A stretch of DNA of 32,000 nucleotides from an archaeon GW2011_AR10 (GTDB taxonomy: Archaea; Iainarchaeota; Iainarchaeia; Iainarchaeales; GW2011-AR10), in assembly GCA_000830275.1 (NCBI GenBank), contig CP010424.1, forward strand, positions 150,001 to 182,000. Reading direction: 5' to 3'. A model generated the notes under the pieces. That model saw nothing but the letters and a program-made list of their open reading frames with translations, ran no database searches and was not told the DNA's origin. Shown one piece after another: positions 1 through 32,000 of this stretch (positions are counted from its first letter, which is position 1; each line of letters starts with the position of its first letter). Position numbers and translations under genes: made by a program.

Positions 1-456
1 TTCAATTATGTTTGTGGCATCAAGCCTTCCACCCATTCCAGTTTCAATTACCAAAAAATCAACATTTTTTTCTAGGAAGTGCTTGAATGCGAGTGCAGTC
101 AAAAACTCGAAGTAGCTTGGCTTTTTCTTCATTTTACTTAAAACTTTTTTAATTTCAGAGGCCTCTGCAGCAAACCCTTCCCTTGAAATTTCGCGGTTGT
201 TTGTTTTAATTCGTTCAGTGATTGAGAGGAGATGAGGCGACGTGTAAGTGCCAACAACGTAATTGTCTTCTATTAAGATTGAGGAAATAAATGATGTAAC
301 GCTTCCTTTCCCGTTAGAGCCGGCAATGTGGACTGCGTTCAGTTTTCCCAAGTCAAGGCCAAGTGCCATGCACAGTTCCTTTACTGTAGCCAAATCAAAA
401 TCCTTGTTTTTAACTTTCAGTGACTCAACAAATTTTTCTGCTTGCCCGAAGTTCAT
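1..456 (-). CDS. folC: Folylpolyglutamate synthase / dihydrofolate synthase (FolC), N-terminal ~152 aa; the rest lies beyond the window edge
   Basis: The minus-strand frame is open from the ATG at 456-454 to position 1 and is absent from the ORF track because it is truncated. My translation is MNFGQAEKFVESL..VHIAGSNGKGSV..YTSPHLLSITERI..VIETGMGGRLDATNIIE. It shows the FolC/Mur-ligase P-loop, TSPHL..ERI and GxGGrlDaTN motifs. Its ATG overlaps the pcm stop as ATGA. Confidence 0.8.
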   Translation of the reverse strand, partial: MNFGQAEKFVESLKVKNKDFDLATVKELCMALGLDLGKLNAVHIAGSNGKGSVTSFISSILIEDNYVVGTYTSPHLLSITERIKTNNREISREGFAAEASEIKKVLSKMKKKPSYFEFLTALAFKHFLEKNVDFLVIETGMGGRLDATNIIE

Positions 457-1106
457 CTGAATCCGTGCTCTCCTTTAAGCGGAACAAAAACAAAGTAGCT
501 TTCAAGATACTGTTCTTTCAGCGGCCTGCCATTTTTTTTCTTTAAGGTCTGCATTGCTTGAGTGAACTTGTCCCCGACAGGCGCAACAATTCTGCCGCCT
601 TCTTTAAGCTGGTCAAACAAAGGCTTTGGAACAAAAGGGCAGGCAGCCGAAACAAGGATTCTGTCAAATGGCGCCTTTTCTTTCGAGCCCAGGGAACCAT
701 CGCCTTTCACTATTTCAACGTTTTTGCAGCCTTGCTTATTCAAGTTTTTTTTTGACTGCCCTATGAGCTCTTCCTCCAGTTCCATTCCAGTAACGCGTCC
801 ATTGCTTTCAACAATTTCGCTGAGGAGCGCAGCAACGTAACCTGAACCGCTGCCAACCTCCAAGACATTCATGCCTTTACCTGCTTCAAGCAGTTCAAGC
901 ATTACCGCAATTGTTGTTGGCTGGCTTATTGTCTGGCCTGAACCAATCGGCAGGGCAGTGTCAAGGTATGCATCTTTTTCCATCCATTTTCCCAAAAACA
1001 GTTCTCTTTTCACTTTCAGGAATGCAATTTCAACTGCCGTGCTTTTAATTGCACCGGAGCCCTTCAGGAACTCTACAAGCTGCCTTCTTTTCTGCTCAAA
1101 GTTCAT
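453..1106 (-). CDS. pcm: Protein-L-isoaspartate O-methyltransferase
   Basis: 217-aa ORF with the GQTISQP motif and the SAM-binding motif VLEVGSGSGY, both characteristic of PIMT. Confidence 0.9.
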   Translation of the reverse strand: MNFEQKRRQLVEFLKGSGAIKSTAVEIAFLKVKRELFLGKWMEKDAYLDTALPIGSGQTISQPTTIAVMLELLEAGKGMNVLEVGSGSGYVAALLSEIVESNGRVTGMELEEELIGQSKKNLNKQGCKNVEIVKGDGSLGSKEKAPFDRILVSAACPFVPKPLFDQLKEGGRIVAPVGDKFTQAMQTLKKKNGRPLKEQYLESYFVFVPLKGEHGFR

Positions 1107-2022
1107 CCTTTTTTTTCTCCCGTGCCTTTATTATTTTCATTAGGTCCTTTGGCTTGGAAAGACTTTCAAGTTCCTCTTCCTCTACAACCGGAATGCTTTC
1201 AACGCTTTTCTTTTTCGACTCCTTTGCAAGAATCATTAAATGGCTTTCAAGGATTCCTTTGGTTTTTGCCAGTTTCAATGCACGGTGCCTTATTTCATGT
1301 TCTCCTTTCCCGATGCTAATGAGCAGGGAATCAGTTGGATGAGAAAACGCTTTGAATGGAGCGTGCTCAAACAATGCCAAGTCAAGGCCAAGCCTCTGCA
1401 CTTTTGAAAGCATCGGCTCATCAAGCTGTTTATCAAATATGTCCGCACCAGAAAACTTTTTTTCAAAGAGGTTTACTTCCTTTATCAGGCTTGTTTTCAG
1501 TGCCCCTTCAAGTTTTTCAGCTGTTTCAAGCGTGGAAGCACTGCCCTTCTCATACCTGTGAATTGACTCAGGGGCAGCACCAACTTTTTCAGCAAGCTCT
1601 TCCCTGCTTAGCCCCATGTTTTTTCTTTTCTGCACCAGCTTTTCAGCGTCAAGCTCAACTATTTTTCTTCCCTTAAAGTACTTTACGCTTGGCATTTCTT
1701 TTTCCAGAAATTTCTTAAAGCTTGAAATCGTCAGCACGGGAATTCCATAGCGCTCATAAACTACCTCGTCTTTCAGCTTAAATGCCTTGGTTTTTTCGCC
1801 GATTATTAGGGCGTTTGCGTTGAGGGCATTGCTCAGTTTCCCTAGTTCTTCTCCTTGCTCTTGCCTGATGGAGTCGATGTTGGAGTAAATTTTTATCAGC
1901 AGCACAAGACTTGAATGCCTTGCCGCGATGTCAAAGCAGTTGTTTGAGTGAAAAAATGAGCTGACCAAGAAACCCTTTCTTATCAGCATGGACGTTATTT
2001 GAGCCAAGGCAAGCTCGCGCAA
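1096..2022 (-). CDS. Archaeal ~300-aa transcriptional regulator with a central XRE-type HTH (COG1395-like)
   Basis: 308-aa ORF. The central segment KRKNMGLSREELAEKVGAAPESIHRYEKG resembles an HTH_3 motif, and length and architecture fit the archaeal COG1395 family. It abuts the upstream UbiA gene and overlaps pcm by 11 nt. Confidence 0.6.
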   Translation of the reverse strand: MRELALAQITSMLIRKGFLVSSFFHSNNCFDIAARHSSLVLLIKIYSNIDSIRQEQGEELGKLSNALNANALIIGEKTKAFKLKDEVVYERYGIPVLTISSFKKFLEKEMPSVKYFKGRKIVELDAEKLVQKRKNMGLSREELAEKVGAAPESIHRYEKGSASTLETAEKLEGALKTSLIKEVNLFEKKFSGADIFDKQLDEPMLSKVQRLGLDLALFEHAPFKAFSHPTDSLLISIGKGEHEIRHRALKLAKTKGILESHLMILAKESKKKSVESIPVVEEEELESLSKPKDLMKIIKAREKKKDEL

Positions 2023-2841
2023 TCACATCACTCCAGCCAAAAACGCGATTAATGCGATAAACATTGCGATTTTGCTGAGTTCCTGAGAGGCCTTTGCATC
2101 TTTTTCCGCCAGTTTTGCACCAGCGTACAAGAAAATTCCGCCTGCTGCAAGTGTTAGAAAAAGGAAACCCGCTCCTTTAAGCATTCCAGAAAACCAAACA
2201 TACAATGCAATAGAAATTCCTGCAATGTAACTGCCAAAAACAGCTAGGTTAATCTGCTCTATTGGCAGAATCATTGGCAGTGTTTTCTTGAAGCCTTTTT
2301 CTGCTGAATCCTCAACATCTTTTGTTATTTCCCTGCCTAAGCTGGAGAAGAAAGCGCTTGCAGCCAGCAAAACCACAACAGAATAGTTTCCTGAAACGCT
2401 TGCGCCAAACACAAGTGTTATGGCTGTTGACATTGCAATCAAAGCGTTGCCGAAGTACTTGTGCTGCGGCGTGTAGGCTGAATAAGCCAGCAAAAGCAAA
2501 CTGAACAATACTGCAATCAGGAAAGCAACCTCGTTAATGAAAAATGAAATGGTTATTCCGATAAGGAAAAGCATTACGGAGTAAAGGAATGCAGCCTTGC
2601 TTTCAATGTGCCCGGCCGGAATCGGCCTGAAAGGCTTGATTTTCCTGTCAATGCGCCAGTCAAAGAAATCGTTCACTGCCTGCCCTGCACCGCAGATGAG
2701 GAAAGCTGAAACCATTGCAAGAAAAACCTGAAAAGAAAAACCAATGCTGCCAACTGAAACAGCGTAGCCGATGAAAACAGCAAATGCGGCCATAAAGCAG
2801 TTGAACGGCCTCAGTATTTCAAAAAAATGCTCCAAGCCCAT
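2023..2841 (-). CDS. UbiA-family prenyltransferase, likely digeranylgeranylglyceryl phosphate synthase
   Basis: 272-aa polytopic membrane protein with the Asp-rich motif NDFFDWRIDR. Its size is typical of archaeal DGGGP synthase. The substrate assignment is inferred. Confidence 0.7.
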   Translation of the reverse strand: MGLEHFFEILRPFNCFMAAFAVFIGYAVSVGSIGFSFQVFLAMVSAFLICGAGQAVNDFFDWRIDRKIKPFRPIPAGHIESKAAFLYSVMLFLIGITISFFINEVAFLIAVLFSLLLLAYSAYTPQHKYFGNALIAMSTAITLVFGASVSGNYSVVVLLAASAFFSSLGREITKDVEDSAEKGFKKTLPMILPIEQINLAVFGSYIAGISIALYVWFSGMLKGAGFLFLTLAAGGIFLYAGAKLAEKDAKASQELSKIAMFIALIAFLAGVM

Positions 2842-2894
2842 TTTCTCACTATATTTAATGATACAAGAGTATTTTATAACTTTTAGCGTTAGGT

Positions 2895-3653
2895 TTAACC
2901 GCCTAAAATCAGTTCCAATAGCTTTTTTTTGGGGTTCTTCTGTATTGGCGAAACAACAGTGAGTTTCCCTTTCCCGAACCTTCTCTGCAACTCTTTTTCC
3001 CCAATTTCACTGACGCTCTGCCCTGAAACCATTTTCGGTTTTAGGGGGTCTCTTTCATGCGGCAAAAAAATAAGTTTTCCAAGTTCGACAACACGCGGCT
3101 GAAAGGATTCAGCTGAACGGTCAGCCGAAAAAACTGAACCAAGCCATGCTGATGCGATTATGTTTGCATTAGTTGTTTTTTGCTTGATTGCATATCTGAG
3201 TCTTGAGGGACTGGCTTCAGTGTAAATGCTTTTTCTTCCAAGCCTAAAAAACTTGCTTGCCCTTGAACTGTTGCTTCTCATGGGATACTTTCCGCTTTCC
3301 AAAACAAATAATCCTGCCCTTTTTTTTCCAACAAGCACTATGCCGTCATCAAGCGGCCTGATAGAATCATTTTTTATTAATCTCCTCAAAGTCGTTGACT
3401 TCCCTATTCCTTGAGGGCCGCTTACAACAACTGCCCTGCCATTTCTTTCCATGGCAACTCCATGGAATAAGTACAGGTCGGTGAAGCCAAATTGTTTCCT
3501 TAAATCCTCCACTTCTTTCCAGCTGAAGTCCCTGCCTTCAAAAACCCGGTAATGAATTGAAACAGCTCCTTTTGGAAGTTTTCTGTTTTCTCGTTCAACT
3601 GATTTCTTCCAGCTCTTCCAGGCCTTTTCCTTCAGCCGCTTTAAAATTAGCAT
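2895..3653 (-). CDS. P-loop protein resembling the HPr kinase/phosphorylase C-terminal domain (HprK-related kinase-like)
   Basis: 252-aa ORF. The segment FHGVAMERNGRAVVVSGPQGIGKSTTLRRLIKNDSIRPLDDGIVLV parallels the HprK pattern LHGV..G.GVLI.G.SGxGKS..L.LI.RGH.LVADD. Confidence 0.45.
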   Translation of the reverse strand: MLILKRLKEKAWKSWKKSVERENRKLPKGAVSIHYRVFEGRDFSWKEVEDLRKQFGFTDLYLFHGVAMERNGRAVVVSGPQGIGKSTTLRRLIKNDSIRPLDDGIVLVGKKRAGLFVLESGKYPMRSNSSRASKFFRLGRKSIYTEASPSRLRYAIKQKTTNANIIASAWLGSVFSADRSAESFQPRVVELGKLIFLPHERDPLKPKMVSGQSVSEIGEKELQRRFGKGKLTVVSPIQKNPKKKLLELILGG

Positions 3654-3776
3654 TTGTTTCAGAAATATTTTGCTCCAACCCCTAATTAATTGTTTCTTTC
3701 ACTTGCGATTCAATGGTTTTGGTTAATTCAACTAAACAAATTTAAATAACTTACTGCATTATTTCTACTGGTTTGA

Positions 3777-4907
3777 ATGGTTGAGTTTGACAGGTTTGGG
3801 CCGGAGAAAATACTGAGAGTTTACAACCCCAAGGTTGGAATGCGTGGTTTTCTAGTTGTTGACAATGCTTCGCTTGGCCCGGGCAAAGGCGGCATCAGGA
3901 TGACTCCGACAGTTTCAGTTGGCGAAGTTGCAAGGCTTGCAAGGGTCATGACCTGGAAAACTGCGTTGGCTGAACTGCCCTTCGGCGGCGCGAAAGCAGG
4001 GATTGTGGCTAACCCAAAAACAATGACGCAGCAGCAGAGAAAAGAAATCGTTCAGGCTTTTGCGAAGGCGCTTAAGCTGGTTTCCCCGAAAATCTATATT
4101 GCTGCTCCTGACATTAACATGGGAGAGCAGGAAATGAGGTGGTATGTTGAGGCGAACGGCAGCCTGAAGAGTGCAACAGGAAAGCCCGCAAACATGTGCG
4201 ACAAAAATGGTAGAAACTGCGGTTTGCCGCACGAGCTCGGCTCAACAGGCTTAGGGATTTACAATGCAGCAGTGATTGCAGCAAAGCATGCCGGCATGGA
4301 ACTGGAGAATGCAAGCATTGCAGTTGAAGGCTTTGGAAACGTTGGCTACTTTGCGGCAAAGTACCTTTCTGAAAAAGGTGCAAAAATTGTTGCGGTTTCA
4401 GATTCCCGCGGCCTAATTTACAACAAGGCAGGAATTGAATTCGAAAAACTTGTGGACGTGAAGAAAAAAACCGGCACAGTTGCCGAGTACAAGCCCGGCA
4501 CGGTTTTTCCTTCCAGCAAAATAATTTCCCTCCCAGTTGACGTTCTTGTTACGGCTGCAATCCCGGACCTCATAAAGGAAGCCGATATTCCGGAAATTAA
4601 AGCCAAAATAATTGTACAGGGATCAAACATTCCAATGGAAAAGCACGCAGAGGACAGGGCGCATGAGAAAAAAATTTTGGTTGTGCCAGACATTGTAGCC
4701 AATGCTGGCGGAGTTATTTCCTCTTACGCTGAATTTAGGGGAGAAAACGCCAAAACAATGATGAAGATTGTTGAAGCAAAAATCAAGAAAAACACGGAAC
4801 TGGTTTTGTCAAACGCTGAAGCGCAGGGAACCACGCCAAGGGATGCTGCCTTGGAAATCGCGCGCAGCAGAGTTCTCAAAAAATGTGAATGGTGCGGAAC
4901 CAATTAA
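3777..4907 (+). CDS. Glu/Leu/Phe/Val dehydrogenase family enzyme, glutamate dehydrogenase-like (short, 376 aa)
   Basis: Carries GPGKGGIRM, PFGGAKAGI and the dinucleotide-binding motif VEGFGNVGYF. A TATA-like AAATTTAAATAA lies ~30 nt upstream. Confidence 0.8.
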   Translation: MVEFDRFGPEKILRVYNPKVGMRGFLVVDNASLGPGKGGIRMTPTVSVGEVARLARVMTWKTALAELPFGGAKAGIVANPKTMTQQQRKEIVQAFAKALKLVSPKIYIAAPDINMGEQEMRWYVEANGSLKSATGKPANMCDKNGRNCGLPHELGSTGLGIYNAAVIAAKHAGMELENASIAVEGFGNVGYFAAKYLSEKGAKIVAVSDSRGLIYNKAGIEFEKLVDVKKKTGTVAEYKPGTVFPSSKIISLPVDVLVTAAIPDLIKEADIPEIKAKIIVQGSNIPMEKHAEDRAHEKKILVVPDIVANAGGVISSYAEFRGENAKTMMKIVEAKIKKNTELVLSNAEAQGTTPRDAALEIARSRVLKKCEWCGTN

Positions 4908-4928
4908 ATTAATGGAGGTGTTGGAAAA

Positions 4929-5147
4929 ATGTTTGGTCCAGCAGTTGGAATCAGTGCAACACTCGCATTCCTTGCGATTTCATCCCTCATACTGATAATC
5001 CTTGGAGTGGTTTACTTTGCGGTTAGCCTGTTTATAATCAAGGCTGCCGCCGGCCTTGTTGGTTTTAGCGGCCTCAGCTCTGACATGGCTGTCCTTTCAG
5101 CGGCAATTCTTAGCGCTGCGTCGCTTGTAGCCTCAAGGTCAAAGTAA
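4929..5147 (+). CDS. Small membrane protein with two predicted TM helices
   Basis: 72-aa hydrophobic ORF. It is preceded by a strong SD, GGAGGTG, 8 nt upstream, complementary to the 16S 3' end GATCACCTCCT. Confidence 0.55.
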   Translation: MFGPAVGISATLAFLAISSLILIILGVVYFAVSLFIIKAAAGLVGFSGLSSDMAVLSAAILSAASLVASRSK

Positions 5148-5160
5148 AGTGGAATCCCGT

Positions 5161-5796
5161 ATGCCGCGCAAAGCAGTTCTAGTGTGCAATGGCAGCATTG
5201 ACTCGAAAAACCTTAGAATGCACTTAAGCAGCGATGACTTCATTATCGCGGTTGATGGTGGCGCAAACAAGTTGCTTGGCATAGGTTTCAGGCCCAATCT
5301 TCTTGTCGGTGACATGGACTCAATCAGCGAGCGCGCAAGAAAAGAGTTTTCCGACGTAAAAAGCCTTGTTTTCCCGCGTGAAAAGGACTTTGTTGACCTA
5401 GAGCACGCCATACAATACTGCGTGGAAAAAAATTTTTCCGAGGTACTGATTTTGGGTGCAATCGGCAGCAGAGTTGACATGTCTTTAACCAACGTGTTTT
5501 TGCTTCTGAAGTTTCCTGAAAAAATGAAGGCGATGATTGTCCACAAAAACCAGGAAATCTTTGTAATCCGCAAGTCAGCCACAATTGAAGGAATCCCCGG
5601 AGAAATTGTTTCAATTTTTTCTATTGCAGGAGAAGCTAGGGGCCTTACACTCAAAGGCTTCAAGTACGAACTCAATGATTACTTGCTTCAGTTCGGCATT
5701 GGAAAGGGTTTAAGCAATGAGCTGAAAGAAAAAAAGGCTGTTGTTTCGGTTTCAAGCGGAAAACTCTTGTGCGTTCACTTCAAAAACTATTACTGA
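5161..5796 (+). CDS. thiN: Thiamine pyrophosphokinase
   Basis: Carries VGDMDSIS and EKDFVDLEHAI (TPK GDxDS and KDxTDxE motifs). The track ORF starts at a GTG at 5149; the ATG at 5161 (MPRKAVLV) is preferred. Confidence 0.8.
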   Translation: MPRKAVLVCNGSIDSKNLRMHLSSDDFIIAVDGGANKLLGIGFRPNLLVGDMDSISERARKEFSDVKSLVFPREKDFVDLEHAIQYCVEKNFSEVLILGAIGSRVDMSLTNVFLLLKFPEKMKAMIVHKNQEIFVIRKSATIEGIPGEIVSIFSIAGEARGLTLKGFKYELNDYLLQFGIGKGLSNELKEKKAVVSVSSGKLLCVHFKNYY

Positions 5797-5816
5797 CTTC
5801 TTCGCCATAAAACGAA

Positions 5817-5830
5817 TTTTTTGTTTTTTT
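5817..5830 (+). terminator. Oligo-T tract downstream of the TPK gene
   Basis: TTTTTTGTTTTTTT lies ~20 nt after the stop codon, in archaeal oligo-T terminator style. Confidence 0.45.
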
Positions 5831-5853
5831 GCAGCGTGAGCTATTTAAATCAT

Positions 5854-5991
5854 ATGAATTCCACTATTTTTAAATAGTGGTTTATTGGTGGAATTCATTA
5901 CTGTCAAAAACTACTAGCATAGTATGAAGCATCAAAGCATGCCACAGAATTTATTCGGTGGTTTTTGACATCAAACTTTAGATGAATTCAT
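5854..5991. promoter_or_regulatory. Palindrome-rich promoter/leader region upstream of the thiamine-type ABC importer
   Basis: ATGAATTCCAC (5854-5864) is inverted to GTGGAATTCAT (5888-5898). A nested pair, CCACTATTT / AAATAGTGG (5861-5880), encloses the TATA-like TTTTTAAATA. A perfect palindrome ATGAATTCAT lies at 5982-5991. A 9-10 bp long-range stem pairs GTCAAAAAC (5903-5911) with GTTTTTGAC (5961-5969). Confidence 0.45.
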
Positions 5992-6015
5992 AGATTCAGT
6001 CCATTAAACAAAACA

Positions 6016-7041
6016 ATGGTTGTCCTCATGAAAAAAACCATTTCACTCCTGTTAGTTGCGCTTTTTCTTTTTTTTGGCTGCACTGCTCCGCAGCCACAGG
6101 AAAAAACCTTGACGATTTACACTTATGATTCAATGGTTTCAGAATACGGTTTAGGGCCAAAAGTTGTGCCAAAATTTGAGGAAGAGTGCGGCTGTAAAGT
6201 GAACATGGTTGCATTGGGGGATGCAGGGCAAGTGCTTAACAGGGCAATAATTGAGAAAAACAATCCAAAAGCCGATGTCATAATCGGGGTTGACAACAGC
6301 CTTGCATCAAAAGCAATTGAGGCAGGAATATTTGAGCCTTTTGTTCCAAGCAATTTTGGAATTGTGCCGCAAGACCTGCGATTTGATGCAACAAACAGCT
6401 TAATACCATTTGATTACGGCTTCATTGCCTTTGTTTATGATTCCGAAAAAGTTGGTTTTGAGCCGAAGAGCTTTGAAGACTTGCTGAGGCCAGAACTTGA
6501 GAAAAAAATTGTTGTAGAAAACCCTAGGACATCTTCTCCGGGGTTGGCGCTTTTGCTCTGGACAGTTGCAGTTTACGGTGACCCAGGCTACAAGGATTAC
6601 TGGGAAAAGCTCAAGCCCAATATTTTGACAGTTACGCCTGGATGGGATGAAGCAGCAGGGATGTTCCGTGCCGGAGAAGCACCGATTTATTTGAGTTATG
6701 CCACTTCCCCGCCTTATTACGTGGAATTCGAGGGCATAACAACTTTCAGGGTAGCAACCTTTGAGGAAGGGCATTACCTGCAAGTAGAGGGCATGGGCCT
6801 AGTGAAAGGGGCAAAAAACAGGGAACTGGCAAAGCAGTTCATTGAGTTTGCCTTAACGGAATCTTTCCAGGAAGAAATACCCTTAAATCAGTTTATGTTC
6901 CCAGTTAATCAGGAAGCAGAGCTTCCTCCTGCGTTTGATTATGCTGCAAGGCCATCCAAAAAGGTCTTGCTTGATGATGCGCTTGCAGAGGAAAAGCAAG
7001 AGGGATGGATTGCTGAATGGGAAAAAATAATGTCCTCCTGA
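6016..7041 (+). CDS. ABC importer substrate-binding lipoprotein, thiamine (TbpA/ThiB) / Fe(III)-type family
   Basis: 341-aa ORF with a signal peptide and lipobox-like LFLFFGC. The fold family is inferred from the operon with a two-EAA permease and an ATPase. Thiamine specificity is inferred from the adjacent TPK. An alternative start is the ATG at 6028 (MKKTISLL). Confidence 0.7.
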   Translation: MVVLMKKTISLLLVALFLFFGCTAPQPQEKTLTIYTYDSMVSEYGLGPKVVPKFEEECGCKVNMVALGDAGQVLNRAIIEKNNPKADVIIGVDNSLASKAIEAGIFEPFVPSNFGIVPQDLRFDATNSLIPFDYGFIAFVYDSEKVGFEPKSFEDLLRPELEKKIVVENPRTSSPGLALLLWTVAVYGDPGYKDYWEKLKPNILTVTPGWDEAAGMFRAGEAPIYLSYATSPPYYVEFEGITTFRVATFEEGHYLQVEGMGLVKGAKNRELAKQFIEFALTESFQEEIPLNQFMFPVNQEAELPPAFDYAARPSKKVLLDDALAEEKQEGWIAEWEKIMSS

Positions 7042-8651
7042 AAATATTTTTCTTCCTGCCTTTGTTGTTTTTTGCACTTTTCTTTTTCTATCCCTTACTG
7101 CTTGTTTTTTTGAATGCATTCACTTCAGACTTCACTGCGTTTCCGCTGTTCTTTTCAACTATTTTGTTTTCCAACAGCAGGCTTGTTGTAAACTCATTGA
7201 TTCAGGCTGCAGCTTCGACGGTTTTAGCGTTTTTAATTGGTTTTCCAGCGGCTTACCTTATTGCAAAATATGATTTCCCTGGAAAAAATTTCTTCAAGGC
7301 CATGACCTTCATTCCGTTCGTTGTGCCGTCAATCCTTGTAGCGCTTTCTTTTGTGATAATTTTCGGTTTGAATGGCTGGCTAAACCGGTTTCTCATGTTA
7401 CTGCTTGGATTATCAGAGCCGCCTATTACAATTCTTTACAGTTTTTACGGAATAATGCTGGCGCACGCGTTCTACAATTTCCCGATTTTTGTTAGGTTTG
7501 TTTCAAATGCCTGGGGAAACACTGAGGCAAGGCTCGAGGAGGCTGCAAGAACTCTCGGCGCCAACAGGATCCAGACATTTTTTCGAGTGACCATTTTCCA
7601 GCTCGCACCTGCAATACTCGCGGCAGCAGCGATTGTATTCATTTACTCTTTCATGAGCTTTGCAATCGTGCTCACATTAGGGGGGGTAAGTTTCACTACG
7701 CTGGAAGTGGGAGTTTTTTATTCCATCACTCGCAACCTTGACCTGCAAACTGGGGCGGCTCTTGCATTAATCCAGTTTGCATTCCTTTTCCTTGTGCTGT
7801 TCCTGTATTCATTTTTTTCACGAAAGTTTTCCTTAACGCATACAACCTTCACTGAAAAAGCACGAAAACTTGGGTTTTTTTCCTTTCAAGGGTTCTTTTC
7901 AGGGCTTTACCTGCTTTTTATTGCATTGATTGTATTGCTGCCAATACTTGCATTGCTTTTTTTTGCGTTAACAGTTCCTTCAACAGGCGAGTTTTCCCTT
8001 TCACCCCAGCCTTTTCTTGACGTGTTTTTTTCAGGCAAAAAAAACCTAGTAGGGGTAACTCCTTTGACTGCAGTCCTTAACAGCCTGTTTTTTGCTTTGA
8101 TTGCATCGCTTCTCTCAACTTTTTTTGGGTTAATTTTTGCGTTTAGGCAGCGCCATTCCAGTAACCTGTTCATTTCGGCTTTAATGATGTCCTCAATAGC
8201 CATATCATCAATAACCCTTGGCTTAGGCTACCTTCTCGGATTTGAGATTGGCGCCTGGTTCTGGATTCCAATTGCGCATTCAGTCATAGCGTTTCCTTTT
8301 GCTTTCAAGTCAATTTCAAATGCCCTCAACAGAATTGATTACTCGTTAACCAGCGCAGCAGAAACGCTTGGGGCGGACGCAAAAAACGTTTTCCTGAGAA
8401 TTGAATTACCATTAATCAGGGGCGCGGTTTTCTCGGCTTTAACTTTTTCGTTCGCAATTTCTCTTGGAGAGTTGGGCCTTGCTTTCCTGCTGTTTGAGGG
8501 AACCTGGGCGACAATGCCGATTTACATTTACAGGTTCATTTCCTCGTACAATTTGTTCGGCGCAGCGGCAATGGGGTTAGTTCTTATCACAATCAGCACC
8601 TTGTGCTTTTACCTCATAGAAAAATTCAACAAAGAATTCAGCGTGGTTTAA
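7017..8651 (+). CDS. ABC importer permease with duplicated transmembrane domains (ThiP/FbpB-type)
   Basis: 544-aa polytopic protein with two EAA loops: EEAARTLGANRIQTFFRV and SAAETLGADAKNVFLRIELP. Confidence 0.75.
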   Translation: MGKNNVLLKIFFFLPLLFFALFFFYPLLLVFLNAFTSDFTAFPLFFSTILFSNSRLVVNSLIQAAASTVLAFLIGFPAAYLIAKYDFPGKNFFKAMTFIPFVVPSILVALSFVIIFGLNGWLNRFLMLLLGLSEPPITILYSFYGIMLAHAFYNFPIFVRFVSNAWGNTEARLEEAARTLGANRIQTFFRVTIFQLAPAILAAAAIVFIYSFMSFAIVLTLGGVSFTTLEVGVFYSITRNLDLQTGAALALIQFAFLFLVLFLYSFFSRKFSLTHTTFTEKARKLGFFSFQGFFSGLYLLFIALIVLLPILALLFFALTVPSTGEFSLSPQPFLDVFFSGKKNLVGVTPLTAVLNSLFFALIASLLSTFFGLIFAFRQRHSSNLFISALMMSSIAISSITLGLGYLLGFEIGAWFWIPIAHSVIAFPFAFKSISNALNRIDYSLTSAAETLGADAKNVFLRIELPLIRGAVFSALTFSFAISLGELGLAFLLFEGTWATMPIYIYRFISSYNLFGAAAMGLVLITISTLCFYLIEKFNKEFSVV

Positions 8652-9490
8652 TGGAACTGGAGCTAAAAAATATTTCAGTGAAGTATCCTGATTGGGGGAT
8701 GAACAATGTTTCCCTGTTGGTTGAGTCAGGAACTTTTCTTTCGGTTGTAGGGCCAAGCGGTTGCGGCAAAACAACCCTTCTCAAAACAATTTCTGGCCTG
8801 CAACCGCATTCTTCCGGGACTGTTTTGTTTGACGGAAAAATTGTGGACAATGTTCCTGTGCACAAGCGCGGCATTGGCTTTGTTTTCCAGGGAAACACTC
8901 TTTTCTCGCATCTGAATGTTTTTGAAAATGTTGCTTTCGGCCTCCGCATTAAAAAGCAGGAGGGAATTGAAAAAAAGGTAGAAAACCTACTTGCATTGGT
9001 TGGCCTGAAGGGCTTTTCTCAGAGAAATGTTCTCAAGCTGAGCGGTGGGCAGCAGCGTAGGGTGGAAATTGCGCGCGCATTGGCTATCGAGCCAAAGCTC
9101 CTGCTGATGGATGAGCCCTTAACTGGGTTAGATGCAAAACTAAGGGAAAAATTAAAGCAGCAGATAAAGGAAATCCAGTCAAAATTCGGAGTTACAACTG
9201 TTTATGTTACGCACGACATTGAGGAAGCGTTTTTTCTTTCCGACAAAATTGCTGTAATGAGTGACGCGAAAATAGAGCAGATTGGAAGCCCGGAGGAAAT
9301 TTTTCTCAAGCCAAAAACCCCTTTTGTGAAGGAATTCGTTTCGGATTACTCCATCATCGAGGCGCGCATTGAAAAAAACGGCGCTAAAAAAAGCCTTAAG
9401 GCATCAATTGGCATCCCGATGCAGGGCATTGAAGAGGGAACCTTCCTGCTTCCAATAAAAAAGAACAATTTGAAGAAAAAACCGGTTTAA
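8651..9490 (+). CDS. ABC importer ATP-binding protein
   Basis: Walker A GPSGCGKTT, signature LSGGQQRRV and Walker B LLLMDEP are present. The ATG at 8651 (MELELKNISV) overlaps the permease stop as TAATG. The track start at 8603 would overlap the permease by 49 nt. Confidence 0.85.
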   Translation: MELELKNISVKYPDWGMNNVSLLVESGTFLSVVGPSGCGKTTLLKTISGLQPHSSGTVLFDGKIVDNVPVHKRGIGFVFQGNTLFSHLNVFENVAFGLRIKKQEGIEKKVENLLALVGLKGFSQRNVLKLSGGQQRRVEIARALAIEPKLLLMDEPLTGLDAKLREKLKQQIKEIQSKFGVTTVYVTHDIEEAFFLSDKIAVMSDAKIEQIGSPEEIFLKPKTPFVKEFVSDYSIIEARIEKNGAKKSLKASIGIPMQGIEEGTFLLPIKKNNLKKKPV

Positions 9491-9535
9491 TGCTTTTAAC
9501 AACCCAAAAAACCCGCTGTCTTTGGGCGGTTGGTT

Positions 9536-9697
9536 TTAAGACTTCTTGGCCTTGTTCTTCAGCCTGAACTTCTTGTAACCGCATTTCCTGCACGCGTCAG
9601 GCCTCTTGCCTGGGGAACTCCTTATCTTTTTCTTGCATTTCAGGCAAACCCACACATTAGAGAAAATCCTGTTGTCTGCTGCCTCAAATCTTGCCAT
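9536..9697 (-). CDS. rpl40e: Ribosomal protein L40e (53 aa, C4 zinc ribbon)
   Basis: Below the ORF-track size cutoff. My translation is MARFEAADNRIFSNVWVCLKCKKKIRSSPGKRPDACRKCGYKKFRLKNKAKKS. It fits the archaeal L40e pattern R(I/V)F...C.KC..(n)..C(R)KCG...LR.K. Confidence 0.8.
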   Translation of the reverse strand: MARFEAADNRIFSNVWVCLKCKKKIRSSPGKRPDACRKCGYKKFRLKNKAKKS

Positions 9698-9729
9698 AAA
9701 ACCACTTTACAAATTTTATCACCATATTA

Positions 9730-9739
9730 CTTTATAAAG
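9730..9739. promoter_or_regulatory. Palindromic TATA box shared by divergent L40e and tRNA-Glu
   Basis: CTTTATAAAG is a perfect 10-bp palindrome. It lies 26 nt upstream of the tRNA-Glu 5' end and ~33-42 nt upstream of the L40e ATG on the other strand. Confidence 0.45.
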
Positions 9740-9764
9740 GATTTTTAGGGCAAATACTTTGTTT

Positions 9765-9871
9765 GCCCCGGTAGTGTAGCCCGGCCAAGGAAAAAGCCAG
9801 TTAATCTTTTTCCGCCGAAAGCACATCAGCCTTTCAAGCTGACAGCATGGGTTCAAATCCCGTCCGGGGCA
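9765..9871 (+). tRNA. tRNA-Glu(UUC) with a 32-nt non-canonical intron in the D-loop
   Basis: Acceptor GCCCCGG/CCGGGGC, D-stem GTGT/GCAC, anticodon arm TCAGC-CTTTCAA-GCTGA (UUC at 9833-9835) and T-arm ATGGG-TTCAAAT-CCCGT. The gene is 107 nt against ~75 nt for the mature tRNA. No CCA is encoded. Confidence 0.8.
9789..9820 (+). other. tRNA-Glu D-loop intron (position ~21/22) with a BHB-like fold
   Basis: The central 4-bp helix is CGGC (9782-9785) with GCCG (9814-9817). It is flanked by 3-nt bulges CAA (9786-9788) and AAA (9818-9820). The 8-bp inner helix is GGAAAAAG/CTTTTTCC. The outer helix is not contiguous, so this is a relaxed BHB. Confidence 0.65.
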
Positions 9872-9920
9872 CTTTGCTATTAGGCATTACTTTAATATAT
9901 TCTGGATTTGTACTTTTTGT

Positions 9921-10562
9921 ATGCCGAGAAAAATGAGGTTAACTTCCAGTAAACAGCCTGAAGGCGATTTTTCCAAGCACCTTAAGAAAATATGGATTGG
10001 TTCTTTCATACAAGAGGTCATGAAGGCAAAGGCGTTGAGCCCTGAAGAGGCAAGGATTGCTCACCAGGGGTTTGCAAGGAAAAAGTCTGAATGGCGTGCC
10101 TCACTTCGAAAAGCTTTGCGGGGAAAGGGAGGCTCGGATTCCATCCAACCCATTGTCAGGAATTCCGTGGTAAAGCTTAACCAATTTCCTTTTGTTTACA
10201 CGTGGGATTCTTTTCGTGACAGGCTTTTCATTAGAAAACCTAGTCTAAGCTGGGTTTCAATTCAGGAGGCAAGAAAACTCAAGGAACTTGAGTTCTCGTC
10301 GTCCTTCATTACTTTTTCAGTTGACCCGGCTTCCCCCCGCTCAGTAAATTTCATGGCGCGTCTATTGCAATGGTGTGACCGTTTCCCCGACATTAAAGTC
10401 TTAGGAGGAGGAAAAACGGTTGACTTGGTATCACAGACAAGGGAAACTAGAGCCCATTTCAGTATCCGGGGCTCTGAGGTGGATAAGCGGCTTGCTGAAT
10501 CAAAGAGGTTCTGGATGGAATTTGAAAAGTTTCTCGACGGTTTTGCAAAAGAAGGGAAATAA
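9921..10562 (+). CDS. Hypothetical protein (213 aa), no recognisable family
   Basis: Long ORF with the TATA-like CTTTAATATATT ~25 nt upstream, suggesting a leaderless transcript, and a T-run after the stop. I recognise no motif. Confidence 0.6.
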   Translation: MPRKMRLTSSKQPEGDFSKHLKKIWIGSFIQEVMKAKALSPEEARIAHQGFARKKSEWRASLRKALRGKGGSDSIQPIVRNSVVKLNQFPFVYTWDSFRDRLFIRKPSLSWVSIQEARKLKELEFSSSFITFSVDPASPRSVNFMARLLQWCDRFPDIKVLGGGKTVDLVSQTRETRAHFSIRGSEVDKRLAESKRFWMEFEKFLDGFAKEGK

Positions 10563-10572
10563 GCAGTAGGCT

Positions 10573-10586
10573 CGTCCGGGGCACTT
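10573..10586 (+). repeat. Second copy of the tRNA-Glu 3'-end 14-mer (att-like)
   Basis: CGTCCGGGGCACTT is identical to 9861-9874. Confidence 0.8.
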
Positions 10587-10598
10587 GTTTTTTCGCTT

Positions 10599-11357
10599 AT
10601 GAAAAGTTTTTTAAACCCTTTTTCATTTCCTCTTGTATCGAGGATGAAAGTAATGGACCTATCCCCCAAAAAGATTCTTTTTGTCTTGCTTTTCACGGCA
10701 TTAGTGCTGATTGGCGGCCAGATAAATTTTTCCCAGCTTCTTGGCGGAGATGAAAACCAGTTCTTCACGTTCTTCCAGTTTTTCGGGCCAATAGCAGGGG
10801 GCATTCTTGGCTCTGCAATAGGCGCAGTTTCAGTTCTTCTCGCGGAAATAATTAATTTCGTGTTTGCCGGGAACGAAATAAGCTTGGTTAACATAGGACG
10901 GCTTCTTCCAATGGTGTTTGCAGCAATTTACTTCGGCTCTGATTCAGCAAAAAAGCTTTCAGCAATTATTCCAATAGTTGCAATGGCGCTCTTCATTGTG
11001 CATCCAGTCGGAGCACAAGTATGGTATTATGCTGTTGTGTTCTGGAGCATTCCGCTGATAGTGAAATTCTTTGCTCCAAAGAACCTTTTCTTCAGGAGCC
11101 TTGGCGCAACCCTCACTGCCCACTCCGTTGGAGGGGTGCTGTGGATTTATGCTTTCAACACCACTCCAGAATTGTGGAACTTCCTGTTCTTTTCAGGAAC
11201 AGTTGTTTTTGAGAGGCTGCTTTTCGCGATAGGCATAAGCGTTTCGTTTGTGTTGATGACCACGTTCCTTGCAAGAGTTGAGCACTTGCTTCCGACAGGA
11301 ACTGTTTCACTTGACAAAAAGTATGACTTGTCAAGGGTTTTTGCTTCAAGGGCTTGA
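10599..11357 (+). CDS. Polytopic membrane protein of unknown function
   Basis: 252-aa ORF with ~6 hydrophobic segments. Its size and topology are compatible with an ECF S-component-like vitamin transporter, but no diagnostic motif is present. An alternative start lies at 10644. Confidence 0.6.
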   Translation: MKSFLNPFSFPLVSRMKVMDLSPKKILFVLLFTALVLIGGQINFSQLLGGDENQFFTFFQFFGPIAGGILGSAIGAVSVLLAEIINFVFAGNEISLVNIGRLLPMVFAAIYFGSDSAKKLSAIIPIVAMALFIVHPVGAQVWYYAVVFWSIPLIVKFFAPKNLFFRSLGATLTAHSVGGVLWIYAFNTTPELWNFLFFSGTVVFERLLFAIGISVSFVLMTTFLARVEHLLPTGTVSLDKKYDLSRVFASRA

Positions 11358-11429
11358 GCTCTGGCAGCGTGAATATGCTTTTAAAGCTTGATTAAGTGAA
11401 TTAAATAGTAATTCTTGTTTGGTGAATGG

Positions 11430-11561
11430 ATGGCTACTACTTCCAAGGACACGAGCAGGTTCAAGAAAACAAGGGCAAGGCAGCGCTGGAAATGGAAGAA
11501 GAAAAGAATGCGCAAAGAGAAAAGGAAAAAGCGCTACCTCAGAAAGAAGGCAAGGCAGTAG
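11430..11561 (+). CDS. rpl41e: Ribosomal protein eL41-like small basic protein (43 aa)
   Basis: My translation is MATTSKDTSRFKKTRARQRWKWKKKRMRKEKRKKRYLRKKARQ. The segment RWKWKKKRMRKEKRKKR aligns with eukaryotic eL41 [31 protein letters not shown] SD-like element lies just upstream. The ORF is below the track cutoff. Confidence 0.5.
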   Translation: MATTSKDTSRFKKTRARQRWKWKKKRMRKEKRKKRYLRKKARQ

Positions 11562-11591
11562 TTCTGCTGTTTCTTAATGCCTGCTTCTTTT

Positions 11592-12485
11592 TCATACAAC
11601 GTAGCTTAATATAAGAAAGCCGAGAATGAACAGAGAGTAGTGAATGTAAATCAGCTTGTACATGAAACCCATGTCAATTGCCTGCGGTTTGGTGATTGCT
11701 GTCCAATAAAGCGGCAGCGCAAGCAGTGACAGCAAAACAAGCCAAACGAATTTTAATGGAAGCACTCCTGAAAGCGAAGCATAAATGTAGGAAAACCCTC
11801 CGAAGGCCAAAGCAGCATACGAAACTATTTTTAGGTTTTTTTCTCCGAACAACACAACGCTGCTCTTGTACTCCATTTCTTTTTCGTGCTCTTTGCTGCT
11901 CATTCTGTACAAAACAAAGCCGCCAAACTGAACCCCCAGAATGAATCCAATTATTTCAATCGGTGCAGAGAAATTCTGCTGAACCAAAACCCACCCGGAA
12001 TAAAACCTGAAGAAAGGGTTAACCAGTGAGCCGCTTACAAGGTCAAAGAACGGTTTCTTCTTCAACTCAAACGGTTTCATTGTGTAAAGCAGCTGATTCA
12101 AAAGCATTGCCAGCAAAAAAACCAGGAACAAAAAATTGTTTAGCGCAAAAGCTATTGCGAATGCAATCAAAATCAATGAAAGGGAAAAAAGAAGCCCGCC
12201 TTTTGGTGAAACCCTCCCAGAAGGAATTGGCCTCAGCTTCTTGTGGCTGTGCTTTTTGTCCTTCCCCCAGTCAGTCCAGTCATTTAATGCGTATAAGCCG
12301 CCCCACAAAAAAGGGCCTACCGCCAGAAAGCCAGCCAGAAAAACCAGCCAGTCAAAGCCAGAAAAACCAGAAGCAATAATGGCTGCAATAACCATGTTTC
12401 CAAAAGTTTTGCTCCACTCCAAGGGCCTTGCCAGCTCAACGAAAGCCAAAAGCGTTTTCTTAAATGCCATAATCTCAAAAAGCAA
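11592..12485 (-). CDS. UbiA-family prenyltransferase (second paralogue in the window)
   Basis: 297-aa polytopic protein with the Asp-rich motif NDWTDWGKDKK. Substrate unknown. Confidence 0.75.
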   Translation of the reverse strand: MLFEIMAFKKTLLAFVELARPLEWSKTFGNMVIAAIIASGFSGFDWLVFLAGFLAVGPFLWGGLYALNDWTDWGKDKKHSHKKLRPIPSGRVSPKGGLLFSLSLILIAFAIAFALNNFLFLVFLLAMLLNQLLYTMKPFELKKKPFFDLVSGSLVNPFFRFYSGWVLVQQNFSAPIEIIGFILGVQFGGFVLYRMSSKEHEKEMEYKSSVVLFGEKNLKIVSYAALAFGGFSYIYASLSGVLPLKFVWLVLLSLLALPLYWTAITKPQAIDMGFMYKLIYIHYSLFILGFLILSYVV

Positions 12486-12710
12486 CAGAAACCTTTAAAA
12501 ATCAAGATAATGTCTAATATATAGGAACAAATTAACACTTACAGGATTCCAAGAGTGTTATTTTTCCACGCACGCTGCAACGCTTTGTTGTAGCGTTCAA
12601 CGGATTTTACCAATTCTATTGGTAGGCATTGCGCCGCTTTTTCACAGTTAGATATGAGCATCCAAGCTTTTTTGGATGTGATGCAGGCAACCGGTTGATG
12701 CAAGAAGTTT

Positions 12711-12734
12711 CTTGCAGGAACAACCAATTCCATT
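12711..12734 (+). other. 5' strand of the pre-16S processing helix with a canonical BHB motif (partner 14281-14304)
   Basis: The 13-bp helix pairs CTTGCAGGAACAA with TTGTTCCTGCAAG. The central 4-bp helix pairs CCAA with TTGG. The 3-nt bulges are TTC (12728-12730) and AAC (14289-14291), and the inner helix pairs CATT with AATG. Confidence 0.75.
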
Positions 12735-12768
12735 CAGGTTTCAAAAGCATGATCAAGGAGTCATGTAG

Positions 12769-14252
<1,484 letters not shown>

Positions 14253-14395
14253 TCAATCTATTACGAAAAAAATGTTTCGTAATGTTGGAACTTGTTCCTG
14301 CAAGCTTTTGATTGCATTAGCCGGTTTGCCTGTTGCAAAAAAAAAATTTGGCTCTGCAACGGGTTCGTGCTTGCTGGCTGAGGCCTGTTGAAGTC

Positions 14396-14468
14396 GGGCT
14401 CTTAGCTCAGCTGGTAGAGCGCCTCGTTTGCAACGAGGAGGCCACGAGTTCGAATCTCGTAGAGTCCA
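14396..14468 (+). tRNA. tRNA-Ala(UGC) in the 16S-23S spacer
   Basis: Clean cloverleaf: GGGCTCT TA GCTC AGCTGGTA GAGC G CCTCG TTTGCAA CGAGG AGGCC ACGAG TTCGAAT CTCGT AGAGTCC A. The G3:U70 identity pair is present. Confidence 0.95.
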
Positions 14469-14469
14469 T

Positions 14470-14515
14470 AAACGGAAACCTCCGTTTACGAGGTATGCCA
14501 TGCGTTGCATGGCAT
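14470..14515 (+). repeat. Two-hairpin module, copy E, immediately 3' of tRNA-Ala
   Basis: Sequence AAACGG-AAACCT-CCGTTT ACGAGG T ATGCCATGC-GTT-GCATGGCAT. It is near-identical in architecture and partly in sequence to copy D at 19609-19652. Confidence 0.7.
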
Positions 14516-14695
14516 TGGTTCGCTTCGCTCACAAAAGCAGGGAAGTCAGCCGGCACCTTGTATGTGTCCTTCCTTCAGAAGGACAGTAATACGGGGAAAA
14601 AAATTGTCGCTTACAAAATTGTTGTAAGGTCGCCGTTCAAAGATTTTTTTGAACGGTGCAACGCGCATTACATTTTTTTTGTTTTGCGTTGGTTG

Positions 14696-14727
14696 CTGCA
14701 TTGGTAGGTTCATCAGTTTAAGAATTC
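14696..14727 (+). other. 5' strand of the pre-23S processing helix with a canonical BHB motif (partner 17769-17800)
   Basis: The 11-bp helix pairs CTGCATTGGTA with TACCAATGCAG. The central helix pairs GGTT with AACC. The 3-nt bulges are CAT (14711-14713) and TAA (17787-17789). The inner helix pairs CAGTTTAAGAATTC with GAGAACTCTTAAACTG, with one mismatch. Confidence 0.75.
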
Positions 14728-17700
14728 TGCAAGCCATTTAGTGGATAACTAGGCTCAAGGGCTGACGAAGGGCGTGGCAAGCTGCGATAAGCCTTGGCGA
14801 GCTGCATGCAAGCATTGAACCAAGGATTCCTCAATTGTTCCGAAAGGAACGGTAACGCAGGGAATTGAAGCATCTTAGTACCTGCAGGAAAAGAAAGAAA
14901 CCTCGATGCCCTTATTAGGGTCGACCGAAAAGGGCAGAGAACAAACCGAATCCTGCATGGCAACATGCGGGAAATGTGGTGTGCTTCAGGTACTTCCCTT
15001 AAAATCAGCTGAAGTCAACTGGAATGTTGTGCCATAGAGCGTGAAAGCCGCGTAAGCAAAGTTTTTGGGGAAGATTCCTGAACGTAAGAGTATGGCGCGT
15101 TGGATCTCGCGTCAGAAAATGCGAGCCATTAACTCGCAATTCTAAATACCTCTTGAGTCCGATAGAGAACTAGTACTGTGAAGGAAAGTTGAAAAGCACC
15201 CTTAGCGGGGGGTCAAAAGCGCTTGAAACTAAATGGCCACAGGGAGGCACGGCTCGAAAGAATAGACGCTTTTCGAAGTGAAGGTTTCAAAGAACCGGAA
15301 CGAGTTAAGCTGATCAGGGTTGTGCCGTACGTCCTGAAGCACGAGCGAGGGAATTAATGGTTGTGGCAAGGCTAACTGCTTCACGCAGGAAGCCGAAGCG
15401 AAAGCAAGGTTCCGCAGTTTCGATGAGGGAACAGGTACTCAAGTGCCTGAGTCACAGCTTTTAGACCTGAAGCCAGGTGATCTACTCTTGGGCAAGGTGA
15501 AGCCAATCAACCGATTGGTGGAGGCCTGCAACTAGTGTTAGTCCAACTGCTTAGGTGACCTGAGAGTAGGAGTAATATGCCATTCGAACCTGGCAATAGC
15601 AGGCTCCTTCCGAAGTAGCTCTAAGGCTAGCCTGGCTGGAGATAAATTGTGGTGTAGAGATACTGATTAGAAAGTACTGGTTGGAAACTTCCAGCTTTCT
15701 TGTCAAACTCCGAATCTGCAATTATCGTAGAAGGCCAGAGTAGGGGCACCGGCGTAAGGTCAGTGCCCTAAAGGGAAAGAACCCAGACTGAGGTTAAGGC
15801 CCATAAGTGCTGGTTAAGTGTAACGTGAAAAGCGTCGTTATCCTAAAACAGTAGGGAGGTTGGCTTAGAAGCAGCCATCCTTTAAAGAAAGCGTAACAGC
15901 TCACCTACCTAGGATGACGGCCTTGAAAATAATCTGGGCTAAACCAGCTGCCGATACCCCGGAATGCCAGCTGTGCTGGTAGTTTGGTAGGAAGGTGCTC
16001 TAATGGAGCAGAAGCAGGGAAGTGATTTCCTGTGGATCTGTTAGAGATATGGATCCTCGCGATAGTAATGATAAAGAGAGGTGAGAATCCTCTCCGTCGA
16101 AAGGGCTAGGGTTCCTTAGCGCTAATCGTTAGCTAAGGGTTAGTCGATCCTAAAGTGAACCGTAACACGAGTTCACTGAATGGGAAACAGGTTCATATTC
16201 CTGTACCATGCAAATACGTTCGGCAACGATTGCTCGTTTTTCGACGCTTTGGGTTAGGCCAAGCACACTTGTCTGTGTGTTTAACTGGCATAAATCTCTG
16301 GAGAGCCATAATGGCGAGAAAGAGATTAAAGCTAGGAATAGCTGCAAAGTTTGGCTGAGACCTAGAGCCCCTGAAAAGAGAAACGAGATGGATTTTGCAT
16401 GTCCGTACCAAGAACCGAGAAAGGTGCCCCTGGCTGAGAAGGCCAAGACGTCGCAGGGTAACCCCGTCAAGGGAATTCGGCAAATTAGCCCCGTATCTTC
16501 GGTATAAGGGGTGCCTATAGTTGCATAAACTATAGGTTGCAATAACAAGGGGAGTCCGACTGTTTATTAAAAACACAGGTGACCGCAAGCCAGAAATGGT
16601 GTGTATGGTTGCTGACTTCTGCTCACTGCCAGTACGTGAAACTCTCGTTCAAGAGAACTAAGCGCTGGTGAAGAGCGGGCCTAACTCTGAGGCTCTCACG
16701 GTAGCGTAATACCTTGCCGGTTTATTGCCGGCTTGCACCAAGGAAGTAACGAGATTCCCAATGTCCCTGAGGGGGGCCTGATGAACTCACTTCCCGGTGA
16801 ATATGCCGGGGATCTCCAATGGGAAGAGAAGACCCCACGGAGGTTTACCACAGTCTGATGCTGCGGTTTGGTTTTTAATGTGGAGCGTAGATGGGAGTCC
16901 TAGAAGCAATTTCGCTAGGAATTGTGGAGACAACAATGGAACACCATCCTTTGAGGACTAAATCGCTAACTTGAAAGAGGACAACATTTGATTTGGTGGT
17001 TGGGCTGGGGTGGCACGCCCCTGAAAAAGTATCAGGGGCGCCCAAAGGTCTGCTCATCCGAGTCAGAAATTCGGAGTGGAGTGCAAGAGCAAAAGCAGGC
17101 TTGACCATGGTCTACAAAGCAAGGAACGTGGATTCGAAAGAAGGGTCTAGCGAACGTCAGTGTGCCCTTTAATGGGGCCCTGGTCTGACAGTGAACTTAC
17201 CCTGGGGGTAATTGAGTGGTCGCGGGTGAGAGTCCATAAGCCTTTTCTTTTTCAAAAAGAAAAGCCTTGGGAAAAGAAAAAATTTTTTTCAAGGAAAAAT
17301 TAATGAAAAAGATGGCTGGATTTATCGACCCCGCGGTTTGCGACCTCGCCGTCGTCTCAAGGCATCCTGGCTGTGCATAAGCAGCCAAGGGTGGAGGTGT
17401 TAACTCATTAAAGCCTTACGTTAGTTGGGTTGAGAACGGTGCGAGCCAGTTTGGATACTATCTATTGGAGATGTTGAGTGCCTGAAGGGAAGATCCATTG
17501 AGTACGAGAGGAACGATGGGTCGTGGCCACTGCTTTGCCAGTTGTCTGACAAGGCATTGCTGGGTAGGTACGCCATAGCTTATAAGAGCTGAAGGCATCT
17601 AAGCTCGAAGAAGCCCCTGAAAAGAGGCACTCATTCCTGAATCAGTTTGTCCTCCGGGGCAGATTGTGTAGGGACGAGAGTGACGCTAAAAGAGCGGTTT

Positions 17701-17786
17701 GATAGGTGAGAAGTGTAAGCTGGAAGCTTCGGCGACCAGTTAAGCTAACTCATACTAAGAACTCGAGAGAACTCTTAAACTGAACC
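14714..17786 (+). rRNA. 23S rRNA (span delimited by the BHB; mature ends a few nt further in)
   Basis: Contains GAAGGGCGTGGCAAGCTGCGATAAGCC near the 5' end. Also present are GAAGACCCCACGGAGGTTTACC and a PTC region, GGGGGTAATTGAG..ATCGACCCCGCGG..GGGTTGAGAACGG, that aligns with archaeal 23S. No 5S follows. Confidence 0.9.
17238..17323 (+). other. 86-nt AT-rich, ORF-less insertion in the 23S helix-89 loop; candidate BHB mini-intron
   Basis: The central helix pairs GTCC (17232-17235) with GGAT (17318-17321). The bulges are ATA (17236-17238) and TTA (17322-17324). The inner helix pairs AGCC (17239-17242) with GGCT (17314-17317). Removal gives GAGAGTCCAT|ATCGAC, the same length and pattern as the consensus H89 loop GAGAG(C/U)(U/C)CAUAUCGAC. 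Confidence 0.6.
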
Positions 17787-17805
17787 TAATACCAATGCAG
17801 TAACT

Positions 17806-17940
17806 AAACCTTTTAGGAAAAGGTTTGCGAAAATGTGCTTTCGGCTGAAACCAAAGGTTTTACAAGGAGGCTTATCAAAACGCAGCTTCGCAAAAACCTT
17901 TTTTTTGAAAGGTTTATCAAAATGTGCTTTTGGCTAAAAC
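17806..17940 (+). repeat. Tandem array of about three two-hairpin modules (A, M, B) in the 23S 3' trailer
   Basis: A (17806-17852) is AAACCTTTT-AGG-AAAAGGTTT GCGAAAA TGTGCTTTCGGCTGAAACC. B (17894-17940) is AAACCTTT-TTTTTG-AAAGGTTT ATCAAAA TGTGCTTTTGGCTAAAAC. M (17853-17899) is a degenerate copy containing GGCTTATCAAAACGCAGCTTCGCAAAAACC. Confidence 0.7.
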
Positions 17941-17951
17941 TCATTAAAAAA

Positions 17952-19244
17952 TTATTTTTTTTCCTTCGTTTTGCTTTCAAAGCTTTCTCTTAACTCTTTC
18001 CTTGTCTTAAACTGTTCCGGGTGTTTTTTTCTAAGTATGTCCAGCTGCCGTCTTCTTTCCTTTTCATACAAAATGTTTGGCAACTCCCAGTCAGGGTGTC
18101 TTTTTTGAATTCCTCTCACAACTTTCTCATCTGAAAGCCTTCTTAAAAGGCCTATTCTTGTTTTTGCTCCTAAAAGTTTCATTAACTCTTCTTCTGATGG
18201 CCCATACAAAGGCTTTCCGATTACATCACTAATTTCACTTCTTTTTGTTCTTTTCAGCCCCGCCTTGTTGTATGCATTTTCTGCTGCGGCTTCATATAAT
18301 CCGTTAATTGCACTAGGGCCTCTTCTTAACTTTCCTGGCTGATCTTCTATCATTCTTTTAAGTTCTTCCTGAAAAATTTTTTGAATGTCCGTTGAAAAAG
18401 ACGATGACTGCCTTGCCAGTGCTCTGTACTCTTCAATTTCCTGAGGGGTTCTTTTTTGCAAAAAATCCGGTGTTATGTTTTTTTGTGCTGCAATTTTCTC
18501 AGTTAAAACTTTAGCTGCTGTTTCAGCCGATATCAAGTCCTGTTCAATTGCAACAGCAATAGCGCTGTTAAGATTTTTATTGTCGCTGTTAAATTTTAGC
18601 AAATCCGAGACTCGTTTTTCAGGAAAATTTTTTGGAAGAAAACCATGCTTTTTCATTTCTCCCAGCCAAAAAACATATTCTTCCAAGCGAGCGCTCCTTG
18701 TCCTCAACTTTTGCATAATGTCGTGAATTCTTTTAAGAGAGATTTCAAACTTATCGCCCTTAAACGAAGTTTCCCCTTGTTTTTCCATTGATTCCAGAGC
18801 TTTTAACAAAGCTCCAAATAATGGTTCCTTTCTGAGCAAAAAAATGTTGTATTCAGGAGAATAAGTTCCAAATTCTGCTCCGGGAAACTTATAGTGAATA
18901 ATTACTCTTTCCCTCACCCTTTTATGGAAAGGAATTTCAACTGGTTTCACGCGAGAAATTTCTAGTCCCTTATTCAATGCCTCACGGGCTCTTTGCTGCT
19001 GTCGCTTTATTTCTTCCACTTGCTTAAAGTGTGCCTCAACCCTTCTCCTTGCTTCAGCTCCTTCCGTTTTAGTAAGCGCTTTCTGCTTCCTTTCCAACCC
19101 ATAAATTGCCAGCCTGGCACCATCAATAGTTTGAGGCGCTTTCCTTGAACGAGGCCTAAGTGCCATTTCAACTGCGGTATTAATTCTATCTGCCCTAGTT
19201 GGCAGCATTGTTATTATTTTTCTTCTCCCGCTGTTTCTGCGCAT
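17952..19244 (-). CDS. Hypothetical highly basic, charged protein (430 aa), orphan
   Basis: Long uninterrupted ORF, Arg/Lys/Glu-rich throughout and predicted helical. The N-terminus is MRRNSGRRK and the C-terminus is KTKEKK. No catalytic motif is recognised. It is divergent from RNase P RNA. Confidence 0.7.
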   Translation of the reverse strand: MRRNSGRRKIITMLPTRADRINTAVEMALRPRSRKAPQTIDGARLAIYGLERKQKALTKTEGAEARRRVEAHFKQVEEIKRQQQRAREALNKGLEISRVKPVEIPFHKRVRERVIIHYKFPGAEFGTYSPEYNIFLLRKEPLFGALLKALESMEKQGETSFKGDKFEISLKRIHDIMQKLRTRSARLEEYVFWLGEMKKHGFLPKNFPEKRVSDLLKFNSDNKNLNSAIAVAIEQDLISAETAAKVLTEKIAAQKNITPDFLQKRTPQEIEEYRALARQSSSFSTDIQKIFQEELKRMIEDQPGKLRRGPSAINGLYEAAAENAYNKAGLKRTKRSEISDVIGKPLYGPSEEELMKLLGAKTRIGLLRRLSDEKVVRGIQKRHPDWELPNILYEKERRRQLDILRKKHPEQFKTRKELRESFESKTKEKK

Positions 19245-19284
19245 ATAAAAGCAATGATTTTGAACTTTAACTTGCTTTCGGTCA

Positions 19285-19294
19285 GTTTAAATAC
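19285..19294. promoter_or_regulatory. TATA box between the divergent orphan gene and RNase P RNA
   Basis: GTTTAAATAC has a palindromic TTTAAA core. It is centred ~28 nt upstream of the RNase P RNA 5' end and ~45 nt upstream of the ATG at 19244 on the other strand. Confidence 0.45.
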
Positions 19295-19316
19295 CTTTAA
19301 TGACGCAATTATTATT

Positions 19317-19608
19317 GGAGTAGCAGGAGGCTGGCTGACGGTGCTGATTCATTTCGGCGCTGAGGAAAGTCCGCCCACTCAAACCTTTTAAAAAAAAAGG
19401 TTTACGAAAAAACTGCTTTTGGCAGAAAAATCACTCTTGAAAAGGAGTCCCAGGGAACAGAAACGGTACCCATTCATTTGGGTTGAAACGCGCCTTGGGT
19501 TGAACAAGCAGTCAAATGCTTGGGAGTGCAAGTTCAAGTAACGCTAAGGTGAATGCCGGCAGCCCTGCTTGCAGGGGTAACAGAAGGCGGCTTACTCCCT
19601 GCTGCTCC
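19317..19608 (+). ncRNA. rnpB: RNase P RNA (archaeal type, compact)
   Basis: P1 pairs GGAGTAGCAGG with CCTGCTGCTCC. CR-I is GAGGAAAGTCCGCC, which pairs with GGCGGCTTAC of CR-V to form P4. ACAGAAGGCGGCTTA matches CR-IV/V. GGGAACAGAAAC and CTAAGGTGAA are S-domain-like elements. Confidence 0.8.
19381..19431 (+). repeat. Two-hairpin module, copy C, inside RNase P RNA just after CR-I
   Basis: Sequence AAACCTTTT-AAAAA-AAAAGGTTT ACGAAAAAA CTGC-TTTTG-GCAG AAAAAT. It is flanked on both sides by CACTC (19376-19380 and 19432-19436). Confidence 0.65.
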
Positions 19609-19652
19609 AAAACCTTATTCGGTTTACGAATGTGCCATGCATTGCATGGCAC
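19609..19652 (+). repeat. Two-hairpin module, copy D, immediately 3' of RNase P RNA
   Basis: Sequence AAAACC-TTATTC-GGTTT ACGAA T GTGCCATGC-ATT-GCATGGCAC. It is followed by another hairpin, AGCTCG-TCTT-CGGGCT. Confidence 0.7.
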
Positions 19653-19739
19653 TAGCTCGTCTTCGGGCTCGTAAAACAGAAGCTAATTTTTATCTTGCTG
19701 AAATCGGTTTTAAATGCTTTTTCTTGGAAGGTTTTAGTA

Positions 19740-21542
19740 ATGCCTACGTCCGATAATGTAAGGGAAAAGTTCTTGAAGTTCTTCAAGGAAAAAAAGCACG
19801 CAATTATTCCGAGTGCCTCGCTTATTCCTGAGAACGATCCCACTGTTTTGTTCACAACCGCTGGAATGCACCCTCTAGTGCCTTTTCTGCTTGGCGAACA
19901 GCATCCAAGCGGAAAGCGCTTGGCAAATTTCCAGAAATGCGTTAGAACAGTTGACATTGATGAGGTGGGAGACAGATGGCACTTAACCTTCTTCGAAATG
20001 CTGGGCAACTGGAGTCTGGGGGATTACTTCAAGAAGGAAGCAATTGAGTGGAGCCACGAGTTTTTAACCAAAAAAAAGTGGCTTGGGTTTGACTCTGAAA
20101 GAATCCATGTTTCCTGCTTTGAAGGCGACAAGGACGCGCCAAAAGACGCTGAAGCAGCAAAGGTCTGGCAATCACTTGGAATTCCATCTGAAAGAATTCA
20201 CTTTTACTCCAAGAAAGAGAACTGGTGGGGCCCGGCAGGCCAAACAGGTCCCTGCGGTCCAGATACTGAAATGTTTTATGACACAAAAAAAATTTCCCAC
20301 AAAGGAGAGTGCGGGCCGTGGTGCAGTTGCGGAAGGTTTGTGGAGGTGTGGAACGATGTTTTCATGCAGTACAACAAGACTGCTGAAGGAAAGTTTATTC
20401 CATTGAAACAGAAAAACGTTGACACAGGAATGGGTTTGGAAAGAGTGGCAGCGGTAATTGATGGCCTTGATTCAGTTTTTGAAACAGATTTGATGGTTGG
20501 AGCGTTCAATAAAGTAAAAGAGCTTGGAAACCAAAAGCTTGTTGAAAAGAACATGAATTCTGTCAGGATAATAACCGATCACCTGCGCGCTGCGGCTTTT
20601 ATTCTTGGGGATGAAGTGGGCATTGTTCCAAGCAACGTTGACCAGGGCTATGTTGTAAGGCGCCTGATTAGGCGCTCAATCAGGCATGCAAGACTGGTTG
20701 GAATTGAAGGCCATTTTACAAGTGAAGTGGCAGGGGAAGTTGTCAAGCGCTTTCAGGGAATTTACCCCGAATTAAGGAAAAGCAGGGAAAGGATTTTCTC
20801 GGAGCTTGACAGGGAGGAAGCCAAGTTCCTTAATACGATTCATAAGGGCTTGAGTCTTGCTCAAAAAGAAATTTCTGCACTGGAAAAAGAGGCCAAAACT
20901 GTTTTCCCAACAAAAGCTGCATTTGACTTATACCAAAGCTTTGGTTTCCCTATTGAAATGACTGAAGAAATTGTGCGCGAGAAAGGGTTTAAGTTAAACA
21001 AGGAAGATTTCTTCAAGAAATTGGCGGAACACCAAGAGCTCTCCAGAAAAGCAACAGAGAAAAAATTCAAGGGAGGCCTTGCAGACACGCAGAGTAAAAC
21101 AATTAGAATGCACACTGCAACCCATTTACTTCATGCGGCCTTAAGGAAAGTTCTAGGGGAACACGTTGCACAGAAAGGCTCAAACATCACCACTGAAAGG
21201 CTTAGGTTTGATTTTTCTCATCCTGAAAAAGTTCCTGAAGAAAAACTAAGGGAAGTAGAGGCTTTGGTTAATGAGAAAGTAAGGGAAGGGTTAAGCGTTA
21301 AAATGGAGGTAATGTCTCCGCAGCAGGCAAAAAAGGACGGAGCAATAGGGTTGTTTGCGTCAAAGTATGGTGAGAAAGTCAAGGTTTACACTGTGTTTGA
21401 CCAGAAAACAGGAAAGTTTTTTTCAAAAGAAATTTGCGGCGGCCCGCACGTGAACAACACAAAAGAAGTTGGAAAATTCAGGATAGTTAAAGAGGAAGGC
21501 ATTTCAGCAGGAGTGCGCAGAATAAAAGCAGTGGTAGAATGA
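19740..21542 (+). CDS. alaS: Alanyl-tRNA synthetase, bacterial-type, short form (600 aa) ending after the editing domain
   Basis: N-terminal motifs are FTTAGMHP, QKCVR and HLTFFEMLGNWSLGDY. Editing-domain motifs are HTATHLLH and CGGPHV. The protein ends at GVRRIKAVVE. The ATG at 19740 (MPTSDNVREKF) is preferred over the track start at 19695. Confidence 0.9.
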   Translation: MPTSDNVREKFLKFFKEKKHAIIPSASLIPENDPTVLFTTAGMHPLVPFLLGEQHPSGKRLANFQKCVRTVDIDEVGDRWHLTFFEMLGNWSLGDYFKKEAIEWSHEFLTKKKWLGFDSERIHVSCFEGDKDAPKDAEAAKVWQSLGIPSERIHFYSKKENWWGPAGQTGPCGPDTEMFYDTKKISHKGECGPWCSCGRFVEVWNDVFMQYNKTAEGKFIPLKQKNVDTGMGLERVAAVIDGLDSVFETDLMVGAFNKVKELGNQKLVEKNMNSVRIITDHLRAAAFILGDEVGIVPSNVDQGYVVRRLIRRSIRHARLVGIEGHFTSEVAGEVVKRFQGIYPELRKSRERIFSELDREEAKFLNTIHKGLSLAQKEISALEKEAKTVFPTKAAFDLYQSFGFPIEMTEEIVREKGFKLNKEDFFKKLAEHQELSRKATEKKFKGGLADTQSKTIRMHTATHLLHAALRKVLGEHVAQKGSNITTERLRFDFSHPEKVPEEKLREVEALVNEKVREGLSVKMEVMSPQQAKKDGAIGLFASKYGEKVKVYTVFDQKTGKFFSKEICGGPHVNNTKEVGKFRIVKEEGISAGVRRIKAVVE

Positions 21543-21584
21543 TTCAGTGCATAAAATTAAATACTTCAAGTCTGTTTCTTTTTA

Positions 21585-22331
21585 ATGGCTTTGGGTGACA
21601 GGGCAGCACAGTTTCAAAATCTGCGAAGATATGCGATGAATCGCCTTAGGCAAGAGTACCAGCTTGAGGAAAACCCAACTAGAAGAAACCTTATTATGGG
21701 GATGGTTAAAAGCATTGCTTTCACTCCAGTAAAGGTTTACCCTGACGCGGATGTGTTAAGGGAGGGAATCAAAAAAGAGGGAAACATTTACTCTGCTTTC
21801 CAGATTAAAGGGCAGAACATTGTGCAGTTTTTTGAAAGAATTATTGGCAACAAGAAGCAGGTAAAGGTTGAGAACCTTATTGAGGTTCCTGATTTGTGGA
21901 AGGGCAACAAGTTCGATCCTGAAAAGGTTGCAGCGCTTTTCCACGAGTACGGGCACAGCGTAAAACTGTTCGTGGACTTGCCCCGCACCACTGAAATGCA
22001 CGAGGAAAGGCTTGCTGACACTCTCTCGGTTTACACTTGCAAAAAAATAGGTTTGCCTGCTGAAGCAATTGCGCGCTCGCTTCAAGGAAGGGCCGCAATA
22101 GTTGGAAGAGATTTCCAGCAGAGATTAATTGAAGAAGCGTTTGGTGGAGAAGCAAAAAGAGCAGCTGCAGTTAGAAAAGCAATAAGAAGGAAAATAGAAA
22201 AGGAAAGAAGAAAAGCTGCAATTGGAAAAGTTGTTCCATTCAGGCCGCCAGTGCAGAGGCAGATAATCAGGAGAGGGCCAAGAGGCAGAATTATAAGTAT
22301 TCCACGGATTATGGCAAGAAGGGCTGCCTAA
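21585..22331 (+). CDS. Hypothetical protein with an HExxH motif and a strongly basic C-terminal tail
   Basis: 248-aa ORF. ALFHEYGHSV is a zincin-like HExxH, with acidic residues 17-21 aa downstream in TTEMHEERL. The last ~60 aa are Arg/Lys-rich (RRKIEKERRKAA..RRGPRGRIISIPRIMARRAA). The TATA-like AAAATTAAATA is ~25 nt upstream. Confidence 0.6.
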   Translation: MALGDRAAQFQNLRRYAMNRLRQEYQLEENPTRRNLIMGMVKSIAFTPVKVYPDADVLREGIKKEGNIYSAFQIKGQNIVQFFERIIGNKKQVKVENLIEVPDLWKGNKFDPEKVAALFHEYGHSVKLFVDLPRTTEMHEERLADTLSVYTCKKIGLPAEAIARSLQGRAAIVGRDFQQRLIEEAFGGEAKRAAAVRKAIRRKIEKERRKAAIGKVVPFRPPVQRQIIRRGPRGRIISIPRIMARRAA

Positions 22332-22750
22332 ATTTGCTTTGCCCAGTTTGGGGCTTGTTTCCCTGTTTTATTCAATAGTTCTGGCAATAGTTCCTTAACT
22401 GATGCTTTCAAAAAAGGCCATTCAAGTACGTGCCTGTCTTTCAGCTCGAGGTTCCACACAACAGCATCCAAGTCAATTGTTCTAGGCCCTGCCTTATTTT
22501 CAGTTTTAATTCTTCCAAGCAGCTTTTCCGTTTCCTTCAGTTTTTTGTTTAATTCCTGCAAAGTTTTCCTTGTTTCAACCAAGATGGCCATGTTAATGAA
22601 ATCCGGCTGCTGTTTGAACTCCATTGGTTTTGTTTTAACAGGAACTGTTTCCCTTAAAACCCTGAATTCGGCTGAAAGAATTGCCTTGGATTTCCTAATG
22701 TTTTTTTCTGGCTCAATGTTTGAGCCGAGCGAAATTATTGCAAAATTCAT
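22328..22750 (-). CDS. folK: 6-hydroxymethyl-7,8-dihydropterin pyrophosphokinase (HPPK)
   Basis: Carries IISLGSNI, QQPDFINMAILVET and GPRTIDLD. The stop codon overlaps the stop of the convergent gene (CTAA). Confidence 0.85.
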   Translation of the reverse strand: MNFAIISLGSNIEPEKNIRKSKAILSAEFRVLRETVPVKTKPMEFKQQPDFINMAILVETRKTLQELNKKLKETEKLLGRIKTENKAGPRTIDLDAVVWNLELKDRHVLEWPFLKASVKELLPELLNKTGKQAPNWAKQI

Positions 22751-22754
22751 TTAA

Positions 22755-23336
22755 TCACTTTATTAGTGAAAGGAATTCTTTCCTTGTCCGCTGGTTTTTG
22801 AGGAAAATTCCAGTCATCGAAGAAGTGACCGTTTTGCTGTTTACTTTTTCAACGCCCCTGATTACCATGCACGTGTGAATTCCTTCAGCCACAACTGCAA
22901 CGCCTTTCGGTTTAAGTATTTCGTCAAGCGCACTCATTATCTGAGAGCACATTCTTTCCTGCACCTGCAGCCTTCTGGAAAAAACTTCAACTATTCTGGG
23001 AATTTTGCTTAACCCGATAATTTTTTCGTCTGGAATGTATGCTACATGGATTTTCCCGAAAAACGGGAGAAGGTGGTGCTCGCATGTTGAAAAAAAGTCA
23101 ATGTCTTTCACTATGACCATGCTGCTGTCCTCGGCATCAAAAAGTGCGCCGTTGACAACCTGTTTTGCGTTTTTCTTGTAGCCGGAAGTAATGTAATTCC
23201 AGGCAGAAATGAACCTCTGAGGGGTTTTTTTCAGGCCCTGCCTATTAGGGTTTTCCCCGGTGCAGGTAATAAGTTCCTTAACACTTTTTTCGTTCAATGA
23301 AACATTCTCCTTTGCCTTACCATAATATCCCTGCAT
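22755..23336 (-). CDS. folE: GTP cyclohydrolase I (FolE type IA)
   Basis: Carries TPQRFISAW, CEHHLLPFFGKIHVAYIP and RLQVQERM. Confidence 0.9.
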   Translation of the reverse strand: MQGYYGKAKENVSLNEKSVKELITCTGENPNRQGLKKTPQRFISAWNYITSGYKKNAKQVVNGALFDAEDSSMVIVKDIDFFSTCEHHLLPFFGKIHVAYIPDEKIIGLSKIPRIVEVFSRRLQVQERMCSQIMSALDEILKPKGVAVVAEGIHTCMVIRGVEKVNSKTVTSSMTGIFLKNQRTRKEFLSLIK

Positions 23337-23439
23337 AAAAGACTTATAAAGTTTTACATCAAATTTTTCAAAATTTTTGAATAGCGCGCAGCGCTAATGC
23401 CATGGATTAAAATCAGCTTTTAAAGCTTTCAGGCAGTAA

Positions 23440-26145
23440 ATGAATACTATGTACAATCACGCTGAAATTGAGCGCAAATGGCAGAAAAAGTGGCAGGAAA
23501 CCAAAATCTTTGAGGTCAAAGAGGACAAGAAAAAGAAGAAGTACTATGTGCTTGAAATGTTCCCTTATCCATCTGGAAAGCTTCACATGGGCCACGTCAG
23601 GAACTACTCAATAGGGGATTCGCTTGCAAGGTTCAAGAGAATGCAGGGCTTTAACGTGCTTTATCCCATGGGGTTTGATGCTTTTGGCTTGCCTGCTGAA
23701 AATGCTGCTATCCAAGAGGGGGCAGATCCAAGAACTTACACTTTTTCAAGAATTGAGGACATGACAAAAAGGCTTCATGACCTTGGCTACAGCTATGACT
23801 GGAACCGTTTGATTAAGACCTGTGTGCCAGAATACTACAAGTGGAATCAACTTATTTTTTTAAAATTCTTTGAAAAAGGCTTGGTTTACAAAGAAAAAGC
23901 TGAAGTAAATTGGTGCAAAGAATGCAGCACTGTGCTGGCAAACGAGCAAGTGGTTAATGGCAGCTGCTGGCGCCACACAAACTGCGAAGTTGAAAAGAAA
24001 GAATTGGAGCAGTGGTATTTCAGGATAACAAAGTATGCTGATGAACTGCTTGAAGACCTTGAAAACATTAAGGATTGGCCTGAAAGAGTTAAGCTCATGC
24101 AGAAGAACTGGATCGGGAAAAGCGAAGGAGTTGATATTTATTTCAAACTTGAAGGAACGAACCAAAAGCTTCCGACTTATACAACAAGATGCGACACAAT
24201 ATTCAGTGTAACTTTTTTAGCAATTGCTCCAGAACATCAGATGATTCCTGAATTGGTTAAGGGAACAGGGCTAGAGGAAGATGTGGCAAGTTTTGTTAAA
24301 GAAGCTGAAAAGCAAAGTTTAATTGACAGGGAGAATGAGGAGAAAGAAAAGCAAGGCATATTCACTGGCAGGTATGCGATTAATCCGGTTAACAATGAAA
24401 GGGTGCCGATTTTTGTTGCAAACTTTGCTTTGATGTATGGTTCAGGAATTGTAATGTGTGATGCACATGACAAAAGAGACTTTCGCTTTGCAAGAAAGTA
24501 CGGCATTCCATTAAAATTTGTAATTAGCCCTGACGGAAAACCAGCAGATACAGGTAATTTCAATGATGCTTTTACTGATGATGGAATACTTTTTAACTCA
24601 GGAAAGTTCAGCGGAATGCCGAATAGAAAAGCGCTTCCAAAAATGGCTGAATGGATTGAAAAAGAGGGAAAAGGAAAGCGCGCCACCAATTACAAGATAA
24701 GGGACTGGCTTATTTCTAGGCAGAGGTTCTGGGGAACGCCAATTCCAATTGTTTACTGTGAGAAATGCGGAACAGTGTCTGTGCCTGAAAAAGATTTGCC
24801 AGTAAGGCTTCCAGAAAAAGCCGACTTCTCCTCTGGAGGAAACCCGCTTGCAACAGTGAAAGAGTTTGTGAAAGTAAAGTGCCCAAAATGCGGTTCGGCT
24901 GCGCGAAGGGAAACAGACACAATGGACACTTTTGTTGATTCAAGCTGGTATTTCTTGCGCTATTGCTCCCCGCTTGAGTCAAATGCTCCATTCAACAAAG
25001 AAAAAGTCCAGTATTGGATGCCGGTTGACCAGTACATTGGCGGAATAGAGCACGCTATTCTTCACCTTCTTTACGCCAGGTTTTTCACCAAGGCATTAAG
25101 GGACCTGAAAATGCTGAAATTTGATGAGCCTTTCACGAGGCTCCTTGCACAGGGGATGGTATTAAAGGATGGGGCAAAAATGTCAAAAAGCTTCGGCAAC
25201 GTTGTAGAGCCTGGAGAAATAATTGAAAAGTTTGGCGCTGACACTGCAAGAGTGTTTATTCTTTCAACTGCTTTGCCTGAAAAAGAGCTTGACTGGAGCG
25301 ATGAAGGAGTGCATGCAAGCTACAAGTTCCTTAACAGGGTTTACTCTTTCTTTGAAGAGAACGGGGCAAGAGCCAGCAGTGGCAAAATCAGCTCCAAATC
25401 GTTGAGCTCTCAGGACAGGCTGGTTTTAAGCATTGCGAACCGCACAATTGATGGCGTGTCAGGGCACTTGAGCAAATTCCAGTTCAACTATGCCATTTCG
25501 TCATTAATGCAGTTGGTTGGAGAACTGCAAAAGTACAGGGAGCCAAAAAAAGAAGTGCTTGGCTTTGCAATGAAAAACATTGCGTTGATGCTGAATCCTT
25601 TTGCACCGCACTTAAGCGAGGAACTGTGGCAGATGACTGGAGGAAAAGGGTTTGCCTCGCTCCAACCTTGGCCGAAAGCGGACAAAAAATTTATTGACCT
25701 GAAAGCAGAGCAAGCCAACGAGCTTGTTAAAGCAGTAAGGGAGGACATAGTTAAAATCAGGGGCCTTGCCAAGAAAGAAAAGCTCAAAAAAATAGTGGTT
25801 TATGTTGCCCCTGCTTGGAAATGGCGTGCAGTTGAATTGGCAGAAAAGGCTTGCAGGGAAAGGCTTGACTTTGGCTTGGCCATTAAGGCAATGATGGCTG
25901 ACTCAAAGCTGAAGGAAAATAAATCAGAGATTCAGTATTTAGCCAAGCAAATTGTTCCAAGGCTTCCAGATTACAAAAGGTCGGAAAAAATCGACGAGTT
26001 AAGCGTACTAAAAGAGGCAGTTGGTTTCCTTGCAAAAGAATTTGGCTCAGAAGTTGAAGTAGTGGAAGCTGAAAAAGCAAAGTTTGACCCCGCCAAAAAA
26101 GCAAGGAATGCTTTGCCCTTAAAACCGGCAATTTACGTTGAATGA
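23440..26145 (+). CDS. leuS: Leucyl-tRNA synthetase: bacterial-type catalytic/editing core with an archaeal-type C-terminal domain
   Basis: Carries [43 protein letters not shown] (CP1) and KMSKS. The C-terminus has [17 protein letters not shown] and ends [11 protein letters not shown]. Confidence 0.9.
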
Positions 26146-26158
26146 ATGTGCTTTCTGC

Positions 26159-27889
26159 CTACATTCTTTCCAGCGCATCAATGTTCAGCAGCCTTAAACC
26201 GTTCTTTAGAACGATTGAGGTTGCCTCCACTAATGCCAGCCTTGCATTGCTTGTTTTTGAATCAGCTTTGATTACTTGGTGCTGGTGGTAAAATGTATTG
26301 AATGCAGCGCCCAGGCTTAAAAGGTACTGGCAAATGCTGTGAGGGCTTAAACTGCGCGCAGTTGTTTCCACAACTGCTGGAAAATCGCGTAGAATGTTGA
26401 GCAGTTCTATTTCCTCTTTTTCTTGCAGCGCAGAAAAATCGATTTTTCCCGTTCTTTTGAGTTTTCGGAGAATGCTTTTTGCCCTCGCATAAGTGTACTG
26501 CACGTATGGCCCGGAGTCACCTTCAAAAGAAACAGCCCTATTCATTTCAAACATTATTTCTTTGTTAAGATCGTTTTTGAGCATGTAAAACTTGATTGCT
26601 GCCAAACAGATTTTTTTTGCTCGTTCATTCCTTTCTTTTGCACTCAACTCAGGGTATCTTTTCCCAAGTTCTTTCAAGGCAAGCTCTGTTACGCTCTCTA
26701 TCAACTCGTCAGCGTCAACGACTTTTCCTTCCCTGCTCTTCAGGGTTCCGCCCTCGAGCTTTACCAGCCCATAGCTTAAATGATGGCAGTTTTCAGCCCA
26801 CTTGAACCCGAGCAGTTTTAAAACCAAGAACAGTTGCCTGAAGTAGTTGTCCTGCTCTGACGCAACAACCCAAAGGGCTTTATCTAGCTTGAAGTGCTCA
26901 AACTTGTGCTTGGTTAAAGGCAAGTCATTGGTTATGTAAATTGAGGTTCCATCAGCCCTCAGGATTGTCTTGTTTTCAAGTCCGCGTTCTTTGAGTGAAG
27001 CGATTACCGCGCCGCTTTCATCCCTGAAGAAAACCCTTTTTTTCAAGCCCAATTCCACTAAAGGCTTGGCTTTATGGTAAAAATCGCTTTCAAAGAAAAC
27101 CGCGTCAAACTCTGAGCCAAAATTTTTGTAGGTTTCCTTAAAGCCTTTCATCGCCCAGCCATTCATTTTATTCCACAGCTTTTTTGTGGTCTTGTCGTTT
27201 GTTTCCCATTTTCTCAGCATCCCGGAAAGCTCTTCTTTAAGTGAAGGCTCCTCCTTCAATTTCTGGTTGAACAAAACATAGTACTTTCCTACCAAGTGGT
27301 CTGGTTTCAGCTTTCCCGGCTTTTCTTCGTTTCCCCATTTCTTGTAGGCAAGCATTGACTGGCAGATGTGAATGCCGCGGTCGCTGAAAAGATTTGCTTT
27401 AATTACTTTTGCTCCACTTACTTCAAGAACCTTTACAATGCTCATTCCAATCGAGTCATTCCTTAAGTGGCCGATGTGCAGTGGCTTGTTAGTGTTAGGG
27501 CTTGAATACTCGACCATTATTTTTTCCCCTTTTTTTGTTAGGCTGCTCCCATACTTTTCCTTTTGTTTTAAAATTGAGGAAATGGTTTGCTCTGTTAAAA
27601 CGGATTTGCTTAAGAAAAAGTTTACATAAGGCCCTGCCGTTTTTATTTCACTCACTTCTTTTGGAAGCTTAATTTTTGCTGCAATTTCTGCGGCAATCTC
27701 GTTCGGGTTCTTTTTGAGCATTTTAGCAAGCCTGAAAGAAGGGAAAGCGTAATCTCCCAACTCTGGTTTTGGCGGTCTTTCGATTGCCTGCATTATTTCG
27801 TTTTCAGCCAATTTTACCTGAATTGCTTTTGCAATGCTTGCAGCAATTGATTTCTTAAAAGAATCCATAAATAAATCTCCACCTATCAT
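26159..27889 (-). CDS. argS: Arginyl-tRNA synthetase
   Basis: Carries SSPNTNKPLHIGHLRN (HIGH) and the characteristic C-terminal Met. The ATG overlaps the upstream stop as ATGA. An alternative start is M8 (MDSFKK). Confidence 0.9.
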   Translation of the reverse strand: MIGGDLFMDSFKKSIAASIAKAIQVKLAENEIMQAIERPPKPELGDYAFPSFRLAKMLKKNPNEIAAEIAAKIKLPKEVSEIKTAGPYVNFFLSKSVLTEQTISSILKQKEKYGSSLTKKGEKIMVEYSSPNTNKPLHIGHLRNDSIGMSIVKVLEVSGAKVIKANLFSDRGIHICQSMLAYKKWGNEEKPGKLKPDHLVGKYYVLFNQKLKEEPSLKEELSGMLRKWETNDKTTKKLWNKMNGWAMKGFKETYKNFGSEFDAVFFESDFYHKAKPLVELGLKKRVFFRDESGAVIASLKERGLENKTILRADGTSIYITNDLPLTKHKFEHFKLDKALWVVASEQDNYFRQLFLVLKLLGFKWAENCHHLSYGLVKLEGGTLKSREGKVVDADELIESVTELALKELGKRYPELSAKERNERAKKICLAAIKFYMLKNDLNKEIMFEMNRAVSFEGDSGPYVQYTYARAKSILRKLKRTGKIDFSALQEKEEIELLNILRDFPAVVETTARSLSPHSICQYLLSLGAAFNTFYHQHQVIKADSKTSNARLALVEATSIVLKNGLRLLNIDALERM

Positions 27890-28839
27890 TTAATTAGTTT
27901 GAACAGCAGTGCTTTCTGCACGTGCAGCCTGTTCTCTGCTTCATCTAGCACAACACTCTGCCTTGAATCAATTACCTCGTCAGTAATCTCGTAGCCGCGG
28001 CTTGCAGGCAGGCAGTGCATGAACAAGGCATTTTTCTTTGCTTTGCCCATAAGTTTTTTGTTTACCTGGAAGGGCCTGAATGCTTTAAGCCGGTTCTTTT
28101 TCTCTTTTGCCGGAATCCTGTAAGACATCCAAGTGTCAGTGTAAACTGCGTCAGCGCCCTTAACAGCTTGAGCTGGGTTTCGCAAAATTTCGATTTTTGA
28201 TCCTGAACGTTTCGCAAATGCCCTTGCTTCTTTCACCACTTTTTCCTGTGGTGAAAAAGTTTTTCCAGCAGGGCAGGCAACGGAAATGTCCATTCCAATT
28301 AGGCTTGCCCCGTAAAGAAGCGAATGCGTTACATTATTGTTTCCGTCCCCCACAAAAGCAAGCTTCAATCCCTCTAGTTTTCTTTTTTTCTCGTAAATGG
28401 TCATGAAGTCTGCAAGCACTTGGCAGGGGTGCTCGAAGCTGGTTAAAGCGTTTATGACTGGAATTGAAGAGTTTTCAGCGATTTTTTCCAATGTTTTTTG
28501 GCTGTGAATCCTTGCAGTCAGCGCATCACAATAACGCGAAACAACCCTTGCAAAATCAGCGATTGACTCTTTTTTCCCTATAGTTGATTCCGAGATGCTG
28601 TAATAGACTGCGTGTCCCCCCATTTGGTTCATTGCAACCTCAAAGCTTAGCCTTGTCCGCAGTGAAGGCATCTCGAAAAGAATCAGCAGGTTTTTGTTCT
28701 TCAGTGCGTTATCGTACTTCGAAGGCCTTTTTTTTGCTTCAATTCCTTTCTTTACCAATTCCATTATTTCTTTTGCCTTTAAATCCGTTATCGAAAGAAA
28801 ATGCATTTTTTCCCTCTGGATGCCGATATCAAATAACAT
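27886..28839 (-). CDS. argF: Ornithine carbamoyltransferase
   Basis: Carries PSLRTRLSFE, FEHPCQVLAD, VGDGNNNV and FMHCLPA, which are OTC rather than ATCase signatures. Confidence 0.8.
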   Translation of the reverse strand: MLFDIGIQREKMHFLSITDLKAKEIMELVKKGIEAKKRPSKYDNALKNKNLLILFEMPSLRTRLSFEVAMNQMGGHAVYYSISESTIGKKESIADFARVVSRYCDALTARIHSQKTLEKIAENSSIPVINALTSFEHPCQVLADFMTIYEKKRKLEGLKLAFVGDGNNNVTHSLLYGASLIGMDISVACPAGKTFSPQEKVVKEARAFAKRSGSKIEILRNPAQAVKGADAVYTDTWMSYRIPAKEKKNRLKAFRPFQVNKKLMGKAKKNALFMHCLPASRGYEITDEVIDSRQSVVLDEAENRLHVQKALLFKLIK

Positions 28840-28899
28840 ATTATAAATGTGTTAGCTATTAATTAAATTTAGCTTTGCGATAATTGTTATTGGGATTAA

Positions 28900-29529
28900 A
28901 TGGTTGAAAAAGTTGCTTTTAAAGGAGAGGGAGAAGCAAAAGCCAAGGAAATAGTTGACTGGGTTGAAAGCAAATTAATTCATCCTAAGTCTGCTCTTCT
29001 CGGAATTGTAGAGGCCGGCAACAGGACCCCGAAAAAAATTCTTGATTCAGGAAAAGTTTTCCCTGCATTAAGCTGCCTTGACTTGGCAGTTGCTATAGGG
29101 GCTGTTTTAAGGGAAAACGGCTTCAAGGTTTATCTGGTTACTGAAAGAATTCATCGGGATGGCCTGTCAATCGGTCTGCATTTCCTTGTTGAAGTAACAG
29201 ACGGAAAAACAAGGTTTTCAGTTGACCCTAGAATTATGAAGACTTATTTCTTTTCCGGTTGGTTTGGCAAGGAGAGAAACGGAAATGTACTTGACCCATC
29301 CAGCACTAAATCCAGAGTCAAATTTGTTAAGGTGCATAGAGCAGAACTGCCTGCAAATGCAATGACAACAAAAGCTTTCAGATTAGTTGGAATAAAAAAC
29401 AAAATTCACTTTCTCAGGCTTGCAAATATTGACCTGCGGGGTTTTTCAAAAGTTATGTTAATAAAAAAATTATTCATGTCTAACCGGAGAATAGGAAAAC
29501 TAGGGCTTAATCCTGCCAGAATACGATAA
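28900..29529 (+). CDS. Hypothetical protein, possible transglutaminase-like cysteine protease fold
   Basis: 209-aa ORF. The spaced elements LSCLDLAVAIGAVLRENGFKVYLV, GLHFLVEV and FSVDP resemble the Cys-His-Asp triad context of transglutaminase-like proteins. Confidence 0.45.
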   Translation: MVEKVAFKGEGEAKAKEIVDWVESKLIHPKSALLGIVEAGNRTPKKILDSGKVFPALSCLDLAVAIGAVLRENGFKVYLVTERIHRDGLSIGLHFLVEVTDGKTRFSVDPRIMKTYFFSGWFGKERNGNVLDPSSTKSRVKFVKVHRAELPANAMTTKAFRLVGIKNKIHFLRLANIDLRGFSKVMLIKKLFMSNRRIGKLGLNPARIR

Positions 29530-29672
29530 ACTAGAATTTTTAGAAAGTAGAAATGCCATAAAGGATTAATACGGGCCAGGAGGAGTCCAAAATCAGAAAA
29601 ACCCAAGGTTTTTCCGACACCTTTTCCTCCATAAATTTTTTACTGAATTTATTGTAATGTTGCGTGTCAAAG

Positions 29673-29762
29673 CGGACCCGGAGGGATTCGAACCCTCGAC
29701 CTGCTGCTTTCCTCCGTGGAAGCATTAGAAGGCAGCTGCCCTATCCACTAGGCTACGGGTCC
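29673..29762 (-). tRNA. tRNA-Arg(UCU) with a canonical 37/38 intron
   Basis: The reverse complement reads GGACCCG TA GCCT AGTGGATA GGGC A GCTGC CTTCTA[intron]A GCAGC AGGTC GAGGG TTCGAAT CCCTC CGGGTCC G. The anticodon TCT lies at 29729-29727. Confidence 0.85.
29709..29725 (-). other. 17-nt canonical intron of tRNA-Arg
   Basis: The intron is ATGCTTCCACGGAGGAA. The central 4-bp helix pairs CTTC (nt 32-35) with GAGG, flanked by the 3-nt bulges T36-A37-a and a-a-A38. Confidence 0.75.
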
Positions 29763-29838
29763 TCTTAATCCTTTACCTTCAAGTGGTTTAAAGAATTAGA
29801 TTAATGAAATTATTTAAAGGTAGCTATTTGCCATTGTG

Positions 29839-30270
29839 TTATTTTTTAACGTTGAATATCCTGTTGAAGATGTCTTTCTTTTGGAACGCTTTTTCCTGCA
29901 CGTCAAAAAGCCATGCTTTCAGGTTTGGCTTGTTGAATTCTCTGGAAAAAGCCTTGGCTCTTGCGTAAGAGCGAAAGCCTTTTTTCTCCTTTTTTTGGTA
30001 GAATTCAAGGGAGCTGCTTGGCAGCACGAAAACGAATTCGTCCACTTCCAAGCTGTAGGGGAGCTTTCCCTTCAGCTTTCCTTTTGATGGCCTTGTTAGC
30101 ACTTCTATTCCAATTGCTTTTCCTGTTTTTGTTTCAATTAGGAAGTCGAAAGAGCCAGCGCGCAGCCCGCGCTTTTCTAGCAGAACCGGCTGCTCCACTG
30201 AAATGCTTTTAATTTGGAGTGAATTAAGCAGCTCCATTCTGCGCAGCTCGTGGAGAGTGTAAAAGTGCAT
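29839..30270 (-). CDS. Hypothetical protein (143 aa), possible PD-(D/E)xK nuclease-like fold
   Basis: The segment GSFDFLIETKTGKAIGIEVLTRPSKGK loosely fits a D..(E)x(K) restriction-endonuclease-like core. Weak. Confidence 0.4.
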   Translation of the reverse strand: MHFYTLHELRRMELLNSLQIKSISVEQPVLLEKRGLRAGSFDFLIETKTGKAIGIEVLTRPSKGKLKGKLPYSLEVDEFVFVLPSSSLEFYQKKEKKGFRSYARAKAFSREFNKPNLKAWLFDVQEKAFQKKDIFNRIFNVKK

Positions 30271-30412
30271 CAGTTGCGTTAGGCCGTTCCCGGCAAATTC
30301 AAGACTTACCGCTATCCTGTCACCTTTTCAATAGCTTTTAAAACAGCTTTGTTTTAAAATATCTGTAAACATATTTCATTAAAACTTTAATTAAATTTTT
30401 GTGGTGGGGCTG

Positions 30413-31198
30413 ATGGTTTTCCTGCAGTCTGGGCTGTTTGGAGCAATTCTCGCGTTCATTTTCCTTCCCCTGCTAATAATTGCTTTTTTTGTTTTGCTTG
30501 CCTCAATAAAAATCATTCAAGAGTATGAAAGGGGAGTTAAGTTCACGCTTGGAAGATTTGGTGGGATAATGGGGCCAGGCCTTAACATCCTTTTTCCGAT
30601 TATTCAGTCTTACAGGAAAATAGATTTGAGGGTAAAAACGGTTGATGTGCCAAAACAGGAAGTGATGACTCAGGATAATGTTCCTGTTAGGGTTAATGCA
30701 GTGGTTTATTTTAAGGTTGAAGACCCGGCTAAGGCAGTGCTAAAAATTGAGGACTACATGTATGCCACTTCCCAATACGCTCAAACAGCTTTAAGGGATG
30801 TGCTGGGGGAAGCTAGCCTGGACAATGTGTTAACCAAGAGGGATGAGCTTGCAGTGAAAATCAAAAACATTGCTGACAAGGAAACAGATGCATGGGGAAT
30901 TGATGTTACGGCTGTTAAAATGCAGGACATAGAGCTGCCAGATAATATGAAGAGGACAATGGCAAAACAGGCTGAAGCCGAAAGAGAGAAAAGGGCAGTT
31001 ATAATCAAGGCAGAAGGAGAAGTTATTGCGTCAGGCAACCTTGCAAAAGCAGCTGCAACCCTTTCAAAATCCCCGGGAGCACTGCACCTTAGAACCCTTA
31101 ACACCATCAATGACTTGAGCTCCGATCAGTCAAATACTGTTATTTTCGTTGTTCCGCTTGAAGTATTGAGGGCTTTTGAGAGATTTGGCAAAAAATAG
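30413..31198 (+). CDS. SPFH/band-7 (stomatin/prohibitin-like) membrane protein
   Basis: N-terminal TM helix followed by IIQEYERGVKFTLGRF, PKQEVMTQDNVPVRVNAVVYFKV and AEAEREKRAVIIKAEGE. The ATG at 30413 follows a GGTGG SD-like element. The track start is a GTG at 30401. Confidence 0.85.
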   Translation: MVFLQSGLFGAILAFIFLPLLIIAFFVLLASIKIIQEYERGVKFTLGRFGGIMGPGLNILFPIIQSYRKIDLRVKTVDVPKQEVMTQDNVPVRVNAVVYFKVEDPAKAVLKIEDYMYATSQYAQTALRDVLGEASLDNVLTKRDELAVKIKNIADKETDAWGIDVTAVKMQDIELPDNMKRTMAKQAEAEREKRAVIIKAEGEVIASGNLAKAAATLSKSPGALHLRTLNTINDLSSDQSNTVIFVVPLEVLRAFERFGKK

Positions 31199-31250
31199 GT
31201 TTTTTTCTTCTTCGGCAGGGTTTTAATATTTTTCAGCCAATACTTATTGT

Positions 31251-31481
31251 ATGGTGGGGGTAAAAGGGCAAGCTGATCCAAACCTACCCCAAATAACGTT
31301 CGGGGTTTTTTTGGTTGCATTATCGGTTGTTTTGCTGTTGGGCTCGCTTGACTTGCTGGACTTTGACAGGTTGCCTGGAAACGCAAACGTTGATGTGTTC
31401 ATTGCCTTTGGGGTTCTGGCAATTGGCCTGATATACGTTTTCGGTTACCTGAACCCAAGGAAAAACAATAAAGAAAAATAA
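31251..31481 (+). CDS. Small two-TM membrane protein downstream of the SPFH gene
   Basis: 76-aa ORF with two hydrophobic segments. No motif. It may be an SPFH partner, by position only. Confidence 0.4.
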   Translation: MVGVKGQADPNLPQITFGVFLVALSVVLLLGSLDLLDFDRLPGNANVDVFIAFGVLAIGLIYVFGYLNPRKNNKEK

Positions 31482-31508
31482 AAGAAAAAAAGAATTAGGC
31501 AAAGGTTT

Positions 31509-31598
31509 ATAGCAAATGACAAAAATATTTGAACAAATAATGTCATTTGCTATCTATCAGGCGACAATAAATGTTCAAAAATTAATGTCGCCTGCTAT
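31509..31598. other. Twin hairpins with mutually complementary loops between convergent genes
   Basis: Hairpin 1 pairs ATAGCAAATGACA (31509-31521) with TGTCATTTGCTAT (31541-31553). Hairpin 2 pairs CAGGCGACA (31558-31566) with TGTCGCCTG (31586-31594). Loop 1 contains TTTGAACA (31528-31535) and loop 2 contains TGTTCAAA (31572-31579). Confidence 0.5.
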
Positions 31599-31619
31599 AG
31601 TTGTAAGAGATTGCAATTG

Positions 31620-32000
31620 TTATGTTGTGGCAGGAAGGCAAAACCTTACGATTTCCCCTCTTTTCAGTGCCTCTTTCCTTATCCCTGAAAGCGTTAGCCC
31701 AACAGTCATTCCTTGCTTGGCTTTAGAGACCCCGTATTTTGACTCTATTTCTATGAGGTCAAAAGCGTTTTCCCCAATTGAACCCCTCATGTTTTGTTCC
31801 AGCACCCCTGAGAGCACTTCCCCAACCATGAAGATTTCATCTTGCCCCACGAACTGGCAGACGGCTTTTACTTTAACGTCAGTTCTTTCCCCGGAACTGG
31901 CTTGAATGTTGTCCAGAGGCCTGGTTACCTCCTTAAAAGCTTCTGTTTGGGTGGGCTTTTTGCTCCCCCCGTAAATAAGTGAGATTAGGCTCATCCCCAT
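31620..32000 (-). CDS. Hypothetical protein, possibly a translation-factor domain-II-like beta-barrel; may be truncated at the window edge
   Basis: 126-aa ORF whose ATG coincides with the last window bases. The segment GEVLSGVLEQNMRGSIGENAFDLIEIESKYGVSKAKQGMTVGLTLSGIRKEALKRGEIV resembles EF-Tu/IF2-type domain II. Weak. Confidence 0.4.
   Translation of the reverse strand: MGMSLISLIYGGSKKPTQTEAFKEVTRPLDNIQASSGERTDVKVKAVCQFVGQDEIFMVGEVLSGVLEQNMRGSIGENAFDLIEIESKYGVSKAKQGMTVGLTLSGIRKEALKRGEIVRFCLPATT

What the first reader, a model, noticed from the sequence alone, without database searches (positions are those of the whole stretch)
14470..19652. A recurrent two-hairpin RNA module attached only to stable-RNA genes
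At least five related ~45-50 nt modules share the plan AAAC(C/G)..loop..(C/G)GTTT + (A/G)CGA(A/G) + TGTGC/ATGCC..GGCA. Copy E (14470-14515) starts 2 nt after tRNA-Ala. Copies A, M and B (17806-17940) form a tandem array just outside the 23S processing helix. Copy C (19381-19431) sits inside RNase P RNA after CR-I. Copy D (19609-19652) starts right after the RNase P RNA 3' end. A, B and C share AAACCTTT(T)..AAAGGTTT almost exactly. D and E share the 9-bp hairpin (G/A)TGCCATGC-NTT-GCATGGCA(C/T). I found no copy next to a protein gene, apart from a weak hairpin-1-like element about 60 nt 3' of tRNA-Arg. The exclusive association with RNA polymerase products that need end-processing suggests three possibilities: a shared processing/termination or protein-docking signal, a small mobile RNA-gene-targeting element, or both. 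I know of no described element with this architecture.
Basis: seen in the sequence. Interest (0 to 1): 0.72.

Follow-up and report, generated by a model that had tools for sequence, protein, structure and literature searches.

The report
Two-hairpin repeat cassette on stable-RNA genes
A small DPANN archaeon (Diapherotrites/Iainarchaeota, Rifle aquifer) and its relatives carry copies of a short DNA cassette that folds into two RNA hairpins and sits almost only at the ends of, or inside, tRNA, ribosomal RNA and RNase P RNA genes; it matches no described RNA family and its function is still unknown.

Summary
Copy M is not statistically supported. A diverged seventh copy lies inside 23S rRNA (17238-17323).

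The family is real beyond this window. Related Diapherotrites/Iainarchaeota genomes carry the same plan: hairpin 1, a purine linker RCGAAAA(..UACGUCG), then hairpin 2.
- It starts 0-3 nt after tRNA-Ala, tRNA-Lys and tRNA-Gln.
- It follows 23S rRNA and the RNase P RNA 3' end.
- It sits at the P8, P12 and P15-17 sites of RNase P RNA and at the helix-89 tip of 23S.

Hairpin 2 has nine unrelated stem sequences that all still pair, which is strong covariation.

The association is not exclusive or universal:
- three of four tRNAs of the window's own genome lack the cassette;
- two copies are inverted inside RNase P RNA;
- two lie upstream of protein genes;
- one has its own TATA box and T-run.

Other properties: stems contain almost no G-U pairs, copies resemble each other within a genome more than across genomes, and presence is patchy among relatives.

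Best reading (about 0.45): a copy-and-paste, REP/MITE-like self-folding cassette retained in transcribed non-core parts of stable-RNA genes, acting as a 3' cap or expansion segment. Main rival (about 0.3): a dedicated protein-docking or processing module. No Rfam family or paper matches it.

The parts
14396..14468 (+). tRNA-Ala(TGC) in the 16S-23S spacer; host of copy E
   Evidence: Rfam tRNA 72.4 bits; ARAGORN
14469..14515 (+). Copy E. Hairpin 1 is UAAACGGA-AACC-UCCGUUUA, the linker is CGAGGU, and hairpin 2 is AUGCCAUGC-GUU-GCAUGGCAU. A possible outer helix runs to about 14526.
   Evidence: Pattern hit. MFE z = -4.2 to -4.4. D-E nhmmer E=4e-4. The same position and plan follow tRNA-Ala in L204, in the foreign spacer of L013, and in diverged form in L016.
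17238..17323 (+). 86-nt AU-rich insertion at the helix-89 tip of 23S rRNA; a diverged module-like copy. It reads AAGCCUUUUCUUUUU-C-AAAAAGAAAAGCCUU followed by the linker GGGAAAAGAAAAAA.
   Evidence: The L019-only profile hits it at E=0.014. L017 has a homologous two-hairpin insert at the same site and L016 has the empty site GAGAGTTCAT|ATCGACC.
17806..17851 (+). Copy A, 5 nt after the 23S processing helix. Hairpin 1 is AAACCUUUU-AGG-AAAAGGUUU. It is followed by GCGAAA-AUGUGC-UUUCGGC, which is the outer helix only; the apical hairpin 2 is reduced.
   Evidence: The independent L019-only profile gives E=6e-5.
17848..17893 (+). Segment M. It has a 5-bp AAACC/GGUUU hairpin plus ..GGCUUAUCAAAACGCAGCUUCGC. 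It is at best a degenerate copy.
   Evidence: No significant similarity to any other copy. MFE z = -0.9.
17894..17940 (+). Copy B. Hairpin 1 is AAACCUUU-UUUUUG-AAAGGUUU, which contains a T8 run, followed by AUCAAAAUGUGCUUUUGGC.
   Evidence: 76% identical to A over 46 nt. A-B nhmmer E=4e-4.
17955..17962 (+). T8 run, the likely end of the rRNA primary transcript. It abuts the stop codon of the convergent 430-aa ORF (17952-19244, minus strand).
   Evidence: Read from the sequence. Calling it an archaeal oligo-T terminator is an inference.
19319..19606 (+). RNase P RNA (archaeal, reduced P12); host of copies C and D
   Evidence: Rfam RF00373, 91.9 bits against a gathering score of 84. Aligned with four relatives.
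19381..19425 (+). Copy C inside RNase P RNA, in the P8 position between CCCACUC and P9. Hairpin 1 is AAACCUUUU-AAAAA-AAAAGGUUU, the linker is ACGAAAAAA, and hairpin 2 is CUGCU-UUU-GGCAG.
   Evidence: The L019-only profile gives E=2e-4. L001 and L017 have only a roughly 15-nt P8 at this site.
19610..19660 (+). Copy D, 3 nt after the RNase P RNA model end. Hairpin 1 is AAACC-UUAUUC-GGUUU. The outer helix ACGA/UCGU encloses hairpin 2, GUGCCAUGC-AUU-GCAUGGCAC.
   Evidence: z = -4.6 to -5.0. L019 has a module at the same place.
19687..19691 (+). T5 run downstream of copy D, the likely terminator of the RNase P RNA transcript. The AlaRS gene starts at 19741.
   Evidence: Read from the sequence. AlaRS confirmed by Pfam. 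The terminator role is an inference.

Best explanation
The modules are copies of a lineage-specific, self-folding repeat cassette of about 45-70 nt.

Anatomy: hairpin 1 usually has a U-run paired with an A-run closed by G-C pairs. A purine-rich single strand follows, RCGAAAA, often ending in UACGUCG. Hairpin 2 has a 5-9 bp stem and a 3-4 nt loop, and is sometimes enclosed by a short outer helix GCGAA/UUCGC.

Behaviour: the cassette acts like a REP/MITE-type palindromic repeat. New copies arise within a genome by an unknown copy-and-paste process. They survive almost only in parts of stable-RNA transcription units that are transcribed but not part of the functional core:
- directly after tRNAs and RNase P RNA;
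- in the rRNA spacer and trailer;
- at helix tips of RNase P RNA (P8, P12, P15-17) and of 23S rRNA (helix 89).

In those places the cassette is co-transcribed and folds on its own.

Shown: the family, its anatomy, its locations, pairing kept by compensatory change, and within-genome similarity.

Inferred: the duplicative spread, that the copies are transcribed, and any effect on RNA stability or end formation.
For: Family and anatomy:
- A profile built only from L019 copies finds window copies A (E=6e-5) and C (E=2e-4) as the top hits in 32 kb.
- The A/B/C profile found the L019 copies in the first place.
- The linker motif is shared across genomes.

Locations (about 24 copies):
- After tRNA-Ala in the window, L204, L013 and L016.
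- After tRNA-Lys and tRNA-Gln in an Iainarchaeum MAG.
- After 23S in the window and L204.
- After the RNase P RNA 3' end in the window and L019.
- At the RNase P P8 site in the window and L019, plus further RNase P sites in L019 and L017.
- At the helix-89 tip of 23S in the window and L017, with an empty site in L016.

Structure:
- There are 9 distinct hairpin-2 stems. 58 of 63 inner cells are Watson-Crick pairs, against 26.8 +/- 5.5 (maximum 47) in 5000 partner shuffles. Each position shows 3-4 pair types.
- MFE z-scores are -3 to -5 for most copies.

Signs of a DNA-level repeat:
- Only 12 of 436 predicted pairs are G-U.
- Two copies are inverted inside RNase P RNA.
- Copies cluster by genome: A/B/C and D/E in the window, P1/P2/P3 in L019, and an identical hairpin 2 in L037 and L042.
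- Presence or absence is patchy among relatives.
- Copies occur in tandem: A and B in the window, and two units in L028.
Against: - No transposase, RAYT-like gene, terminal inverted repeats or target-site duplication was found. Only about 20-kb loci could be read, not whole genomes.
- All 8 trailer copies are in the sense orientation and start within 0-3 nt of the mature RNA end. A blind DNA insertion process would not be expected to do that.
- A module follows tRNA-Ala in four genomes whose AlaRS is only 62-70% identical, and the single-stranded motifs ACGAAGUACGUCG and CAUAAAUA are conserved there. That looks like purifying selection on an RNA-level function.
- One copy has its own promoter-like TATA box and a T6 terminator.
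- No copy was found in viral, plasmid or phage collections.
- Copy number looks low in the roughly 48 kb read for this genome, about six or seven copies, all in one 5.2-kb stretch. That is unlike classical REP families.
Confidence: 0.45

Rival explanations
1. The cassette is a dedicated RNA-level module. It would be a transplantable docking site for one protein, or a processing or stabilising signal, shared by pre-tRNAs, pre-rRNA, RNase P RNA and the ribosome. This would parallel the way the K-turn/L7Ae pair is reused across archaeal RNPs. Under this reading, copies exist because the RNA needs them, and duplication is only how they arose.
For: - Orientation is sense in about 21 of 23 copies, and in all 8 trailer copies.
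- Trailer copies start 0-3 nt after the mature 3' end.
- Both stems are kept by compensatory change.
- The single-stranded linker is conserved across genomes: RCGAAAA, UACGUCG and CAUAAAUA.
- The module is retained after tRNA-Ala in four divergent genomes, and at the RNase P P8 site, the RNase P 3' end and the helix-89 site in two genomes each.
- There is an independent TATA-to-T-run unit in L042.
Against: - Two inverted copies turn the purine linker into UUUUUCGC.
- Close relatives do without the module at the same sites. There a T-run follows RNase P RNA or 23S directly.
- Three of four tRNAs of the same genome lack it.
- Two sequence subfamilies coexist in one genome.
- Near absence of G-U pairs is unusual for an RNA-selected helix.
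- No K-turn (tandem G-A), loop-E or bulge-helix-bulge signature is visible.
- The supposed partner is unknown.
Confidence: 0.3
2. The cassette is a small non-coding RNA in its own right. It would piggy-back on stable-RNA genes: co-transcribed behind a tRNA or RNase P RNA, then released when tRNA 3' processing cuts at the tRNA end. Plant tRNA-snoRNA dicistrons and MALAT1/mascRNA work this way (from my own knowledge). In some genomes it would be expressed from its own promoter.
For: - L042 6690-6760 (minus strand) reads TATA box TTTAAATA, then the module, then CAUAAAUA, then T6.
- L117 has a TTTAAA box about 12 nt upstream of a three-hairpin unit.
- Trailer copies start exactly at the tRNA 3' end.
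Against: - Copies inside RNase P RNA and 23S rRNA cannot be released this way.
- No guide-like or otherwise informative conserved loop is seen.
- No expression data are available.
- The promoter assignments come only from reading the sequence.
Confidence: 0.12
3. The modules are transcription terminators, or a bidirectional terminator region, for stable-RNA genes.
For: - Hairpin 1 often carries a T4-T8 run in its 5' arm and an A-run in its 3' arm, so there are T-runs on both strands.
- The L204 23S module ends in GCAAAAAGCAUUUUUUU.
- B contains a T8 run, and A-M-B lie between convergent genes.
Against: - E sits in the 16S-23S spacer, where transcription must continue into 23S, and it has no T-run.
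- C and the L019 copies P1, P2 and the P12-site copy lie inside RNase P RNA.
- D has no T-run; a separate T5 follows 35 nt later.
- From general knowledge, archaeal termination needs only oligo-T.
Confidence: 0.06
4. The similarity is a chance resemblance among AU-rich spacer hairpins of a low-complexity region.
For: - A, B and M do not fold better than shuffles.
- A/B/C and D/E are not significantly similar to each other by sequence.
- Palindromes in general are over-represented in genomes: 54 bacterial loci matched the hairpin-2 pattern.
Against: - Cross-genome profile hits reach E=6e-5 and 2e-4.
- The linker motifs are shared.
- The same sites are occupied in independent genomes.
- Both Iainarchaeum hits lie directly after tRNAs.
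- The covariation test is strongly positive.
Confidence: 0.03

Closest known systems
Bacterial REP/BIME (REPIN) elements mobilised by RAYT transposases (from my own knowledge)
   Same: Both are short imperfect palindromes whose sequence is specific to each genome. Both occur singly or in tandem, are co-transcribed at the 3' ends of genes, and fold into hairpins that can protect transcripts.
   Different: These are archaeal. They have two different hairpins plus a conserved purine linker, and they sit at or inside stable-RNA genes rather than after mRNAs. Copy number appears low. No RAYT or IS200/IS605 gene and no GTAG-type flank was seen.
Rickettsia palindromic elements (RPE)
   Same: Both are small palindromic repeats in a reduced genome that invade functional genes, including RNA genes, and are tolerated at structurally peripheral places. 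R. felis has 728 RPEs, of which 85 lie in ORFs and 3 in RNA-coding genes (PMC1166351).
   Different: RPEs are longer, mostly intergenic or in protein genes, and bacterial. Here stable-RNA genes are the main habitat, not an exception.
STRR repeats inside cyanobacterial RNase P RNA (Vioque 1997, PMC146911; title seen) and intervening sequences in bacterial 23S rRNA (from my own knowledge)
   Same: Both are lineage-specific repeats or hairpin inserts at helix tips of RNase P RNA or 23S rRNA, with presence or absence varying among relatives.
   Different: Those elements are confined to one host RNA. Here the same cassette appears in tRNA trailers, rRNA trailers, RNase P RNA and 23S rRNA.
K-turn / L7Ae module of archaeal RNPs (from my own knowledge)
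   Same: In both, one small RNA module is reused in rRNA, RNase P RNA and small RNAs.
   Different: No tandem sheared G-A pairs or 3-nt bulge are present, so this is not a K-turn. No partner protein is known.
tRNA-linked RNAs released by tRNA processing enzymes: plant tRNA-snoRNA dicistrons and MALAT1-mascRNA (from my own knowledge)
   Same: In both, a structured RNA directly abuts a tRNA or tRNA-like end, so a tRNA-processing cut could define its end.
   Different: This is not tRNA-like: ARAGORN and Rfam tRNA models do not hit the modules. Copies also lie inside RNAs.

Membership tests
Any Rfam 15 family | A covariance-model match at or near the gathering score | tested here: not met
   With gathering thresholds, only rRNA, tRNA and RNase P RNA are found in the window. 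With E up to 10 on 17700-19800, only sub-threshold miRNA/sRNA noise (bit scores far below each family's gathering score) overlaps A/B and hairpin 1 of C, and nothing covers D. E was tested at gathering thresholds only.
REP/BIME (REPIN-RAYT) | Many copies per genome of a short imperfect palindrome, extragenic and often in tandem | tested here: inconclusive
   There are 6-7 copies in 32 kb of the window and 6 in 22 kb of L019, with tandem A/B and a tandem pair in L028. Whole-genome copy number could not be measured, and many copies lie inside RNA genes rather than outside genes.
REP/BIME (REPIN-RAYT) | A cognate RAYT/IS200-type Y1 transposase gene and a conserved tetranucleotide beside the hairpin | not testable with these tools
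   The Pfam labels of genes in all loci read show no Y1_Tnp, but only about 20-kb loci were available. No GTAG-like 5' flank is seen. The conserved flank is the 3' linker RCGAAAA.
MITE | Terminal inverted repeats and a target-site duplication, with a related autonomous IS element | tested here: not met
   Comparing the filled and empty helix-89 site (window and L017 against L016) shows no flanking direct repeat. The hairpins are internal palindromes, not terminal inverted repeats. No autonomous element was seen.
Archaeal bulge-helix-bulge intron | Two 3-nt bulges separated by a 4-bp helix at the insert boundaries | tested here: not met
   The boundaries of C (19381-19425) and of the 23S insert (17238-17323) were read and folded. 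Only a 2-nt bulge or plain helix extension is seen.
K-turn (L7Ae site) | A 3-nt bulge followed by tandem sheared G-A / A-G pairs | tested here: not met
   The internal loops of stem 2 are AU x UAGC (D), AAAAUA x UAUAUGC (L019 P2) and UACGUCG x CAUAAAUA (L013, L204). None has GA on both strands.
Intrinsic (hairpin plus U-run) terminator | A stable hairpin immediately followed by a U-run at a transcript end | tested here: not met
   This holds for the L204 23S copy and the L042 free-standing copy. It does not hold for E, C, D or the copies inside L019 RNase P RNA.
tRNA-like element / mascRNA type | A cloverleaf or acceptor/T-arm mimic detectable by tRNA models | tested here: not met
   ARAGORN and Rfam RF00005 find only the true tRNAs.
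CRISPR array | Identical repeats separated by unique spacers of similar length | tested here: not met
   Tandem Repeats Finder finds no array at 17806-17940. A and B are only 76% identical, and copies are dispersed.

The most novel reading that the evidence does not exclude
The cassette is a mobile structural unit specific to RNA genes. It would insert at exposed 3' ends and helix tips of abundant stable RNAs, either through an RNA-level route (endonuclease cut plus RtcB-type ligation, or a reverse-splicing-like step, followed by fixation in DNA) or through transcription-coupled DNA insertion. In doing so it would seed expansion segments in rRNA and RNase P RNA. It might at the same time carry the docking site for a still unknown DPANN protein shared by the ribosome, RNase P and pre-tRNAs.
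Probability: 0.13. Interest if true: 0.9.

Novelty: new variant of a known kind. Interest (0 to 1): 0.62.

Why it matters
- It would be the first repeat or RNA-module family known to be shared between tRNA trailers, rRNA trailers, RNase P RNA and 23S rRNA of one archaeal lineage.
- It offers a concrete, testable example of how expansion segments and peripheral helices of stable RNAs are gained. It also bears on how reduced DPANN genomes handle the 3' ends of stable RNAs.
- It has a practical effect on annotation. The inserts push the L019 RNase P RNA below the Rfam gathering score (70.3 against 84 bits), so such genes will be missed.
- If a partner protein or a mobility mechanism exists, it is new biology. 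If not, it is an unusual but ordinary selfish repeat.

Tried and rejected
Covariance model. MAFFT alignments of the copies (A1, A2, A3, A5, A7) were never structurally consistent, because hairpin lengths differ and equal-length inputs were shifted by one column. I therefore built no covariance model. I used nhmmer profiles and my own gapless structural alignment for the pair counts.

Collection scans.
- The exact hairpin-2 pattern returned mostly unrelated bacterial terminators, REP-like elements and a long palindrome family. Only about a dozen archaeal loci belong to the family.
- Viral contigs, plasmids and phages gave nothing relevant.

Specific ideas rejected.
- K-turn, bulge-helix-bulge intron, H/ACA pocket, tRNA mimic and CRISPR were all rejected on reading the loops (see the membership tests).
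- AlaRS autoregulation through the palindrome of copy D is not supported, because relatives with the same RNase P-AlaRS synteny lack D.
- The 430-aa basic orphan protein between 23S and RNase P is not a good partner candidate. Its only homologue sits in L001, which lacks modules at those sites, and the protein at that position in L016 is unrelated.
- An extra outer helix around hairpin 2 is present in D, E, L019 P2 and L013 but is not general.

Literature. Searches for the hairpin sequence, for DPANN RNase P insertions and for archaeal REP elements next to tRNA genes found nothing.

Limits. A whole-genome census was impossible. The genome and metagenome scans are capped at one each, and look-ups return at most 10 kb of flank.

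Full report
SOURCE AND RNA GENES
The window is archaeal. Rfam finds these genes, all on the + strand: 16S rRNA (12769-14252), tRNA-Ala (14396-14468), 23S rRNA (14718-17778) and a reduced archaeal RNase P RNA (19319-19606). A tRNA with an intron lies at 29672-29762 on the minus strand. Identical proteins occur on Rifle-aquifer groundwater contigs, and the sequence is 99.98% identical to NCBI assembly GCA_013332025.1. The nearest AlaRS homologues are labelled Candidatus Diapherotrites. The next relative has only 70% AlaRS identity.

CHECK OF THE OBSERVATION
- The pattern AAACS-N(3-14)-SGTTTRYSA hits exactly five sites, all on the + strand, against 0.13 expected. The pattern was derived from the copies themselves.
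- The repeat finder recovers A/B (46 nt, 76%), the D/E hairpin (27 nt, 85%) and A/C.
- Single-sequence nhmmer within the window gives A-B E=4e-4, A-C E=3.5e-3 and D-E E=4e-4.
- M matches nothing.
- The two subfamilies (A/B/C and D/E) are not significantly similar to each other by sequence.
- E, D and C fold much better than dinucleotide shuffles (z from -2.6 to -5.0). A, B and M do not.
- Tandem Repeats Finder sees no array.

Positions relative to the RNA genes:
- A starts 5 nt after the 23S processing helix (14696-14727 pairs with 17769-17800).
- C occupies the P8 position between CCCACUC and P9.
- D starts 3 nt after the RNase P model end.
- E starts 1-2 nt after tRNA-Ala.

RELATIVES: ABSENCE
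L001 (neighbouring protein 62% identical) and L017 (AlaRS 66%) have only a roughly 15-nt P8. L016 (70%) has an unrelated long UUCG-capped hairpin at that site. In L016, L017 and L204 a T-run follows the RNase P RNA directly. L001 instead has other, unrelated hairpins there. L001, L016 and L017 have no A-M-B array after 23S. The modules are therefore not universal parts of these RNAs.

RELATIVES: PRESENCE
An exact search for hairpin 2 of D/E in 185,579 species genomes gave 59 loci, mostly bacterial and unrelated. Five were archaeal.
- In a Candidatus Iainarchaeum MAG both hits belong to two-hairpin modules that start 2 nt after tRNA-Lys(CTT) and tRNA-Gln. Each has a different, covarying hairpin 1, the linker GGGAAAAC or GGGGAAAAACC, and the identical GUGCCAUGC-GUU-GCAUGGCAC.
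- Three further uncultured-archaeon loci (L026, L028, L038) and metagenome contigs (L117/L146, L135) carry the same hairpin behind another hairpin.

An nhmmer profile of A/B/C then hit L019, a Diapherotrites MAG with 62% AlaRS identity. That site is a 440-nt RNase P RNA (Rfam 70.3 bits, below the gathering score) with four copies:
- one right after CR-I, at the same site as C;
- one in P12, inverted;
- one in the P15-17 region;
- one abutting the 3' end, at the same site as D.

L019 also has two copies just upstream of protein genes.

L204 (65%) has a module 1 nt after tRNA-Ala and another after 23S that ends in a T7 run. L017 has an inverted partial copy in RNase P RNA.

The 23S rRNA of the window and of L017 carries a homologous 86-95 nt insert with the same plan at the helix-89 tip. 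L016 has the empty site.

L042 holds a free-standing copy: a TATA box, the module, CAUAAAUA, then T6. It is about 75% identical to the tRNA-Ala trailer module of L013.

ANATOMY
- Hairpin 1 usually reads xxCCUUUU...AAAAGGxx. A variant, AGCC...GCCU, has a recurrent C-C mismatch in four genomes.
- The single-stranded purine linker reads RCGAAAA or GGGAAAA, often followed by UACGUCG.
- Hairpin 2 has a 5-9 bp stem and a 3-4 nt loop.
- In several copies a short outer helix (GCGAA/UUCGC, or ACGA/UCGU in D) encloses hairpin 2.
- A and B keep only this outer helix.

STATISTICS
- A profile built from L019 copies alone finds A (E=6e-5) and C (E=2e-4) as the best hits in the window, and the 23S insert third (E=0.014).
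- Hairpin 2 has nine unrelated stem sequences. 58 of 63 inner pairs are Watson-Crick, against 26.8 +/- 5.5 (maximum 47) in 5000 partner shuffles, with 3-4 pair types per position. The stems were chosen partly because they pair, but their position is anchored by the linker.
- Only 12 of 436 predicted pairs in 24 copies are G-U.

HOW SPECIFIC IS THE LINK WITH STABLE RNAs?
Of about 24 copies in Iainarchaeota-type loci:
- about 19 lie inside a tRNA, rRNA or RNase P RNA gene or within 5 nt of one;
- all eight trailer copies are in sense orientation.

The two Iainarchaeum hits were found blind to RNA genes, so they are unbiased evidence. The link is nevertheless neither exclusive nor universal:
- two copies lie upstream of ORFs;
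- one is free-standing;
- two are inverted;
- tRNA-Arg, tRNA-Leu and tRNA-Ser of the window's own genome have no module, only T-runs or other hairpins.

INTERPRETATION
Three kinds of evidence point to a duplicative, REP/MITE-like DNA repeat:
- within-genome similarity (A/B/C, D/E, L019 P1/P2/P3, L037/L042);
- tandem copies, inverted copies and patchy distribution;
- the near absence of G-U pairs.

Other evidence points to selection at the transcript level:
- sense bias and exact abutment to mature 3' ends;
- conserved single-stranded motifs;
- retention after tRNA-Ala in four divergent genomes;
- one copy with its own promoter and terminator.

My best single account (0.45) combines these. The cassette is a copy-and-paste, self-folding unit that is retained only in transcribed, non-core parts of stable-RNA units, where it acts as a 3' structural cap or expansion segment. 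The main rival (0.3) is a dedicated protein-docking or processing module. Transcription, any effect on RNA ends, and the copying mechanism are all inferred, not shown.

COMPARISON WITH KNOWN SYSTEMS
No Rfam family matches. No paper in the library contains the hairpin sequence, and keyword searches for DPANN RNase P RNA insertions and for archaeal REP-like elements at tRNA genes found nothing relevant. The closest analogues are:
- REP/BIME elements;
- Rickettsia palindromic elements (3 of 728 lie in RNA genes in R. felis; PMC1166351);
- STRR repeats in cyanobacterial RNase P RNA (Vioque 1997; cited);
- 23S intervening sequences;
- conceptually, the K-turn/L7Ae module.

It fails the defining features of K-turns, bulge-helix-bulge introns, MITEs (no target-site duplication or terminal inverted repeats), intrinsic terminators and tRNA mimics. 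Membership of the REP/RAYT class cannot be tested without whole genomes.

VERDICT
I class it as a new variant of a known kind, a short palindromic repeat or RNA expansion cassette with an unusual habitat. Interest is 0.62.

Noticed in passing
window 17238-17323: The 23S rRNA carries an 86-nt AU-rich insert at the helix-89 tip, next to the peptidyl-transferase region. L017 has a homologous insert and L016 has the empty site. There is no bulge-helix-bulge at the borders, so it is probably an expansion segment rather than an intron.
   Followed up: partly
L019 14217-14656 (minus strand): This RNase P RNA is expanded to 440 nt by module insertions. It scores 70.3 bits, below the Rfam gathering score of 84, so standard annotation would miss it. 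The window's own RNase P RNA (91.9 bits) has P12 reduced to a few nucleotides.
   Followed up: partly
window 17952-19244 (minus strand): A 430-aa, very Lys/Arg-rich orphan protein lies between the 23S rRNA and RNase P RNA genes. It has no Pfam or NCBIfam hit. Only one other cluster (62% identity) exists among 5.8 billion proteins, in the same synteny (L001). It may be an RNA-binding protein.
   Followed up: partly
window 19741-21542: The AlaRS is a short 600-aa form. Its homologues at 57-60% identity include proteins labelled Patescibacteria/CPR bacteria as well as DPANN archaea. This suggests a shared or transferred AlaRS type.
   Followed up: no
window 29672-29762 (minus strand); L329 18788-18954; L204 2021-2114: tRNA-Arg(TCT) has a 17-nt intron, tRNA-Ser(GGA) an 80-nt intron, and the tRNA-Ala of relative L204 a 21-nt intron. 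None of these tRNA genes encodes CCA.
   Followed up: no
L013 1-8757: This contig is identical to the window through the 16S rRNA and then switches to a different, GC-rich spacer, tRNA-Ala and 23S. It is probably an assembly chimera across the conserved 16S. The foreign part still carries a two-hairpin module after tRNA-Ala.
   Followed up: partly
L146 1-240; L028 3650-3888; L147 2400-3250: Other contigs that hold the GUGCCAUGC hairpin show dense arrays of different GC-rich hairpins. L146 has several in 240 nt, L028 has two 72-nt tandem units, and L147 (71% GC) has three repeats. Their taxonomy and function are unknown.
   Followed up: no
L086, L094, L109, L137, L168, L171, L182, L195, L199; L044, L057, L063, L093: The same 8-nt arms (TGCCATGC/GCATGGCA) form the core of an unrelated long palindrome family (GTGACCCTTGTGG...CCACAAGGGTCAC) in many metagenome contigs. 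They also form the core of REP-like elements in Burkholderiales genomes. These are probably independent uses of the palindrome.
   Followed up: no
window 12489-12505: The sequence AAACCTTTAAAAATC, about 265 nt upstream of 16S, resembles the 5' arm of hairpin 1 of copies A-C and is TATA-box-like. It may be part of the rRNA promoter.
   Followed up: no

Follow-up and report, generated by a model that had tools for sequence, protein, structure and literature searches.

What becomes of 86 additional nucleotides that interrupt a 23S rRNA gene at the loop that caps helix 89 (H89), and can they remain in the ribosome? This question is raised by a window of 32,000 nucleotides, the whole stretch of DNA analysed here, from GW2011_AR10 (Diapherotrites / Ca. 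Iainarchaeum), an archaeon found repeatedly in several groundwater data sets and represented by a recorded genome contig of 1.24 Mb. The protein uL16 binds to H89, which forms a wall of the corridor through which the A-site tRNA is accommodated, and to our knowledge there is no expansion segment at the H89 tip in any known ribosome. The host gene extends from 14718 to 17778 on the plus strand, to which all coordinates refer unless stated otherwise, and it matches the archaeal LSU model of Rfam (RF02540) over its full length with 2571 bits. In a cmscan alignment of window positions 17050-17480 with model positions 2385-2729, the terminal loop of H89 holds 88 nt, between GAGUCCA on the 5' side and UCGACCCCGCGG on the 3' side, where the consensus holds two. 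The excess of 86 nt corresponds to 17238-17323, an AT-rich segment between the equivalents of E. coli U2477 and A2478. The helix itself is preserved, as its strands occupy 17215-17231 and 17325-17342 in the Rfam consensus structure, the stem CGCGGG/CCCGCG is intact, and G17230:C17326 and A17231:U17325 still close the loop. From the alignment, the assemblies and the comparison with relatives, we consider it likely that 17238-17323 is an archaeal bulge-helix-bulge (BHB) intron without an ORF of its own, for which release as a circle is predicted.

The junctions of the insert form a strict hBHBh' motif, whose outer helix h consists of H89's own closing pairs (G17230 and A17231 on the 5' strand, U17325 and C17326 on the 3' strand). 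The central helix H of 4 bp combines the exon bases GUCC (17232-17235), which belong to the mature H89 loop, with the intron bases GGAU (17318-17321) through the pairs G17232.U17321, U17233:A17320, C17234:G17319 and C17235:G17318. The two 3-nt bulges, AUA at 17236-17238 and UUA at 17322-17324, each sit 3' of the central helix on their strand. The inner helix h' is formed by AGCC (17239-17242) and GGCU (17314-17317) via A17239:U17317, G17240:C17316, C17241:G17315 and C17242:G17314, and it resumes past a small internal loop, where UCUUUUUCA (17246-17254) is paired with 17304-17312. Further inside, a central hairpin (CCUUGGGAAAA ... UUUUUUUCAAGG) occupies 17265-17294. The insert folds as a stable rod (z = -4.2), and the BHB fold is co-optimal at -37.0 kcal/mol when the native H89 pairs are enforced. 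There is also an iso-energetic alternative register, with a 5-bp H that extends through A17236:U17317 and a bulge UAA, and the outer helix comprises only two Watson-Crick pairs before the 3x3 internal loop of H89 follows. The splice sites were predicted by the rule that the cut falls after the second bulge nucleotide, as at the 37/38 site of tRNA-Arg and in the circular 23S junctions of relatives, which places them between 17237 and 17238 and between 17323 and 17324. The predicted exon junction connects GAGAGUCCAU directly to AUCGACCCC, and the resulting loop, GUCCAUAUCGAC, has exactly the consensus length.

The window contains three further BHB substrates, which share the 4-bp/3-nt geometry and the polarity of the insert. 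The processing stem of the 16S rRNA, a comparator for the same endonuclease, has the H strands GAAG (12704-12707) and CUUU (14305-14308) with the bulges UUU (12708-12710) and UGA (14309-14311), so that the two sides of this motif cover 12704-12710 and 14305-14311. In the processing stem of the 23S rRNA they cover 14706-14712 (H AGGU 14706-14709, bulge UCA 14710-14712) and 17784-17790 (H ACCU 17784-17787, bulge AAU 17788-17790). The third substrate, on the minus strand, is the gene of tRNA-Arg(UCU) at 29672-29762, with a canonical 37/38 BHB intron of 17 nt at 29709-29725 (H CUUC/GAGG, bulges UAA and AAA). Seven 23S contigs of relatives were recognized with Rfam as circularly permuted and RNA-derived, and all three that were examined have exactly 7 nt (4+2+1) between the complementary h' strands. 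Such a junction is the mark of cutting after the second bulge nucleotide and subsequent ligation at the 23S processing stem. According to Pfam, neither EndA nor RtcB is encoded in the 32-kb window; the tRNA-Arg intron and the BHBs of the two processing stems imply that EndA and an RtcB-type ligase are present in the genome. An earlier note, made from the letters of this DNA, had placed an 86-nt insert at 17238-17323 in the loop of H89, with the stem retained, and had drawn its junctions as GTCC/GGAT with the bulges ATA and TTA and the inner helix AGCC/GGCT. It had further claimed that the polarity agrees with that of the rRNA stems and the tRNA-Arg intron, and that a cut between bulge nucleotides 2 and 3 yields a loop of consensus length. 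The alignment and the folds bear out all of this, the junction fold base for base.

A strict BHB in any of three sequence-equivalent registers was counted in composition-preserving shuffles of the insert, and was present in 78 of 200,000 when h' had at least 3 bp and in 37 of 200,000 when it had at least 4 bp, corresponding to a chance of 1.9-3.9 x 10^-4 for the motif at these boundaries. When position and length are left free, the bare BHB pattern gives about 280 matches per strand in the window and about 370, both strands, in shuffled windows. A free pattern scan was rejected as stand-alone evidence, as it produces hundreds of matches that do not rise above the shuffles. The bare pattern is unspecific; the informative signal is the coincidence of a BHB with boundaries that were set independently by alignment.

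Such an independent definition of the insert is provided by the syntenic MAG L009, which has no insert and reads GAGAGTCCA-C-ATCGAC in the pairwise alignment. A metagenome scan yielded at least 118 related 23S loci, and among the approximately 118 related contigs listed, only AR10 and a second lineage, L125, carry the insert. It is absent at the exact site from L009 and from at least 17 DNA contigs of relatives longer than 10 kb, that is, from at least 18 DNA relatives including the parent clade L147 (also called the sister clade), and the exact gap is seen in about 110 other relatives among the matches listed. The insert is also the sole indel of at least 15 nt in the mature rRNA relative to the related contigs listed. 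The earlier note had asked for presence/absence polymorphism at this very site and had named a lineage-wide expansion segment as the contrary outcome; it is the polymorphism that was found. Five DPANN loci that had been found through AlaRS and were scanned (L005, L006, L008, L030 and L051) hold no rRNA gene, and L009 had one. The AlaRS of the window is of the bacterial type, and its matches in a GTDB search are mostly bacterial.

In L125, the exons are 87% identical to those of AR10, and a homologous insert of 109 nt is found at the same site. Both BHB helices and the closing stem of the central hairpin are kept, and one base differs in each bulge (AUA to ACA and UUA to UAA). The interiors differ by indels of 3 nt and 26 nt, the latter a partial duplication in L125 that sits in the loop of the central hairpin, and the BHB of L125 is co-optimal at -46.2 with the native H89 enforced. 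Its predicted product, GUCCACAUCGAC, is the commonest insert-less allele among the relatives listed. The AR10 product is likewise a loop allele of insert-less relatives, and the loop bases GUCCAY/AUCGAC are the same in carriers and non-carriers. With only two intron sequences, the BHB helices offer no compensatory changes as a test. The contig L124, the closest relative that lacks the insert and about 96.5% identical to L125, was considered as an intron-less close relative and was rejected, as Rfam revealed a circularly permuted, RNA-derived 23S contig, which cannot serve as an intron-less gene; the missing insert in L124 is compatible both with an intron-less gene and with a spliced RNA. The sequence past the 23S 3' end in L124 could not be aligned to the downstream flank of L125, but this does not amount to a comparison of genomic spacers, as L124 is permuted and its 3' end runs into the 5' part of the 23S rRNA.

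If 17238-17323 is an intron, the loop bases GUCC would pair in the pre-rRNA with GGAU of the intron 3' end, giving the 4-bp helix and the two 3-nt bulges on opposite strands, with the closing pairs of H89 stacking on one side of the BHB and the long intron stem on the other. EndA, the tRNA-splicing endonuclease, would then cut two nucleotides into each bulge, and an RtcB-type ligase would join the exons to the normal 7-nt loop (GAGAGUCCAU-AUCGAC) and circularize the 86-nt intron. We infer both the cleavage and ligation at the H89 site and the enzymes responsible for them.

Other explanations have to be weighed against such splicing. Two short contigs (L091 and L090) stop within or right after the insert, as might be expected if it arose by mis-assembly or lay in an rRNA copy that does not function. 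However, the insert is the same base for base in five independent GW2011_AR10 assemblies from different samples, and the proteins of the window were found again on a contig of 1,241,428 bp, the longest on record, which excludes an assembly artefact. Also, 16S and 23S rRNA both reach full-length scores against the archaeal Rfam models, their processing stems are intact and L125 is another organism with a homologous insert, so that artefact and dead gene together have a negligible probability. More serious is the view that mature 23S rRNA retains the 86 nt as an extra arm at the H89 tip, the BHB-like fold being simply the base of this arm. The interior of the insert is as conserved as rRNA (73 of 83 positions identical between AR10 and L125, or 88%, versus 87% for the exons), the rod fold is stable, and the rRNAs of DPANN and CPR are known for unusual insertions (for CPR see PMC11270868). 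Yet a retained segment is very improbable in our opinion, as it is not lineage-wide, as an expansion segment does not need a loop-restoring 4-bp/3-nt/3-nt geometry with a chance of 2-4 x 10^-4, and as the loop bases are unchanged relative to insert-less relatives. In addition, the H89 tip packs against uL16 and the path of the A-site tRNA, where no expansion is known.

It could also be envisaged that EndA or another RNase removes the insert and that the exons are not re-joined, leaving a 23S rRNA in two pieces that the ribosome holds together. A BHB predicts cleavage in any case, and bacteria are well known to have rRNAs that are fragmented by the removal of intervening sequences. Against this stands that the clade does ligate after BHB cleavage at the 23S stem, as seen in the seven circular contigs and the exact 7-nt junction in three of them, and that RtcB performs the ligation for the archaeal BHB introns known in rRNA (PMC4496867 and established knowledge). 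Harm would also probably result from a nick in the 7-nt loop of H89, so close to the peptidyl-transferase centre, and we therefore regard excision without re-joining as improbable.

For the interior of a spliced spacer that has no function, the conservation between AR10 and L125 is unexpected, and it would suit a retained rRNA segment as well. While we favor the spliced BHB intron, it is doubtful, though worth considering, that this intron goes beyond the role of a passive spacer, being either recently mobile between Diapherotrites lineages or functional in its own right. In the former case, an ORF-less BHB intron could have spread by reverse splicing or by recombination via the invariant H89 flanks. 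In the latter case, the excised circle of 86-109 nt, or the intron within the precursor, may possibly have a role of its own, and one conceivable role is to keep H89 open as a checkpoint in the assembly of the peptidyl-transferase centre.

Searches for genetic elements in or related to the intron were negative. The 86 nt harbor no homing-endonuclease ORF, be it LAGLIDADG or other, and only read-through ORFs of 28-63 aa that overlap the rRNA exons run across it, in agreement with the designation as ORF-less in the earlier note; two of these ORFs were looked up in protein databases and are not recorded as genes. No Rfam intron family (group I/II) reached the gathering threshold in the window, and a permissive Rfam scan of 17225-17335 gave a best match of 18.9 bits, far under threshold, and no intron family. 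Inspection of the insert by eye did not reveal a C/D-box or other sRNA family. BLAST found no further copies in the window and all collected loci, so that within these sequences the intron is neither a dispersed repeat nor a MITE. Two conserved intron cores were also scanned against viral contigs and gave chance matches only; the two matches that were inspected are located in unrelated sequences other than rRNA. A full-text literature search for an H89 intron brought up no paper, and a literature search found none on A2503C/U2504C in DPANN.

BHB introns in archaeal rRNA are familiar from the 23S rRNA of Desulfurococcus mobilis and from the 16S and 23S rRNAs of Pyrobaculum and Thermoproteus. 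The AR10 insert resembles them in that it interrupts a highly conserved rRNA site with 4-bp helix and 3-nt bulges, lacks a self-splicing core, is sporadic among relatives and belongs to the short ORF-less forms. Short ORF-less hairpin BHB introns are known from the 16S rRNA of Thermoproteales, and ORF-less short rRNA introns comprise hairpin introns of less than 50 nt and "remnant" introns (PMC4496867). With 86-109 nt, the AR10/L125 intron exceeds the hairpin class and has no endonuclease remnant, its interior is unusually conserved between two hosts, and AR10 is a mesophilic member of DPANN, unlike the crenarchaeal thermophiles. With introns at position 37/38 of pre-tRNAs, exemplified by the tRNA-Arg(UCU) in the window, it shares an identical hBHBh' geometry, polarity and cut position, but the host is an rRNA, H89 takes the place of the anticodon stem as outer helix, and the intron has five times the length. 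The BHBs of the 16S and 23S processing stems, which feed the circular pre-rRNA pathway, have the same motif and presumably the same enzymes; they release a whole rRNA from the primary transcript, whereas the insert BHB would remove an internal segment whose exons need joining. Bacterial intervening sequences are removed by RNase III without ligation, and the 23S rRNA remains in pieces. These sequences and the rRNA insertions of CPR (PMC11270868) are similar to the insert as extra sequence at a hairpin tip that is removed post-transcriptionally, as predicted for the insert, but they are either group I/II introns or targets of RNase III that are not followed by ligation, whereas the AR10 BHB fits the archaeal splicing endonuclease. 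BHB introns have been described in LSU genes of DPANN (PMC6125680), and the group I introns in the 23S rRNA of DPANN share gene, superphylum and the peptidyl-transferase region with the insert (PMC6125680). The insert differs from these group I introns in having no Rfam intron match and no LAGLIDADG ORF and in being too short, with 86 nt, for a ribozyme core, and its site at LSU 2477/2478 is not among the archaeal LSU group I sites 1923, 1931, 2500 and 2593 (Nawrocki, Jones and Eddy 2018, PMC6125680).

The spliced intron that we favor would extend the range of BHB-type rRNA introns to the Diapherotrites, a mesophilic lineage of DPANN, and would add to their insertion sites the H89 loop, which adjoins the peptidyl-transferase centre as well as the A-site accommodation corridor. 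In practical terms, the 86-109 nt would have to be left out when rRNA of this group is annotated or aligned for phylogenies and when primers or probes are designed, and contigs derived from DNA and from RNA would differ at the H89 site. That an ORF-less intron is conserved like rRNA in two hosts poses the puzzle of how such an element may persist or spread without a homing endonuclease.

When window positions 17050-17480 are aligned with the archaeal LSU model, the terminal loop of helix 89 (H89) of the 23S rRNA has 88 bases opposite 2 consensus bases, an excess of 86 nt that falls at 17238-17323. H89 keeps its stem intact, including both closing pairs (G17230:C17326 and A17231:U17325). An E. 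coli numbering derived from the sequence, with the known modified positions Psi2457, Cm2498, m2A2503 and Psi2504 as anchors, places the insert between U2477 and A2478. Two short assemblies from the AR10 population (L090, L091) end inside the insert (17284) or 40 nt past it (17363), which could be due to low-complexity A/T runs or co-assembled variants.

[quoted passage not shown] The central helix consists of G17232.U17321, U17233:A17320, C17234:G17319 and C17235:G17318, and the inner helix extends from A17239:U17317 to C17242:G17314. The bulges, AUA (17236-17238) on the 5' strand and UUA (17322-17324) on the 3' strand, each follow the central helix on its 3' side. An earlier note, made by reading the sequence, had proposed the same helices and bulges, and its junction bases match this pair list at 17232-17242 and 17314-17324 exactly. 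It had also anticipated that cuts between bulge nucleotides 2 and 3 give a consensus-length loop; indeed, cuts after nucleotide 2 of both bulges take out 17238-17323 and leave GAGAGUCCAU-AUCGAC, a loop of that length. The unconstrained minimum free energy fold mis-pairs H89. Once the native H89 pairs are imposed, the BHB fold reaches the optimum of -37.0 kcal/mol, as does a register shifted by one pair.

Three further BHB substrates in the window can be compared: the 16S stem (12704-12710 with 14305-14311, forward strand; GAAG/CUUU, bulges UUU and UGA), the 23S stem (14706-14712 with 17784-17790, forward strand; AGGU/ACCU, bulges UCA and AAU) and the 17-nt intron at position 37/38 of tRNA-Arg(UCU) (29709-29725, reverse strand; CUUC/GAGG, bulges UAA and AAA). 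Each combines a central helix of 4 bp with 3-nt bulges and has the polarity given in the earlier note, every bulge lying on the 3' side of the helix on its own strand. If position and length are left free, the bare BHB pattern carries no information: each strand of the window has about 280 matches, and shuffled windows have about 370 over both strands. What counts as evidence is thus that the motif falls on boundaries set independently by homology: when the 86 nt were shuffled 200,000 times and a strict BHB was scored in any one of the three sequence-equivalent registers, it appeared 78 times with an inner helix of at least 3 bp and 37 times with at least 4 bp.

The insert resides in an archaeal rRNA operon (12769-19606) in the order 16S rRNA (12769-14252), tRNA-Ala (14396-14468), 23S rRNA (14718-17778), a 430-aa ORF and RNase P RNA (19319-19606), with no linked 5S rRNA gene in this interval; the RNA genes, all on the forward strand, were located with Rfam, as was the intron-containing tRNA-Arg(UCU) gene (29672-29762, reverse strand). 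In the spacer immediately downstream of the 23S, two direct-repeat copies of about 32 nt each, aaggttt..aaaatgtgcttt.ggct.aaac (17820-17851 and 17910-17941, forward strand), stand 90 nt apart, each preceded by an AT-rich hairpin; the repeat may have a role as a terminator or promoter. The lysine/arginine-rich 430-aa ORF directly downstream of the 23S (17952-19244, reverse strand) had no match in a Pfam search, and the cluster members found are AR10-like only. A GTDB search identified a bacterial-type alanyl-tRNA synthetase (AlaRS; 19695-21542, forward strand) with matches in a few DPANN archaea (55-63% identity) and otherwise best in Spirochaetota, Bacillota, Lentisphaerota and CPR bacteria (52-58% identity), which suggests an old transfer from a bacterium to DPANN. 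The AlaRS gene adjoins RNase P RNA in L006 and L009 as well. Exact look-ups of proteins in the window (locus tags QT03_C0001G0203 and G0209) assign it to archaeon GW2011_AR10 (Diapherotrites / Ca. Iainarchaeum sp.), and the proteins recur in several groundwater data sets on contigs of up to 1,241,428 bp.

The 23S of AR10 also carries A2503C and U2504C (17349-17350; ACCUCGCCGUCG in place of ACCUCGAUGUCG) as well as A2448G, C2452U and A2453U (17208, 17212-17213), all at peptidyl-transferase centre positions conserved in the Rfam archaeal consensus. Together, C2452U and U2504C would exchange the two bases of the C2452/U2504 contact. The CC at 2503-2504 is common to L009 and at least 118 metagenome contigs (L092-L209), comprising at least two divergent 23S types, and is therefore a clade signature rather than an error; a literature search found no paper on A2503C/U2504C in DPANN.

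The syntenic MAG contig L009 (16S end, tRNA, 23S, RNase P RNA, AlaRS) lacks the insert precisely (GAGAGTCCA-C-ATCGAC). A metagenome scan anchored on the CC at E. coli 2503-2504 (consensus AU) listed at least 118 contigs, about 100 of which have insert-less H89 spacing; the others are cut short or deviate at the upstream marker, yet are insert-less in sequence. The only insert carrier among the matches listed is L125, with 109 nt at the same site. At least 17 of the insert-less contigs listed exceed 10 kb (up to 844 kb) and hence represent DNA. In a BLAST chain comparison of AR10 with these relatives, the H89 insert is the only indel of at least 15 nt in mature 16S and 23S.

L125 and AR10 exons are 87% identical over about 650-670 nt. 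The two inserts are homologous, with 73 of 83 aligned bases identical; that of L125 has lost 3 nt and gained 26 nt, the gained stretch being in part a tandem duplication. L125 keeps both BHB helices, with one substitution in each bulge (AUA to ACA, UUA to UAA), and here too the BHB is co-optimal (-46.2) once the native H89 pairs are imposed. Splicing would yield GUCCACAUCGAC, the clade's commonest insert-less allele among the metagenome matches listed. The 3' part of the intron reads AAAAAGAU in one insert and GUUGAAAA in the other, and both versions pair with the U-rich 5' part in different registers, so that a rod-like inner stem is kept. In the position of the 430-aa ORF, L125 has an unrelated ORF of 246 aa.

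A neighbour-joining tree of 69 sequences groups AR10, L125 and L124 (bootstrap 63/100), next to the insert-less L122, L143 and L147. L124 shares 96.5% identity with L125 and lacks exactly the insert, but a reading of it as an intron-less allele, the result of precise loss, had to be rejected. According to Rfam, L124, L122 and L143 are circularly permuted 23S sequences in which 13-18 nt link the 3' end to the 5' end, L143 being a complete circle of 2994 nt; L132, L136, L144 and L180 bring the permuted contigs of the 'metagenome' collection to seven. In all three examined, exactly 7 nt separate the complementary inner-helix strands (4 from the central helix, plus 2 and 1 bulge bases), in agreement with the junction ...CUUAAACUGA-ACCUAA|A-UCAGUUUAAG predicted for AR10 from 23S-stem cuts at 14711|14712 and 17789|17790. 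The permutation and this junction imply RNA as the source of these contigs, be it circular pre-23S or mature 23S in circular form, and the missing insert is therefore uninformative about their genes. They show that circular (pre-)23S is abundant in this DPANN clade, and they are RNA-level evidence that cutting after bulge nucleotide 2 and subsequent ligation, the reaction proposed for the H89 insert, operates there.

Based on the sequence evidence, the RNA junctions of the clade and established knowledge on the H89 tip, we consider it likely that the insert is a spliced intron: EndA would cut at 17237|17238 and 17323|17324, and RtcB would join the exons, with the 86-mer being circularized. Excision with the exons left unligated is improbable. 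Slightly less probable still is retention as an extra arm; the H89 tip touches uL16 and borders the path of A-site tRNA accommodation, and we know of no ribosome with an expansion at this tip. The earlier note had regarded a lineage-wide expansion segment as decisive against an intron, but the insert is sporadic among relatives, which argues against such a segment. An artefact or a dead gene is very unlikely; the 86 nt are identical in five independent assemblies and thus no mis-assembly. The insert has no match to an Rfam intron or sRNA family and contains no endonuclease ORF, as its description as ORF-less had implied. The window and 1.7 Mb of related loci yielded no further copy, and viral contigs scanned with its conserved cores gave chance hits only.

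Crenarchaeota have long been known to carry BHB introns in their rRNA genes, some of them short hairpins without an ORF (PMC4496867), and in DPANN LSU genes such introns have been reported beside group I introns (PMC6125680). The site 2477/2478 is absent from the archaeal LSU group I sites tabulated there (1923, 1931, 2500 and 2593), and a full-text search found no paper on an H89 intron. We therefore rate the AR10 insert as a putative BHB rRNA intron of a known kind, with a new insertion site and host lineage. The main feature left unexplained is that the intron interior evolves as slowly as rRNA between AR10 and L125, which suggests either that an ORF-less intron has recently spread laterally or that the intron RNA has a function.
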